From contig JAPEUI010000125.1 in NCBI GenBank assembly GCA_026025075.1, forward strand, positions 1 through 45,884: a stretch of 45,884 nucleotides of DNA, written 5' to 3'. This DNA comes from Vezdaea acicularis. Lineage: Eukaryota. How positions within the stretch are numbered: position 1 is the first letter of the stretch; every line of letters begins with the position of its first letter. Made by a program: the position numbers and the translations under genes. Below are positions 1 to 45,884 of this stretch, in pieces. The notes beneath the pieces were generated by a model that was given only the letters and a program-made list of their open reading frames with translations, was not told where the DNA came from and did no database searches.

Positions 1-381
1 ATCTAGTCTACTTGCCGCTGGTTGGAAGAAATGGCTCTATGATCAGTGAACCCTTCCGTCTGCTTTCCCTCTGCCTACAACGTGAGCTTCCCGAAATCAG
101 CAAGCTCCAAGCCCGTACCAGGCCTTGCCCTCAGGTACTGAGGACTTGCAAGTTCAGGCCAAGGCAACCGCTCTCTCTGCATTCTCGAAAGCAAGCCTAT
201 AATTCCATTCCTTCAGGAGTTGCTTTGCCTAAAAGATGATATCTGTGAAATTCTCCCATTGTGATGTTGATGCCAATTGAGAGCAATGTCGGCGACATGA
301 AAAACGTTGGTATCTGAGTGGTGTTTTCCTATCTCGGAATCTCGTAGGCCTCGCAATTGTAGATCTCGAGATGCGAGAGGC

Positions 382-490
382 GTGGGTAACTGCTGATTTT
401 TGTCTGAAATGGTGTTATTGTCGATCTTGGTGAACTGTGGGTAATGCCGATATGTGTCTGAAATGGTATTATCTTGAATCTTTGTGAATT
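382..490. repeat. Degenerate direct repeat, 2 copies, ~55-bp period
   Basis: GTGGGTAA..TGTCTGAAATGGT..ATCTT.GTGAA occurs at 382 and 437. Confidence 0.7.
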
Positions 491-945
491 GATACCCTGA
501 ATGATGGAGACTAACTCCCGATTGCCTGGTTGAGCATTTTAGGGTGAGGTCGTGACTCTGAGCTTGTGACCACCCTTGGCTTTTGCAATGGCTCCCGTCA
601 TGAATCCAGCTTCGTCAAAGTTGTAAACGTCCTCTTCAATAATCCCACACTTTGCGATTGTGTTCCATCCCAACTCAAACTAACTCTTGATGATGACAGG
701 ATCCTCACGTTGCGCTCTTTCGTAGTCGTACCTCCGATTGAACCGGCTTTGAGTTCCTTGCGGCGTTTGACGAAATCGCCAGCCTAATTTTGCCCCACAG
801 CTGTCTCACCACGCTCAGCGAGAAGCGGATTTGCCAGTCTCCCCCACAACTTGTATTGCGGGCAACAATTCCTCTCAAGTCCGAGTGCAGTATGTAGTTG
901 AAAATTACTGATTTCTCAAGAGATATGAGCTTGCGGACGTTGGAA
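488..945 (-). mobile_element. Degenerate Fot1/pogo-family (Tc1/mariner, DDE) transposase fragment
   Basis: Minus-strand translation across stops and frameshifts gives NVRKLISLEKSVIFNYILHSDLRG..LANPLLAERGETAVGQN*AGDFVKRRKELK / RFNRRYDYERAQREDPVIIKS*FELGWNTIAKCGIIEEDVYNFDEAGFMTG..QPGNRELVSIIQG. This matches the fungal Fot1/pogo pattern (CENPB-type HTH, then YNFDETGF and QPGNREW). Conserved Trp codons have become TAG. No TIRs found. Confidence 0.88.
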
Positions 946-982
946 GTCGAAGACGGCTCCCCTTTGATCTCTTATATCCTAG

Positions 983-1195
983 TCGCTCCAGAGGCCGCCA
1001 TGGAGACGCCATCTTATCACCAATCGCAGTCGTCAGAGAAGGTCGAAGAGACCGCCGTGAAGAAGGCGGCTCATCATCGACTTTTCTGTTGCGAACGCTC
1101 CAGAGGCCGCCGTGAAGAAGGCAACTCATCATCGATCATTGCGGTCGCGAACGCTCGACAGGCCGCCGTGAAGAAGGCAGCTCATCATCGACTGC
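983..1195. repeat. Minisatellite, 4 degenerate copies, 55-57-bp period
   Basis: Core CCGCCGTGAAGAAGGCRRCTCATCATCGA at 1052, 1107 and 1163, with a weaker copy at 995. Confidence 0.85.
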
Positions 1196-2090
1196 AACCG
1201 CGGAGGAGCCGTAACGATCGACTCTGCCCTTTGCAGAGGCAGGCCGAGCCAAGCCGTGGGAACGAAGAGATTTTTATTTGTATATCTGTCAAGGAGATCA
1301 GTACGTAGCGCTCAAATTCGAGCCCCAGTAGCTGGATTGTGCAAGGCAGACGTACATATATATATTTACCACGTCCCGGACAGAAGGCCCTTCCTCTAGA
1401 TAGAGCGAGAAAGGTGCCTCCATCCTCTCCAGATTGGAGACCCTTTCTCCAGGCGAGTGGAGAAAGGTGGGACGGGTGAAGGAGGGAAGGGAAGGGAAAT
1501 GGGTGGGGTGGGCGGCCTTTAAATAGTGGAGAATTAGGCACTAGCGCGGTGTGTGGAGTGAGATTGTGTTGACAAACAATAGCCAATCAGAGAATGTGTT
1601 GCCGTTTGCATGGGATTGTCCTGCGAGGTGAGATCATTGTGTGTTTGTGTGGTTGGCGTTGAAGGGGTAGCCATTGATGGCTGCGCAGCCCCTGTTTCAC
1701 CATGAGTGAACGGGAGTACCACAAAAACGACATTTAGCTTTCGACAAGCGTTGTCCAACTTAGAAAACGACACTTCCGCAACATACAGCAAATATATCTC
1801 GCAAAATAAAGATACGATCGGTCTTGAAATGATAAAACTAAGCAATTCCCATGCTTAGGTCACTTGAACTGAGTCCGCAAATACCCTGGTATCCTCAAAC
1901 ATGAAAGAGCCAACGGTCACATTATTGGAATGAAGTACACATGAGTAAACTTGGAGACAAGCGTTTACTTTATAGCTTAGACACAGTTAAGATTCCCCCG
2001 TCACCGCTGATAGATGCTAGAAGCTAACTCATCCTCGAGCTTCAAACTGCAGAAATCAACCGCCCTAGCGTACTGGCTGAAGTTTCCGAC

Positions 2091-2644
2091 TCATGCCGAG
2101 TCTTTCTTCCGCTGGCCACACTGGAGCCTCGTGTTAGCTCCAGGATATACCCTGTAAAGGGAATAAGTAGCTTACATAGAAGGCCAGCCCAAAGCTCTCC
2201 GTCGTGAAAGTGACTACCCTTATCATCAGTCTCTAGCTCGGAATACTCCTAGACCCATGACCTCCGCTTACTCTTGCTGCCTGCGGGAAAATAAAAACAG
2301 TCCCCTTTAACCGCATGTACTTTCTGCCCGGTCTCATCCGAAATATCGAATTCTCCATCCACGATGATTTTCATCTCATGATAGGTGTATGTATATACGA
2401 GCGGCGTCCCTTTCTCGAGCCGGTAAAATCCGGACGAGATAGGCTTTTCGGCATCGATTTGGTCGCTGTGAGGACGACGTACATATTAGTTGGTGGACTG
2501 GTTGGAATGTGTGGATTCGAGGAGTCAGAAAGGGGTGGATTACCTTGAGGCGATATCGCCGAGGTAGGCGTTCTCATTCGCAATCAAAGGGGGCTTGAAG
2601 GTGGTTTGGGCTGCACCAAAGTAGGTCATTGCGGGGGAAGACAT
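2091..2644 (-). CDS. EutQ-like (ethanolamine utilisation-type) cupin protein, 4 exons
   Basis: Exons 2644-2544, 2465-2272, 2213-2176 and 2120-2091 are joined by GT-AG introns. The product is MSSPAMTYFGAAQTTFKPPLIANENAYLGDIASSDQIDAEKPISSGFYRLEKGTPLVYTYTYHEMKIIVDGEFDISDETGQKVHAVKGDCFYFPAGSKITFTTESFGLAFYCGQRKKDSA, with cupin motifs (YTYHEMKIIVDG; KGDCFYFPAG). Not shown intact in the ORF track. Confidence 0.85.
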
Positions 2645-3941
2645 GATTGTAGTGTGGTTCCTCGGGTTGGTTCGATGGATTGATATGGTCAAGCTCGAGG
2701 ATGAATATAAGGATTTCCAAGTTGCCGAATCCGAAATACACAAGCTATGAAGCTATTTATGCTGCTCAATGGGCTCCATAAGATTCCCCGAGAGTCCCGC
2801 TTTGCTGACGACTCCGCTATCATGTTACTAAGGAGAGCTCGTCCGGAGGAACGGATCCGTTGCCTGCATTGGGCCTAGCTGCCACGATTGTCAATTCATC
2901 GTCACTGACTTGAGCCACCATAGATAACGGACTACAGTGGACTAAAGATGTGCCTGGCATAGCAGCGTTCAACTAATTGGGAGGGTTAAGATTCAGGAGA
3001 GGTGGATAAGGACCGGGTGGAGGGCGGGGAAAGCCCTCTGTTAACCGAACTGCCTTTCACTGCGCGTAATCGCCCATGAAGCTTGTCAAAATGCCAAGTA
3101 CCATCCACATCGTAACCTTATAAAAGAAGTAGAGCTCATGATGTCATTTGTCCGTGGAGGCTCTCGAAAGGATGAAGGAATCAATATTGCGACATTTCAT
3201 CAGATATGACAGATGTACCCTTCGCGCTCAGAAAGTGAGGACAAGATTTCCCAATCCGGCAACGCGCTCCCGCATCAGAGCGCCGCATTGCACGTTCCAT
3301 GGACGTATGCCCCAAGCGGACAGGATTCAATCCACTCATCACACGTCTCAGTTTAGCCGTCGATCAAGCGCCTAGTTTCAGCACCGGCCTAACCTTTCTT
3401 ATCCTATTAGTTTGCCCCCCATTTCACTTATCCAACCAGAAGGATTCATGTCTTGTAGAACCGACGTTTACGCATTGCCCGATGTAGCAACAAGCTCCCC
3501 CCTTGCGCGGATGTTAAGATTAATAGACTCGCCTCCCGCATCTTCCCGGCTATGATTATGCCAGGCGGTATATACCTCGCTTGCATCTGGGAAACTGCGC
3601 TGTTCGTAGACTCACTCACATCTTACTTATGTTTGCACTCCCAGAGGAAAACTTCTAATGATGTTGACCTAACCGCACTTCTGTGCCCCACCGCAAGGGT
3701 ATACTAGAAGCATCCGGAGTTAAACATATCCCTAGGACCGCTTGGACCCATACTCAGACTCCAAAGGACTTAAATCTGACCTAACCATACCGAGGAAGCC
3801 AAAAAAAGGACCGGTGGGGTTCCGTGAACACCCCAGAGAAAGCGGATCCGAAGCTTTTAAACAAATATCCTTTCATAAATTTCCTCAAAAATCCCCAAAA
3901 AAAAGTCATGAATAGCGAAAAGTGCACCAGGGATACATTTC

Positions 3942-6465
3942 TCACCCAAGTAAGACTACTTCCGTTAGCATTTTGGTCCTTGTGCAGGGACAAAATCAAC
4001 TCACTCTCCCAGTTCCAGTCCTTCATAACCCCAACCCAGTGCAAACTACCCCTAACCGTTGTTTCATAATCAATATTCTCATCCGCATAGCTCTCCGTTG
4101 AGGGTTTGCGTGGTTGTTGCTGCCCAGTATGAACCATCCTCGCTCCAACATCCGTCGCCCGTCTCTTCGCCCCCTCGAGGTTATCTGGCCACTGGAACAA
4201 ATCTAACTCATCATCATCATCAACGACGAATTTCCGCTTATTAGGCCCCTCGATGGGTGATGTCTCCTGGGAGATTGATTGTGACAGGATAGGAACGCGC
4301 CTTCGGCTTGCCTTCTCAGCCTCAAAACGATCACGACGATCCCAGACTTCTCGGACGACTTCTCGGCAGCGATCGATATTACCAATCCACATACGCTGCG
4401 ACATGGCTACCCATCGCTCATCAACCCATTTGCGGTTTTCGACGCCAGTAGCTTCACAGCCGGCAGCTAACAGGGGGTAGATGTGCACAATAACAGCTCT
4501 AGAGCAGAGTGGAACCGTGGCCAGATACACCATGACTTTCTGCGCGAGCTGAGCGGACGTCAATGATGGGATTTCAGGGACTGCTTGGTGGAGATACAGT
4601 AGCGTTGCCCAACGGTACGCCTCTGCTGTTTGAATGCTATCTTGGATCTCGCTGTAAGGGTCCTCTGGCCTTTCGAAAAAGGGCTCCATTTCCCATGACT
4701 CAAGCTGGCTCTTGAGATCCATTGCTGCCGATACTATCGTGGGACTATTCGTCTCACTCTTTCGAGCTTTCCGCACGAGGTTTGCAACTCGCCCAATCAG
4801 AGGGAAAAGAGTCAACGCACAGCCCATAAGCGGATCGACCTCAGAAGTAGGACTGAATGGGCCACTTGGAAAGACGTTATCAAAGTCATTCGACTCGTCA
4901 ACATCAACAGAAGTCAGCCGAGCAATAACATCCATGTAAACCCACGTGTTTATCAGGAACTTCAGCCTAGACAGGCTCTCACCACCAGTAGGATTATCTT
5001 TATAGTTTGTGAGAGCTTGATTGACTAAGATTTTGGCGCCTTTTAGATGTTCAATTCCGCTCTTGATATGAACATCCCAGGATTCGGAGAACGCCAGAAC
5101 CAGCGTCGTTGCCAAAGCAGCATCGGTCCGCATCTCACCAAGATTACTACGAAGTGATTTGACACTCTGCCTCATGTGTTCGATGCCTTGTACCCGAAGA
5201 GCAGGGATTTCGCGAGCTGTGTGGAATGCGGTCATGGACGCTATGGCGTGATAGAGAGCTGGTGAGTCTCTGATCATCGGCCACACTAGCGTCCTCCAAG
5301 GATTTTCAGTCGGGCCATCTTTGACGGATAATATACCACATGTCTGCTTATCGAACCGAAGCATAAGCATTTCAGGACTACTGGTGTGGAATTCGGGCCG
5401 GCGAAACAACATCTTAGAAGAATGCAGTTTTCCCGAGCTACCCGAAGAGCAAGAAGAGCTAGATGGCGAGGGTGAAGGTAGTCGCACGATCCAGCCAGCT
5501 GTGTTCATTTCTGACTCTCGTATTACCTCCTCCACCTGTTCGCCTGAACTCCTAGGTTCTGCTTCGCCGTTGTCGGTCCCAGTTGGTGGAATTTCAAAAT
5601 CTATAAGATCTTGCGACTGTGAATCAAACTCAGTTCCAGGAAGTAATATATCTTGCAGTCGTGGAGATCGTCCAGAGAAGCTGGAGGGAGTATTAATATT
5701 GGAATCTTCGAAGACTGTTCCAATAGAGTTTTCCGTCAATTGAGGCTTGAACGCATCGGGCTGAGATCGGGGCATCCTTTTGGAATTCTCTTGGTGCGCG
5801 ACAATAGGAGCAGTAGCGATGTTATATGGCTCCTGTGAATAAATGAAACCGGATGTTTGTGGAATCAAGGTAGGAATTGGAGGTGGATCATAGTATTGTC
5901 CAGATAGGTTCGTATCATCACTTGTTGACGTCGATCTTTCTGATAGAGTTGGGCTATTGGATATTACGATAGTGGACTTCAATGTCTTGCTCTCGGGGGA
6001 GGATCCTGCCATATCAATATTAGAGAAGGTCAGATAACAACAACCTTTACACATACCTTTCTTGGCTTTGCTAGTTGGTGGCTTAGGAACGAAGCTTGCC
6101 TCCTCGAACGGTCTCCATTTGAAATCCTTCTTGTAGCCACCACATTCGACATTTCTCTTGTGGCATTGCTGGCATGATGGTTTGGTCTCGTCGCATTTCA
6201 GCCGCTTGTTTTTGCAGGTTATGCAGCCTGTTCGTCAAGTGATTAATAGGGCTAGAAAGACGTAGGACATGGCGCACTGACCATTGCGGCTCTTCGATTG
6301 TTTGGGCTTCGTCGTAACGTTCTCCTTCACAATATCGTCTGCTGCCTTTTTCGGAGTTGCATGTCGTTTCGAGCTAGATGGTGGAGGAACTGCGGGGTGC
6401 ACCATCGGATTCATGACAGGCTGGTTGAGAAAGGCCGACGGCGATGGAATTCTGATTATGTCCAT
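3942..6465 (-). CDS. Zn(II)2Cys6 transcription factor with C-terminal Fungal_trans_2 domain (ACR-2-like)
   Basis: Exons 6465-6282, 6227-6057, 6005-4005 and 3955-3942. Exon 2 encodes CITCKNKRLKCDETKPSCQQCHKRNVECGGY. The C-terminal domain contains NPWRTLVWP, VYMDVIARLT and VDPLMGCA, and the spliced protein ends WNWEILLG*. The ORF-track end at 3781 is intron read-through. Confidence 0.9.
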
Positions 6466-8122
6466 GGGCTCCGGTCAAGCCCGATCTAGGGCCACCTTCC
6501 CCAATGCTCTAGTGAGATGCTGTGCGAGTCTGCGAGCTGATCGATTATCTTGGTTGGAGTTGCGATTGATAGCCTCGCTTCCACGGGCCGTGAACGAGTG
6601 TCAGACCGATGATAGCGCTGCGCCAGGCGTAGCTAAGCGAAACTGGGCGTCAAGTATCGACGAGCTGGTCGAGGGGCTGCTCATTGGCTGTCCTGGGGGG
6701 AAGATAACGTGTGATGTCGATCAGGACTTCAGTAAAAAGAGGGTATCGACTTCCTTTATTCTCCCCTTAGAAGATATCCAATTCTGAGTTAAATAGAGAA
6801 GACCCAGACGTGTCGCATGGCTTAGACACCGCATAGAGCAAGATCACCGCGACTTCATTTCCATACAACTTGTAGTCCACTTGTCTACTGGTGGCTAGAA
6901 TGTAGCCACTCTTGGCTGCGAGGCAAGCTCTTATTCGCCGGCATGATCAGGCACACGTCCGAAAGCTTGCTTGATGAGGCGGTGGGCAAGCATTGAGAAG
7001 TTAGGATAGATAGAAGGCTTGTGTGGTCTTAACCTACAATTCGGCGGTGGGACATGCGTCCTCGCCAAGGAGCGTGGCTTTCTTGGCCAGGGTATCGCCA
7101 GATGCATCCTAAACGCCGCCAGGTTCTCGGCCCTTCTTGACCGCATGTTGGAAAAAACCACGGACAGGTTCAGCTGGACACCGTGGATTCTGATGGCTGC
7201 GACAAGAGCGGCAACGCAAGTGGCCGGATGTCTCTTCCTAGATGCTATATTGATTCTGGCGGCAACCCATTTTGCTCAAGTTGGTCCCATGTGGCATAGG
7301 CATAGCCGAAACGAACTATAGCTAGATGAGTAGTTCCTATCACGTCTGTGGAATATGCTACGAGCAAGATCAATTTTCCAGAGCGGGTGCACATACACCA
7401 GACCAGCAGGTGCAAGCAAGTACCCCCCCTTCACGGCCTCGGCTTTCCCCAGTGGCCTTAGGAGTTGTCGAACAGGAAGCTAGCCCTGTTAGTGAATTCT
7501 GCGCCATAATCCTAGCTGCGGTGTCGGGATCGACACTTGAAAATGTGGTTGCCGGTTTTAAACTGGCACAAAACTTCAGGGGGAGCCAGAGAAAAGGGGC
7601 GGCTTGTTGCCGTCGAGGTCTTTGCAAAACCTGCACATAAAATTGCAGAGAATGCTCTTCGCATCGCCAAAAATACGGCGGATAACATCGGGCTCAATGA
7701 GCGGACCTTGCAGAAAGACATCGAAGTTCGTGGTGAGTTCGATGGTGGCGCTTATGGAAGGTTTCGTGAATTCATGGTAGTGATGATCCAAAAGCTTGCG
7801 TTGACAAGTGGAGTCTCTCACTGGTCCTGAGTGTACCGGAAAGGCACTCGAAGGAATGATTGAGATGCGTAAGGGAATCAAGTCGGTGAAGAGTGAGAAT
7901 GTTCCTTTCTGCCATACTCTGTCTGCTCAGGGGATGTGCTACTTGAGCCTTAAGAAGCAAGGCTTTGAGTCACAAGGCGTCATACAACAAATCATTCCTT
8001 ACTCGTAAGCTTAACGGGGATTGGACGTGGAAGGCTAACCATGTTAGGTTGATTGTCAGCCATCTTGTCGCGATTAGTCTTAACACCCTTATACAAAACG
8101 CCTTCCTAAATCCTTCCTACCC

Positions 8123-8951
8123 TTACTTCAAAGCTTCGACAAAGAGTTCCCGCATCCCCTTCAGAAACATTCCGAGATCCCTGCTTTCATTCAATTTGTC
8201 CAGAACCTTTTCGACTTTTTCCGCTTCCAGCTTGGGCCTATGATGCAGAACCTCGTACTCGCGCTTAGCCGTACCCAGTTCAAACCACGCCTCTTTTTCC
8301 CAGTCTCTCTCGTAGACATGAGTATAGACAAATTTCAAACGGTCTGCTTGACCTGCGCCTTCGATTCGTAAGCATAGATAGTCTTGCCAGAAATCCAGCT
8401 CTGGTGCATTGAAGCGTGTCTGAGAATCGATATGGCTTGAATGCGCGCGCTGCGCTTCTAGTCGCTGATTGATCAGCTTTTGTGTCTCTACCATCTGTTC
8501 TCGTATTCGATCCCTAGCAGCAGCGCGATTATCACGCTGCTCGGTGATTGAGGCGATTGCTGCGTGCATCTCTGCAGTCTCCTGATGCTCTTTTTGAAGT
8601 GCCTGAGCATGTGTGGACGTCTTGAGCGTAAGAATCTCAATATCTTTCTTCTTCATTCGTTGATCCTCTAGAGACACGTTATTCGAATTTCAATCATTTC
8701 AGAGGGCTCAGCGTACCATGCAACTCAGCAACATTCATGCGAAATTGATTCCTCTCTTCTAGGACGCGCTTTCGTCCTTGTTCAATAAATGCATCAAATT
8801 TGACAGTGAATTGGGCCATGCGACTGCGCAATTCATCGAAGCCGAAATTGATATTCGGGAGAGAGTCTGCCATTGACGGTGCGTCTGCGGATGTGAGTGG
8901 TGGGCGCATGCCACTTGTTGAAAGGGAAGGCTCGAAAGTTGCCATCGCCAT
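8123..8951 (-). CDS. SPC25: Kinetochore NDC80-complex subunit Spc25
   Basis: Two exons, intron 8668-8716. N-terminal coiled coil (FGFDELRSRMAQFT..EERNQFR) and C-terminal RWD-like Spc25 domain (PELDFWQDYLCLRIEGAG..LKFVYTH..FLKGMRELF). Confidence 0.9.
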
Positions 8952-9267
8952 GGTAAGATTCGTGAACAGATAGTTCTACGCAGGGAATTGCTAGGATTTC
9001 AATGAGACAAATCTGAAATCGGTATGTGGAGTACTTATCGCGGTGGAAAGGTACTGCTGTTGATTAAGTGCACTTAAACGAGGTCTCGTTGGTTGACCGG
9101 GCAACGAAGTTTATGAGATCGCGCGACAGCTTCCAGACCCTCGCACAACCCCCTCCGAACATGATATTTCACAAAGTTGGGCTTTATTGAGATATTAATA
9201 CCTCGCAGAAAGATCGCCATGCTTTTAGGGGTTATTCAAAAAAGACCAAAGATCAGGGCCAAACCAA

Positions 9268-12200
9268 ATGGCTGACAAGCGGGTCAATGACCATTCCTAT
9301 GGTCAGGTCGGACGCGCAATATATGACCAGAAAGCTAAGAAATGGGGTTTTGGGCGTCAAGCAAGCATCAGTATGTACTATCTTGATCACCAAATCTATT
9401 CATACTTACGGCCTCAGTCGACAAGCTTCGTCAAACTGGGAAGATCCGAACGGTTATTCCTCCTTCATCGAAACAACCCTTTGGCGACACGAACAGGCCA
9501 AGCGGCTCCTTCAGCTCTAGAATTTTTAGCCTTTCACTCGAACATCCAGAAATAGCAGCTGCGATTCCTCTGCTCCCATTTGCAGCATATACTTCTCAGG
9601 TGGCGGCGTCCATTGCATGGCAACATGACCCAGCTGTGTCGACACTCTTCGCTCTCGGCCGCGCTACTGACCTTGATAACCAACGCTCTGGAGCTAGAAC
9701 CATTCTCATTGCTGCAATGGTGGGTGGTGATACAAGGGAGGAAGTCAGACTGATCAAAATCTTCAAAGAACCCAAGGCTTGGACCCATCAATTCCCCAGA
9801 ACAACTCTCGATGTTTTGAGCGTCGGAGGTGAAGAGGGGTGGTGGGTAGGGGGAGGAGGTTCAATCTGGCAAATATGTTTTTCAGAGCACAATAGGGATG
9901 TTGGGCCTTGGATGGCGGTGCGTCAATCTAGGTCTACCACGATATTTCGACCACTCTATAAACGGATCCCTGTTATATCTACCGGATCCTTACACAGGAA
10001 GCACCCGCCCTCACGAATGAGTCCTAACCCTATCGTCACTATCTCTAGTTCTATGACTGGCGGAAGCTCACATGCAGACGTAACCTTCAATCCATGGTAC
10101 GCTCGTCAAGTTGCTGTGATTGACAATAATGGCCGATGGTCAATATGGGATATAGAAGGACAAGAGCAGAAGAGGTGTATCTGGAGGCTAAATGCCGGAC
10201 CAGAGGGTCAAATTTACGATGAATGGGTTGCAGAATCGTGGGAGTCATGCCAAGCGGACGGCTGGGGAAGGATCTGTTGGGCTGGTGATATACACACATT
10301 GACTGTATTCAATCGACGTCAAATGGCTATCTTCGACATTCGCTCTGTACCATCCAAACCCCTGTCCTTTCCAAATCTTAGGCTTGGACGCAGCTCAAGC
10401 TGGATCCTAGATGTAAAAAGGAGTCCCACAGAGGATGGGCACTTATTCATTGTCACCTCCTCAGAAGTGATCTGGATGGCCGTCCAGAATGTCACATCGC
10501 TCGATGACTTTAGTGAGCCAACATGGCGCGCGAGGATTCTTTCCTCTTGGAGACATTTTCGGGCGGCTGAAGATACGAGCTTGCAAATAGAAGTAATGGC
10601 ACATCACGCGGGTGGGCCTCAATAGTCGCAATCATTCTATCTAGACTAACAACGCAATAGGGGGTGTACTCACTATCCTTTATTCAAAATTTAGTGGTTT
10701 GGCGACCGTATTTCATTTTTATAATGAGCTTAATAAGAAAAGGCTACCTTATTCAACATCCGATCCATACGAGTTTCCCATAATGAAAGCTGAAAGCTCA
10801 GATCAAGCCAAAGAGGATGCTCATAAGCATCCCCAGAATATCTTAAGCTTATCACTCAGGCCGCTGCCTTACCGACATATGATGAATGAGATCCCGGTTG
10901 ACGTAGGTGCGAATTACAAAGACGAAGGGGTAAAATTTTATCAGTTCTTCGTATTCGACAGTGCCCTCGGACTCCAAGATATGCTCTTCGCACAGGCTAA
11001 GACAAGAGCGGTAATCGAGCCAGTTTATAAAGGGGCTAAGCATCCTAGACAGAGGCTGCAAAAGTCTGCAGCATGGGCTGGAGGTACCACGTTCATAGTG
11101 AACGAAGCTCTTGACTGGTCGGAAAATGGGCTCGATGAAGAGACGCCAGCGTATCCTCTACATGGATCTCAAGCTAAGAAAGCTGGAGCCAAGTCTCGGA
11201 AGGATCTACGGGGCACCGACAACCAATGGCTATATAAGGCCGCCTATGGCATTGAAGCTACTGTTATGGCTACTCGAGCGAATTCACCGAGTAGCAGCTC
11301 CAAGGATCAAGAAGACTTTCTGTTGAACCTTGGAGAGAAGCTTAGGTTGAAGATAGTGAACGGATACCATCCATTCGATACATTGTAAGTGGACCTGTAA
11401 ATATGTCAGTTGAATACGCACTAATTTTTAGGCTCGAGATCTGTACACCTGATTTGGCTCTCACGGATCTTGAAGACATGTCTAATGTTTTGCAAGAAAT
11501 CCTGACGTCTATAGACGGCGAGCAGGACTTGAACCCTCTTGTCAAGTGCAGAGCGAAGGTATTGGCTCCACAGCAACTATTTGGACAGCGCGAGAGTGAA
11601 AAGACCTCAAACTACAAAAGATTGTCCCTCTCCGATATCTACGAGTATCTCATTCAATCTTGGATCAGTGTTCTACCCCAAGAGCTTCCAGGTAGAGCTC
11701 GTCTTGCAAAGGAAAAGGTTGTACGTGCAGTAGCGATGGAATTGACGCTAGCAGCCGTCGGAATTGGTCTGGAGGATATCATCCCCTCGATGCTAGGCGC
11801 AGAAGGCCAAGAAGAAGCTAGTATCACTGAGGCTTCTTCAAGAGAGCCCCCATGGCTTTCTCAGAGTCCCACGGACAGACCAGAAAGGGGTTCTCAAGCA
11901 TCCACGCGCCCACCTTCCCTAATTGGCGAATCTAGGGCCACATCCCAGGCCCCGCGCACGACTAGCACACTCTCAGATCCCGTCGGCCCTCTCAGCCCCA
12001 CTGCCTCGGCATCCACAACCTTCTTCCAGCCCCAAGAGGATCCCGCTGTTGCCCGCCTGCGCGCTTACACAACTCTCAACTCGCAGCCACAACTCCCTCC
12101 AAGCATGACAAGAGTCCTCGCTCACTGGAGCCTCAACAAGGACCCGGATTCATATTCATGGGAAGCAACACGCCGCGCTCGCTCCGACCTCTCTGGCGAT

Positions 12201-12521
12201 ACCGACGCCGACGACACAGAGACCCAGACACCAGAGACAAGCGAGAGCGCCACCAAGCGTGCACGAATCCGGCGGCGGCTGGAACGGAGGCTGGCGCAGC
12301 AGAGAAAAGAGGCGGCGGCTCGACCGGTGCCGGAGAGGATATGGGGAAGTCAACCCGATGCGAGAGCGGCCCAGTGGTTGGCGGATAGTTCCCAAATGGG
12401 AGAGGAGCTAGAGGGGATAGGGAGAGGAATGGGGTTGCCAATGAGTCAGGTTGAAAGAGGGCCGTTTGTAGGGAGGAACGAGGAGCGGATAAGGCAGAAA
12501 AGGAGGCGACAAGGTTTCTAG
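9268..12521 (+). CDS. RRN6: RNA polymerase I core factor subunit Rrn6 homolog
   Basis: Introns 9371-9417, 10612-10660 and 11385-11431 join four ORF pieces in frame. N-terminal YGQVGRAIY..W.F.R; beta-propeller region (SHADVTFNPW..AVID..GRWSIWDI; SWRHFR..EDTSL); C-terminal LAHW...DP..YSWE and MSQVERGPF..KRRRQGF, as in filamentous-fungal Rrn6. Divergent from SPC25. Confidence 0.75.
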
Positions 12522-13270
12522 AGGCGATGACGTGCGGGCACCGCACATTTAACATACACCCATATAGTCGGGCAGACATGTAATAGAATGGATTGTTCTG
12601 AGTTTTACTAGTTGCAGCACAAATACTGACTGGACAAAGTCGGTGCTGCCCTAGATACGTAACCACAACCGCGGAAAATGAAGAGACAAGGAGTTGAAAG
12701 GCGGTGAAGTATTGACGCCGCACCTCCAATGGAGATACTTATAACCTGTTAGACCTCCAATAAGAAGAATAGCTCCGAAGCCCATCCATTCTAGCGCAAA
12801 GATAGACTAGACAAAGCCGCCGCTGCTCTAGACCCATAGTTACAATCGCCAAAAAGGAGGAGACAGGGGTTTTAACGGTAGTGAAGTTCGGAATCCGCAC
12901 TTTCCATGTGAATACATGTAACCTAATAGACCTCTTATGAAATGAATTGCTGTAGAGTTCACCCGTTGCAGCATAAAGATGGACTTGACAAAGCTAGTGT
13001 TGCCCTAGACGCATAACTGGAATCGCGAAAGCGGAAAACCACAAGATATAATGTCTTTATACCAATCTGAAACGCGATTGCGCAGAAGGTACATGTAATT
13101 TAGTAGATCTTTAAAAAGATGAATAACTCTGAACTTCTTTCGTTGCAGCACAAAGATGGAATAGACAAAGGGGTTGCAGCTCTAGACGCATAAATAGGAC
13201 CGCGAAGCTCAAAATCATAGGATATGATGATGTCTTTATGCCAAACTGCAAAACGATCGCGCAGAAGCTA
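12495..13270. repeat. Diverged tandem array of an exactly 177-bp unit derived from the RRN6 3' end (~4.4 units)
   Basis: Homologous blocks (C.CAAAGAT.GA.T.GACAAAG....GC.CTAGA) start at 12618, 12795, 12972 and 13149. The RRN6 terminal codons at 12495 align with 12672 and 12849. Confidence 0.85.
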
Positions 13271-14555
13271 CAGATCGCCCAAAGAAAGAGACAATGACTT
13301 ACACATACAGTAAAGTCCACAAGTCCTCAGAGGGAAAAGGGGGTAGCTCAAACTCGCAGCGTAGTCCATAGGTCGGCTTCACAGCCAAGCCTGCAACACC
13401 GAAACCACGTGCTTCTGAATGTGTTCGATATATTGCAAAATATTCCGTCATGATCCCGCTGCGTCTAGTCAGCGTGGTGTATAGCGATGCTGCACGACTT
13501 TAAATTGCGGCATCCCGCGTTCGATTCGTCGTTCGCGCAAGCCTTTCGTTCACGCAACTGCAAATACGGGTTCGCCCGGGGTGAAATCGCTGTTGACAGG
13601 CAGCGCTGAATCAGCACAACTGCTTGCGTTGGGTTGGATTCTGTCTCCTTCCCAAATTCATGCCTCAAGTGGGGGTTTATACGTTGGCTTCCCGTGACTT
13701 CCAGCCTGCTTATGGGCCTCCTCAGCACCAGAGAGGTTCGTATACGGGCTGGGAAGATACGTGCGTTTTTGTAAATTGTTTGAATTGAATATTATTTTTT
13801 GGCGTAGCTTTCAATACCTTTGATTGCAAGAGCTCAAGGATTCGCGGAACTTTAGACTGTTGATAAGGCACCGATGATGCCAAAACTCAAGACTCTTTGA
13901 GACGGCGAGCTCAATACGTTTGAGCGAGTACAAGTCAATATCTAGGACGAGGATCTTGCAGCATTTGGCGCCGATCAGGGGAGTCGCAAAATCGCAGACC
14001 AAAGGAGGAGTGAGTGAGTGGGAGCCTGGAGGGGGCTGCGGACGGCGTTCATCATTGGCCCGATGGCCGAAGTGATTGGTTATATGTGCTTTAAAGTGTC
14101 TTCAAATATGAATGTTCCATAAGAGTCTTTGCGATTGGGAAGGGTTATCTTGGAGCTGTGGCCTTAACGTTTCGACGGACCTTCATGTTAGCTATTGATT
14201 ATAACAGAGCGGTGATATGCAACCACTCCTTAGACTTAAATGAAACAAAAGACTCTACATGTTGTAGGCCTGCCTTTCTTCAAGGTCATGTCTGTGATTG
14301 ACCACCGTAGGCTTGCGCTACGTTAGGGTAAGAGAATAGAGTTCACGATCGGACCCTGTGCAAGACCCTCTCAAGGGTTGCACCGCACTCAAGAAAGATC
14401 TATTCTTGACTATAGTAGAGAATTGTTCTCGCAGTGATTCAAAGTGAAATACAGACACCATGCGTGCCGTGCATCTTGTGGTCCGGTGCTATTTCCATTT
14501 GGGCAAGACGCATGTCGGCTGGCCATTTGTCTATGGACATCGCGAAAAACGACTA

Positions 14556-14616
14556 CAGTGGGGGGGGCAATAGTCTGAATACACCTTGGCCTCGCTCAGA
14601 CTTCTGGCCCCCCCTG
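14556..14616. mobile_element. Miniature impala/mimp-like Tc1-mariner MITE, copy 1 (61 bp)
   Basis: TA|CAGTGGGGGGGGCAATAGTCTGAATACACCTTGGCCTCGCTCAGACTTCTGGCCCCCCCTG|TA: TA target duplication and an impala-type CAGTGGG..GCAA terminus. Confidence 0.8.
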
Positions 14617-15021
14617 TAACAAAGCCGCCGACCTCCTGAGCTAGGATCGCAACTCAGATGTCTCTTTTGTGTTTGTTCTTAGGATCTAAGAACAAAGCCT
14701 ATAGTTCTAAGAGAACTAGTCACCCTAAGATCTTTTAGAAGCCTCCACTCCACCTGGAAGCATGTCACGCACTAAAAAGGGTGCCAAAAGGCCTCCAGTG
14801 CCAGTACTAGTAAGAAAAGCAGCCATTAATTTAAAAAAAAGGGTATGTTGTAACGTTAGATACATCTCATAGATCTTCTAACGTTCCTCACTAGCCTCTG
14901 CTGCGAAGGACGTTATTTACTGAAATGTGTTACACATATAATTCAGTAGATTTCAATCATTATATGTGAACAAAAAAATATTCGAAGGTTGGCTTCTTTC
15001 TTTGCCTTCTCATCGTTCATA

Positions 15022-15101
15022 TAGTGGGGGCCAGAAGTCTGAATACACCTTGGCGCGTAAAACGAGGCCAAGGTGTATTCAGACTTTTGCACCCCCCACT
15101 G
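15022..15101. mobile_element. Miniature impala/mimp-like MITE, copy 2 (80 bp, hairpin), inverted relative to copy 1
   Basis: TA|TAGTGGGGGCCAGAAGTCTGAATACACCTTGGC...GAGGCCAAGGTGTATTCAGACTTTTGCACCCCCCACTG|TA. Its right 39 bp are the reverse complement of 14556-14594 with 2 mismatches. Confidence 0.85.
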
Positions 15102-15325
15102 TACCGTGCTTTGTCAAAGAAAATCAGAGCAAGCAAGGAAATCTTGTGAAGCATCGCTGTCGCGATGCTGAATTATATTTGTAATGGTCACAGATATATT
15201 CCAAGGACTCTCGGATAAGGATATGACGTGACTGCACCAAATACTATGAAATATACCAAAGATCCACCGCCGTTCTAGCACCCTAACTCCACCATATCCC
15301 CGATTAAAAATTCAATCACCCTAAG

Positions 15326-17534
15326 TTAATAAGCGAACCCTTCAACCCAGAGCCAGACCCCTTGTGCGCCTGTTCCTTTGTGGATGCCCCTCTCGTCACT
15401 TAGCCTGACCACAGCGCTACGCACATCCTGCGCCATTGCGCGGGGACCACAGACTACAACTGCGGACTCGCCGCGAGCAACTTCGAGTTCGGCTTGAATG
15501 ATTTTGTAGAGGTTTGGGCGGCCTACTGCTAGTGGGACGGAAGGTTTGGCTGAGCTGCAGGTGCAGGTAGAAGGTACATTGTGTTTTGCGTCAGCCAAGA
15601 TTGGAACCATAGTCATGCAGCCGCATGAAGCACAGATCTTGTCACTAGAGTCGAGAGGAGTTGAAGAGGAAGTGGAAGAAATTGAATGCAACGATGTTGG
15701 ACGGAGGGTCTGTACAGTCCGAGTATCTTTCTCTTTCGGCTTCTCATTCTGTGTCTCCGGTAAGCCGGTGTGAGCTAAAGCCTGCTCTTCCAACTCGGTT
15801 TTCTCTACTTTGCCATGTTTGGTCTCCTGCACACCAGATGCATGCGCAAATAGCCTATTCACGCTCGTGACCGAGTCGTCACAGCTGACGCAGACTAAGA
15901 CGTCTAACTCAAGTGGGGTGCCTGTCTCTCGGCGCAGCTCCAAAACGTCAGTCATGGCCTTATCGAGAGCGCTCTCAAACCATCTGAGTTGCTCGCAGCT
16001 TTTTACGGCCCATACGAAACGTATACGTCTGGTTACAACACCCTGTGCTATTCTCTCTCTCCACCCCAGTATGATATCGCGCAGTAGCGGAACAGTGAAT
16101 GTGGCACCTATGCCCCCAGCGACGAGCGTCACGGTGTCGAACTGCTTCAAGGGTCGCATGCGCCCATAGGGTCCTTCAATACCAACAGCAGTTGTCGAAG
16201 GGTGGAACCTAAGGTTGATTGTGGTAGATGGAAGGCTGTGCGATTTCGTGGCATGGCGGAAGAAAGAACGGGTTCCACCTCGTTCAGAGCGAGCTAGGAT
16301 TTCGAGTTTGTTGTCGGAGGGCAGAGAGTTGATAGTGAAGGGATGAGATTGAAGAGGAACAAGGCTATGACACGAGAGGAAGATGTGCTGGCCTGGAGAC
16401 CAACTAATTGGTGGATTTGGGATCGTAATGCGGGTGACATCGCAGGGTAGGGGCGTGAATGTCGCGCGGCATGTCCACAGGCTAGCGTTTTTGGTTTCGG
16501 AGTCTCTCTGCTTTCTTAGACGTGGATGAAAGATGCTCAAATTAGTATAGATGACGAATGCGGCCCGGACAACTCGGTCTAAGAAAAAGAGCCCAACAGG
16601 TATCCAGATCCATACATGTACCTCTGCCGGCGTATGAATATAGACGACGCCTATGAAAGCGGCAAACGAGATTAGATGCTGTAGAACAAAGATCTCATAG
16701 CTCCAACTCCGAATGGGCATCACAGAGCTGATGACAATCCACAGAAGTATGCTCCAGGCAGCAATGCCTTTCTGCGTGATGGGGTCTGTCTTTACTTTCT
16801 CGGAAATGTAATCGTAGCGCGCCCAGTCGCGGAACCAGTAACCCATATGGAGTGTAGACGTGAAGAGGAGGGCTCTCGCAGCCCACCGGTGCATCCAGTT
16901 CAGACGCTCGTAACTGGTTCCGGTGAGAAAACCGATGACATTGTTCTTACTCGCAAGCAAGAAGATAAGGGGCAACTGGGCCATGCTGATGAAGCCTGTG
17001 CGGTATCCGACGTCTTCCCATTCCCACACATCACTAAGATCGAATGCGAAAAGGCAGAACACCGTCAGAGCGGCGAAATATGCTAGGACGATGAATACAT
17101 GGCCAACTGGTAGGCGACCGAAGAGGTATCTGTTGATTCGATAGTTTCCAGAAAGGGGCATGTATGCTACCTCCCGAGTAACAGCTACGAAAGTCGCCCA
17201 TGTATTTGATAGTATTGATCCGGGCTTTGCTGGGGACGGGTGATTCCTCTTTGATGCTGATTTTCTAGAGTATTATGTTAATGATCCATCTTTGTGTGCG
17301 TTGGATACGTTAAACTTGCCTCTGTCGAGCGATAAGCTTATTCAATATGTTCACCGCCGTTGCGAACGCAGTCAACGCACCGAGTATCGCCCAGAAAACT
17401 CGCTGGAGATGGAACAAATCTGGGAGAGCCGGACCTCCAAATGGAGAGCTTGAAGAAGAGCTGGCTCCATAGCTCATGCCTCCCATCCCCATTCCCATCC
17501 CGTCGGAGCCACCCATATTCATGTGATCATGCAT
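15326..17534 (-). CDS. Ferric/cupric reductase (FRE-family metalloreductase) with Met/His-rich N-terminus
   Basis: Exon 1 (17534-17320, MHDHMNMGGSDGMGMGMGGM...) is joined in frame through a GC-AG intron (17319-17265) to the 611-aa ORF. Heme-ligand His motifs (LNWMHRW, TLHMG, LQHL, YIH), FAD-binding HPFT, EGPYG, NADPH-binding AGGIGATF and VCGP, C-terminal EGFAY. Confidence 0.92.
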
Positions 17535-17985
17535 CTTGGAGTCCAAGGCACTCAATGGCGTAAGTTTGTTCGCGATAGCAGAAGGAGAAATGCTCTAAAG
17601 GTTTAGGAAAGCGGTCGACACTTGTATATATGACGACATTGCACAACTTCTAGCACAGGTTGCTACGAAAGAAGAGGTCTAAGCCTAGGAGTTTTGAGAA
17701 TGAATTACAGAGGGGGTGCAGTCTTCGCAGCATGCATATGGGTTCGTATATTCCGCACCAAAACATATAGAAAGCCAAGCCTGACTTTCCAGCGAAAGGT
17801 GGAATACATATGAACTCTACTTTCGTAAAGCCAGAATCGTATCAAGTCATCGGCCCCAGAGCTTCCTTGCATGGCGCCAAAAAGGCTGTCCGGCGTGAGA
17901 CCTTGTGAGAGATCCCATTCTTTGTTGGCGCTGCCCCACCCAAGTGGTTCGCTCTTTGCCGAAAAAGGTTAGTGGCCCAGAGAAA

Positions 17986-18001
17986 TATGCTCAAATGCTC
18001 G
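17986..18001. promoter_or_regulatory. Candidate tandem copper-response (Mac1-type) elements in the shared FRE/CTR promoter
   Basis: TATGCTCA followed by AATGCTCG. Both resemble the Mac1 CuRE TTTGC(T/G)C(A/G) / TGTGCTCA with 1-2 mismatches, between divergent reductase and Ctr genes. Confidence 0.5.
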
Positions 18002-18248
18002 CACATCGCTTGCGCATTGACTTGATCCCACCTCGTCTGGGATCAGACGCGATGTGGTTAGTTATAAGCTACTCGTAGGGAAGAATGATCCGTGGTGAGG
18101 CCGAATGCGGGCGCGTTAGGTAGAGGCTGCTGTATCTCCATGGACGCTGACACTTGAATCTTATCACGCCAGATTCAAGCCTTCATTATATTTCCTTTTC
18201 GGATCTCAATTTCCTCGCCTTTTCACAAGTCATCGCGATAAGACGGGT

Positions 18249-18810
18249 ATGGCAAACTCTACGATGATGTCTATGCCGATGGTCTTCACCCTCACAACCG
18301 ATACACCCCTCTATTCATCAGCCTGGACGCCTTCAAGCCGAGGCGCATACGCCGGATCATGTCTTTTCCTAATTGTACTTGCAGCCATCCTAAGAGGTCT
18401 TTACGCTTTCCGCGCAATCGTTGAGAGGTCGTGGTTGGACGTGGACAGACGGAGACGCTACGTTGCAGTCGCCGGCAAACCCTCTGTGTCAGAGAGAGTC
18501 AGTACGGATATTAACGCATTAGATGCAAAGCTGGTGAGCGTACAGGGCGTCGAGGAGGTTAGGGTTGTGAATAGCAAAAGGCGAGAAGTGCAGCCATGGA
18601 GACTTAGTCGAGATCCAGCTCGAGCAGCGTTGCTGATGTTGATTGTTGGAGTGGGGTACTTATTGTGAGTTTCCCGAGGCTTAGTTTGACGGCCTTGTCT
18701 GATGAAGGAACAGGATGTTGGCCGTCATGACCTACAATTTGGGCTACTTCTTGTCGGTATTGGGAGGTTCTTTCCTAGGGGAGCTACTCCTTGGGCGATA
18801 CGCTGCATAG
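18249..18810 (+). CDS. Ctr-family copper transporter
   Basis: Exons 18249-18664 and 18714-18810. N-terminal MMSMPMVF..TPLYS.AWTP, YAGSCLFLIVLA, PWRLSRDP, and the spliced TM2 motif YLLMLAVMTYNLGYF (MxxxM), then GSFLG (GxxxG) in TM3. Confidence 0.92.
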
Positions 18811-19015
18811 CTTTAGAAGGACCAGGCTTAGTCTTAGGAGTTATGTCGCACAGGAACGGTTCAGTTACTTCATACAGACATTTGAAATCTTGATTATCAC
18901 AGACTAAGACTGGTCTACGATATCTGACAGCCAGAGAATGCCACACAACACGAGAACAATGCCGGTCTTCGCATATAATTTACCTCCGCGCCTTCTTCAC
19001 GATTGTTATAGTTAA

Positions 19016-19752
19016 CTAAAGAGCAGCCGCAAACCCCAATGCGATCGCTACAACCCCTCCCATTGTTCTGTCTATTCCAAGTAAAGCGTTTGCTGCGCCG
19101 GAATGTGTGGCTGATGCTGAAGCTGTGGATGAAGGCGTCGCAGAGGGCACCACGGATTGTACGGCAGTTGCATCGCTGTCAGTCCCATTGGCATTTTTGG
19201 TCGGGCCCGTGTATGGCACAGCAGTCACGCCAGTATTGTTGGAGCAAGCTGCAGGGTGGAACTGGTTGGATGTCGCGGAAACGAAGGTAATATCGGCACA
19301 CTGGGGAGGTCAGTACATTTCTATGATAGAATTCTAGGATTGTTGACATTATAGAGCCCTCCACTTGGGTCTCCGTTTGACACAACCTGAATAGTCGCGT
19401 TCGTGCCCTCCTTCGCAATACCTGCTGGGACAGAAACATTCTTCAGGCAAAATTCGCCTAGACCCTGTTCTTGAATTGTCGGAAGGAGTGTAATATTGAA
19501 ATTGATGCCAGGGTCATTGCCGAGGGAGAGCAGGACTTGGATGTTGGCTCGGTCGTGCCCCATATTAAGGTTGATAGGGCCGCCCGTAATTGGCCATGCA
19601 GTGCGATTTGGGGAAACCGAATTTTGCCCACCACATGGGAAGTTGATCAGGAGATCTTCGTCAAAGCCACGGGCAACAGGATAGTCAAGCTTGAAGTGGG
19701 CTGAAGCCTGAGAGATGAGTAGAGAAAACAATACTGATTCAAAGAGCTTCAT
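19016..19752 (-). CDS. GPI-anchored BIM1/X325-like (LPMO-like His-brace) copper-binding surface protein
   Basis: Exons 19752-19348 and 19300-19016. Signal peptide MKLFESVLFSLLISQASA is followed directly by His (HFKLDYPVARGFDED..FPCGG). Second His in MGHD, G.GEFCL, G.NATIQ and spliced GGLYNCADITF, then a Ser/Thr/Ala-rich linker and hydrophobic GPI-type tail. Confidence 0.82.
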
Positions 19753-20144
19753 TTTTGATGAGGGGCAACGAGATGACGATATTGAGAAGGGGTTCAATAT
19801 GGAATGAAGACGAGAGTGACAAGGAAGCTATGTTGGACAGAGGACAAGATCATTCTTGATAGAAAGGCAAGAAGGGATATTTAACAAAGTCTATCGAGAA
19901 CTTTGCAGGGGAATGAACGCTCTACGGCGTAGCTGGATATGGGCCTTGACTAATGCAATAGCAACTCCGGCCCCGGGCCAACGATGATCACTATCAGATC
20001 GCAGCTTCTAGCGAAGCGCTGAGCCTGTTATTCTTACCCGGTTTAGCGTGTTTCCCTTCATGTTGTTCAGGCCAATAGGGTTCAATACTGTCTGTAATGT
20101 AGACAGAAAGCTGTGGTGACTTTTGCGCTCGCCAAAGATCACGG

Positions 20145-20152
20145 TGAGCACA
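20145..20152 (-). promoter_or_regulatory. Candidate Mac1 copper-response element upstream of the BIM1-like gene
   Basis: TGAGCACA on the plus strand is TGTGCTCA on the minus strand, ~400 bp upstream of the ATG at 19752. TTTGCGCTCG lies nearby at 20122. Confidence 0.45.
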
Positions 20153-20599
20153 TTTGCGGTCGTTTCCCAAGAGCCGCTGCTTGCTTCGCTAGCGCCCGCA
20201 CCTGCAGGGATCATTCGCTTTGCCAAGAAGCGAGGTCGGCATGTGCATGAGATTGGCTGCGCTTACCCTGCGCGAGACATAATCACGTGCCTCTCAATAC
20301 GTAACTAAGGTCGTGGGGGAGCGCTTTTCTAGCATTCAAACAGAATTGAGACTTCTCTTGACTACTAAGATATCTAATCCAGCTGGCAACAACTGCTTTG
20401 ACCTTACGTGATATCTGCGCCTGTGTCGTATCGAGTCCAGTCTGTTGTCTAGCATCACTCACAAGATAGCAGTAATAAAGAATTCGAGTGTGGTATTCAC
20501 ACATGCGGGGTCTTAAGTAACGAGACAAGGCCGATGTCGAGACTGCCCTCCAACTAACGACTCTATAATTTCGATTTTTTGACAGAGTCCACATTGTTA

Positions 20600-21290
20600 C
20601 CTGGAATCTATCTTTATCTTCTTCAGTGCAGTTCCACAGCTTCACCACCAGCTTCTCATCTCGTGCATATTCGCGATGTTTGGCAGCAGTCGCCCCGGGA
20701 ATGCAATATGGTCCGCTCATAGCATTTGGGCTTGTGGCAACGAAAGCTGCCAGTTAGTATAGGTCTTCAAGCTGTACGTAATAAGAGGCGTCCGAACAGC
20801 TGCTATGAGTCGGGTAGCAGTGCTATAAGAGAGCGCGTTATCCAAACCCGTCTGGACAGGACTCGGGATGAACAGCCTTACTTTCGGTTTTGGGTAGCGG
20901 CGGGCGTGTTCCTTGGTAATGAGAACATTCCCAAGCTTGCTTTGGCCATGTCGCGTCATGGGTAAGTTCTTTAGAGGAAAGGTGCTCTCGAAGTGGACAC
21001 CATCCTTAGGGACATAATAGTGACCTGACGAGCCAATATTGATATTTTTGACGTTCGACCCTGAAATTTCAGCTGTCCTTTCTAAAAGCTGTATTAAGAG
21101 TATTGTCAGATGAGATGTGCTAGCCTAGTTTCAGACTTAATGGATCATATAACTTTCAAGTACTCATCGGCGACTTTGACATTGGGCCCGACGCATAAGT
21201 CCGGTCCAGTCCTATTCGTTTTCTCGAGCCTCATAGAGCATCTCTAACCTATCGCAGTACTTTGAGTAGGTTCACGGCCAGAAAATCCTT
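20600..21290 (-). pseudogene. Decayed short-chain dehydrogenase/reductase (retinol-dehydrogenase/WWOX-like)
   Basis: Minus strand reads LAH/LTILLIQLLERTAEISGSNVKNINIGSSGH..PKDGVHF..MTRHGQSKLGNVLITKEHARRYP, where the catalytic YxxSK motif has Y->H. After a frameshift it continues GPYCIPG..EYARDEKLVVKLWNCTEE, a typical SDR C-terminus. Stops and frameshifts are present and no TGxxxGxG N-terminus was found. Confidence 0.8.
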
Positions 21291-21700
21291 GTCTTAAGGT
21301 AGAAACAATTGTGGATGAAAATACATCTCACGACATAATTCTTCACACCACTCTGCACAGTCGTGATGATTTCAGTCATGTTTGTGCTCGATGCCCCGGA
21401 TTTAACCGAAAGGCTGGCTCATCAATCACACAAACCTTGGAACTTCTCACGCATCCAGTAACGAGCTCAGTCACCCACGCCAAACGAAAGCTCATTACTC
21501 CTCCAGGTACACGTGCTGATGTCCCTGCAGTAGTTTTGGTAATTGTTGCTCTTCGTTATGCGCTAGTGACTGTTTCTCACAAGACACAATTTGTCGTAGA
21601 CTGGCCCTCCAATTATCAACCACACTTTTTGTCGACAACCGGAATTGACAATCCTTCCACGCTGAGCAAGTAGTCGAAGGACTACTGAGAGTCTGCAATT

Positions 21701-22427
21701 ATGGATCACGCAAAGCTTGCGAAGATGCAGGCACAAGTGCGCATTGGTGAGCAATTCTAAGATATCCCGCTTGGTCTCAGTCTACGAAATTGAATGCAAG
21801 GCACATTTACTAACCTAAATGATTGCCTCTAGGGTACCCAACCCCCTTATTTCTATATTTGCCAAAGCTGTGCTTAAATGATTCGGGAGCTTGATATCCC
21901 AAAATTAAGCACGGTTTGCTCAATAAATAGCTAACATTTCTACACAATTTAGGGGCAAAGGCACGCCTCGCCGGAAGCAGAAGAAAGTCCACAAGAGTGC
22001 TGGAACAGATGATAAGAAGCTTCAAACTTCCCTCAAAAAGCTCAACGTGCAGCCAATACAAGCAATTGAAGAGGTGAACATGTTCAAAGAAGATGGAAAC
22101 GTTATCCATTTCGCCGCTCCCAAAGGTCAAAAGCATCCTGGCTCCGAAACTCCACAAAGGGGAAAAGCTAACGTACAACCAGTCCATGCCTCAGTACCAT
22201 CTAACACCTTCGCTATCTATGGCAACGGAGAAGATAAAGAACTCACTGAACTTGTTCCCGGCATACTTAACCAGCTCGGTCCGGACTCGCTAGCATCGTT
22301 AAGGAAGCTAGCCGAAAGCTATCAGAGCATGTCGAAGGAAAAGGACGGCGAGAAGAAAGAGGGAGAGGATGACGACGATATTCCTGACCTAGTCGCAGGA
22401 GAGAACTTTGAGAGCAAAGTCGAGTAA
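21701..22427 (+). CDS. EGD1: Nascent polypeptide-associated complex subunit beta (BTF3/EGD1)
   Basis: Exons 21701-21746, 21833 (single G), 21953-22125 and 22183-22427 give [96 protein letters not shown]. Confidence 0.96.
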
Positions 22428-22700
22428 GGTACCGAAGTTTGTCAATCGATGTGGACGCAACAAAATAGTCTCCTGTTTGGGGGGTAAGCGCATCTCTTCA
22501 GGCTAGTGTGGTAACGAGTTTACTTCTCAGGTATACTCATGATAGCGTCACAAATGTATTTTGAGCCTTAAGCTGTCATAATGCAGATGCCAAGCACGCT
22601 GAACCACCAGGACCAAAAGCATCCGCCTGCACCTATTTACTCCCGCGGCGTCTGCACCCCTTAAACGTAGAAATTCTAGGTAATTTCAAGTCTGCTCTCA

Positions 22701-24158
22701 CTATTCTTCTTTCAACCCACAAGTATCCCAACCCAGCCAAGAATCCACCCACCATGCAACCTTCCACCAAAGCGTCGCCTTATCCCAATCAAACTCCCCA
22801 GTGTCTTTCCTGGGCACGCTATCTCCTATCACGTCCGTTGTAAACCACGTGGGCATCTGCGCTGTCATTCGTTGCCACCATGTCGGTTGAGGGAGGAGCG
22901 CCTGCTCCGCTGGAAGAAGGACGGCACGTCGTGCTGAGGGAATACGGGTGCAGAACTCACTGGATGTAGTGCTGCCTGTAGAGGTTGTGGGCTTGCTGAC
23001 GCCGTTCGGCTGTCTTACAAGACCAGGACTGTTTGGAAGTGTGTGTGGCTCGGTGGAAAGGGATGGATAGGGAATAAGTCCCGGCGGTGGAGGAGAAAGA
23101 CCGTTTGTGGCTGTTGCAGAGGATGATGTGCTGGATGTAGAATCTGAAAAGGGGGGTTCGAAGCTACGAGAAGATGAGTTCAGGTTACTTGTCGTATGAG
23201 ATCGACCAAGATTGCTTCTCCTAGAACCGAGCAGGCTGCTCCCTTCACCAGGAGGCTCGGAGGTTGTCCGCGGTATTGTGTGCATTGAAGTAGATGGCGC
23301 AAGACTTCGTAGCGCTGATGGTTTCTTTGCATACTTTGTCGCCTCAGGAGTCCCGACCAGAATAGGTACATCCTGTGGTGGGCCCGCACCATGGTAATAC
23401 TCCGCTACTACTACATGGCCATAAACCTCCACAGGCGAAAGGGCGACAGCGCGCTCAGCAACTGCTGCAGACTCAAATGTGATCTTGATCCAGCATTCAC
23501 CCCCTGCATAATGACTGGTTTTCCTACTTTCTGCTGCAGTTGTTGGACCATACTTTCCGATAGAGCTGCTAAAGGATGCTGCTTTGTATTTGCGCTGTGA
23601 AGGGGGCGCATCCCGTGGGTAGTCTTCGCATATTCGTCCGGCGATTTGCTCATACTTGTCGATAGCAGCCCACTGCTTATCCGCATGGAAGCCGTAAAGG
23701 ATGACCTCTGTTGGCTCCTTTTGGACAGAATCGGGGGTTACGATAGCGGTAGCAGAGGAATCAATACTTGTCAGGGCTTGAGTTGAAGAACGGCCAAAAG
23801 AGGGTGTTTTTGAGAGTGACTGCGACATGCGACGAGAAGTAGAGAGAGGCTCATCTTCGCTTGGGAGAGACTGGCCGCGTGCTAATGTTTTGGACCAAGC
23901 TTCTTCGAAGCCTTCAAGAGAGGAGTCCGTCTTTTTGGCTGGGGTGGCTGAGCGTGCCTTGGTATGGTGTGGTTTGGACGTTCCAAAAGGGCCCCATTCT
24001 TCAACAGTCTTAGAGGTGGATGCTCTACCAATATGAGTAAGTAGATATAACAGAAGACGAATTAATGATTCATACCGGCTGGAGATCTCAGCATAGGGTT
24101 TCCTCTTGCCATTCTCATCAAGGGCTCGTTCGTCCTCAGGGACAGCATGGAGTTGCAT
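22701..24158 (-). CDS. NUP53: Nup53/Nup35-type RRM nucleoporin
   Basis: 485-aa ORF including a probable in-frame 51-nt intron (24025-24075). MPPN/RRM-like core EPTEVILYGF..QWAAIDKYE..GRICEDYPRD..GGECWIKITFES, and a Trp-rich amphipathic C-terminus. Confidence 0.7.
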   Translation of the reverse strand: MQLHAVPEDERALDENGKRKPYAEISSRYESLIRLLLYLLTHIGRASTSKTVEEWGPFGTSKPHHTKARSATPAKKTDSSLEGFEEAWSKTLARGQSLPSEDEPLSTSRRMSQSLSKTPSFGRSSTQALTSIDSSATAIVTPDSVQKEPTEVILYGFHADKQWAAIDKYEQIAGRICEDYPRDAPPSQRKYKAASFSSSIGKYGPTTAAESRKTSHYAGGECWIKITFESAAVAERAVALSPVEVYGHVVVAEYYHGAGPPQDVPILVGTPEATKYAKKPSALRSLAPSTSMHTIPRTTSEPPGEGSSLLGSRRSNLGRSHTTSNLNSSSRSFEPPFSDSTSSTSSSATATNGLSPPPPGLIPYPSLSTEPHTLPNSPGLVRQPNGVSKPTTSTGSTTSSEFCTRIPSARRAVLLPAEQALLPQPTWWQRMTAQMPTWFTTDVIGDSVPRKDTGEFDWDKATLWWKVAWWVDSWLGWDTCGLKEE

Positions 24159-24455
24159 GATCGATTTCGGCTTTGTATCGATTTCTAGAGTTATGACATA
24201 GAGTAATCAGGACTAGCAAGCCAACTCTAATGCTACAGTAGTGTGAAGTGGCTTGTGCGAGACAGAAGAGGTTTTGTGTGGTGGAGAATCTTGAAGATGT
24301 ATCCGTCGGTCTTCTTCAAGAGTAAACACGAAATTCGGTGACCCAGAGAAGCTGCAGTAGCAATTTCGCATATTCCTAGATTTGGGATTCGGCCTATTCA
24401 CCATGCACTCCCCCAATCCTTAAACTTCCGCAACAAAGGGCACCATATTTTCAGG

Positions 24456-25060
24456 ATGTTTCGCATGGTAAGAGCTTTAATGGCTTATGCATCTAACTAG
24501 TCTTGCTGATGATCAATCAAAGCACAAAACTCTAGATACGATTACCCTCTTCCATAAGCCCTCCGTAGCAGCGTCTACTCGGGTTCTCACCTTGATCAAA
24601 ACGGCCAAGTCAACTGCCGCCAAGTCAGCTACTGAAGACCAAGCTAGTGATCATTCCCATCATACACATCCTCATCGAGAGGATTTTGACCTCGAAGTGA
24701 CGGAAGCCGCACCGACAAAGGACCAGCTTCGGACCATTTTCGACTATGTCGGAACAAACAGAGTAACGGATCTAGTGGCAGGAGCAAAAGATGAAAAGGA
24801 TGCCATGACCAGGATAGCTGCAAACCCAGATGCGTTCCAGAGACCTGTGGTGAATCAATTAAACCCTACTTCACTAGCTATTAGCTGCCTCTAATCAGTA
24901 TCTCAACAGACAGTTGATTGGAACAATGGGAGGGCAGGTAGGCAATCCCCTTTTACTTTTCAATTTGAGTCTTGTTAGGTTCTGACTATTCTCTGCAGTC
25001 GTTGGAGAGAACCATTCCGCAATTCTGGAGATGGTGAAAGCTTTGCCCAAAAGCGAATAA
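24456..25060 (+). CDS. FMP46: FMP46-like mitochondrial thioredoxin-fold protein (DUF1687)
   Basis: Exons 24456-24467, 24523-24849, 24910-24937 and 24999-25060 give MFRMHKTLDTITLFHKPS..STRV..FDLEVTEAAPTKDQLRTIFDY..FQRPVTVDWNNGRAVVGENHSAILEMV. Confidence 0.82.
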
Positions 25061-26378
25061 GCGTTCAGATGTAACTTCTTTACCTATGAGTAAAGGTTTA
25101 CCGATGAAGTCCAGCACGACTCGATGTATTTCCAGTCAAGTTCATCGAAGCTTCAGCCCCCGCGTCAGGGTTCGCTCCGCTGCTCCACATTCCGGTCCAT
25201 TCCCTATTTGCCTTGTGAGAACAGAAAGGGACTAAGTGTATCACTTACTCCAGGGGCCTGCGCCGAAGAGATTCGATAAATTTCCTAATCCTTTCTATGT
25301 TCGGCATATTGTGTCATAAAAGGAGGCGTTTCATTTCGAAGTCCTAAGCGATGACCTCAAATATTCATCTTGACAATCCGAAATACTCGTCTATAACCTC
25401 TGCTAAAGGAGCTCTAGAGTCCTTTTCAGATATTAATGGAGGCTTTGAGCATATCTTTGGCTACACAAAATAAATTTTGATATCGGTTCTTGGTCTCAGC
25501 CATGTGCCAGGGCGTATCACCACCAGCCGCCAGATTCTATGGCTCGTGCTATCGTTCGTCTTTTAGCGACGCTGTTGGGGCGGAAGCTTATCACATGTGC
25601 GCCCAAAGTGGCCCCAGCGTCAATCACAACCCGTCTATTGAGGAAGCTGACTACATTCGCCTTGACTATGTCTTCGCGGTGTGTTTCAAATTCCCCGAAT
25701 GCCCAAGCGCTTGAACTCTTATCTCGACCCTGCTGATTACGTACCATCTCCTTCCGACAAATATTGCGACTGTTGGGCCACATGAGTGGTCCAAGCTCCG
25801 CAACTGCTTCAAGCAACGATCAGTTATTGGCGCGTCCGCGTAGAAGGTTCGCGTTTCAGTCAATTTTAACTCCAAGAACCAAGAAAGAACAGTTTGATAA
25901 GCATTAATACGGCCCCCCACTGCGTATTGATATCTGATCGCCTGGGGATGCTCTATCCATGACACATGGACACATCTACAAAACGGATAGATGAGCCACT
26001 ACCTATTAGCGGCTGTACCAGTCGGCGGCGCATCTATGTCTCACCATGAACGAATACGACGTGTGCGGCGCACAGTCTGATTGGTCAAAACCTCGTGAAT
26101 GATGCCATTCAACGCTTTTCTGGAAGCTCAAGAGCTCTTCGTCCCTTGATTCAGGGGTTAATTCTTGCATACTCATGCTAGGACTGACTGATAAGCGGTT
26201 GTACGTTTAGCTTGGCTTGCGGATGCTCTGTCGTGATTTCGTCCTGCTCTATCGTGATGCCTTTATATTAACCCTGAAGCTCTGGATATAATTGTGTTCT
26301 GCCGAATTCCCAACTTTCCAAGGTCACCTATGAATCTTCCTCCCCATACTTCAGACTCCCATTCGAACAACGCGCCAT

Positions 26379-27119
26379 ATGATGTGGCCTATCACTTCAT
26401 TTCTTTTGCTAGCGTCTAGCACCTTTTCCTTTTCAAATGCACTACCCTTTCCATTCGCACTCCCAGACTCATTCACGGGCGGTGGCTACTGTCAGTCGAT
26501 TGATATATACAACAAAACGTCGGAACAAGCCTTCATTGCGCCATGGCACCTTGTCTCGGCGACCACCTGTGACGCCGGCTATGCGGGTACATCTCCATAG
26601 ACATACAGCTTAATCTGTTGATCTGGCATTAACGTATACTTTCTAGGTTGTCAGCTAGGCCAGACATCTGGGTATGGAGTGACAGTCGGTGTCCGAATTG
26701 GTGGCTCGGTGTCTCTGGGCTCAATTTTCGGATTGGGTTTGAATGCAGACGTTTCCATCTCAACGACGAACAGCCAAGCAATAACAACATACCTTGCTTG
26801 TCCTAGCGGCTATATGTGCGGCCTAATGGGTAGGGAAACATATCTAAATGTGACCGGCTGGATAACACACACCTGCGCGCTACCTGGTAGTAAAGCGCAA
26901 GGAGAATGTAATTGCAATAATCGCTTCGAGTACTATGAAGTACACCTCCCAGTCCTGGTTCCAGGTACAGCAAAGAATTCTCAAGCGCAGGTCGAGTACG
27001 CGATTTGTGTCGTCGCAAATTCAACAAACTCCCTGACTAGACCACAGAGCATAGCGATATGCCCTCCATTTCCAGTCACTCCAGGAAATACGACCAATCT
27101 GGCAACGGAGACATCCTAG
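26379..27119 (+). CDS. Small secreted Cys-rich protein, possible aerolysin/ETX-MTX2-like beta-pore-forming fold
   Basis: Intron 26587-26646 joins two ORFs in frame. It has a signal peptide, about 10 Cys, and a central alternating-polarity segment GYGVTVGVRIGGSVSLGSIFGLGLNADVSISTTNS. The gene model is solid, the fold call is inference. Confidence 0.75.
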
Positions 27120-27376
27120 TCACAGCGGCTAGAGGCGTTCATCATTGTTGACTGATCATTACATCCACAAGCATTGCTCTTGGGTCTGCATTTTTCACAG
27201 CGGGTGTCTGTAGCATACTTCGCTTGCTTGCATATTGGGTTTTGTTATAAGTAGAATCATCGCAGTAACTCATTCAGCGGTGCAAACTTTAAGAAAACAA
27301 GAGGAGAGTCAGATATAGTGAGGCCCACGTACAAGCACTTGTTTTACAACAATAACCAGGAAAGACCAACAGAACC

Positions 27377-27660
27377 GCCGTGAGGCATCGCTAATCTTCA
27401 ACGCTCAAGCAACAAACATCCCAATACGTGGCCGTGAGGCATCATTAATCTTATATGTCGCTTCAAAGATGATGTTGCCGCAACGCGTTCGTCTTCCAAG
27501 CATACTCCCTACCTGCTTGTTCCTAAAGCCGTGAGGCGTCCATCTGTTCCATAATTATCTCCGAAACACATTACTCGCCTTTTGCCGTGAGGCGTACATC
27601 TCGAAAGCGCACTCCAGATATAAGCCGTAACTACTGCCGTGAGGCGTTCGTCTTCAAAAG
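27377..27660. repeat. Array of six GCCGTGAGGC-core repeats with ~46-56-bp spacing
   Basis: Exact GCCGTGAGGC at 27377, 27431, 27528, 27584 and 27636, plus a degenerate copy at 27477. Intervening sequence is highly diverged. Confidence 0.85.
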
Positions 27661-27966
27661 AACATTCCATACTCCATCCGTTCCGTATAGCGTTCAGCAG
27701 GAGCCCAACTCCTGTTTGGCAATCCCACGGTAAGCATGCCTTGCCTGGGTAAGTTTGAAACTCCCTGCAAAATTTGAGCGGATTTGAATCTGAATAAACT
27801 CCGTTGCTCGCACATTGTGGTCGTCCACTATGGCGAGAAGCACTTGGGTCGCCAAAAGTCCCGAGAAGGTTCAATGACGTTGTTTGAAAGCCTTGTTGTG
27901 TCCACTCGCTCCAAGTGGACGTTTTTTCAGCTCTTGTTGAAAATCCGAATGCATTGTCAGCTGCTC

Positions 27967-28486
27967 TTAAAGTCTCCTCTCCAAGGACTCAACCCTAGAC
28001 CTAAAGCCCCTCACAATCTCTCTTATCCGCCTCACTTTATCGAATTCCACTTCTAATTCATCGATCTGCCTCAAAATTGCCTTAAATCGGGCAATCTCAA
28101 CGTCTGCCGCTTGCATTGTCATATTGGCCACATTCGCCTGGCGCTGCACGCTCAATTGCGTTTGCTGATTTAGCTATCAACCCACAGTTATCAGCAAAGA
28201 AAACCTCTTGTGAATTTTATCCAGAAAAAATGGCTGCACACGTGACACTGACCTGCTGCAGCCGCCCCTGAATCGCTCCCATGAGTCGATCGAAGTGGTA
28301 CCCCAGAGCCGTTAAGCTCCCAGCATCAAGCAGCAATCTGCCTTGTGAGGACGCGGCGCTGGCTGCTCTGCTAGAGGACGGCCCAGCACTCTGTAATGCA
28401 GCAGCTTGGTGCTGGCGGAGCAGGATGATCTCATCACGGGAGAGGCCCAGGTTGGTGTCAGGGATGGAGGTCGCGGGCGAGGCCAT
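27967..28486 (-). CDS. CNL1: BLOC-1 complex subunit CNL1-like coiled-coil protein
   Basis: Intron 28174-28252. Motifs LGLSRDEIILLRQHQ, SSSRAASAASSQGRLLLD and ADVEIARFKAILRQIDELEVEFDKVRRIREIV are typical of the fungal family. Confidence 0.75.
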
Positions 28487-29427
28487 ATTCTTGTCGCGAT
28501 GCGGATATTAAGGAGGATGCACCGCGGCAGATGGCCGCACATTGTCAGATGAGCAATGAGCGATGAAAAGAATGATGATAGTGCATTGCGGATGCAAGTC
28601 GTGGAGAGGATCGAGAAGTCGAGGGAATGGGAAGCGGTGAGGGGTTTTGATTTTTGCTGTGTAGCGTCAACGCGTAGGGATCAATTGAGGGCTCGGGAGG
28701 CGGGGTTGATGACCACTCTGAGGCTCTTCGGGCGATGTGGAGGTAGCAATTGAGGCTGCTATGGAGTCATATGAATGATATTGAAGATCGGCGGTGATGC
28801 GTGAGTTTGCAGGGTCTGGGTTCAGGGTCGTTGTGGGGTGCATCGCGCTAGGAAATTGAAGGTTTTCGTTGGGCTTGTTTCATATCATTTGCCCCGTTAT
28901 GTGACTTCGTCTCAAGAGTTCTCTGGAGCATACTACGCGCTGCGACTGGTGTTCCGGTCGTGCTAAGTCTATCTAATACGTAACTAGATATCAATTCTAT
29001 GCCCTCAGCCTCAGGCGCAGCGACGGTGAAGATCACATCCATAGCACGACAAATTCGTTTGAAAGCGAAAACGCCTTCATCAATATAACAAGCGCTAGCA
29101 TATGCACTGGCAAGCCGTCCTAAACATTACTAATACGCTCTTTCCAAGGCTTTCCTCTTTCTTCTATGGTCGCGGGTGATTATCCTCCAGATACGCCAGA
29201 CTTCATTGGTTAAATCCATTGCTCGCTGTTTTTTTCTATTGACAACATGTCGCCTTCGGCAAATTAAAATTCTATTCGAGACAAGATTACAGCGCAAGAA
29301 GTGCCTTAAGCATGACCATCGCCATTGACTATATAGACGGACTTGGATTCAGATGCTCTTCAAGCCTCTCAGTAGGGCATCGTAGACTCCACGCAACCCT
29401 AAGCGGTCATGAAGGGGGTTCATCAAC

Positions 29428-31887
29428 TTATTTATTGACCACCGAATCTGGTTTCAAACCAGGGTTGCTTTGTCTATCACTCTCAAGCTCATCTGCAGGA
29501 CCATCTAGTAATGTTAGCTTCCTTCGCTACAAGGAGAATGAGGTTAATTACCATGCCGAGCATATAGTTTATACTCGTCATCCTCATATCTTCCAGCCCG
29601 CCCACTTTCGACATCTTTCCTCGTTGCACTCCTTCTGCTCTCCGGCAACCCCATACTTGCAAGAAACCTAACCGTGTCGTTCCACTCCGTTCTCTTTCTC
29701 TTCTCGCTCCAGCCTAGTTCCAAGGCCATGATATCGATGACTGTTGGCAACGCTTCAAGTGATGCCTGTGCATTTAAGAAAGCTAAACGTGTTCGCCTAG
29801 CGATCACATCTACTGCAGTCTGTGCGTATTCATGCCGTATAGCATATCGGATTTCTCCATCGATGAATGGATATAGTGACGAAATTCTTATGCCTCTCGC
29901 GGGGAACCGCTGTTCCGTAGGCGCACTCAAGGACGCAACAGTCCAGGCTCGATCCCCATAGCTCTCCACCAAGTGTCTAGCCACGTCTGTCTCAACTCCG
30001 AAATGTTGGATGAGGTTGATGAAAAGGGTCTTAGAGTAACCATGTGCACCAATGAGTTTGACTTGGTGGGTTTGGCAAGTACCGTCAAGTGATGCGCCAT
30101 CGTCGATTGCTTCACTGCCAGAGACGTTTGGCGCATCCACAGCTTTTGGAGTCAGACCAAAATTTGCGATCGCCTCATCGACGGTCTCTTCAGCCATTTG
30201 ACGATATGTAGTCCACTTCCCACCAGCACAGGTCAATAGGCCGGATGCAGAAAGATCGATCAAATGATTCCGCACCAAACTTTCTGTGTTTTTGGCCTTT
30301 GGATCACGAACAAGAGGTCTGATTCCAGACCAAGCGGCCAGGACATCCCCACGACGAACAGTGATGTCTGGAGATAGATAGTGACGAATCTCAGAGAGAA
30401 TCCAGTTGATTTCTTCCTCACCAGCCAACGGGTTGGCTTGGATTTCTGTGGGAGTGTCGGTCGTGCCAGCGATTGTGTTGCCTTGCCATGGAAGGAAGAA
30501 TATCACGCGTCCATCAGATGTTGACGGATCGATGAGACCCTTGGTCTATCAGCACGCGGATAACATAGAGGCAAGAGACATTACCATTTTTGCTGGGCTG
30601 TAATAACCTGGGAGGATGACATGGACGCCTGAGCTAGGAGCGACAATTTCTGAAACGGACTGATCGTCCATCTTTCTTATTGAGTCCGTGAAAGGGCCTG
30701 TCGCATTGATGATACCCTAATCTTGTTTAGATGGGTTTGTTGCACATGAGTAAAAGGCACTACCTTCGCTCTGATACTAAATTCGGGACTTTCTCTACTA
30801 TCTTTCACTGGGATCAAATCCCTGGCTTTAGCTCCTATGAGCCTCCCGTTCTGGTCTTTCTCAAGGCCTGTCACTTGCAGGTGGTTGACAACAGTGGCTC
30901 CGTAGAGTGCAGAAGTCAATGCTAAAGATACGTTCATCCGAGAATCATTATGGACGCCATCTTCACTATTTTCAGCGCGGCTATTCGGATGACATGGCAA
31001 TCGAACTTACCATAGTAGACTAGAGCTCCGAAAAGATTATTTTGTTTTAACATGGGGAACGCATCAAGTGCCTTGCTCTTGGTCAAGAAGTAAGAGCTCT
31101 CGATATTCTCGGCCCCAGCAAGAAGATCATAGAACTTGGTGCCAGCCCAGAAGTAACTGTGAAAGCCTAAGCTTACACTCATTTCCGAAATGACGGCACT
31201 CACGGCGCTTTCCACCACTTCTCAATTGGCAGCATTATCGGCAGCCAATCTGACAGGTGAGGGGCTGTATCTAAGAAGTATTTCCTCTCCCGCAAAGCTT
31301 CCCTTACAAGCTTATATCTGCCGTGATTGTGAGTCAGAATATCAAGTGACACAGACAATTACTTACTGGTTGTAATCTAGTTCCCACACGGCCTTCTCCA
31401 GATACCTCACCCCCCCGTGAACCAATTTCGTGCTTTTGCTACTTGTCCCACTACTGAAATCATCTCTCTCAACTACAGCCACCTTCAATCCCCTAGTCGC
31501 TGCATCAAGCGCAATCCCCGATCCTGTTGCGCCACCTCCAATTATGAGCAGATCATACGGGTCTTCTTTGACCTCTTTCTCCGTCAATTGGCCACCTCCC
31601 CAGCCTACAAGTCTTCCTAGCCAAGAGCCTCTCCCGGAATCTGCGGAGAGCCCAGCGCTTCGCTTCAAGTCTGCGATCTGCGCTTCTCTGGACTTCACGA
31701 GTGGGAATCTCGGCGGGCGAAAAGAACCTCCTTCACCATAGCTAGGTGGCGGGACAGCAGCTGGCTCGGACCCTGGGATTGAGCGGGGTCGATAAGAAAC
31801 GTATAACACGCCTCCAATAAGTGCCGAAGTGGAAGTGACGTAAAGCAGAGGTCGAAAGAGTCCACGTGCCCTCTGGCGGGCAGCCAT
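29428..31887 (-). CDS. GUT2: Mitochondrial FAD-dependent glycerol-3-phosphate dehydrogenase
   Basis: Multi-exon gene. [85 protein letters not shown] and ARRTRLAFL. The last exon ends ..SVVNK* at 29428. Confidence 0.96.
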
Positions 31888-32328
31888 TATAATAGCAAAA
31901 GGAGAACAATAGATTATAACAACATAGTGAGAGAATAGAGGAGGAAGAAGGCGTGGGCTGATGATGGTTACTCTATGCTCAGACTTTGCACATGCTTCGG
32001 GTGATGAGCTCCGGATAATCCTCGGCTCGAGAGATCGCGCTCAGGCAAGCTACGCTAAAGGTTCAACACTGGCAACTTATGGAGAGAACAGTGCTGTGAT
32101 ATTAATTGAACGTTTGAGATTGCAGAAATCCCAACCTGCAAACATTATAGACTTGCCTTTTCGACTATCTCATCCAAAGTGCTCGATCTGCACTAAGCCA
32201 TCTTCATTCTAGGCGATTACAAGGCCTGGATGACGTCGCCTTTCGTGCTTGCCGGTCGACCCTCTGCAATTCTTCTTGTTGAATGATCATATAATTGACT
32301 CATCAACGGTATCTGCAGAATTGACAAA

Positions 32329-33993
32329 ATGGCGAACATTAGAGCAATAGATGATGGGGAGCCCTCTAAAACCGCTAGATGGCTCGATCTAGTTGGCCAA
32401 GAGCTCGGGCTGTCGACAATTTTCCAATCACCGGTCGATACCAAGATTCTCTGTTTGCAGCGATTCGTCCGTCTCTTTGCTTATGGCTCCGCAAATCTCA
32501 TTTTTACCCTTCTTCTACATGCCCTCGATATATCGGATCAAAAGATTGGTCTTTTCATGACCCTGACTCTCTTTGGCGATGTGTTTATCAGTTTTATTCT
32601 CACACTTTTCGCCGATGGCCTTGGCAGAAGAAGGGTACTTGCGCTTGGAGCCGCATTGATGACAGTCAGTGGAATAGTGTTCTCACTTAGTGGAAATTAT
32701 TGGGTTCTTCTCGCTGCGGCCATCTTTGGCGTTATTAGTCCTAGGTAGAGATCATTACTCCATCAATGAAGCGCAGTGCTGAAGAAAGGTAGTGGCAATG
32801 AAATTGGACCTTTCCGTGCAATTGAGGAATCCACTCTAGCGCATTTAACAGAATCTCGGCATCGTACAGATGTATTTGCCTGGTACACCTTGATTGGAGT
32901 TAGCGGCGCCGCCCTAGGAACCATCTTTTGCGGGTGGTTTGTCCAGCACCTCCAACACCTTAAAGGATGGGACAACATTCGTGCATATAGGGTCGTCTAT
33001 ACGCTTTACGCAGCACTGGGAATATTCAAGTTCATCCTAGCTTGCCTCCTTAGCAAGAAATGCGAGGCTGAGCCTGAAGTCAAGCCTCAAGAGCCCTCTG
33101 AGTCGTCAGAAGAGACTCCTCTATTACCCAATAAACCCAAGGAGAATCAGAGCATATTACCGAAAATTGGCAAAGAGAGTTTGACTATTCTCATCAAGCT
33201 CTGCCTTCTATTTGCACTTGACTCTCTGGCATCGGGCCTTGTACCATCGTAAGTTTCAAAACACGCTTAGCCATTATATCGGAAATATTTGACGGGTCCT
33301 TGCATTTTAGGTCATGGATCATCTACTTCTTCAATCAGAAGTTCCATGTATCGGACGGGACATTGGGGTTAGTCGAACTTACAACCCTAAGTCTTAAAGT
33401 ATGACTGACGTCTGCGTAGGACCATTTTCTTCTTTACCAATTTTGTATCAGCAGCGTCGACTCTGGTAGCTTCTTCGGTCTCTAGAAGAATCGGGCCTAT
33501 CAAGGTGCGTATGATCCTAAGTTATATGTAGTTCTTCGTATTAATCCAAGGTATCCTGCAGACAATGGTCTTTACCCATCTACCATCATCCATCTTCTTG
33601 GGTCTTATCCCTATCCCTACTACCCTCCCTTTTGCTCTTGTTTTCCTTATCCTTCGGCATTCTCTTGCATCTATGGATGTAGCACCGCGGCAGGCATTCT
33701 TATCCTCAGTTGTACTTCCTTCTGAGAGGACAGCGGTCATGGGCGTCGTCAATGTCGTCAAAACGCTTAGTCAGAGCCTGGGGCCAGTGGTGACTGGTGC
33801 ACTTGCTGGAGCTAACAAATTTTGGATTGCATTCGTATTGGCTGGTACGATGAAAGTCAGTTATGATCTTGGCATTCTTGCTGCGTTTGCTAGTCATAAG
33901 ACGCAGGAGGAGAGGGCGGAAGAGGCTGCGCACGAACGGGAAGGACACCACGATGAGGAAGAGGGAGCGGTAGCTGCAGATCGTCGAGGTTGA
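32329..33993 (+). CDS. Major facilitator superfamily transporter
   Basis: Several exons. MFS motif A-like ADGLGRRRVL, GVISPSGNEIGPFRAIEESTL, MVFTHLPSS and SMDVAPRQAFL. Divergent from GUT2. Confidence 0.9.
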
Positions 33994-34571
33994 TCTAGGA
34001 GCTTGAGTTTGGGCAGACGCTCAAATGGTACATGGATTTTATGCGGTAGATTCGCAGGCTTATCACGGAAGCGCTCTTAAATCAGTCTTAACAAGAGATA
34101 CGGCAAAGTCTGAGGCAAGAAGTTATCGAGATTGTTTACAAAAGTCTCTCTGCACAGGCTAGCCGCTTTCATAGGAAGAAAATACTATCCAGCCTTTAAC
34201 GTACACAGCCCCATGCCAAAATCAAGGTGATACATAAACAATTCGAGGGCCGTCATCGCCCACGGCTTCAGGTAAATATTTCAAGACTTTGGCTTGCTCA
34301 AGGTAGGAATTTTACAGGAGTGGTAGGATTTTTACTTTGCTAGAGGTCATTGTGATCCGAACAGAGGTCTTCCCTGTGAATAATGTTATTCTTAGGTTTC
34401 TGTTGAGCTTTCCTTGAACCTTTACCCCTGCCTCGTTTTTAAGAGCCAGAACAACAAGGCCCTTACCAAGCACGTCGGCTTTCTATAAGCCCCGAAAGCG
34501 ACAGCAAAAGGAGGTTTGTCACAGCCAGGAAGAGCAAAAATATGCGAGATCCCATCGAATAGGTGAGATGA

Positions 34572-35426
34572 CTAGTAGGCCTGGTAAGTTCCAGAGCCAG
34601 GTTGCTGATAGGCATTGACTGGCACGTTTGGTGCGGGTGAACTAACTCCCACGGTGTAGCCGGGGGGAGGATGTATGTTCGAGCGGTCGTGGCAGTGGAA
34701 ATTGCACCCGACTAGCGTCCGTGGGTCTTGTATGCCTCTTGATTGAGCTCCGGTGAAGTGTCTTTCGACTACATCGCAAAGAATCTCTGGAGTTCTTGTA
34801 AAAGTTGCTCGAGCACATGGAGTGAGCCCTTCGTTTGCAGTATAATGAAAAAAAGCAAAAGCGTGAATATAGTAGTCATAAAGAGGGCAATCCCGTGGCA
34901 GAGCACATTTATTGTAATAGGTTTCAGGTCCAAATCGCGTGTTTGTGCTCACATGGAACGCTCTTAAAGTATCCATTATGAGATCTGCAAGCTCATACAC
35001 GTGGAACTTGAAGCTAAGGACGTAGAGCTTGGTCAGAGGCTCATCAATTTGGCCTAAGCTTCCAAATCGTGGCACGCCGTCTATGTTCCCCGCGTAAACC
35101 CACTCGATAAGGTGCTGAACTGTAACAGGATCCTCTTGTAGATCAATGGCATCATTTTGAGCTTTCTTTGTGTCTGAGCTGGAAGAATTACGAAAATAAC
35201 CGACTTTCTCGTAAAGGAGTTTCCTATGCACAGGAATTGACCGCATAGTGTCACCAGAGCCCGCGTTGAGATAAACGATCTCTTAACCTAGCGGATCGAG
35301 TCCTTGGACACCTCTAAAGTATGGAGTCTCAGACAATTATATGACCAGACACTATGGCGGGATTACGTACGGCTTTTTGTAACATGGCGATACGTTTTGC
35401 GTATTTATTGGTCCGACGAGCGCCAT
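34572..35426 (-). CDS. BTB/POZ-domain protein, probably interrupted by a premature stop near its N-terminus
   Basis: ORF 35246-34572 has BTB hallmarks (PVHRKLL..YF, IDLQEDP..LIEWVYAG, LTKLYVLS.KF...LAD.IMD; CNFHCH). A predicted exon 1 (35426-35371) and intron 35370-35314 lead in frame into DPLG*EIVYLNAG, with TAA at 35285-35283. Confidence 0.65.
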
Positions 35427-36222
35427 CCCAAAGCAAGAAATATACAGGGCTTCGCAGTAAGAATTTTCGGTGCAGGGAATAAAGAGCAAGACGAGACAAG
35501 GAATTCAGAGGTAGGATGTTTCTTTGAAGTCATGGCAACCCCATAGCACGAAGAGCCATCATATTTATATGGATCATTCATCTCGAAGGAAGGAAATGCG
35601 AAGTTAGGTGGCTTAAATCCTTTGATTCAGTAGTACTAAATAGGAAATCTGCCTTGCAGGAATACCTACCAAAGCCTCTTGCGACAATTGAGTTGAGCCG
35701 ACCAATGTTAAGAAGAGTGGTAAAAGTAAGGCATGATAGTTTGTCAGAAATTTCTGGTTAGAGACAGGCGCAGGAAGACAGGCGCAGGAATGCCCACTTC
35801 AGCACTTCGTTTTTAGCCTGAAGCAATGGAGCAACGACTCATCCAATAGGTAAATTATAACGTCGGAAAGGGCAGTCGAAACTAAATTTATCTTCTCCTA
35901 GATGAGACACGAGCTATTTCAGTCCTACGAAACTTGTCGCTTGCTTTTCGCAGCGTCTACATGCGCGTCGCAGTTTAGTTCGGACCCATAGAGCGGAGGC
36001 GCCCGTTGTTTCCCACTTCGCAATTGTGAGGCGAGACGGACTGGCACTGTTTCGTTGGACTATTGACCTTAAAGGTATTGGATCAATTGTGGTTTGTTAA
36101 GAAGTCTTGCGATGCTCATTAGTGTATGTGTCTCTGTTCGTGAGGCAAATTGCAGATAGCTCGCCGGTAAAGTCACTGTGATCTTTTGGAAATTTTGGCC
36201 AGGACAAGACACATCCCGAAAG

Positions 36223-38240
36223 CTACCTATAGCTCTCATCTTCATCATTAGCTTCATCGCCGGCTTCATTCATCCCGCCACCATCTCTTTCTGTAAACTC
36301 GCAGAAGCGACCCCCGCTTTCTACCCCAAGGCTATGCATTATACCATCCCAAACTTTCTCGACCTCCTCAACACAGTTGTTCCGTAGCGCTAGCTCCAAT
36401 GACGGAAGTGGGAAGGAAAAGAGGGGACTCGATGGGTAAGAGCCGTCCATGGCGTCAGGGGTTGAGAAAGAGGTTAGGCTGGACGGCAAAATACCGTGTT
36501 GGGTATAGCTTAAGGTATAGAGGATTTGAGGTGTAGGCGCTGATGAGGATGGTGTGTTGGGGCGAGGGTAAGTTTTGGAGTCACTGTCTGCGATCTGTGA
36601 CGATGGCAGGGAGGTAAGAAGGGCAGAGATGGCATTAGAAATATATAGCGCGCCTGCTGGCGATTTGAGGGTAGTTGTCGCGTACAGAATGCCTTCGTAG
36701 AAACGCTGTTAGCCCATGGTCAAGACAAGAAGTAGAGAATTGGAAAGCGTAATAGGATAGTCAGATTGTCAGAGGTATGTTTATCTTCAATGAAGTTAAG
36801 ACAATGTAGATAAGTATTCAATAAGTTGTATCATCATTTTGCTCAGAAATGGGAGGTTTCTTAGAAAGGGGGAGCCAGAATCCTTACATTGTCCTCGAGG
36901 GCATTCGCCCGTATCGCTGTTGTGCACCAGAATATTGACTGGAGGTAGAGGCCCGTCGTGGATTTCTAGAGCCGAGGTTGGGGCCTTAATACTCCCTCCC
37001 GGAAAGACGACAACTGCAACTGCCGGTGCAGGCGCTCCTTCCGCAGTTACCGGGAAGAGAGACGAGAGTGGTGACGAAATGATTGAGATGCTCTTGACAA
37101 CTGTAATGTGGTTGTCCGCAGCTTGTGTGCCGTGCTGAGGTAAGTCGTGTGTAGAGCCAACCACTACACGCGCTTTGACCTTCTCTCCGCCTTCAAGCTC
37201 TACTTCATGTAGCGACTTTGAGGGTCCATCTCCAACGGAATCCAGGCTTGGGCATATGGCGGAAATTCCACGACCCAGCACGTATACTCCACCCCCAACG
37301 GCTCCAGCTCTGCATGCCACCTGCGCGATCTCAGCATTTCCACCCCATTTAGCGACCACTGCGCCGAATCCAGGACCGAAAGTGCCGATCGATCTAAGAT
37401 GTATCGCGATACGCGGTATGGCGACGCAGACAGGCACGTTCTTGGTGGAGTTGGGCGTAAGCGTCAGCGCAAGAAGGGATTCATGAAGTTCAGCCGGCAG
37501 TTCGAATTGCTCTGTAAGGAATTCCGTAAATGGTTGCACGGCGTGATCGACCCAGATATCATCGTCCGAGTTGTATGCGACGAGAAGCTTGAGAAATCTC
37601 ATCAAAGCTCGCTTGGTGCGTCGGTCAATACTCTTGTCGTTAAAGACGTCCTCACGCCCGTTAGGGACTCGTTGGAGTGAGGCTCTCTGTTCCGAGGACC
37701 TTGTGGGCTTATAGAGCCACCAGGTCCCAACGGCAAGAAATTCGAGCTGACGGTAAATCTGAGAAGATATCAGAGTGCGAAGTATCAAAGATGAATCAGC
37801 GTATATAAGGGCTGGCGACAGAGCAAGAGTGTACGCTCGTGAAAAGGAAAGCTTTGATGTTTGGCCTAGTGAAGCACTTTCGTCTTGAAGAGGCGTAGTG
37901 ACGCTGGCCTCTGAGAAGGGTGATCGAAAGGCGCCTAGGTCACAATAAGCACATCTCATCGAAATGCGGGAAGTGAAATTGCCTTTGTTGACTACCCTCA
38001 CCCATTCTCCGGCTTCCTGGAGACTAAGTCCGGCGTCTGATCCACCGTAGTAATCATTCTTATCCACATGAAGGACCCGTTTTCCAGAACGTGAGAGTGC
38101 TCTTCGTCATTTGCTGTCTGGTCAGAATAGTCCGACACTAGGCTCAGGTATAATAAATATGCTTACAAGGCGAGTAGTGATTGCTGGAGCCCAGTGCCAG
38201 AGATTAGCACATCCCATACTTGCTCACCAAGACTCTCCAT
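36223..38240 (-). CDS. MRS6: Rab escort protein (Rab geranylgeranyltransferase component A)
   Basis: Introns 38102-38166 and 36693-36887. [92 protein letters not shown] and GECPRGQCILYA mark the GDI/REP family. Confidence 0.92.
36765..36841 (-). ncRNA. Intronic box C/D snoRNA, probable snR62/SNORD34 homolog guiding LSU rRNA 2'-O-methylation
   Basis: Lies in the unusually long (195-nt) MRS6 intron 2. Box C ATGATGA (36837-36831), box D CTGA (36772-36769), D'-like CTTA (36800-36797) preceded by the guide TTATCTACATTGT, complementary to the conserved LSU rRNA segment ACAAUGUAGAUAA. Confidence 0.75.
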
Positions 38241-38809
38241 GTTGCATGCTAGTGGGCTTCCGCATGTTGATTGACGCGTGAAGTGTGGAAAAACTTGAAA
38301 GCTTTGTGTTCTGCTTCCTCGATTTAATGCTTAGTCATTCAAAAACACCGACATCAGAATTTTTCGGAACGAAAGCCATCCTACCATTTTCTGCACCGCC
38401 TCTTCACAGCAATTCGGATTTCTCTCGTTTTGACGTTGCTCGATGACAGACTGTTCAATCAATCTTGTCTCCAAGGGGCGGGAGAGAATCTTGACTTAGT
38501 CGTCTAGTATCTACTGCTCTGGAATTTAAAACCTGAAAGATGCGGTTTGTCACGGACGGTACACATATTAGGCAGCATCCTTGACTATGAACGTTACAGA
38601 GCCAGCTTCTATCTTCAAATGCCCTTATGGAAGCTTAATCGAAAAGGTATTCGATCTGTACTGCTACTGTATATAGTATGAACACAAGGGGCGTCAGCCT
38701 TTAAAGTCGACAAAAGGGGACGGGTTGACTAGGCAAACGCAATGAGGTCTTTCCGTCATACGATTTTCATGGATCTCCATGGGACGGCCAGGGATCTAAT
38801 TCCGCGTAT

Positions 38810-39409
38810 TCATAGAGCTTCAACGTCATCTTCTACAATTCGTGCCCTTAAAATTCTTACTTCCTCCACGGGCCTGTCTGCTTCTCCCGTCCTAACGAGC
38901 CCCATCCTTTGTACTATTCTCAACCCTGACTTCACCCTTCCGAAGATAGTATGCTTTCCGTCAAGCCATGGAGTCGGAGCAAGTGTAATGAAGAATTGAC
39001 TGCCATTGGTATTCGGGCCACTGTTCGCCATGCTAAGAATGCCCGCGCCTGTATGTTTCAAAGAGGGGTGAATCTCATCCTCAAACTTCTCGCCGTAAAT
39101 CGAGCTACCCCCTCGGCCGGTGCCAGTAGGATCGCCTGTTTGCACCATAAAGTTGGGGATTATTCGGTGAAATAAGCAGTTGTTGTAGTAACCTCGCTGT
39201 GCTAGGGAATAGAAGTTTTTGCACGTCTGCAATTATGTCAATATGCTGCAATCTAATTGAAATACACTAAGAGTCTCGAGTACCCGTGGAGCATGATCAT
39301 GATAAAGCTCCACAATAATAGAACCCTACACCCAAGGTCAGTGATCGTAAAGCTACAACGGATGCTTGTGGCTTACCATGGTCGTATCAAGCAAAATATT
39401 TTGAGTCAT
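38810..39409 (-). CDS. PPIL1: Cyclophilin-type peptidyl-prolyl isomerase-like 1 (spliceosomal PPIL1)
   Basis: Three exons: [11 protein letters not shown] / [14 protein letters not shown] / [80 protein letters not shown]. Confidence 0.93.
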
Positions 39410-39654
39410 CTTGATTGAAGAAATTGCTAGATTACATGCGGCATTCAGCTTTAGGTCGATGGTCTTGCATATATTAAATTCGCGAAATCATAAGCATCAC
39501 TAAGACAACATTTCTTGAAACATGTACTCAAGCACCAACAACCTAGCCTTTGTAAGTTTTAACTGCACAATGGGATGTCGCAGCAACACCGCGCTTTATT
39601 CTCTAACTAACAGTTCTGTTCTTCTTAGGCTACGTGCTCAACGAGGTGCCCCCA

Positions 39655-41545
39655 ATGACTACCTTAATTGGAGCGACAAATGCGCCGGGCCCAGTCGCTG
39701 AGGTACTGGGTAAGCTTGCCTTCGAGTTCACCAGAGTTCAGCCTCTACTTCCAACATACTTGCATCTCTTAGTATCCGCCCTCTTTCCCATCTATATCGG
39801 CGCGCATGCGTCTCTATCTTGTCCAAGCTCGGCGCAGCCTTTCAAGGCCAACAAGAAACCTAGCGAAGAAGAGGATGATGTTGTGGAAGACGAAAGAAAA
39901 TTGGAAGGGCTTACACCCGGGGATGCAATAATATTTCCATTGACGGCAGGGCTTACGTTAGCGGGGCTATACGTCATTATAAAATGGCTTCACTATCCTG
40001 CACTTCTCAACATGATACTCAATGGATACTTCTCCTTTTTGGGTATTTTTTCTGTTGGAAAGCTCTTAGGGGACTTCTTCAACGTTCTTACATCCTTTGT
40101 CTTTCCATCTGCATGGCGAGATGGTGAGTGTATATGGCAGGTGAAGAACAGCGAGAGAAGAGTCATTGCGATCCGACACGAAGAAGCGCTGCCCCGTACG
40201 AGTAGCTCGCCGCTTCCTGGGCGGTTAGCAGGTATCAGACTATCACCAAGGATTACGGACCGGCTATGGATTCTACGTTCACTGCTCACGGAGAAGTGGA
40301 CTTTTCAAGCAAAAATGCGAGGGTCATCGCTCTTCCGAATGAAGTTCGGCGTCAGTGACATCTTCGGCCTCATGATTGGCTTCTTCGCGGTTGTGCTCTA
40401 CAACCTGTTCAGCAAGGCTTGGTGGCTAACGAACCTCATGGGGTTTGGATTTTCTTACGGCGCGCTGCAGCTCCTATCACCAACAACGTTCTGGACCGGT
40501 ACGCTGATCCTTGGGGCCTTGTTTTTTTACGACATCTACTTTGTTTTTTTTACGTGAGTCCACGTATTTTGAATTGTCTATAGATCTCACATTAACCATT
40601 GGCACCTACAGGCCTCTCATGGTCACTGTGGCTATGTCTCTTGATGTCCCGATCAAGTTGCTCTTTCCTCGACCCCCAGCAGCCGACCAAAATCCTGATA
40701 AGCTGGCGCTATCTATGCTCGGACTTGGCGACGTAGTCTTGCCAGGCTTGTTGATTGGGCTTGCATTACGTTTTGACCTTTTCCTCTTTTATCTTCACAA
40801 GGAAGTGCAAACCCATGCGTCTGAAGCTGGTTCTCATTCTCTTGGTGACGAGGGCTTATCAAAACTTACAGTGGACGATCATAAGCCTGTATACTATACA
40901 GCGACGGGCAATTTTGGGGAGCGCTATTGGCTAAGTGCGGCTCTGTACGGGCCGAAAAAGGATATATATAGGAATGCGCCGCGTTCACTTCTTGGCGGCA
41001 ATTTTCCAAAGCCTTATTTCACTGCTAGCATGGTAGGTTATACGCTTGGAATGCTGACTACGCTCGGAGTAATGGAGTTCAGCCAATCCGCTCAACCTGC
41101 GTTACTCTATCTTGCTCCAGGGGTACTTGTTGCAATTTGGGGCACGGCATACATCCGTGGCGATATTGCATATATGTGGGGTTTTGTGGATGGTGTGCAA
41201 GAGGGGGAGAAAAATGATAGAGACCCTTCTCCCAGTGCAAAAGTAGGCATCTTACATGATGTAAAGTCCACAGATACAACGCCCGAGAAGGGGTCCGCTA
41301 AGGCATCAAACTCAAAACGTCGAGAGATCTTTTCGATCAGCATCATAGCTCCCAAGGTCTCGGGTCTAGAGGAATCGCTTGTTGAAAAGATTGAGGCACC
41401 GCGTGATGCTGCTGAGCACGAAGTGGTGGACAACCAATCGGGCATAGAAAGGAATGATGCGAAGAGCACAGGCCTAGAGACGGACTTCCCATCCGCGACC
41501 CAAAGAGACGGTTCGCCTGTAGAGAAACGACGTCGGAAGGAGTGA
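39655..41545 (+). CDS. Signal peptide peptidase (GxGD aspartyl intramembrane protease, family A22B)
   Basis: Intron 40554-40611. Catalytic FYDIYFVF and LGLGD motifs, QPALLY, and multiple TM segments. Confidence 0.93.
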
Positions 41546-42297
41546 GATGCCATAGCAAATATAGTTGGGGTGTTAAAGTATTCTTTCCTAGGTATAAACT
41601 CTGCATAAAGGCGAAAAGTCATAATGAAGGCGTTCGGACCTTTCTAAACGCTCGAGCATAAAGTCGGGCCGCTCCATCTAAAGTTCCATAGACCCGGCTC
41701 TTACCGTGCAGGCCAGCATCCCGAAGAATGGTTGCTCTTCCCGTTCACCAATGATATCCCTCGCTCCTGAGCATGATCCCTACTGGAACCATGCAACGCG
41801 AATCCTTCGCTACCGTTATACAGATTCGATAAATCCGCAAGCCGTCCAACGCCGTCCATCACTGGAATTCTGGTTATCATAAGCTCTACCACCGAGCTTC
41901 AAGGTTAGATCCAAGCAAGGATTTTCAACAGACCGCTTAGAACTGCTTGTCTCTGACGTCCAGCCCTGAGCTCGTGACCTGTGGCTTGACGCGATATTGG
42001 GAGTTCTCTTCATACTTTTACCCGTATGGTCAGAATATCGGACCAATCCCTCGTGTATGCAAGCATACCATAGAATCAAATATCACCGTCTGCTTGTTCT
42101 GGGTTCTTTATATTTCCTATTCAGGCAAGAGAAATGAAACTTGAGGCGTTCTCTAATCCAGCGTGGCTCGGGTATACCCCGCTGTTGGGGCCATATATAG
42201 TATTATATATGTCCTAGGCAACGCTCCTTGTCTCCTGCTTGCGCGCTGGTGCTATTTGCTTTTAGTTCCGCAACCCAATCATCGTTCATTCTTTTCC

Positions 42298-44368
42298 ATG
42301 ATGAAAAGCTCGTCCCTTTCGCGAACCCTCACCATGGGAATCGCCTTGGTGGTAGCAGGAGCTCACGCTCATTCCCCACGATGGCCGGCCGATTACTGCT
42401 ATAATGACAACGTCTTACGAGAACTTGAGAACCCGAAACATAGCGCTTCGGCATTCTGTAGTAGTTTCCTAGCTACTACATCCGTTCTTCTGCCCACATA
42501 TCTGACCCAGTACTCTACAACAACTGAGCGGGTAAGCTCTGCTTGCAGCTGTTTCTTCAAGACGACAGCGACAAATCCAACGTCGACTACCTCGATATCT
42601 TCAACTTCGGGTACATCACCTTCGAAGTCGAGCTCAACGACTCCTGGAAGTCCTACGTGTACTGGAGGAGCAACCGTCACGTATGTCTGATACAATCTCA
42701 ATTTATAGCAAGCAGTTAATCCCACTTCAGGGTCACGGATGCCACTACAGCAACAATTACGTGAGTGCACCTTTGATGGGAAACAGAGTATAGGGGCTAA
42801 AGTGTCATAGGCAGACAAATACTGTCTCTTCGTGCACATTGTCGTCGTGCACTGCAAGTGCTACAGAAGGGACTGTCACGTACGTTTCATAAGACATGTA
42901 ATCCATGGTCGAGCTAAATCTCGCACAGAGTGACAAACACGGTCTCTTCATGTACTGCAACAACAGCAGGCACTACCGTCACGTAAGCCGTGCAAATCTT
43001 AGGCTCGACGAAGGAAGCTGATCATGATACAGGATAACGGATACGGTCACCGCGGTATCCACGTAAGTCACGCCACGGTGATGTTAACACATAGCTAAAG
43101 CTTTACAGCGCGACGAGTACTTGCCCGACTGCCAGCACGGTGACGGTCACATACACAGTCACTTCTCCACTGACGTATCTTTCCCCCCCACTCCCCTCTC
43201 CATCCCCACAAGATACCTTGCCCAAGTTAACTTCCAAAGGACAACCGTTACCTTTCCGGTAGTCAGCACGGTGACGGTCCCATACACAGTCACTTCTCCA
43301 CTGACGTATCTTTCCCCCCCACTCCCCTCTCCATCCCCACAAGATACCTTGCCCAAGTTAACTTCCAAAGGACAACCGTTACCTTTCCGGTAGTCAGCAC
43401 GGTGACGGTCCCATACACAGTCACTTCTCCACTGACGTATCTTTCCCCCCCACTCCCCTCTCCATCCCCACAAGATACCTTGCCCAAGTTAACTTCCAAA
43501 GGGCAACCGTTACCTTTCCGGTAGTCAGCACGGTGACGGTCACAGACGTCACCACCATCACGGCCCCCACCAGCACCTGCCCCAGCCCTAGCACCCTGAC
43601 TATAACGTGCGTCCTCTCCAACCTCTTTCAACCCTTCCAGCTAACCTACTCCAGGACCACTAACTCACCAAGCACCTGCATCCCCACCACTGCTTCTGTG
43701 ACGTACCAAAACCCTCCCCCTATCACTCAGCCCCGACCCATCTGACCCTCCCCAGTGTGACCCAGCCCTGCACAAGCAGCACCGCCGCCTGCGTCCTCGG
43801 AAAAGAAGACCTCGTGAACGGCGGTTTCGAAAACGGCCTCGCGCCATGGACCCTCCAAACCGCCCTACCCAACGTCGGCCTAACCAGCGTCACCACCCCC
43901 TCCGACCCGACCGTCGCCCACAGCGGCTCCAGATACCTGTACGCCCCCTTTCTATTCCCTCTCCACATCCCCACCCTTTCCCCAACCCCCAAACTTACCC
44001 CCTCCCGCAGCCGCCTCGACTTCCTGAACGACCAAACCAGCAGCGCAACCGGTTCCAACGCGCTCATCACGCAATCCATCACGCTCCCCAGCGTCAACAG
44101 CTGGTACCGCGTGACCGGGTACGCCAAATCCGACACGCCCATCTCGCGGTTCAGCATCTGCATCGACGTCGACCAGTGCAACACCGCCTTCCTCAATACC
44201 GTCTGGACGCCGATCAGCTTCACCGTGCTGAGTAGCACCGAAGTGGCGGATTTGCAGGTCGTGGTCAGACTGGAGTTTTTTACGGGGAGTGACGCTCCCG
44301 TGGGGACGAGTTATATCGAGGTCGATGATTTGGATGTCCATTGCACAGATAGTGATGTGGGGTTGTGA
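42298..44368 (+). CDS. Secreted Ser/Thr-rich modular protein (12 exons) with N-terminal Cys motif and C-terminal CBM4/9-like beta-sandwich
   Basis: Signal peptide, then CYNDNVLR..ASAFCSSFL..RVSSACSCF, then a Thr-rich stalk built from small exons. Introns start at 42681, 42761, 42880, 42983, 43063, 43175, 43306, 43437, 43607, 43703 and 43939. The C-terminal domain begins LVNGGFENGLAPW and ends IEVDDL. Confidence 0.8.
43133..43541 (+). repeat. Near-identical 131-bp tandem repeat (66-nt exon + 65-nt intron) x3 plus partial
   Basis: Units start at 43133, 43264, 43395 and (partial) 43526, with only isolated substitutions between them. Confidence 0.95.
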
Positions 44369-45268
44369 GGAGGGGTCTGAAGCTGGTAAGGGGGGTGGGG
44401 GAAAAAGGAGAGGTGGGGAAGTGGGCCGTATATTTCCCGGCTTTTGATAGTTCTCCTATCTATCCATCCATCCATCTATCTCTCTCCCTCTCCCATCGCA
44501 TACCCACATCAAGCTGCCAAAACCCCCTATTGTCCCGTCGCCAGAAACCATACGTACCAAGCCCCCACGCCAAACCAGCACAACCCCGCACAACCACAAC
44601 CGGAACAGGCCTTTCAATCACCGTCCAAGACGAATTCTCGGCTAACCCAACGCTCCTCCAAACGTCGAGTATTCTGTCTACAGACCTATAAACCGCCTCA
44701 TACTACTCCCCAACCGTTTTTTCATGGTGGAAGATGACGCGTCCTGTAGCGTCCCTTCTCTCGTCTCGTCCCATCTTCTCTCCTGTACTGGTGTAGCTGC
44801 GGATCCCACTACACTTCCGGACCAGACTCCTTGGATACTATGGTGGGGGTGACGCTCGATATATTCATTGATATCGGCGGGAAAGGCCGGGGGGTTAGAG
44901 GAGTGTGGACGCATTATCGAGAGTATGAGATAGAAGGTGGGGGTAGGGGGCTCGCTTGTCGAAGCTGCAAGGTAAGAGGGAGGGAGTGGAGCGGAGTCAC
45001 ATGGGGCTTGATTTTTTTGGGAGGACTAAGACGGAGGTGCAGGCGAAGAGGAGATAGGATTATATATTTTATATCTCTAAGAGCCGAATCATAAGGTCGC
45101 GCTGGGTATAACAGATAACAGAAAAAAAAGGGGGGGGGGGAGGACAGCTCCCGCGGTGTCCAACCATTGAGCCGAAATGACAGAAAAAAACAGAATGGAG
45201 CCCTCTAAACGCCGTGAAAGCCCGCCATGATGACCGCTACAGCAGAGAAATAGGAGAGAGGAAGAGAG

Positions 45269-45322
45269 GGAGGACCGGTCGGGGGAGGAGGAGGACCGGT
45301 CGGGGGAGGAGGTGGACCGGTC
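45269..45322. repeat. Short G-rich tandem repeat (21-bp unit GGAGGACCGGTCGGGGGAGGA, ~2.5 copies)
   Basis: Directly visible downstream of the terminal reductase gene. Confidence 0.7.
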
Positions 45323-45398
45323 ATGCGATGAGTATGTACACGATGAGGAAAGTTTTTTGTAGAAGAAAAAAGGGGAGGACCAAGACAAAAGATTCGTT

Positions 45399-45884
45399 TC
45401 AAATGGCGTAATTCTCGGTATGCAAAAAGATCTCATCCTTGTCCGGATTGCTCCAGACGTCTCGCTGGAGGGAGGCGACGGTGCGCTGAACGTCCTCGCG
45501 CATGCCAGGCGGGCCACAGACGAAGATGGCGGTGCGGCGACCAAAGCCCTTGGAGAAGTCGCGGAGCATATACGGGATGTCCGGGCGGCCGTACTCGGTG
45601 GACCAGCCCTCGTCCTTCTTGACGGCGGGGCCGAAGGCGAAGCGCATGAGGTTCTTCTGGAAGAGGGTGGGGGTGGAGGGGAAGCCGAATTCGAAGGCGG
45701 GGGGTTGGGGGATGGGAGGTTGCGTGATGGGCAGGTCGGTGCGGATGGGTGGTGGAGGCGGGATGGCGCGGTGGTTGGAGATTTGCAGGCTCAGCGAGGG
45801 CTTTTGCCGCGTGTGTGCGGGTTGGGGCGGTTTGGGTTGCGGGAGGGCGGCGATGGTGTCTTGGTTCTCGGCGCGCAGCTCCTT
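45399..45884 (-). CDS. 3' end of a second FRE/NOX-family metalloreductase (truncated by window edge)
   Basis: Ends ..EYGRPDIP..TAIFVCGPPGMREDVQRTVASLQ..EIFLHTENYAI*, a ferric-reductase NAD-binding C-terminus. The frame appears open to the window end. Confidence 0.8.
   Translation of the reverse strand, partial: KELRAENQDTIAALPQPKPPQPAHTRQKPSLSLQISNHRAIPPPPPIRTDLPITQPPIPQPPAFEFGFPSTPTLFQKNLMRFAFGPAVKKDEGWSTEYGRPDIPYMLRDFSKGFGRRTAIFVCGPPGMREDVQRTVASLQRDVWSNPDKDEIFLHTENYAI

Follow-up and report, generated by a model that had tools for sequence, protein, structure and literature searches.

The RRN6 gene and its convergent neighbour

In the window, by which the whole stretch of 45,884 nt analysed here is meant, a gene on the plus strand is matched by the Pfam profile Rrn6_beta-prop at 9600-10625 (E 5e-97) and, on the open reading frame at 11403-12521, by the profiles Rrn6_HB and Rrn6_K-rich, the latter being followed to its final position (131/131) at the last residue. 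These profile matches confirm the gene adjoining the array described below as RRN6, predicted to encode a subunit of the Pol I core factor. A canonical 47-nt intron occupies 11385-11431, and the last exon (11432..12521, plus strand), assigned by Pfam to the end of the helical bundle and the K-rich C-terminal domain, closes with the stop codon TAG at 12519-12521. The 3' coding end (12498-12521) reads AAA AGG AGG CGA CAA GGT TTC TAG, i.e., KRRRQGF*. When this last exon was used as the query of a HMMER search against 1.84 billion representative proteins, 503 relatives were returned at E <= 0.001. Among the 149 listed, GF is the exact C-terminus in 129 and lies within the last four residues in 146, and 123 carry at least three consecutive K/R among their last 12 residues. 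As judged from these predicted proteins, KRRRQGF* is the native, strongly selected and deeply conserved end of RRN6. The conservation of this basic-GF tail, together with the match of the K-rich profile to its last position, indicates that the array was copied from the gene end and not the reverse. The host lineage seems to be poorly sampled, since no RRN6 relative exceeds 44% identity among the cluster representatives, the best non-self relative being only 36-44% identical. A protein word search for longer homologues found none, and of 153 pattern matches of the RRN6 C-terminal protein in metagenome contigs none was confirmed.

The next gene (15326-17161, minus strand) converges on RRN6 and is identified by Pfam as a ferric reductase, for which the nearest Atlas clusters are mostly from Ascomycota. 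The stop-to-stop interval between the two genes (12521-15326) is unusually long at 2.8 kb, and Pfam matches none of the ORFs in it. It is made up of the array (about 780 bp), a MITE-like element (about 550 bp) and an unexplained stretch at 13273-14553. The MITE-like element (14554-15103) is bounded by 41-nt terminal inverted repeats (14554-14594 and 15063-15103) that are 95% complementary, contains nested inverted copies (15026-15054 and 15067-15095) and begins with CAGTGGGG directly behind a flanking TA; the TA flank and the CAGT start presumably resemble Tc1/mariner-type ends. A weak Rfam match to mir-186 at 15031-15093 corresponds to the hairpin of this element.

A tandem array of 177-bp units at the gene end

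The first-pass annotation had described four blocks spaced exactly 177 bp apart at the end of RRN6. This spacing is borne out by the self-identity of 12495-13090, which reaches 0.587 at offset 177 and stays within 0.216-0.304 at the remaining 59 of the offsets 150-209, and by a repeat search, in which one family (D1) comprises four copies of a 117-nt core starting at 12559, 12736, 12913 and 13090 (spacing 177/177/177). The D1 copies are 65-73% identical to the reference copy, and the pairwise alikeness of the cores is 60-69%. A self-comparison of the whole window at offsets of 12-1199, made in 240-nt windows with an identity of 48% or more, led to two loci only, namely this array (at 177 and at the multiple 354) and an unrelated young array with a 131-bp unit. 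Tandem Repeats Finder, which by its own description overlooks copies less than about 70% alike, made no call on the 177-bp array because its copies are only 60-69% alike. The units follow each other head to tail at a constant period, as tandem duplicates do, and number 4.4 in total: four full units at 12495-13202 and a partial fifth that reaches to about 13272.

Unit A (12495..12671, plus strand), delimited by repeat and profile searches, contains the last nine codons of RRN6 (QKRRRQGF*) followed by the proximal 3' flank, and is composed of a spacer of type X (12495-12554, plus strand) and a 117-nt core (12555-12671, plus strand), the latter being recovered by nhmmer at 12556-12676 with an E-value of 1e-33. 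In unit B (12672..12848, plus strand), the peptide copy is degraded to RKMKRQGVE, its stop is lost, and a TAG stands in frame at 12837-12839. Unit C (12849..13025, plus strand) reads PKRRRQGF* at 12849-12875. Unit D (13026..13202, plus strand) opens with a variant spacer, Z, at 13026-13085, behind which the core continues in exact register, and the partial unit E (13203..13272, plus strand) is made of the Z spacer only and ends the array. The first 60 nt or so of the units therefore come in two versions: the X version of A, B and C (65-68% alike) holds the peptide copy, and the Z version of D and E, whose two members are about 80% alike, is 30-37% alike to the X of A-C. The repeat search returned part of Z as a separate family (D2; 13048-13093 versus 13227-13272, 83% identical, spacing 179). 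Relative to D, unit E is off register by 2-3 nt, with a 3-nt gap in the local alignment (nhmmer E 2e-15).

All four full units also contain codons of the HKDG/LDK..AALD type, in the frame of RRN6 and preceded by YAG, and the resulting HKDG...LDA* blocks are closed at one common offset by TAA, TAA, TAG and TAA, respectively. The earlier description of a YAG, HKDG-like codons and a same-position stop in each unit thus holds for all four, with the qualification that the block of unit A is interrupted by an internal TGA (HKY*LDK).

A search for the array core with nhmmer found no copy elsewhere in the 45,884-nt window, and a pattern scan of metagenome contigs gave 0 matches. The portions available of the literature on Rrn6 tandem repeats and on fungal satellite and monomer length describe no such array. 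Just beyond the array, a purine tract at 13277-13300 is X-like (75-80% alike over 20 nt; repeat family D3), with a non-significant nhmmer E-value of 52; as a lead only, this tract might represent microhomology in the flank at which the duplication was seeded.

Divergence of the copies

The Jukes-Cantor distances between cores (0.40-0.58) fit a star tree with residuals of at most 0.02 and branch lengths of 0.32 for A, 0.24 for B, 0.19 for C and 0.20 for D. Such star-like distances point to one amplification burst, after which the copies would have decayed independently. The fastest-evolving unit is the gene-proximal copy A, contrary to expectation for a unit acting as a conserved 3'-end signal. 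Of the 117 core columns, 47 are invariant and 48 have a singleton, the others being two-two (10) or two-one-one (12), and a rate-homogeneous simulation on the star tree yields 48.7, 48.7, 8.2 and 11.0, respectively, with a probability of 0.65 of obtaining at least as many invariant columns as observed. Given this agreement, conserved positions are no more numerous than homogeneous decay predicts. Invariant columns cluster only marginally (permutation p 0.04-0.10), and the apparent conserved blocks (TTGCAGCAYAAAGATGGA..GACAAAG and GCYCTAGAC) appear to be about what chance leaves.

The first-pass annotation had proposed a substitution test by codon position and had named an even spread as one half of what would refute its proposal. 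The variable columns did turn out to be evenly spread, which favours neutral divergence: by codon position, units A-C have 30/26/33 (of 59 each; p 0.66), the A-D core has 21/19/24 (of 37 each; p 0.74) and the HKDG block has 6/4/10 (of 16 each; p 0.25). None of these three column sets shows an excess of third-position substitutions between copies.

An apparent age of this kind could also be produced if a young duplication had been altered by RIP, which would at the same time explain substitutions without indels. The TpA/ApT ratio of 0.97 in the array versus 0.75 in the whole window and the predominance of transitions over transversions in the cores (about 2:1) are in keeping with this idea. RIP produces C-to-T and G-to-A changes only, whereas the polarised singletons comprise 20 of this type (C>T and G>A), 28 of the opposite type (T>C and A>G) and 23 transversions; moreover, the ratio (CpA+TpG)/(ApC+GpT) is 1.17 in the array and thus not depleted. 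Given the symmetric substitution spectrum, most of the divergence cannot stem from RIP, and we regard a young, RIP-aged duplication as scarcely credible.

The silent-only peptide copy in unit C

The copy of the RRN6 terminus lying 354 bp downstream (12852-12875) reads AAA AGG AGG AGA CAG GGG TTT TAA and, as codon comparison agrees with the earlier description, differs from the gene at five positions, all of them silent. Taken naively, the probability that five random substitutions in 24 nt are all silent is 2e-4 to 6.5e-4. This figure speaks in favour of alternative terminal exons, i.e., of RRN6 mRNA being spliced into downstream units so that the KRRRQGF* of copy C or an HKDG...LDA* block would be translated and kept by purifying selection, an explanation that is also in line with the YAG ahead of each HKDG block, the closing stops in all four units and the preservation of the frame by a period of 59 codons (177 nt).

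The picture changes when the differences are assigned to branches. Three-taxon parsimony with unit B identifies three of the five (CGA/AGA, TTC/TTT and TAG/TAA) as states unique to A, that is, to the RRN6 branch, and one (CAA/CAG) as unique to C, and leaves GGT/GGA/GGG ambiguous, with the proviso that, should the root lie on the A branch, some A-unique states could instead reflect changes in an ancestor shared by B and C. On the A branch, selection on the conserved RRN6 tail lets only silent changes pass. For the hits on C itself, the probability of being silent is 0.21-0.26 for one and 0.04-0.07 for two. Within KRRRQGF*, no non-silent change falls on the branch leading to C, versus about 3.5 expected (P about 0.03, for an 8-codon window picked after the data had been seen). 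Immediately before the peptide, the codon CAG has become CCA (Q to P), a non-silent change, and four codons upstream the TAG at 12837-12839 stands in frame, with no ATG; the corresponding peptide of copy B is destroyed, and RRN6 homologues terminate exactly at the end of copy A. The claim that one copy preserves the C-terminal peptide by synonymous changes only is therefore true as an observation and weak as evidence for selection, three of the five differences belonging to the RRN6 branch. We read the silent-only copy C as the probable outcome of chance combined with selection on copy A, not of selection on C. A more general caution follows, namely that no selection on the copy is needed to produce a "synonymous-only" pseudo-copy of a conserved peptide, since some of the silent changes seen in the comparison come from the real gene.

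Signals for a product or a chromatin role

Stop codons are present in all six frames of the array and are common to several units in five of them. The sole stop-free combination of unit and frame is one minus frame of unit A, which lies inside a 201-codon antisense ORF over the GC-rich end of RRN6. None of ten intergenic and array ORFs reached the Pfam cut-off, and no protein relatives were found for the 84-aa ORF of the array.

Splicing into the units fares no better. A strict intron pattern applied to 9000-13400 matches only the RRN6 intron at 11385-11431; since it misses the other intron of RRN6 too, it is conservative and leaves room for introns in the array. By eye, units A, C and D have weak candidate donors of the GTAAYY type and unit B is without GT, and no unit has a consensus 5' splice site; the branch motif CTRAY is present only in unit C, far from the YAG, and reading the sequence revealed no GT donor next to the RRN6 K codon. 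An intron in each unit (GTAAYY ... TTGCAG) was considered and dropped, given that B has no GT and that branch motifs are absent or misplaced. With neither consistent splice signals nor a codon-position bias in its favour, translation of alternative terminal exons is highly improbable. More broadly, the proposal of terminal exons or polyadenylation modules under selection finds no support in codon positions, splice signals or site patterns.

The regular unit, of a size suited to an RNA gene, invites the idea of a cluster of small non-coding RNAs, e.g., snoRNA-like, with one per unit, and a perfect C-box-like ATGATGA in the partial unit E and a CTGA in unit D could be taken in its favour. These C/D-box-like motifs occur in single units only and are not common to the array, which gave no Rfam match at E-values up to 10 and has decayed homogeneously. 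The RNAalifold consensus over 178 columns is negligible on both strands, with 6 pairs and -4.6 kcal/mol on the plus strand and 15 pairs and -5.6 kcal/mol on the minus strand; double changes are seen in 1 of the 6 and 4 of the 15 predicted pairs, respectively, and several pairs are broken. With no Rfam match, no conserved fold on either strand and box motifs confined to single units, the snoRNA reading was dropped, and small RNAs of any such kind are very unlikely here.

The length of the unit had also been likened to a nucleosome repeat. This comparison receives no backing from the sequence, the periodicity of AA/TT/TA/AT at 10-11 bp in the array having a band maximum not above that of shuffles (p 0.21).

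Origin of the array and the missing indels

The array starts inside the RRN6 C-terminus, its divergence is star-like and homogeneous, and it has no coding, RNA-structure or RIP signature. Judged within one genome, the explanation that we favour, with a probability of roughly 0.7, is an old burst of tandem duplication followed by neutral decay. Unequal exchange or replication slippage would have duplicated, in one old burst, a 177-bp segment composed of the last nine codons of RRN6, its stop and about 150 nt of 3' flank. Copy A alone would still serve RRN6, and B to E would be non-coding parts of the long interval between the two convergent genes, diverging independently at a uniform, unconstrained rate, with an age in the region of 0.2-0.3 substitutions per site for each copy. 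A neutral duplication of the stop codon and 3' flank was among the possibilities raised by the first-pass annotation, and it fits the codon-position, site-pattern, spectrum, coding, RNA and splice tests alike. The loss of peptide and stop in copy B and the in-frame TAG ahead of copy C also count toward it. Against neutrality stand the lack of a net indel in A-D, the lack of a non-silent change in copy C and a period that is a multiple of three. On balance, the array is a real but ordinary feature, a decaying duplication of the RRN6 gene end.

The most awkward observation for neutral decay is that of the missing indels. Indels would be expected to accompany substitutions in a neutral relic, but units A-D have zero net indels, with all anchor blocks in register, and the 3-nt gap between D and E is the sole indel. 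The inferred number of substitutions is about 110 for the cores, to which the X spacers add an estimated 40 or so, about 150 in total. In mutation-accumulation lines of Neurospora crassa, the portion available of one study gives 231 indels versus 1077 single-nucleotide mutations, and places 88 of 96 one-bp indels within homopolymers (PMC10234303). Homopolymers are short in the array. With a rate as low as a few indels per 100 substitutions, units A-D should have acquired several, and their absence is unexplained.

The missing indels are the main evidence for a non-coding array constrained in length, in which modules for 3'-end processing or termination, protein binding or chromatin phasing would have kept their spacing and mostly not their sequence. 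The anchor blocks are in exact register across four units despite pairwise core differences of 31-40%, and the marginal clustering of invariant columns could be read in the same direction. Each unit further contains a TACATGTA-like stretch and an A-rich one (AATAAG / AAGATGAAT), which we take to resemble the efficiency and positioning elements of yeast. Nevertheless, the site patterns are rate-homogeneous with no surplus of invariant columns, the 10-11 bp dinucleotide periodicity is lacking, and evolution is fastest in the very unit that adjoins the gene. The next gene is 2.8 kb away, leaving no obvious need for a fail-safe terminator, and no copy of the core was found in the rest of the window or in metagenome contigs. 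A length-constrained array is thus unlikely. A specific form of it, in which selection on spacing keeps the 177-bp modules, tolerating nearly any sequence and no change of length, and the intact KRRRQGF* of copy C could stem from its serving now and then as a spare end of the gene, is distinctly improbable.

Comparison with known repeat systems

Neutral decay of a duplicated gene end would place the array closest to decayed tandem duplications or minisatellite-like arrays at the 3' ends of genes, with which it shares the constant period, the start inside the gene end, equidistant copies, uniform decay and the lack of a coding or RNA signal. It differs from them in that each copy has taken about 0.2-0.3 substitutions per site without a net indel, and in the variant spacer of its two 3'-most units. 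The coding "megasatellites" of yeasts, said to have been described by Thierry et al. in 2008 as long in-frame tandem motifs inside genes, are similar in their long motif, a length that is a multiple of three, diverged copies and freedom from frame-breaking indels; unlike them, the array lies behind the native stop, has stops in every frame and shows no codon-position bias. RIP-mutated repeats of ascomycetes likewise are diverged and without indels, in contrast with which the spectrum here is symmetric, with transversions making up a third of the changes. Nucleosome-length satellite DNA, as far as it is treated in the available portion of a review (PMC8122249), is comparable in that a 177-bp unit is near one nucleosome repeat, but the array at RRN6 has only 4.4 copies, is confined to a single genic locus with no other copy in the window and has no 10-bp periodicity.

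If the neutral reading is true, the array preserves, on a small scale, about 150 substitution events with no indel among them, and the locus might help a little in calibrating indel rates for a poorly sampled ascomycete lineage. Selection for the locked length, on the other hand, would, if real, make the array an unusual example of a constraint on spacing only.

The young array found by the whole-window comparison (43133-43541) contrasts with the old 177-bp array. It consists of 3.1 copies of the 131-bp unit, which are 99% identical and without indels, and it is located between ORFs rich in Ser/Thr/Pro at 42157-42690 and 43664-44368; its unit length is not divisible by three. Short tandem repeats are also found at 382-488 (period 54, 2.0 copies, 81% matches) and 1052-1192 (period 56, 2.5 copies, 87% matches).

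Follow-up and report, generated by a model that had tools for sequence, protein, structure and literature searches.

In recursive splicing, the long introns of Drosophila and vertebrates are removed stepwise through ratchet points of the form AG/GT, which act as zero-length exons. Stwintrons, including those of the alternative [D1,2]/[A2,3] type, occur in the Pezizomycotina and consist, according to the sections of the source available to us, of a nested or adjacent pair of U2 introns excised by consecutive reactions (Fekete et al. 2017, PMC5587772). The available part of the report on Arabidopsis APC11 describes a constitutive one-base exon between two spliceosomal introns, at first mis-annotated and later tested in both Arabidopsis and rice with the help of GFP fusions (Guo and Liu 2015, PMC4674806). 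A one-nucleotide exon with the arrangement AG-G-GT has also been inferred in the P450 gene CYP621A of Fusarium by comparative alignment, with support from junction-spanning reads, and the available part of that account counts it as the first fungal one-base exon and the second known overall (Nelson and Syed 2026, PMC12940212). Our literature search found no paper describing a one-base exon in the gene for NAC-beta. It is proposed here that a filamentous ascomycete (Pezizomycotina) has a NAC-beta gene in which a single G, at position 21833 of the DNA under study, very probably forms a real exon of one base, and a constitutive one.

The window, by which we mean the whole 45.9-kb stretch of DNA that was analysed, carries this gene on its forward strand with the following layout.

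21701-22427, + strand: NAC-beta (EGD1/BTF3 homologue) gene, four exons and three introns
21701-21746, + strand: exon 1, 46 nt, with the ATG at 21701; it ends ATTG before GTGAGC, and its last base is the first base of a glycine codon
21747-21832, + strand: intron A, 86 nt, with donor GTGAGC at 21747-21752 and acceptor CTCTAG ending at 21832
21808-21814, + strand: branch site TACTAAC of intron A, its branch A 19 nt ahead of the AG end
21833, + strand: predicted one-base exon, G, middle base of the glycine codon G(21746)-G(21833)-G(21953)
21834-21952, + strand: intron B, 119 nt, with donor GTACCC at 21834-21839 (weak, +5 without G) and acceptor TTTAG ending at 21952
21930-21935, + strand: branch site GCTAAC of intron B, 18 nt ahead of the AG end
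21953-22125, + strand: exon 3, 173 nt, opening G GGC AAA GGC and closing with the codons for HFAAPK plus a G
22126-22182, + strand: intron C, 57 nt, phase 1, with donor GTCAAA, branch site GCTAAC and acceptor AACCAG
22183-22427, + strand: exon 4, in which TC finishes a valine codon; it reads HASVPSNTF... to ...ENFESKVE, with the stop TAA at 22425-22427

The interval between exon 1 and exon 3 measures 206 nt, and exon 3 supplies the third base of the split glycine codon together with the first part of the NAC domain. An initial annotation of this DNA had placed exon 1, the TACTAAC, the CTCTAG, G21833, the GTACCC and the TTTAG at positions that proved exact to the base on re-reading. It had also held that exon 1 and the next large exon are one base short of a common frame, which is indeed the case: when 21746 is joined directly to 21953 the frame shifts and a stop follows after 56 codons, and the computed frames bear out the further statement that skipping the G would frameshift the message. 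With G21833 kept, the predicted mRNA junction reads ATTGGGGGCAAAGGC, and both the frame and the motif RIGGKGTxRRK are restored, as had been claimed. The coding sequence spliced from the four exons with G21833 is 465 nt long and encodes an intact product of 154 amino acids with no internal stop. Compared with six correct full-length orthologues, this product shares 133-141 of 153-154 aligned residues (about 90%), with zero gaps in the first 40 columns of the alignment. The interval offers several other frame-keeping splice choices. The acceptor ending at 21960 would give VRIGTPRRK in frame, donor 21870 would create a 37-nt exon with 12 extra residues, and acceptors ending at 21930 and 21987 also keep the frame. 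None of these other choices in the interval yields RIGGKGT, which is obtained from G21833 alone.

Membership of the product in the NAC-beta family rests on a NAC domain, on similarity over the full length and on the N-terminal RIGGKGTxRRK, the last of which requires the inclusion of G21833. Against the Pfam NAC profile PF01849 (cutoff 21.3) the peptide of exon 3 reaches 56.1 bits; the match spans profile positions 1-38 of 57, the remainder of the domain lying across intron C. A protein search started from the downstream reading frame returned 2598 relatives, the best named ones at 75-81% identity to a query that contained intron read-through. The G, K, G, T, P, R, R and K of the motif, which we take to be the ribosome-binding N-terminal region of NAC-beta, are nearly invariant in 79 aligned relatives. 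The type of peptide encoded by exon 1 is found in related loci as well.

The letters of the DNA itself were compared over 21600-22500 with contigs from four DNA runs, of which X1, perhaps the window's own source, covers the whole range and X2, from another sample of the same study, covers 21763-22500. Each differs from the window by one substitution (a T>C that falls outside the listed rows) and by zero indels. A relative about 92% identical, X6, shows 70 differences and 3 gaps over 896 bases; within the 206-nt interval it carries at least 24 substitutions and no indel. Among the differences listed for X6 none falls at 21822-21840, so that the CTCTAG-G-GTACCC core is probably identical there. 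X6 retains TACTAAC, its donor A has become GTAAGT, and its second branch site has become GCTGAC, which is still a standard form; it also bears a change at 21868, adjoining the alternative donor at 21870. The initial annotation had named an extra G at 21953 as a finding that would overturn its reading, and no indel occurs in the DNA samples X1 and X2 or in X6, so that a G missing from the GGGG run is unsupported.

The same codon was followed through related loci by a scan of metagenome contigs, in which the best 80 of 310 confirmed relatives were kept and sorted by script. The initial annotation had suggested looking for AG-N-GT in other fungi, and 55 of the 80 loci proved to have two introns with AG/G/GT at this very codon. 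A further 21 read RIGGKGT uninterrupted, three (L048, L079 and L080) have a single phase-1 intron here, and one (L055) is cut off within the interval. Among the related loci that bear an intron and can be assessed, AGGGT stands at the homologous position in 55 of 58. The 55 two-intron loci comprise 45 distinct sequences, which fall into 34 groups with no appreciable shared intron sequence. Five of the uninterrupted loci are longer genomic contigs (L056, L068, L071, L077 and L078) that have no intron at this codon and encode the GG directly; in L048, L079 and L080 the sole phase-1 intron occupies the position of intron A and is followed by two bases of the glycine codon. These intron-poor orthologues, five without an intron and three with one, show that one base is needed. 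No locus with intron B alone was found among the 80. L055, whose contig opens within intron B and lacks intron C, may derive from a transcript that was only partly spliced; it was left out of the evidence.

The first pattern retrieved 43 distinct intervals, that of the window among them. In 41 the layout is complete, with a branch site of the form CTRAY placed 11-20 nt upstream of the internal AG; the other two are L035, which has AGGGT with a non-standard branch site, and L048 with its single intron. The retained base is G in all 41 scored intervals and in 35 of 35 representatives, which consist of one sequence per group (34) and the window. Every one of these representatives has A-2, G-1, G0, G+1 and T+2. 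Of the 35, 34 carry C or T at -3, 32 carry A at +3 and 34 carry G at +5, with free variation at the positions around them. Directly after the last AG stands A in 14 of the 41 intervals, C in another 14, T in 12 and G in one, a spread that matches expectation because this base is the third position of a GGN glycine codon. Across the intervals intron A ranges over 53-305 nt and intron B over 68-302 nt. The internal AG is the first AG past branch site A in 30 of the 35 representatives, and the final AG is the first past the chosen branch site B in just 23 of 35, a point that counts against the one-base exon. In 136,000 strand-nt of locus flanks there are 3 hits to the composite "CTRAY, 5-16 nt, AGGGT", which puts the chance rate at about 0.005 per 206 nt; the 45.9-kb window, both strands counted, has five, one of them the site at G21833. 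An ab initio survey of introns in the window, aimed at the donor preferences of this organism, proved poorly specific and was set aside: many of its 17 candidates were overlapping alternatives, and G at +5 was present in only 3.

The donor of intron B is the one feature in which the window stands apart. Its GTACCC, which to judge from the consensus would pair poorly with U1, is the only donor B without G at +5 in the 41 intervals and in the 35 representatives, and the commonest donor B is GTAAGC (20 of 41 intervals). G at +5 is found in 40 of 41 intervals for donors A and B alike, compared with 32 of 48 donors of the third intron (window and relatives); the window's own intron C donor, GTCAAA, also has no G at +5, like 16 of 48 homologous donors. 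Sites that flank the one-base exon thus seem to be under tighter constraint than an ordinary one, with the window organism as the exception.

Transcript-like sequences of relatives carry the extra G. Apart from the five genomic contigs, the uninterrupted loci number 16; these have no third intron either and measure 1.0-2.8 kb, for which reason they are regarded as cDNA-like, and all of them read [RIV]GGKGT. Among 33 unnamed proteins from the protein search, 17 read RIGGKGT, 16 of these coming from mRNA-sized contigs of 0.9-2.5 kb. The sequencing runs listed for the stretch include none recorded as RNA. With the closest loci of the best 80 only 74-78% identical to the window in nucleotide sequence, there is no same-species cDNA among them, so the inclusion of G21833 in the mRNA of the window organism would follow from what its relatives do. 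The cDNA-like contig L067 has genomic counterparts in L057, L059, L061 and L062 at 96-98% identity. When the mRNA predicted from L061 is compared with L067, keeping the G leaves 2 mismatches in 101 positions, as against 29 in 100 when the G is skipped. Since there is no homopolymer at the L061/L067 junction, slippage cannot supply the base, and both transcriptional slippage and ribosomal frameshifting are ruled out by this extra G. No skipped or shortened junction was seen in the 38 uninterrupted sequences (21 loci and 17 unnamed proteins), a view that degraded frameshifted products could escape.

Public gene models are disturbed at precisely this junction. The best 119 of the 2598 protein matches, the window's own excluded, consist of 86 NCBI-named and the 33 unnamed proteins, and the named genome models show no consistent sequence from VRI to GKGTPRRK. 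Of these 86 models four have the correct RIGGKGT, 14 have one extra residue (RIG[T/I/E/K/H]GKGT), four have lost GKG (RIGTPRRK) and three have lost one G (RIGKGT); in 46 the junction is filled by other residues, 14 have a different N-terminus and one starts downstream of the motif, so that 82 of the 86 NCBI-named models among the best matches are wrong at the junction. The artefact VRIG[T/I/E/K/H]GKG, to judge from its codons, would fit the use of the second GT of a donor GTNNGT as the splice site, a shift of four bases that mends the frame. Named models with the fault are spread over five classes of Pezizomycotina, namely Orbiliomycetes, Leotiomycetes, Eurotiomycetes, Dothideomycetes and Lecanoromycetes. 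As a control on annotation, 91 of the 120 best models (named and unnamed) in the group nearest L079 read GGKGT uninterrupted. This suggests that predictors cope with a single ordinary intron like that of L079 and L080 and are tripped by the one-base exon in the ascomycete group.

Comparative DNA, the cDNA-like contigs of relatives and the predicted product all support the core of the initial annotation, a one-base exon between two complete GT-AG introns. We propose that the pre-mRNA contains two complete U2-type introns of 86 and 119 nt parted by a single G, each with its own GT donor, a CTAAC-type branch site 18-19 nt before the AG and a YAG acceptor. Two separate splicing reactions would then ligate the G on both sides to form the glycine codon GGG. 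Because acceptor A and donor B touch the same base, two spliceosomes would probably not be there simultaneously, and the introns probably leave one after the other. Either order would leave a usable site, ...GG/GT (donor B) in one case and AG/G (acceptor A) in the other. Such stepwise removal would resemble recursive splicing, except that one base is kept. If 21747-21952 were removed in one step, the stop would lie 50 nt before the last exon junction, which makes the skipped mRNA a possible target of nonsense-mediated decay. Such skipping was put forward in the initial annotation as a possible regulatory switch, a use that is hypothetical.

Several other explanations of the interval deserve to be weighed against the one-base exon. 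The one that departs least from it keeps the mRNA and changes only the chemistry: a single long intron with a non-canonical boundary, 21748-21952 (TG...AG) or 21747-21951 (GT...TA), would be removed, and the internal AG-G-GT would be irrelevant. Because the retained base and the start of the donor are both G, cDNA cannot separate a one-base exon from a single intron shifted by one base; the mRNA is identical in both models, and no cDNA, the comparison of L067 with L061 included, distinguishes them. What does separate the two is the conserved internal acceptor, donor and branch site, since the one-intron model leaves them unexplained. It offers no reason why AG/G/GTRHG should be invariant or nearly so in 35 of 35 representatives from the window and 34 groups with unrelated introns, nor why 41 of the 43 distinct intervals should have a CTRAY 11-20 nt upstream of the internal AG, at a rate of chance composites that is only the 0.005 per 206 nt given above. 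We also know of no spliceosomal intron class with the termini TG-AG, GT-TA or AT-GT, which counts against it further, and we regard the single long intron as decidedly improbable. Also improbable, in our judgement, is a different mRNA in which the weak donor GTACCC goes unused and exon 1 is joined to the acceptor CAAAG ending at 21960, giving VRIGTPRRK without GKG, although the junction is in frame and stop-free, donor B alone among 41 lacks G at +5, and four NCBI models of other fungi are built in just that way. Against it, GKG is nearly invariant in the family and GGKGT is present in 38 of 38 uninterrupted sequences of relatives. The acceptor ending at 21960 is moreover not a conserved feature, because it depends on the lysine codon being AAA; with AAG the same AG leaves three bases and the frame is broken, as reading of the intervals (without a count) indicates. 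AG-G-GTACCC has no listed change in X6 despite at least 24 differences in the interval, and a donor without G at +5 is found elsewhere in the same gene (GTCAAA).

An error of sequencing or assembly would dispense with the extra exon altogether, for a G lost from the GGGG run at 21952-21955 would leave one ordinary phase-1 intron; homopolymer errors are common on some sequencing platforms, and a fifth G would give the normal junction TTTAG/GG GGC. This is hardly conceivable given the zero indels in the X1 and X2 contigs and in the relative X6, and all 55 two-intron loci have one base between the last AG and GGN-AAR-GGN, mostly A, C or T and hence no homopolymer. It is likewise highly improbable that the locus is a decaying copy or serves control by unproductive splicing, with many transcripts skipping the G or using donor 21870 so that the products are frameshifted or aberrant. 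Skipping leads to the stop after 56 codons and might expose the mRNA to nonsense-mediated decay, the 37-nt alternative is in frame and stop-free, and donor B is weak in the window, all of which such a reading would accommodate. However, the four exons are intact, the product is about 90% identical to its orthologues, the splice signals have no listed change in X6, and X6 is altered at 21868, beside the alternative donor; the skipped form is also absent among the cDNA-like contigs of relatives, where degraded forms would be missed.

If G21833 is taken as a one-base exon, the distribution of the two introns hints at how the pair may have arisen. Intron A is probably the older one, because it is the sole phase-1 intron at its position in L079 and L080 and also in L048, a locus with a different N-terminus. 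The named relatives nearest L079 are mushroom-forming fungi such as Suillus, Laccaria and Pisolithus, which we take to be basidiomycetes, and intron B was probably added one base downstream of intron A in the ascomycete line. An unlikely extension of this scheme is that selection keeps the one-base exon, so that ordered two-step removal with an occasional skip to a frameshifted, decay-prone mRNA would act as a putative dosage valve for NAC-beta in ascomycete moulds and lichen fungi. A related idea, to which together with the valve we give the same small credence, is that of one-base intron sliding caught midway, with the pair as its frozen intermediate, composed of the old phase-1 intron, which basidiomycete-like loci share, and a younger one lying one base downstream. 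The interest of the locus lies in a one-base exon in a housekeeping gene, with its layout repeated in 34 groups with unrelated introns and the attendant errors in gene models spread over five classes of Pezizomycotina. If the same layout is present in laboratory moulds as well, it would open a route to asking how the spliceosome copes when acceptor and donor have a single base in common, and the order of intron removal and any use of skipping for control could then be addressed.

Several relationships emerge when NAC-beta is set beside the systems described earlier. The initial annotation had spoken of one-base exons and stwintrons together; the one-base exon is supported, and a stwintron in the strict sense is rejected, since neither intron interrupts the other's signals. 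No donor is split, intron A being followed by G and not T, and no acceptor is split, intron B being preceded by G and not A; moreover, one G would be retained. NAC-beta resembles stwintrons in having splice sites within one base of each other, and stwintrons too are tied to one-base shifts of intron position in the available part of their description (PMC5587772). In a stwintron, however, one of the external intron's signals (donor, branch site or acceptor) is split by the internal intron, and no base between the two survives (PMC5587772), whereas in NAC-beta both introns are complete and the G would be kept. The likeness to recursive splicing is that an acceptor is followed by a donor and that the first reaction would leave a 5' splice site at the edge of the newly joined exon. 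At recursive sites no base is retained and the introns are very long, in contrast to the one base kept and the introns of 53-305 nt here, and the site in NAC-beta is not a zero-length exon, one G between AG and GT being needed for the frame.

The closest counterparts are the one-nucleotide exons, with which NAC-beta shares flanking exons that are one base short, AG and GT flanks with signals of their own, conservation in orthologues and intron-poor markers of the expected length. APC11 is a plant gene and, as far as the available part of that report goes, shows by experiment that the spliceosome can handle a one-base exon (PMC4674806), whereas the exon of the fungal NAC-beta gene is predicted from sequence. 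With CYP621A, as its available description presents it, NAC-beta has in common a fungal gene, AG-G-GT, a G that is the middle base of a glycine codon in a conserved motif, flanking exons one base out of phase, intron-poor relatives that serve as a length marker, and gene models that usually miss the exon (PMC12940212). The CYP621A exon is described there from 24 genes of a rarely expressed P450 in one genus and its close kin, while that of NAC-beta belongs to a housekeeping chaperone gene and recurs in 34 groups of loci (PMC12940212). Judged by the loci compared here, the one-base exon of NAC-beta would be far more widely conserved than the published fungal example.

Across positions 21600-22500 of the window, the contig of a relative aligned in the DNA run designated X6 is about 92% identical: over 896 bases it differs by 70 substitutions and has 3 indels. 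Among the differences listed, substitutions fall in both intron A (21747-21832) and intron B (21834-21952) of the NAC-beta gene and none lies at 21822-21840, the stretch that includes the one-base exon G21833. The donors of introns A and B, which adjoin this exon, carry G at +5 in 40 of 41 scored intervals each, and the same base is found at 32 of the 48 donors homologous to that of intron C in the window and its relatives. The third intron itself and the neighbouring open frame are located as follows.

22126-22182, plus strand: intron C, with donor GTCAAA, which has C at +3 and is without G at +5
22701-24206, minus strand: 501-codon open frame, tail to tail with NAC-beta

The product of the 501-codon frame would be rich in Ser, Thr and Pro; a Pfam search of it returned no match at E <= 0.01.

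Protein models of NAC-beta bear a repeated annotation artefact at the conserved motif spanning the one-base exon: 14 NCBI-named models among the best 119 matches of the protein search read VRIG[T/I/E/K/H]GKG, a single residue too many.

Extra-residue models: P0013, P0030, P0039, P0040, P0042, P0076, P0081, P0084, P0093, P0095, P0107, P0112, P0115 and P0118

Judging from the codons of these models, the extra residue would be compatible with splicing at the second GT of a donor GTNNGT, a four-base shift, together with a lone base after the last AG.

Several metagenome loci, among the best 80 of 310 confirmed relatives, are organized differently. The 1109-nt contig L055 starts within intron B, 126 nt upstream of its acceptor (region 1-131), in a stretch that has no AGGGT, and farther on the third intron is absent; the contig may derive from a transcript in which splicing was incomplete and intron B was retained. 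Five further loci lie on genomic contigs, the longest of 15 kb, and encode RIGGKGT with the codon of the one-base exon uninterrupted by an intron, the gene being nevertheless interrupted farther downstream; in their lineage both introns were either lost or never present. In three others a lone phase-1 intron occupies the site of intron A, and intron B is absent.

L056, L068, L071, L077 and L078: uninterrupted codon, around position 1510, or at 140-310 in the shorter contigs
L048, 170-262: single intron
L079 and L080: single intron, about 110-130 nt upstream of the GGKGT codons

The N-terminus encoded by L048 differs (MSDVQERLKKLG...), and L079 has mushroom-forming fungi, which are basidiomycetes, as its closest named relatives.
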